Assembly (NCBI GenBank): GCA_043803945.1
Contig: JAZDJN010000078.1
Span: forward strand, 1-10,591
DNA from: a bacterium
GTDB lineage: Bacteria > Bacteroidota > Ignavibacteria > UBA10030
Reading direction: 5' to 3'
Length of the DNA: 10,591 nucleotides
Part shown: in pieces, positions 1 to 10,591 of the stretch
How the letters are laid out: each line of letters opens with the position of its first letter
Position numbering within the stretch: position 1 is the stretch's first letter
Notes under the pieces: model-generated
What the model saw: the letters and a program-made list of their open reading frames with translations, nothing else
What the model was told of the DNA's origin: nothing
The model's database searches: none
Program-made: the position numbers and the translations under genes

Positions 1-170
1 TCGTAATACTTGTAGATGTCCGTGTCCTTCGCAAGTCCAAGGTCACGACGCCAGCGATCGAGGAAGCGGCCCCAGAAGAAATCGCTGAGCGGAACACGGT
101 CCGCCTCTTCGTGACGCAGAGTCTTGTTCATTCTATTCAACTTCGCAAGACATTCCGAACTTCGTTCCAT
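1..170 (-). CDS. 5' part of a uroporphyrinogen decarboxylase (URO-D)/MtaA-CmuA-like family protein; runs off the window
   Basis: Manual translation from ATG at 170: MERSSECLAKLNRMNKTLRHEEADRVPLSDFFWGRFLDRWRRDLGLAKDTDIYKYY, open to the window edge. AAGGA SD at 180-176. The R-x4-L-x-H-E-x-x-DRVP pattern is typical of URO-D-family N-termini. Confidence 0.65.
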   Translation of the reverse strand, partial: MERSSECLAKLNRMNKTLRHEEADRVPLSDFFWGRFLDRWRRDLGLAKDTDIYKYY

Positions 171-211
171 GCCATTCCTTAGTGTGCTTCGAGAAGAGGC
201 GTGCATCGTTT

Positions 212-236
212 ACCCCGATCGTTTTTGGATCGGGGT
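212..236. repeat. Intergenic palindrome ACCCCGATC-gtttttg-GATCGGGGT
   Basis: Perfect 9-bp stem, 7-nt loop, about 50 nt downstream of the hsdR stop. There is no U-tract on either side, so it is REP-like rather than a classical intrinsic terminator. Confidence 0.6.
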
Positions 237-285
237 CGGCCGCACAATTTTGGAGTAAAATTAAAGCTTTTCTGAAATTCCTGCT

Positions 286-3200
286 TTAATTTTCCGTCAA
301 ATATTCCGCCATCAACTCCGCCTGCTTCAGAACCGTGTCGATTGCTTTCTGCTGTTTGTCTGGCGGATAGCCGTACTTTGTCAGAGTACGTTTCACCAGC
401 ACCATCAGTTTCGCTCTTGCACTCTCACGGATAGTCCAGTCGATGGTAGCATTCTTCTTTACTTTATCTGCAATTTCTATCGCAATCTCTTTTAGAATTT
501 TATCGCCCAAAACCTGAACCGCACTATCGTTGACTTCCAATGCGTTATAGAAAGCAACTTCGTCTGTTGTCAGACCAAGTTTCTCTCCTTCTTTGTCTGC
601 TTCCTTTATTTCCTTTGCGATTCTAATGAGCTCTTCAATAATCTGAGCGGTCGTCAGCAAGTTGTTCTGATACCTTTTGATTGATGCTTCAAGCATTTCT
701 AAGAACTTCCTGCTCTTTACAAGATTGGTTCTCATCCGACCCTTGATCTCATCGTTGAGTATCTTCTTCAGCAGTTCGAGCGCAAGGTTCTTATGCTTCA
801 TCCCCTGCACTTCTTGCAGGAATTCCTCTGATAATATTGATATATCCGGCTTCTTAATACCGGCAGCATCAAAAATGTCAATGACTTTGTCTGACGTAAG
901 CGCTGAGTCCACTATTTGCTTGATCGCAGAATCAATGTCGGCAGATGATTTTCCTGTCCCCGTGCCTTCAAATTTCACCAACCGTGCTCTCACTGCCTGG
1001 AAGAAGGCCATTTCATCCTTGATCGTAAGTGCAGACAGGTGTGGAATGGATAATGCGAACGCCTGACTAAGCAACGATACTTCTTTAACAAATCGGCTTT
1101 TCCCATCCTGCAATCCTAAAACGTGTTCTTCTGCTTGAAGTATTATTGAGAGCTTTTCTTTTGGCTCGCCGGTAAAGAAACGCTTATAGTTAAACCCTGT
1201 GCTGCCCGGGTAATATACCATAGGTTCGGCAGCTATGATGTCTTTTTTTGTTTTACTGGTCTCTGAGAACAATTGCTTCACGACTTCAAGTTTTTCAATC
1301 ATTGCAACTACAGCCTGCGCTTGTGTTTCAGCCGGATTGCCCCTGCCTCCTGCATCTCCATAAAACTTGAGCGCATTCTTTAAATCGGAGGCAATTCCAA
1401 GATAATCAACGACGAGTCCTCCGGGTTTGTCCTTGAAAACCCGATTCACTCTCGCAATAGCTTGCATCAAGGTATGCCCACGCATCGGCTTATCGATATA
1501 CATCGTGTGCAAACAAGGCACGTCAAAACCGGTAAGCCACATATCACGGACAATGACCAATTTCAAATCATCACTGGGATCTTTCATCCTATCAGCTAAG
1601 CCCTGTCGTTGCGATTTAGTAGTGTGATGTTTTTGCATCGCAGGTCCATCATCGCTCGATGCAGTCATCACCACTTTGATTGCACCTTTTGTAAGATCGT
1701 CATTGTGCCATTCGGATTTTAGTTCGATAATTTCGTTGTAGAGATCAACCGCCACACGCCGACTCATCGCAACTATCATCGCTTTGCCTTCGGTTACTTC
1801 TTGCCGCTGTTCATAGTGTGAGACAATATCTCGTGCAAGATTCTTAAGCCGGTTCTCATTGCCGATAATTGCTTCTAATCGTGCCCACTTCGCCTTGAGT
1901 CTCTGCTTCTCAGTTATCTCTTCATCTTCTTCCAACTCTTGATCAAATTCTTCCAGCAGCCGTTTTCCCTCGTCATCCAGATTCACTTTTGCCAAACGGC
2001 TTTCGTAATAGATTCGTACTGTTGCTCCATCTGCGACCGATTGAGAAATATCATAGATGTCAACGTACTGGCCAAACACTTGCGGTGTGTTGACATCCGT
2101 TCCCTCGATGGGTGTTCCTGTAAATCCGATATAGGTTGCATTCGGTAATGCATCCCGCATATATTTAGCAAAGCCGTATGCTATGCGTGTGCCGATGACT
2201 TCTTTCGTCTCCTTGTCCTTTACATCTTTGGTCACTGCTTCAAAGCCATATTGTGTGCGATGAGCTTCATCAGCAATGACGACAATATTTCTCCGGTCTG
2301 AAAGCTGTTCATAAACCGCTCTGGACTCTGAGCTTGTCGAAGAGTCCGGCATAAACTTCTGTATTGTCGTAAAGACAATGCCCCCGCTTGCTACGTTTAA
2401 TAATTGTTTCAAATGTGGTCGGCTATTGGCTTGTACCGGTTCTTGTCGCAGCAATTGCTTCGATGCTGCAAATGTATCAAACAACTGGTCATCCAGGTCA
2501 TTGCGGTCGGTGATGACAACAATGGTAGGATTCTGCATTTCAGGAGCAGTGATAAGCTTACCGGCAAAGAACACCATGCTTAGACTTTTTCCGGAGCCTT
2601 GGGTATGCCAGACTACGCCGCCTTTTTTGCTGCCTATAGCACCCTCACCCGGCCTCTCCCAGGGGGAGAGGTGTGTATCGCCGACATTAATGAGATCGGT
2701 AAGCTTCTCGAGAGTTAGTTCAAGTTTGTCAAGAATGTCTTCGTTAGAAAAGCGAACAACGTGATAACCTTGAGAAGTCAGGTATTCATCTCTCACCTGG
2801 TCACGTTGTTTTTGCTCTTCAATCTGATGGACACCTCCGTCTAATTCAACGACCAACTTTTTTTCGTTGCAATAAAAATCTGTAATGTATGGCCCAATCT
2901 GATGTTGTCTTCTAAATTTCAGATGATGAAACTTTCTATCTCTGACAACATGCCAGAATATTTCTTCCGCTGGAGTTTGGCGCTTCCGCAATTCTCTTGC
3001 TTCATTCACAAGACTTGAAAACAGCACCCCACCCCTATAATTTACGAACGGAATATCTCCCTCCCTCTGGGAGGGATTAAGGGAGATTATTCTTCCCTCC
3101 CTTTGTGAGGGATTAGGGGAGGTTTTCCTTCCCTCCCTTTGGGAGGGACCGAGGGAGGGCATAGAATAGCCCGCCGCTCTAATCGTGCTCTCTATTGCTT

Positions 3201-4098
3201 TATTGACAGCGTAGTATTGATGATAAGCAGCCAATTTCTTTTCTATTACAACCTGCTTTATACCCACACCCTCGTTCCCTCTCCCAGCGGGAGAGGGATG
3301 GGGTGAGGGTCTTATAGCTTTTTCAAATACGATGAAGTTTCGGATAAGATCGAGCACTGTTGCTGGATTCAGCATGCCTTTAAGCAGCACTTCTAATTGC
3401 GGGATGAACTTTGATGCCTCTTTGCTGCCATCAATACTTTTCCAAGTCATAAAGCGGTTGAATCCAGCCGATACACTCCCGGCTCGGCATTCCATTCCAT
3501 CTGAAATAATACAGATGGCATTGTAGGTAAATAAGCTTGGTATTGTAGCTTTGTATGTTTGGATTTGTTCGTATGCTTTTTGCACAGTGGCAGTCTCATC
3601 CGAAGCATTTTTCAATTCGATGACTACTAAAGGAATACCATTGATGAAAAGGACAATATCCGGACGCTTGTTCTGGCCTGCCCCACCGGAGGCGGGGTTC
3701 TTCTCAACTATGGTATATTGATTGACAGCTAAGAACTCGTTGTTGAATGGTTCCTCAAAATCAACCAGCGCTACTTCGTAGCTTCGTTCGTAGCCGTCTT
3801 GCTGGTATGGGACACGAACCTTCTCGATGAAGTATTGATGGAATATTTCGTTATTGTGCAGCAGATCGGGTGAGTAAATGTGCAGCACTTTCTGTATCGC
3901 TTGCTCTCTTGCGCTCTCTGGAATATCCGGATTGAGGCGTGCGATGCACCTTCGCAGGCGATTGATTAGTACGATTTGCTCAAATGATTCTCGCTCAGCA
4001 TATTCAGCCCCGGGTGCGATTGCAAGGCCATGAACATGCTCCCAGCCTATATTCTGCAATTCTTCGATTGTAATATTTTCAATCGTGCTTTCGATCAT
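286..4098 (-). CDS. hsdR: Type I restriction endonuclease subunit R with an internal DUF559 domain
   Basis: 1270-aa ORF. Nuclease motif RPDIVLFINGIPLVVIELK, Walker A HTQGSGKS, DEAH box, FTGTP, MWLTGFDVP, QAIARVNR, and a DUF3387-like C-terminus (IDWTIRESARAKL...YGYPPD). Confidence 0.97.
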   Translation of the reverse strand: MIESTIENITIEELQNIGWEHVHGLAIAPGAEYAERESFEQIVLINRLRRCIARLNPDIPESAREQAIQKVLHIYSPDLLHNNEIFHQYFIEKVRVPYQQDGYERSYEVALVDFEEPFNNEFLAVNQYTIVEKNPASGGAGQNKRPDIVLFINGIPLVVIELKNASDETATVQKAYEQIQTYKATIPSLFTYNAICIISDGMECRAGSVSAGFNRFMTWKSIDGSKEASKFIPQLEVLLKGMLNPATVLDLIRNFIVFEKAIRPSPHPSPAGRGNEGVGIKQVVIEKKLAAYHQYYAVNKAIESTIRAAGYSMPSLGPSQREGRKTSPNPSQREGRIISLNPSQREGDIPFVNYRGGVLFSSLVNEARELRKRQTPAEEIFWHVVRDRKFHHLKFRRQHQIGPYITDFYCNEKKLVVELDGGVHQIEEQKQRDQVRDEYLTSQGYHVVRFSNEDILDKLELTLEKLTDLINVGDTHLSPWERPGEGAIGSKKGGVVWHTQGSGKSLSMVFFAGKLITAPEMQNPTIVVITDRNDLDDQLFDTFAASKQLLRQEPVQANSRPHLKQLLNVASGGIVFTTIQKFMPDSSTSSESRAVYEQLSDRRNIVVIADEAHRTQYGFEAVTKDVKDKETKEVIGTRIAYGFAKYMRDALPNATYIGFTGTPIEGTDVNTPQVFGQYVDIYDISQSVADGATVRIYYESRLAKVNLDDEGKRLLEEFDQELEEDEEITEKQRLKAKWARLEAIIGNENRLKNLARDIVSHYEQRQEVTEGKAMIVAMSRRVAVDLYNEIIELKSEWHNDDLTKGAIKVVMTASSDDGPAMQKHHTTKSQRQGLADRMKDPSDDLKLVIVRDMWLTGFDVPCLHTMYIDKPMRGHTLMQAIARVNRVFKDKPGGLVVDYLGIASDLKNALKFYGDAGGRGNPAETQAQAVVAMIEKLEVVKQLFSETSKTKKDIIAAEPMVYYPGSTGFNYKRFFTGEPKEKLSIILQAEEHVLGLQDGKSRFVKEVSLLSQAFALSIPHLSALTIKDEMAFFQAVRARLVKFEGTGTGKSSADIDSAIKQIVDSALTSDKVIDIFDAAGIKKPDISILSEEFLQEVQGMKHKNLALELLKKILNDEIKGRMRTNLVKSRKFLEMLEASIKRYQNNLLTTAQIIEELIRIAKEIKEADKEGEKLGLTTDEVAFYNALEVNDSAVQVLGDKILKEIAIEIADKVKKNATIDWTIRESARAKLMVLVKRTLTKYGYPPDKQQKAIDTVLKQAELMAEYLTEN
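2323..2347. repeat. In-frame palindromic element in hsdR (family C): GGACTCT-gagcttgtcga-AGAGTCC
   Basis: 7-bp perfect stem around an 11-nt loop. Encodes DSSTSSES in the loop between TTIQKF and the DEAH region. Confidence 0.65.
2641..2671. repeat. Family A palindromic repeat, left boundary: ACCCTCACCCGG-CCTCTCCC-agg-GGGAGAGG
   Basis: 8-bp stem 2653-2660/2664-2671. CACCCTCACCCG (2640-2651) is identical to 7629-7640 in hsdM. Confidence 0.85.
2690..3015 (-). other. DUF559 / Vsr-like endonuclease domain inside HsdR
   Basis: ARELRKRQTPAEEIFW...KFRRQHQIGPYITDFYC...LVVELDGGVH...RDQVRDEYLTSQGYHVVRFSNEDI matches the DUF559 (YcjD-like) signature along its whole length. Boundaries are approximate. Confidence 0.92.
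3058..3160. repeat. Three tandem 36-bp family A-like hairpin repeats (TCCCTCCC-nnn-GGGAGGGA-tail)
   Basis: Units start at 3058, 3094 and 3130. They encode PSLGPSQREGRK / TSPNPSQREGRI / ISLNPSQREGDI. The middle unit has one stem mismatch. Confidence 0.9.
3268..3310. repeat. Solo family A palindromic element in frame in hsdR
   Basis: TCCCTCTCCC-agc-GGGAGAGGGA (3276-3298, 10-bp stem) plus tail TGGGGTGAGGGT. ACCCTC (3268-3273) can pair with GAGGGT (3305-3310). Encodes RPSPHPSPAGRGNEG. Confidence 0.88.
3676..3696. repeat. In-frame 21-bp family B element in hsdR (minus strand CCCGCCT-ccggtg-GGGCAGGC)
   Basis: GC-rich imperfect palindrome encoding PASGGAG just before the QNKRPD catalytic motif. 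It shares both ends with the hsdS element at 6080-6110. Confidence 0.7.
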
Positions 4099-4229
4099 TA
4101 TTTGGACTTAACTTTTTGTTTATTTTATCGATAATATATTTAGGAACAGATATCGCCAATCGTTTGTTGACAAATGTAGAAAAATGACATATACTATAGA
4201 AGAAACCGATCACCATTATTTGCAGCACT

Positions 4230-4415
4230 ATGACAACCAATATGAATAAAATCGAAGAACTCAAGAATGATCATGAGTTACAGGAGATTGTCAAGATAGC
4301 CCAACTCTCCAAGATATCGAAAGAAATCACGAAACCTTATGAAGACAAGACGCGTCCAATTATAGCCACAAAAGATTACGGCCAGGAAGTAAAAATTATG
4401 AATTATAGCAATTAG
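4230..4415 (+). CDS. Possible small hydrophilic protein, antisense to the operon
   Basis: 61-aa ORF filling the hsdR-protease gap and followed by a hairpin with a plus-strand T-tract. No recognisable motif and no clear SD. Confidence 0.25.
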   Translation: MTTNMNKIEELKNDHELQEIVKIAQLSKISKEITKPYEDKTRPIIATKDYGQEVKIMNYSN

Positions 4416-4439
4416 CTCTATCCTTTGTCTTCGTACAGG

Positions 4440-4474
4440 AAGTCCGTTCTATCAATCAGTGGAACGGACTTTTT
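4440..4474 (+). terminator. Hairpin AAGTCCGTTC-N12-GAACGGACTT with plus-strand T-tract; possibly bidirectional
   Basis: 10-bp stem 4440-4449/4462-4471, TTTTT at 4470-4474. Lies immediately after the protease stop codon on the opposite strand. Confidence 0.55.
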
Positions 4475-4478
4475 CATT

Positions 4479-5444
4479 TCATGCAGGGAAGAAGTTGATC
4501 ATCGAAAACGTTGATGTCTCAAATAATTTCCCTTTTCGTTGTTGTGGTTGGCTATCCATATCCAAGAATAACTCTGCCCTCAGATATAATTCAAATAATA
4601 ACTTCCAATCGTCCGATTCTTTTGATAATTCTTTTACATTTAAGTCCTTCAACAAATTTTCAGGTACGTTTTCTTTTATATGTTTTGCATTGATAGTACG
4701 TCCATGGGTAAAATATTTGCTTGTTGAGGTCAAATCCTCCGCGATGGCATCGGCTTTCATTTTTGCATCTTTATGATCCTTCAACATATATTTGCAGAGA
4801 AACTTTTTTGCGCAATCTTTTGCAAATGCCATAGATTTATCACAATGATCGATAAAACCGCTATCAAGAGCAGAGAGTTGCACCAAATACGCCTGATACG
4901 GTTTCCCCTCTGTAATTGCCTGACTCGTTAACTCTTCTAAACGATTACGTGCATGGACAAATGATTGTGCTGAAATCCATTGTTGGACTCCACCTTGAAT
5001 AATTTGAATTTGCGCGTCGATAGGTCCAAGTTCTGAAGTGACTCCCATAATAATTTCATCTGCGCCTAATGCAAGCATAGTAGCTGCACTCTTTGCCACA
5101 TTTGGAACTATGACTCTGAATTGTTTTTTACAATAAGCTCGTATCATTTCGACAATCTTTTCTGCTACTGTACCAGCCCCACCGCCACTTTGTATAATAA
5201 GATCAATATTCTTTGTCTCTCCGACCGATTCCAGCATACTGCCGACCATGTGGATGTCATTGTAGTCTATAGGATAGTTCAATTTGGCAACATAGAGAAG
5301 AATTTTTGTCCCGAATTTATCTTCTATTTTCTTAATTAATTGTTGACGGCGTTTAGTTTGTGTATGTGCATCCTGAACTTCCTGTTGTACCTCTTGTAAG
5401 ATTTTGTCATACCGATTCTGTATTTCTCCTTGCTTATCTTCCAT
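4479..5444 (-). CDS. ClpP/crotonase-fold serine protease (SDH_sah / S49-like)
   Basis: Motifs IDLIIQSGGG, VIVPNVAKSAATMLALGADEIIMG, LGPIDAQ and THGRTI. Start placed at Met14 of the 334-aa ORF (ATG 5444, preceded by GAAGGGA); the alternative start is 5483. Confidence 0.85.
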   Translation of the reverse strand: MEDKQGEIQNRYDKILQEVQQEVQDAHTQTKRRQQLIKKIEDKFGTKILLYVAKLNYPIDYNDIHMVGSMLESVGETKNIDLIIQSGGGAGTVAEKIVEMIRAYCKKQFRVIVPNVAKSAATMLALGADEIIMGVTSELGPIDAQIQIIQGGVQQWISAQSFVHARNRLEELTSQAITEGKPYQAYLVQLSALDSGFIDHCDKSMAFAKDCAKKFLCKYMLKDHKDAKMKADAIAEDLTSTSKYFTHGRTINAKHIKENVPENLLKDLNVKELSKESDDWKLLFELYLRAELFLDMDSQPQQRKGKLFETSTFSMINFFPA

Positions 5445-5494
5445 TTTCTTCCCTTCGTTATTTTTTTGCAGGAATCTCCACATTTTAAGAGTAT

Positions 5495-6697
5495 TTAGTT
5501 TTCCCCCACCCTCACCTCACCGTTCATTAGCTTTGGCAAGAGTGTATCCCGCAGTTGTGTGAGTGTGCGAATTTGTATGGTATTTTGATAAATCTTCTTG
5601 TCTAACGGACTTGCTTCCTGCTGGAATTTCTTTACTAATTCTTTCGGTGCGATAACATTTTCCAGTTTATTGAAATCTTCTTTTCCGATTGAGCCAAATA
5701 CTGTGCCGTTATCCTCAAACTGTTTTATCCGAGCCATCAATGATCGAAGTTTGTAATAAGTGTAAGTACTAAACGTATTTTCTGTTTTGTATCGAAATGC
5801 GGCAACACCACGACCAATACAACAATCTTCTATTGCAATATTCATATCACCAACCGGAGCTCTAACACTCACTAATGTGTCGAACTTCTTCGCCAATCTT
5901 GTTGGTTCTGTTGTATACACTCTTGGCTCAGGGAAGCGAACTCCAAAATCTGTTCTTCCTTGAAAGAAAACCATTCCATTCTTGGCTTCATTCAATGCCG
6001 ATCCGGACGGAGACTGACCCATTGTGAAACCAAATTCATCTTCTATCGTACCGCGATCCCACCCCTCTTCCGCCTCTTCCCCGCCTTCACTTTCGTTTCG
6101 GCGGGCAGGCACAAACCACTGCCTGAACAACGTTTCAGCCAAAGCTTCGAGGGTTTTATTTTGGCGTTGGAGCAAATCTATTTTCTCATGAAGTGAGATT
6201 AGTGTTTCAGCAATCGAGGCTTGCATTTCAATTGAAGGAATGTCAATCGTTAATTCAGACAACATCGCATTGTTTAAACTCGCTCTTGTAGTCATTGATG
6301 ACATATTGGACACGGTAGCTCTAAATCTTGGCGAACGGAAAAAAAAACCAGCGTATTCTGGCAATATCCTTATGGTTCCATTAGGTCTCAATCTTTTTGT
6401 GAATCCGTTAAATGTTACATTGGGATAATCTACTAAAGCAACGGAACTCATTCCCAAATCTTCATCTGTTTCACTTGTTCGCGTTAAAAAAACATCACCT
6501 CTTATGACAGAACAACTTTCTCTTTCTTTCTCTGTTGAATTTACTAAGGACGTTAATATTTTAGGAACAAAATAATTATCAAAAATATCCATGTATGAAA
6601 GAAAACCATATCCAAAACCAAATTCTTCCCGTGGTTTTGAAAGTCCCGAGGAAAATTCATATACATCTCCAAGTTTATATTCTTTCCACTCAACCAT
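5495..6697 (-). CDS. hsdS: Type I RM specificity subunit S
   Basis: Two-TRD layout: EWKEYKLGDV start, central conserved helix (QASIAETLISLHEKIDLLQRQNKTLEALAETLFRQWF) and C-terminal LTQLRDTLLPKLMNGEVRV. Likely start is ATG 6697 (Met21 of the listed ORF), overlapping the upstream stop (ATGGTTGA). Confidence 0.95.
   Translation of the reverse strand: MVEWKEYKLGDVYEFSSGLSKPREEFGFGYGFLSYMDIFDNYFVPKILTSLVNSTEKERESCSVIRGDVFLTRTSETDEDLGMSSVALVDYPNVTFNGFTKRLRPNGTIRILPEYAGFFFRSPRFRATVSNMSSMTTRASLNNAMLSELTIDIPSIEMQASIAETLISLHEKIDLLQRQNKTLEALAETLFRQWFVPARRNESEGGEEAEEGWDRGTIEDEFGFTMGQSPSGSALNEAKNGMVFFQGRTDFGVRFPEPRVYTTEPTRLAKKFDTLVSVRAPVGDMNIAIEDCCIGRGVAAFRYKTENTFSTYTYYKLRSLMARIKQFEDNGTVFGSIGKEDFNKLENVIAPKELVKKFQQEASPLDKKIYQNTIQIRTLTQLRDTLLPKLMNGEVRVGEN
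6080..6110. repeat. In-frame 30-bp family B element in hsdS (CCCGCCT-tcactttcgtttcggc-GGGCAGGC)
   Basis: Encodes PARRNESEGG between FRQWFV and EEAEEGW. CCCGCC/GGCGGG stem. Same termini as 3676-3696 but in opposite orientation. Confidence 0.75.
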
Positions 6698-7381
6698 TAC
6701 TGTTTTTGCCTTTACTCTTCTTTGCACCTCTGCTATGCGCTCTCTTTTTAATCGCATCCTTCATTTGGCTCAATGCCGGCGATACATCAGAAGGTGATTT
6801 CTTCAAGTCAACATCCATTGCTTCTTCCAATTCCTTCACTGTAGGCATTTGGCTTTTCAACTTCTGTGGAAGCGATTGCGCAAGTTTATAGTCCGCAACA
6901 CCCAGCTGGGTTGAGATACCCTTGAGCGTAAACCATATCACGGTGTCATTGGGAGTTTTACACAGCAGCACTCCAATGGTCGGGTTATCGGTTTTCCCTT
7001 TTATCTACTCGTTCACTGTATTGACATAAAAATTGAGTTTGCCTGCAAACTCCGGTTTAAAATCCCCGATTTTGAGTTCAAAGATCACAAAGCAGTGTAA
7101 ATGATAATTGTAGAACAACAAGTCCAAAAAGTAATCATCCCCGTCAACATTCAGGTTATACTGGTTGCCCACGGAAGCAACGCCACGGATGCATACAATC
7201 TTGTAACGGGAGGCTGCAACTTTGTGGTGATCTCTAATTTTGCAACGGACGGTTGCAACATTGGAGGCGTAGCCGATTGTGCGGGGCTATCGGGTAATGT
7301 TGCAAGTGGCGCTTGCAAGATTCCGAATTGCGGATAAGCAACAATGCTCCGATATTCTTTTACACTGCTTTTACTTGCCAT
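6690..7381 (-). pseudogene. YhcG/DUF1016-family PD-(D/E)xK nuclease pseudogene
   Basis: The frame from about 7172 reads VGNQYNLNVDGDDYFLDLLFYNYHLHCFVIFELKIGDFKPEFAGKLNFYVNTVNE*IKGKTDNPTIGVLLCK...MPTVKELE, which is the DUF1016 C-terminal signature with an in-frame TAG at 7005-7007. The upstream ORF 7151-7381, in another frame, has DUF1016-N-like AYPQF..LQxxVAKL..LPW. The total length is far shorter than an intact family member. Confidence 0.88.
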
Positions 7382-7383
7382 TG

Positions 7384-9066
7384 TTATGACTTGTTCAGAT
7401 TATCGATGTTGATTTTTGAAAGATTCTCTTTAATACGATTATTGAGTTCTGCTTCTTCTGCAATCTGCTTTTCAAGTTCGGTTTTAAGCTGTGAGAACCT
7501 CTCCGCAAAATTAAAATCGTCCTCATCATCTGGCAAGCCAATGTATCTGCCGGGAGTGAGTACGTAATCCTTTGCTTTCACCTCTTCAATCGTAGCGCTC
7601 TTGCAAAAACCAGGGATGTCGGTGTATTCACCCTCACCCGACATACGGTCACCCTCTCGCTTGCCTTCTTTGTTATGTCCCTCTCCCGCTGGGAGAGGGA
7701 TTAAGGGTGAGGGAGGCGAGGGAGCAGAACGCCAATTGTGATACGTCCTCGCAATTCGTGTAATGTCCTCCGCTGCCAAATCTCTGTTCTTCCGGTTAAT
7801 CAAAAAGCCGTGGTTGCGTGCGTCAATAAACAAAATCTGCCGTGTCCGCTTCTTTTTATTCCTTCGCATAAACCAGAGGCATGCCGGTATCTGCGTATTG
7901 AGAAACAATTTTGTCGGCAGGTTTACTATGCAGTCAATCAAATCGTTTTCAATCAATGCTTTCCGTATATCACCTTCGGTGTTGGTCTTAGTAGTAAGCG
8001 AACCTTTAGCCAATACAAATCCTGCCAAACCATTAGGTGCAAGATGGTATAAAAAATGAAGTATCCATGCGTAATTTGCATTGGCAGCTGGAGGTGGAAG
8101 TTTCTCACCTAAAATGGTCCATCGGGCATCGTCACGCAGCAGCTCGCCGCTCCAGTCGCTGTCGTTAAACGGAGGGTTGGCAATAACGTAGTCTGCTTTC
8201 AGATCCTTGTGTGCATCATTCAGAAAAGAACCTTCGTTGTTCCACTTCACATTGCTGCTGTCAATACCGCGAATGGCGAGATTCATCTTCGCTAATCGCC
8301 ATGTGGTTTGGTTGCTTTCCTGCCCGTAAATAGAAATGCGGTCTTTGGGATTGATGCTGAGTTTTTTTCCATTGTATTTTTTGTAGTAATCGTTGTGGGC
8401 TTCCACAAACTTTTCGCTCTGCACGATCATACCACCACTGCCGAAGCAAGGATCAAATACTCTACCTTCGTAAGGTTCCAACATATCAACAAGCAGCCAC
8501 ACCACGCAGCCCGGAGTGTAGAACTGTCCGCCTTTCTTTCCTTCCGCCAACGCAAACTCACCGAGGAAATATTGAAACACACTGCCGAGCACGTCTTTGC
8601 TTTGCGCTTCTTTCGTGCCGAGTGCAGCACTGCCAACGAGATCGATCAAACCGCCAAGACTTTGCTTGTCCAATTTCTCCTGCGCAAATACTTTGGGCAG
8701 AACTCCGCGCAAGCTTGTGGGATTGTCCTTTTCTATCGCCTCCATTGCATCGTCAACATCTTTACCTATTGTGGGAAGCTTTGCTCTCCCTTGCAGCCAC
8801 TTCCACCGTGCAGAGGGCGGAACGTAGAAAACTTTCTCGGCTGTGTATTCGTTTTTATCTTCTGGATCGGCACCCTCGCTCTTTTGTTGTGCAACGAGCT
8901 TTTGGTACAATTCCTCGAACGCATCGGAGATGTATTTTAGGAATATCAAGCCCAACACAATGTGCTTGTATTCGGCTGCATCCATGTTCTTGCGGAGCTT
9001 GTCGGCTGCTTTCCAGAGTTTCTTTTCGAGCGGTTCTTCCTGTTCAGATTTTGGTTGTTTTGCCAT
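7384..9066 (-). CDS. hsdM: Type I RM N6-adenine methyltransferase subunit M
   Basis: HsdM N-terminus (LWKAADKLR...[16 protein letters not shown]), GQFYTP, SAM-binding DPCFGSGG, catalytic NPPF, and [10 protein letters not shown]. Confidence 0.97.
7631..7713. repeat. Family A inverted doublet in frame in hsdM
   Basis: CCCTCACCC (7631-7639) and GGGTGAGGG (7705-7713) bound the segment. It contains TCCCTCTCCC-gct-GGGAGAGGGA (7678-7700) and a decayed partner (CACCCTCTCGC, about 7650-7660). Encodes [12 protein letters not shown]...MSGEG. Confidence 0.88.
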
Positions 9067-9101
9067 TTGATGTTTTTGTTTGATTAATATTCCATAGAAA
9101 T

Positions 9102-9149
9102 GAAAAAACCCGCCTGACGTTTGCTGTTCTCACGCCCCACGGGTTTTTC
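9102..9149 (-). promoter_or_regulatory. Terminator-like hairpin in the region upstream of hsdM
   Basis: AAAAACCCG (9104-9112) pairs with CGGGTTTTT (9140-9148), with a possible inner helix. On the minus strand it ends in TTTTTTCATTTC about 35 nt before the hsdM ATG. Confidence 0.5.
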
Positions 9150-9279
9150 TTTTGCCGGTTTTACTCTCCTCTGTTCAGCAATCCAGTAGAAATGTAGATG
9201 AATGTGGAAGGAAAAGCAAGGAGTGACCAGTTTGAAGGTCGTTTTCAATACACAGGATTTCTTTTTGGGAGCGGCACTA

Positions 9280-9499
9280 GTTACCTTTTGGAATTTCCGA
9301 AATACCTTTTTCTATCCCGAAGTGACCTTTTATTATCTCCACGATACCTTTGAATTTGTTTCGGAAGCCTTTTTCTGCCTCAGACATACCTTATTGTATC
9401 TTGGAGACACCCTTTAATACCCCTTACAGACCTTTTACTATCCTTCAAATACTTTTTTCTCTGTCGGAGGGAACTTTTAATATCTTTAGGTTACCTTTG
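9280..9499. repeat. Degenerate tandem array with 21-bp period, about 10.5 units
   Basis: ACCTTT-like cores at 9283, 9304, 9325, 9346, 9367, 9388, 9409, 9430, 9451, 9472 and 9493, usually with a TATC-like box 9 nt after the core start. Confidence 0.85.
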
Positions 9500-9654
9500 A
9501 GAGTGATTGATAAATGGTAGGGAAGCATTCCTCTTCCTATCCTTGAATTTTCGGCTATAAATCTATTAAACCTTCTTCAGTGTGTATTGTCTATTAAGTA
9601 TATTATCCCTAACTATCTTACAGTTCAAAATACCAATCAAAGGAGGAAGATTTA

Positions 9655-10362
9655 ATGAAGACCACCAGACTGATGATTGTTTTTTCTGTCTTGCTGTTAG
9701 TTGCTGCCTTGTTTAGCACAGGTTGCAGCGACAAGAACAATGTCAATGGGCCTGAACGCATCGATTTCGAAAGTGCTCAATTTGCCCTTATCGATTACAC
9801 AGACATTGAAAATGCGATCGAAGACGGCGACTCTTATAACGCAATCGCATTCAATACCTCGATGTTAAATTATAGTTTCATGGATGGCGACCGGCCTTTT
9901 ATGCCAGGGAATGGACCAATGCGAGGAATGGGATGGTTTGATCGCTTTGATTTTGGGAAACATTTAGGAATGATCTTCAGGCGCTTGAATTTTACAGACG
10001 ATCAAAAAGTTGCAGTCAAAGAACTCACAAAGAATTTCCATGATGCCATGAAGCCGCTCGTGCAGCAATTCCATGAAGCGAATAAGACCATCATTCAAGA
10101 TGCCAATGCAAAACGCAAGGTCATTGCGGAAGATCTGAAGGCAGGTACTATCACGCGTGAGCAAGCCGGTGCGAAATTCAAGGAGCTCAACGACGCTACG
10201 CGCAAACAAATCAATGAAAATGATGCTTCCAAGACGATCAAAACGGATATGTGTGCTGAGCGAGATAAACTCTTTGCCGGAGTGAAAGCGAAGCTTGTTG
10301 GAGAACAGATTACCAATTGGAATAACTATATTTCAAAAATAAAGGATCCTTGCAGTCTGTAA
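9655..10362 (+). CDS. Predicted lipoprotein with a helical Spy/CpxP-like region
   Basis: AGGAGG SD at 9641-9646. Basic N-terminus, hydrophobic stretch and lipobox FSTG-C. A Gly/Met-rich stretch is followed by LNFTDDQKVAVKEL (LTxxQ-like) and a helical Lys/Glu-rich region. The function call is tentative. Confidence 0.8.
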   Translation: MKTTRLMIVFSVLLLVAALFSTGCSDKNNVNGPERIDFESAQFALIDYTDIENAIEDGDSYNAIAFNTSMLNYSFMDGDRPFMPGNGPMRGMGWFDRFDFGKHLGMIFRRLNFTDDQKVAVKELTKNFHDAMKPLVQQFHEANKTIIQDANAKRKVIAEDLKAGTITREQAGAKFKELNDATRKQINENDASKTIKTDMCAERDKLFAGVKAKLVGEQITNWNNYISKIKDPCSL

Positions 10363-10387
10363 TTAAAATGTAATTCGTGAAAGCAAT

Positions 10388-10422
10388 GAAGCCGGTCTAA
10401 AATGGACCGGCTTCTTTTTTTT
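10388..10422 (+). terminator. Rho-independent terminator
   Basis: GAAGCCGGTC-taaaatg-GACCGGCTTC followed by T8, 25 nt after the lipoprotein stop. Confidence 0.92.
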
Positions 10423-10468
10423 CGATAGTTCTCCACTTAACTACCATATCCACTACTGTCCGGTTAAA

Positions 10469-10486
10469 AGTTGAATAAATTCAACT
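10469..10486. promoter_or_regulatory. Operator-like palindrome AGTTGAAT-aa-ATTCAACT
   Basis: Perfect 8-bp inverted repeat with a 2-nt spacer in AT-rich intergenic DNA. Confidence 0.35.
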
Positions 10487-10591
10487 GGTTAGCAGGGCAA
10501 TGGTTATGAATTTGTAGATCAATTGGTGTAAGTGCTTGATACAAAGGGTCTTTCTGAAAAAGAGTTATGCTTAAAATCTGTAGAATTGTGT

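Follow-up and report, generated by a model that had tools for sequence, protein, structure and literature searches.

Why does a type I restriction subunit carry, inside one of its own loops, a second nuclease domain bracketed by palindromic repeats? The question is raised by hsdR (286..4098, minus strand, 1270 aa; ORF list and translation), which lies on a 10.6-kb contig of a 5.54 Mb draft genome in 118 contigs. We refer to the whole stretch of DNA analysed, 10,591 nt, as the window. An earlier reading of this stretch, based on its letters alone (the sequence-only reading), had taken the block for a candidate mobile element that inserts in frame into genes.

Structure of the hsdR insert

The host protein has the composition of a type I restriction subunit. 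Pfam recognised HSDR_N, SWI2_SNF2, T1R_D3-like and T1RH-like_C, corresponding to the HSDR_N nuclease, an SF2 motor and the C-terminal domains, and a motif check found the PD..ExK nuclease motif, GSGKS, DEAH and FTGTP all intact. The genes for the methylase subunit of the same type I system, hsdM (7384..9066, minus strand, 560 aa; Pfam N6_Mtase and HsdM_N), and for the specificity subunit, hsdS (5495..6757, minus strand, 420 aa; Pfam Methylase_S), adjoin it. According to the repeat scans, hsdS in the window is free of repeat inserts.

A complete DUF559 domain had been placed within HsdR between YHQYYAV and Walker A, and this proved correct. AAYHQYYAV is encoded at window positions 3205-3231 and WHTQGSGKS at 2584-2610; between them Pfam detected DUF559 (PF04480) at residues 364-468 with an E-value of 1.6e-33 and 115.3 bits against a cut-off of 20.6, the match covering profile positions 4-106 of 109. 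In a DUF559 search of the whole genome the window domain scored 120.6 bits. The DUF559 or Vsr-like PD-(D/E)XK nuclease core occupies 2686..3042 on the minus strand (residues 353-471, NYRGG...DLIN; Pfam envelope 2695-3009), and a sequence search matched it at E 1.2e-15 to PDB entry 3hrl, one of the solved structures of this group along with Vsr (1cw0). Besides DUF559, the insert gave weaker Pfam matches to MTES_1575 and DUF2726, and no known transposase family was found in it by Pfam. The region between the repeats consists solely of the ∼119-residue catalytic core.

When aligned with L007, L008 and L010, three loci whose site is empty, the window shows the whole inserted cassette, composed of a left repeat array, the DUF559 core and a right repeat, to extend over about 2638..3166 on the minus strand. 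At the DNA level its net size relative to empty alleles is 528 nt, or 176 codons, and the HsdR spacer at this site measures 198 aa in the window versus 22 aa in empty alleles. The cassette lies in frame in a loop just before Walker A (helicase motif I), and both junctions are continuous with conserved HsdR sequence. The alignment with the three empty loci showed no clear target-site duplication; the tetranucleotide CTAT occurs near both cassette ends and looks like part of the ends themselves. The two ends of the window cassette differ in stem and loop, which rules out that they are an identical target duplication of a single hairpin.

The downstream (3′) end repeat (2641..2671, minus strand) consists of the hairpin CCTCTCCC-CCT-GGGAGAGG followed by the outward tail GGGTGAGGG and is translated as LSPWERPGEG; on the plus strand the same positions read CCCTCACCC-GG-CCTCTCCC-AGG-GGGAGAGG, a tail and then a hairpin. 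Its 8-bp hairpin is present in the single-stranded DNA fold, with a z-score of only -1.25. The upstream (5′) end is an array of three tandem 36-nt units (3058..3165, minus strand; translated PSLGPSQREGR KTSPNPSQREGR IISLNPSQREGD), each of which has, in the coding orientation, a C-rich tail followed by a CCCTCCC/GGGAGGG hairpin. Measured against the reference copy, these units show 100, 83 and 72% identity; a single mismatch lies in the stem of the middle hairpin, and Tandem Repeats Finder described the array as having period 36, 2.5 copies and 87% matches. The array folds as single-stranded DNA with a z-score of -3.06. The sole Rfam match was that of the array to ar14 at 24.7 bits, under the gathering score of 58.8, and we took it as a compositional resemblance. 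Thus, as the sequence-only reading had described, one tail-plus-hairpin at 2641-2671 faces three repeats of opposite orientation on the far side. Its description of the ends as outward-facing inverted repeats stands in part: the tails do face outward in the coding orientation, but the end stems differ (CCCTCCC versus CCTCTCCC), so that the ends are different hairpin variants and not exact inverted copies.

The reading frame runs through the cassette without a stop codon, the repeats being translated as linkers rich in Pro, Ser, Gly, Glu and Arg, and the cassette has no start or stop codon of its own. The absence of a stop and the in-frame ATG at the upstream edge (M313; 3160..3162, minus strand, from the ORF translation) had both been pointed out before. 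Both are present in the window, but the ATG is missing from the filled homologue P0002 and from the other filled homologues, which rules it out as a conserved internal start of general occurrence. A TTCTATGC context like that at M313 holds the start codon of a free-standing DUF559 gene on contig C85. The proposal that the domain is not spliced was borne out: Pfam gave no match to a Hint/intein domain at E up to 0.01 in the window HsdR (P0001), and no intron family was detected in window positions 2300-3500 at E up to 0.1. Together with the open frame, these results rule out that the block is an intron or an intein.

Empty and filled hsdR alleles

Comparison with homologues shows the block to be inserted at a site that is otherwise empty. 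In 60 of 116 HsdR homologues the spacer is a constant 22 residues, and the other 56 are filled (spacer above 100 residues), the filled spacers measuring 162-247 residues in the homologues parsed for spacer length. The filled homologues span the source labels jgi, ena, lgn and ncbi, and their in-frame architecture recurs in named genome records. One filled and one empty homologue, P0002 and P0003, are identical at 779 of 781 positions downstream of the site. At metagenome loci with a readable insertion site, 46 of 47 were empty and one was a filled HsdR (L071); a metagenome scan for the contigs of P0002 and P0003 found neither. One sediment sequencing run, with a tenth of the sampled words, consists of contigs only, and no piece of it spans the cassette; no RNA run with these words was found.

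The distribution of the cassette does not follow the HsdR phylogeny. At least nine state changes (gain or loss) are needed on the HsdR core tree, and its starred branches force six. The window HsdR belongs to a 10-row clade (support 100) with eight empty alleles, whereas its DUF559 domain groups (support 96) with copies from the most distant HsdR clade. For groups chosen after the trees had been inspected, AU tests on the core tree rejected the DUF559-tree grouping (p 1.4e-55) and a single DUF559-bearing HsdR clade (p 2e-31). The situation that would have spoken against insertion, in which all close HsdR homologues carry the domain and the trees agree, is therefore not the one observed. There is also a 26-row HsdR clade with the cassette in every member. 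Over residues 296-329, P0001 agrees with the donor-like clade at 25/28 positions and with the empty alleles at 11/17, and the adjacent segments on either side are closer to the empty relatives. This comparison shows that a few flanking host codons travelled with the cassette (co-conversion).

DUF559 relatives and their flanking hairpins

If the cassette is mobile in its own right, fusions to unrelated proteins are expected, as the sequence-only reading had proposed, and many in-frame hosts were found, from restriction-modification to housekeeping proteins. All 120 of the longer domain relatives listed contain HsdR-, N6_Mtase/HsdM- or HsdS-type domains; cultured genera such as Leadbetterella and Algoriphagus appear among their source labels. 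Among the best 150 representatives of the domain, 72 are at least 230 aa long. Their hosts are HsdS (24), HsdR (5), HsdM (5), Eco57I/MmeI-type proteins (8), N6_N4 methylases (2), a Type ISP protein (1) and a DUF1156 protein with GIY-YIG (1); RecG, CCA/polyA polymerase, shikimate kinase, CobW, SpoU and a class I aaRS account for one each, and 20 of the 72 have no other domain. Restriction-modification or DNA-methylase proteins thus make up 46 of the 52 hosts identified among these best 150. A LeuRS host was found in L096. Comparison of the sequences shows relatives with the same ends in many different loops, whether the host is HsdR, HsdM or HsdS, another DNA methylase or, in some cases, a housekeeping enzyme.

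Hairpins are enriched beside DUF559 genes in two independent samples, in agreement with the earlier expectation. In the first, repeat-type peptides were present in 48/103 upstream and 43/105 downstream flanks versus 11/426 control windows, and perfect pyrimidine-arm hairpins, with tails outward, numbered 43 per 13.3 kb of flanks versus 15 per 166 kb farther off. The second sample comprised 80 DUF559 loci on viral contigs. A flank hairpin was detected at 39 of these versus 15 of 81 other small ORFs, at densities of 2.07/kb and 0.73/kb, respectively; by the strict criterion, 41 of the 80 loci have no hairpin within 200 bp. At the 21 viral-contig loci with hairpins on both sides, the best pair was inverted including the loop at nine, direct only at two, symmetric (fitting both ways) at one and without a clear assignment at the remaining nine. 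Free-standing DUF559 genes with the same inverted hairpins also occur, and two of the four full DUF559 genes in the genome (on C54 and C73) have no flanking hairpins. Across relatives one junction is translated in any of three frames, as LSPWER, PSPxGRG or LPLxGEG: the DNA palindrome is conserved and the reading frame through it is variable.

The domain itself is under strong purifying selection (dN/dS 0.06-0.22). Across 112 distinct copies there is little or no variation at residues E379, D407, E418, D420, H424 and D433 (P0001 numbering), and the same acidic and histidine residues are at least 90% conserved in 41 sequences that include free-standing ones. On the basis of what is known of the Vsr family, we assign them to a putative active site. 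At the level of whole genomes the association is weaker. Among 151 genomes of the phylum, DUF559 was present in 11 of 16 with a strict hairpin versus 67 of 135 without, a weak link that we count against a strict dependency between hairpin and DUF559, and genome G037 has eight hairpins and no DUF559.

Solo repeats in hsdR and hsdM

Repeats without a nuclease are found in both hsdR and hsdM. The one in hsdR is a nested palindrome (tail-hairpin-tail; 3262..3312, minus strand) located in frame 45 codons upstream of the cassette and translated as RPSPHPSPAGRGNEGVG; against L007 the DNA alignment gives it a net extra length of 30 nt, and it folds as single-stranded DNA at -19.2 kcal/mol (z -5.87). 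The one in hsdM (7642..7728, minus strand) adds 29 codons in frame after TYHNWR, as judged by homologue comparison, at a site where the closest HsdM homologues have the 5-residue spacer TGEGE. Many independent repeat variants occur at this one HsdM loop, and in L075 and L076 the same loop is occupied by DUF559 cassettes. By alignment, cargo-less repeats are thus shown to sit in the same loops as cassettes.

The BoxC/PIT/TM_ECO repeats, on record since the 1990s, offer a comparison. The published TM_ECO-type pattern, CCCTCNCCC-N-GGGNGAGGG-N-GGGNGAGGG with gaps of N3-6 and then N3, has two matches in the window (3277-3309 and 7679-7713) versus none in 200 shuffles. The strict pattern is satisfied at 3277-3309, and at 7679-7713 the second loop has to be allowed 5 nt; the ends of the cassette itself are looser variants with CCCTCCC stems and short tails. 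Only eight sites in the 5.54-Mb genome carry the strict 9-nt hairpin, two of them on the contig of the window. The genome scan also showed that the 3-nt-loop hairpin type of this locus is confined to this contig, where it lies inside genes, so that this genome gives no support for the earlier idea that the nuclease spreads solo repeats. A composite element formed by two inverted TM-like hairpins without DUF559 is present in at least 11 copies in this genome.

Comparison with known mobile elements

In REP or REPIN systems with a RAYT, to which the sequence-only reading had likened the block, a small HUH/Y1 transposase gene is bracketed by inverted GC-rich palindromes, the REPs being extragenic; such systems are reportedly the subject of studies by Nunvar (2010), Bertels and Rainey (2011) and Ton-Hoang (2012). 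The likeness holds for the layout: a single small enzyme gene is bracketed by inverted cognate palindromes, palindromes without cargo occur elsewhere, and the repeats form tandem and inverted doublets. It does not extend to the enzyme, which is a Vsr-like PD-(D/E)XK nuclease (DUF559) and not an HUH/Y1 (IS200/IS605-like) transposase, and the RAYT analogy is therefore functional only. Unlike REPs, the cassette lies in frame inside genes and lacks both a start and a stop codon, and unlike REP/RAYT systems it comes with few dispersed repeat copies in the genome (the eight strict hairpins) and with weak co-occurrence of the enzyme. Insertion sequences and MITEs combine terminal inverted repeats with a target-site duplication and are mobilised by a DDE, serine, tyrosine or HUH transposase. 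The cassette has inverted ends, and neither a clear duplication nor a known transposase family was found.

Rickettsia palindromic elements (RPEs), reportedly described by Ogata et al. in 2000, resemble the solo repeats of hsdR and hsdM in being in frame, translated and tolerated in surface regions. RPEs encode no protein and have no known cognate enzyme, whereas the window repeats bracket a nuclease domain; the latter also belong to another sequence family, found in many phyla. With inteins the cassette shares in-frame insertion at a conserved host position, a nuclease as cargo and a place near a nucleotide-binding motif, but its ends are DNA hairpin repeats and not splice junctions, and because it has no Hint or splicing domain the insert stays in the mature protein.

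Vsr-fold EDxHD homing endonucleases, I-Bth0305I among them, are treated in two reports (PMC3239194, PMC2677866), and Vsr, DUF559 and 3r3p fall in one clade (PMC3424549). In our search 3r3p gave no sequence match to the DUF559 core at E up to 1. The cassette would resemble homing endonucleases as a selfish nuclease of Vsr-like fold at one conserved host-gene position, with presence and absence among close alleles, incongruent phylogenies and a short co-converted flank, these last three being indirect signs of a putative cleavage of the element-free allele. Unlike the EDxHD enzymes it is located in neither a self-splicing intron nor an intein and is not a free-standing gene beside its target, so that nothing removes the element from RNA or protein, and it lacks their NUMOD/HTH DNA-binding extension. 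It further differs from homing endonucleases in having hairpin-plus-tail terminal inverted repeats and, whereas a classical homing endonuclease has one site, its subfamily is found at many unrelated sites and hosts.

Possible mode of spread and alternative explanations

These results indicate that the block is probably a homing-like, non-spliced selfish cassette. It behaves like a previously undescribed kind of mobile DNA, one that passes from gene to gene and leaves them unbroken; the literature searched yielded no published description of such a cassette. Synthesised within the host protein as a passenger domain, the nuclease would nick or cut either alleles that lack the cassette or the hairpin repeats (as cruciform or triplex), and repair by recombination from the filled copy would install the cassette. 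Between homologous genes this would amount to homing-like gene conversion, and at new sites the repeats could serve as short landing-pad homology, with selection sparing only in-frame insertions in tolerant surface loops. Tandem slippage may add or remove end repeats, a recombination event joining the two ends may remove the nuclease so that a solo tail-hairpin-tail element remains, and the domain, once fixed, may also be put to use by the restriction complex. If this reading holds, a hairpin-ended nuclease gene spreads while being read through and left unspliced, and inserted domains would themselves be mobile elements. It would also explain the patchy annotations of 'very-short-patch-repair endonuclease' in restriction-modification genes of many phyla, and cassette sites would map natural insertion-tolerant loops and linkers in HsdR, HsdM, HsdS and other enzymes.

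The main rival to a selfish cassette is that DUF559 is an accessory nuclease, useful to restriction-modification complexes and kept by selection, that its repeats are recombinogenic linkers and not transposon ends, and that presence and absence reflect gain and loss of a useful domain. Its roles could be extra nicking or cleavage or a methylation-sensitive processing of DNA, and recombination in the linkers could shuffle the domain between subunits. All 120 longer relatives listed have restriction-modification hosts, as do, with DNA methylases counted in, 46 of the 52 hosts identified among the best 150, the latter a bias not predicted by random insertion. Any one of HsdR, HsdM and HsdS, which form one complex, can host the domain, and HsdR's own motifs are intact. 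Long-term retention, as seen in the large 26-row filled clade with its intact copies, in the purifying selection and in the invariant catalytic-type residues, fits a host-beneficial domain as well, and methylation-dependent DNA damage is caused by a Caulobacter DUF559 protein (PMC12907096). A restriction-linked function makes no sense, however, in RecG, CCA/polyA polymerase, shikimate kinase, CobW, SpoU or aaRS/LeuRS, where the same cassette with its ends is found, and free-standing DUF559 genes are flanked by the same inverted hairpins. Neither is a variable peptide frame over a conserved palindrome predicted for a linker selected as protein, and near-identical alleles are set apart solely by the cassette. 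We therefore regard an accessory domain as the less likely origin of the block, and a rather unlikely one.

Another view makes the BoxC/TM-type repeats the real mobile or recombinogenic agents, driven by a trans-acting enzyme or by replication slippage, and reduces DUF559 to cargo caught between two of them, or to a gene whose ends attract them, with no part in mobility. Solo repeats are indeed far commoner than cassettes and occupy the same loops as many independent variants; the hairpins of G037 and the composite elements of this genome exist without DUF559, and Holder et al. tie such motifs to local genome instability (PMC4666352). We nevertheless consider this view very doubtful, since the putative active-site residues are strongly conserved even in housekeeping hosts and free-standing copies, since hairpins are enriched by DUF559 relative to other small ORFs of the same loci (39/80 versus 15/81), and since the cargo is always one protein family, albeit in searches that all started from DUF559. 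An assembly or gene-calling artefact, through a chimeric contig or the wrong joining of a free-standing DUF559 gene, could be suspected on a short contig of a 118-contig draft, where repeats can mislead assemblers. It is exceedingly improbable: the same in-frame architecture recurs at the same codon position in 56/116 HsdR homologues from several sources and also in named genome records, and conserved HsdR sequence runs on across both junctions.

Relation to BoxC/PIT/TM_ECO repeats

The selfish-cassette reading can be extended, if only tentatively, to the repeats themselves. It is conceivable, although we think it somewhat unlikely, that DUF559 nucleases are the missing enzymes of the BoxC/PIT/TM_ECO repeats, being structure-specific for the hairpin-plus-tail fold. 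With two inverted repeats such a nuclease would form a minimal transposon-like unit of ∼0.5 kb, free of start and stop codons, that lodges in frame in nearly any tolerant loop and collapses to solo repeats. If true, this would define a new class of mobile element and a natural driver of domain insertion, whose main reservoir would be restriction-modification genes.

Holder et al. (2015) describe these motifs as always intergenic and without an associated mobility gene, and report inverted pairs of the triplex motif in E. coli (PMC4666352). The published pattern is matched by the solo repeats at 3277-3309 and 7679-7713, but the window motifs, identified here by their sequence, are translated as parts of HsdR and HsdM, and a nuclease is flanked by the repeats. 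DUF559 offers a candidate enzyme for the BoxC/PIT/TM_ECO puzzle, testable in E. coli K-12 via ycjD. This gene is annotated there as encoding a DUF559 domain-containing protein, and one canonical triplex motif is located ∼170 bp downstream of it.

The DUF559 block in hsdR and its repeats

The genome from which the window derives (G000) comprises 5.54 Mb in 118 contigs, the window being the complete contig C78 of 10,591 nt. The ORF list and Pfam place a type I restriction-modification operon on its minus strand, with hsdM (7384-9066), hsdS (5495-6757), a gene for a ClpP-like SDH-type serine protease (4479-5483) between hsdR and hsdS, and hsdR itself (286-4098). The 1270-aa HsdR translation matches HSDR_N (residues 3-215), DUF559 (residues 364-468, E 1.6e-33), SWI2_SNF2 (residues 489-725) and C-terminal domains in Pfam, and a motif check found the nuclease and helicase motifs of HsdR itself intact. 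AAYHQYYAV on one side and the Walker A motif WHTQGSGKS on the other enclose the DUF559 core (NYRGG...; residues 353-471, minus strand of 2686-3042). Elsewhere in the window, a diverged ~21-nt ACCTTTT-type repeat array (9283-9500) is located 5' of an LTXXQ-family ORF (9655-10362).

On the plus strand the right end repeat reads CCCTCACCC-GG-CCTCTCCC-AGG-GGGAGAGG (2641-2671), and the left array (3058-3165) contains three tandem 36-nt units, each consisting of a hairpin TCCCTCCC-nnn-GGGAGGGA and a G-rich tail; the middle hairpin copy has one mismatch. Read in coding orientation, three C-tail-plus-hairpin units precede DUF559 and a hairpin with a G-tail follows it. The tails therefore point outward at both ends, as the sequence-only reading had claimed, and the block is indeed free of stop codons with an in-frame ATG at 3162-3160 (M313). 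All features noted in the window were confirmed.

Two solo elements, repeats without cargo, are also present: a tail-hairpin-tail element in hsdR (3262-3312) and an insert in hsdM (7642-7728). Both cores match the TM_ECO intrastrand triplex pattern, which had no match in 200 shuffles. The folding of these two elements as ssDNA was far above that of shuffles (z -5.9 and -4.4), and the left triple array gave z -3.1; the right end repeat did not differ significantly from shuffles (z -1.25). In Rfam the triple repeat (3051-3169, minus strand) also matched the alphaproteobacterial sRNA family ar14, though below threshold (24.7 bits, gathering score 58.8, E 0.03); shared CCUCCC hairpins are the probable cause.

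The empty site and the history of the insertion

Alignment of HsdR homologues, 116 of which have a parsable site, defined the empty site, as the sequence-only reading had proposed: a constant 22-residue spacer, NKAIESSIKASGxNGSKKGGVV, in 60 of the 116. In the other 56 the spacer is filled and exceeds 100 residues (162-247 in the subset parsed for length). DNA alignment with three empty loci delimits the inserted block to ~2638-3166, a net gain of 528 nt. The nearest relatives of the window's HsdR (P0001) are empty alleles, and the filled homologue P0002 is identical to the empty homologue P0003 at 779 of 781 positions from the site to the C-terminus. One member of the empty clade, P0091, has a 33-residue spacer, NRAVESTLRASGFSLHPVGGAGGGLGDKRGGVV, that starts with the GF typical of filled alleles and could represent either the footprint of a deletion or a solo insert. 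In P0005 and P0008, both empty homologues, TWKS is separated from ADGRK by another kind of short in-frame insert (LPERLGRAG and PPERPPARAGLGRAG), which suggests that other small palindromic inserts exist in this gene family.

An HsdR core tree of 116 rows, with the insert removed, requires at least nine changes between the filled and empty states, six of them forced by starred branches. P0001 falls in a 10-row clade (support 100) with eight empty alleles, and P0001 and P0002 each pair with a different empty allele. In the DUF559 tree these two group together (support 98) and fall within a 9-row clade (support 96) that also contains the cassettes from the most distant HsdR clade. AU tests on a core set of 41 rows rejected both this grouping (p 1.4e-55) and a single DUF559-bearing clade (p 2e-31), both groups having been chosen after inspection of the trees. 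The trees of domain and host are incongruent, and close HsdR homologues do not uniformly carry the domain.

In a sliding comparison, residues 296-329 of P0001 match empty alleles at 11 of 17 positions and the donor-like clade at 25 of 28, while adjoining windows favour the empty relatives. The tract includes host residues (ESTIRAAG vs ESSIKASG), and the comparison shows that a short stretch of sequence came in with the cassette, as gene conversion between hsdR alleles would produce.

Hairpin ends as part of the unit

Repeat-type peptides occur in 48 of 103 upstream and 43 of 105 downstream DUF559 flanks, compared to 11 of 426 control windows. Flanks totalling 13.3 kb contain 43 perfect pyrimidine-arm hairpins (3.2/kb), compared to 15 in 166 kb farther off (0.09/kb). 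Eighty DUF559 loci from viral contigs formed an independent and more distant sample; there, hairpin density was 2.07/kb in the flanks, 0.247/kb in far DNA, 0.57/kb in far intergenic DNA and 0.73/kb in the flanks of 81 other small ORFs; a flank hairpin was found at 39 of the 80 loci vs 15 of the 81 ORFs. The proposed enrichment near DUF559 genes was therefore seen in two independent samples of flanks. Hairpins were two-sided at 21 of the 80 loci, where the best pair was inverted including the loop in nine cases, direct only in two, symmetric (fitting both ways) in one and without an assigned orientation in the other nine. PMC9881135 reports 'DUF559 domain-containing protein' as enriched (odds ratio 14.3) among predicted programmed-inversion targets; inverted hairpin ends might be what that screen picked up.

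One HsdR junction is read in three frames across alleles, a shift confirmed on DNA (LSPWER in the window and metagenome locus L071, PLPLGEG in L087). It follows that what is conserved is the DNA palindrome and not the peptide.

Hosts and state of the nuclease

Across 112 distinct DUF559 copies the acidic and histidine residues do not vary, and dN/dS is 0.06-0.22 in the five HsdM-borne pairs without saturation and in one pair close to saturation. The closest solved structure to the core is 3hrl (E 1.2e-15). From these sequence data the nuclease looks active.

Among the longer relatives listed, 120 of 120 carry HsdR-, N6_Mtase/HsdM- or HsdS-type domains (by Pfam about 95, 23 and 2, respectively). 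This bias to restriction-modification hosts, together with retention of the cassette in large clades, favours the alternative that DUF559 is an accessory nuclease domain useful to the host. Of the 150 best-matching representatives (50% clustering), 72 have a length of at least 230 aa; these comprise HsdS (24), Eco57I/MmeI-type (8), HsdR (5), HsdM (5), N6_N4 methylase (2), Type ISP (1) and DUF1156 with GIY-YIG (1) hosts, 20 proteins with DUF559 only, and one each of RecG, CCA/polyA polymerase, shikimate kinase, CobW, SpoU and class I aaRS. Fusion to unrelated proteins, anticipated by the sequence-only reading, is borne out, and the housekeeping hosts carry the same repeat-type linkers. Relatives from many phyla appear in named genome records, at a second HsdR site, in an HsdM, in a LeuRS and as free-standing genes. 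In HsdM proteins of metagenome loci the same DUF559 subfamily is inserted in frame at two loops, solo repeats filling the alternate loop of those same proteins. The comparative case for a mobile cassette is well supported; the enzymatic mechanism we can only infer. No description of such a cassette was found in the literature searched, largely without subscription journals and supplements.

In a different family of the phylum, one HsdR (L104; G126:C1:1927500-1932500) has the cassette at the same pre-Walker A site, followed downstream by six 25-residue repeat units in tandem; the N-terminal domain of this HsdR contains several solo repeats.

Solo repeats and the genome-level link

The hsdM loop is TGEGE in the closest HsdM homologues vs 34 residues in the window. 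A 5-residue spacer is present in 25 of 55 parsed homologues, and ~20 others carry diverse repeat-type inserts at that one loop, all ending in GEG. Such in-frame invasion by solo repeats is similar to that by Rickettsia palindromic elements. According to Holder et al. (PMC4666352), TM_ECO/BoxC/PIT motifs of E. coli are always intergenic and without any mobility gene. In E. coli K-12 (NC_000913.3), ycjD carries the annotation of a DUF559 domain-containing protein. In the region downstream of this gene (8210-8430 of locus L100), a degenerate hairpin overlaps the stop codon, then comes a partial duplicate of the 3' end of ycjD, with a canonical TM_ECO/BoxC copy ~170 bp downstream.

A scan of 151 genomes of the phylum found the strict hairpin in 16 and DUF559 in 78; DUF559 is present in 11 of the 16 hairpin genomes vs 67 of the 135 others, and genome G037 has eight hairpins and no DUF559. 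Locally the two are strongly linked: of the 47 hairpin sites in genomes other than G000, at least 6 fall within 300 bp of a listed DUF559. Within G000 the 3-nt-loop hairpin type is confined to this contig, the six other hairpins having 6-7 nt loops, and nothing therefore suggests that this cassette gave rise to solo repeats at other places in the genome, as had been proposed for the nuclease. Two of the four full DUF559 genes of G000 (C54 and C73) lack hairpins, whereas that on C85 has a hairpin at both ends. The weak genome-level link, the lack of any sign of seeding and the hairpin-free C54 and C73 genes speak against a simple scheme modelled on REP-associated transposases (RAYT).

A composite repeat of ~170-260 bp is present in G000 in at least 11 copies (C27:66134, C40:23007, C87:327736, C99:7844, C101:72640, C106:2813, C114:23225, C91:100804, C96:27811, C5:5201 and C2:35981). 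The element combines two TM-like hairpins in inverted orientation (CCCCCTTT...AAAGGGGG, with GGGGGAT/ATCCCCC tails) with GTATTTACTCAGCA-like ends and, optionally, a GC-rich hairpin in the middle; by its sequence it looks like two cassette-type ends paired without cargo. G000 also contains a repeat-type hairpin in frame within a 1099-codon open frame (C76:2086) and two partial DUF559 fragments (C86:1141-1263 and 20897-21022; profile positions 67/68-108).
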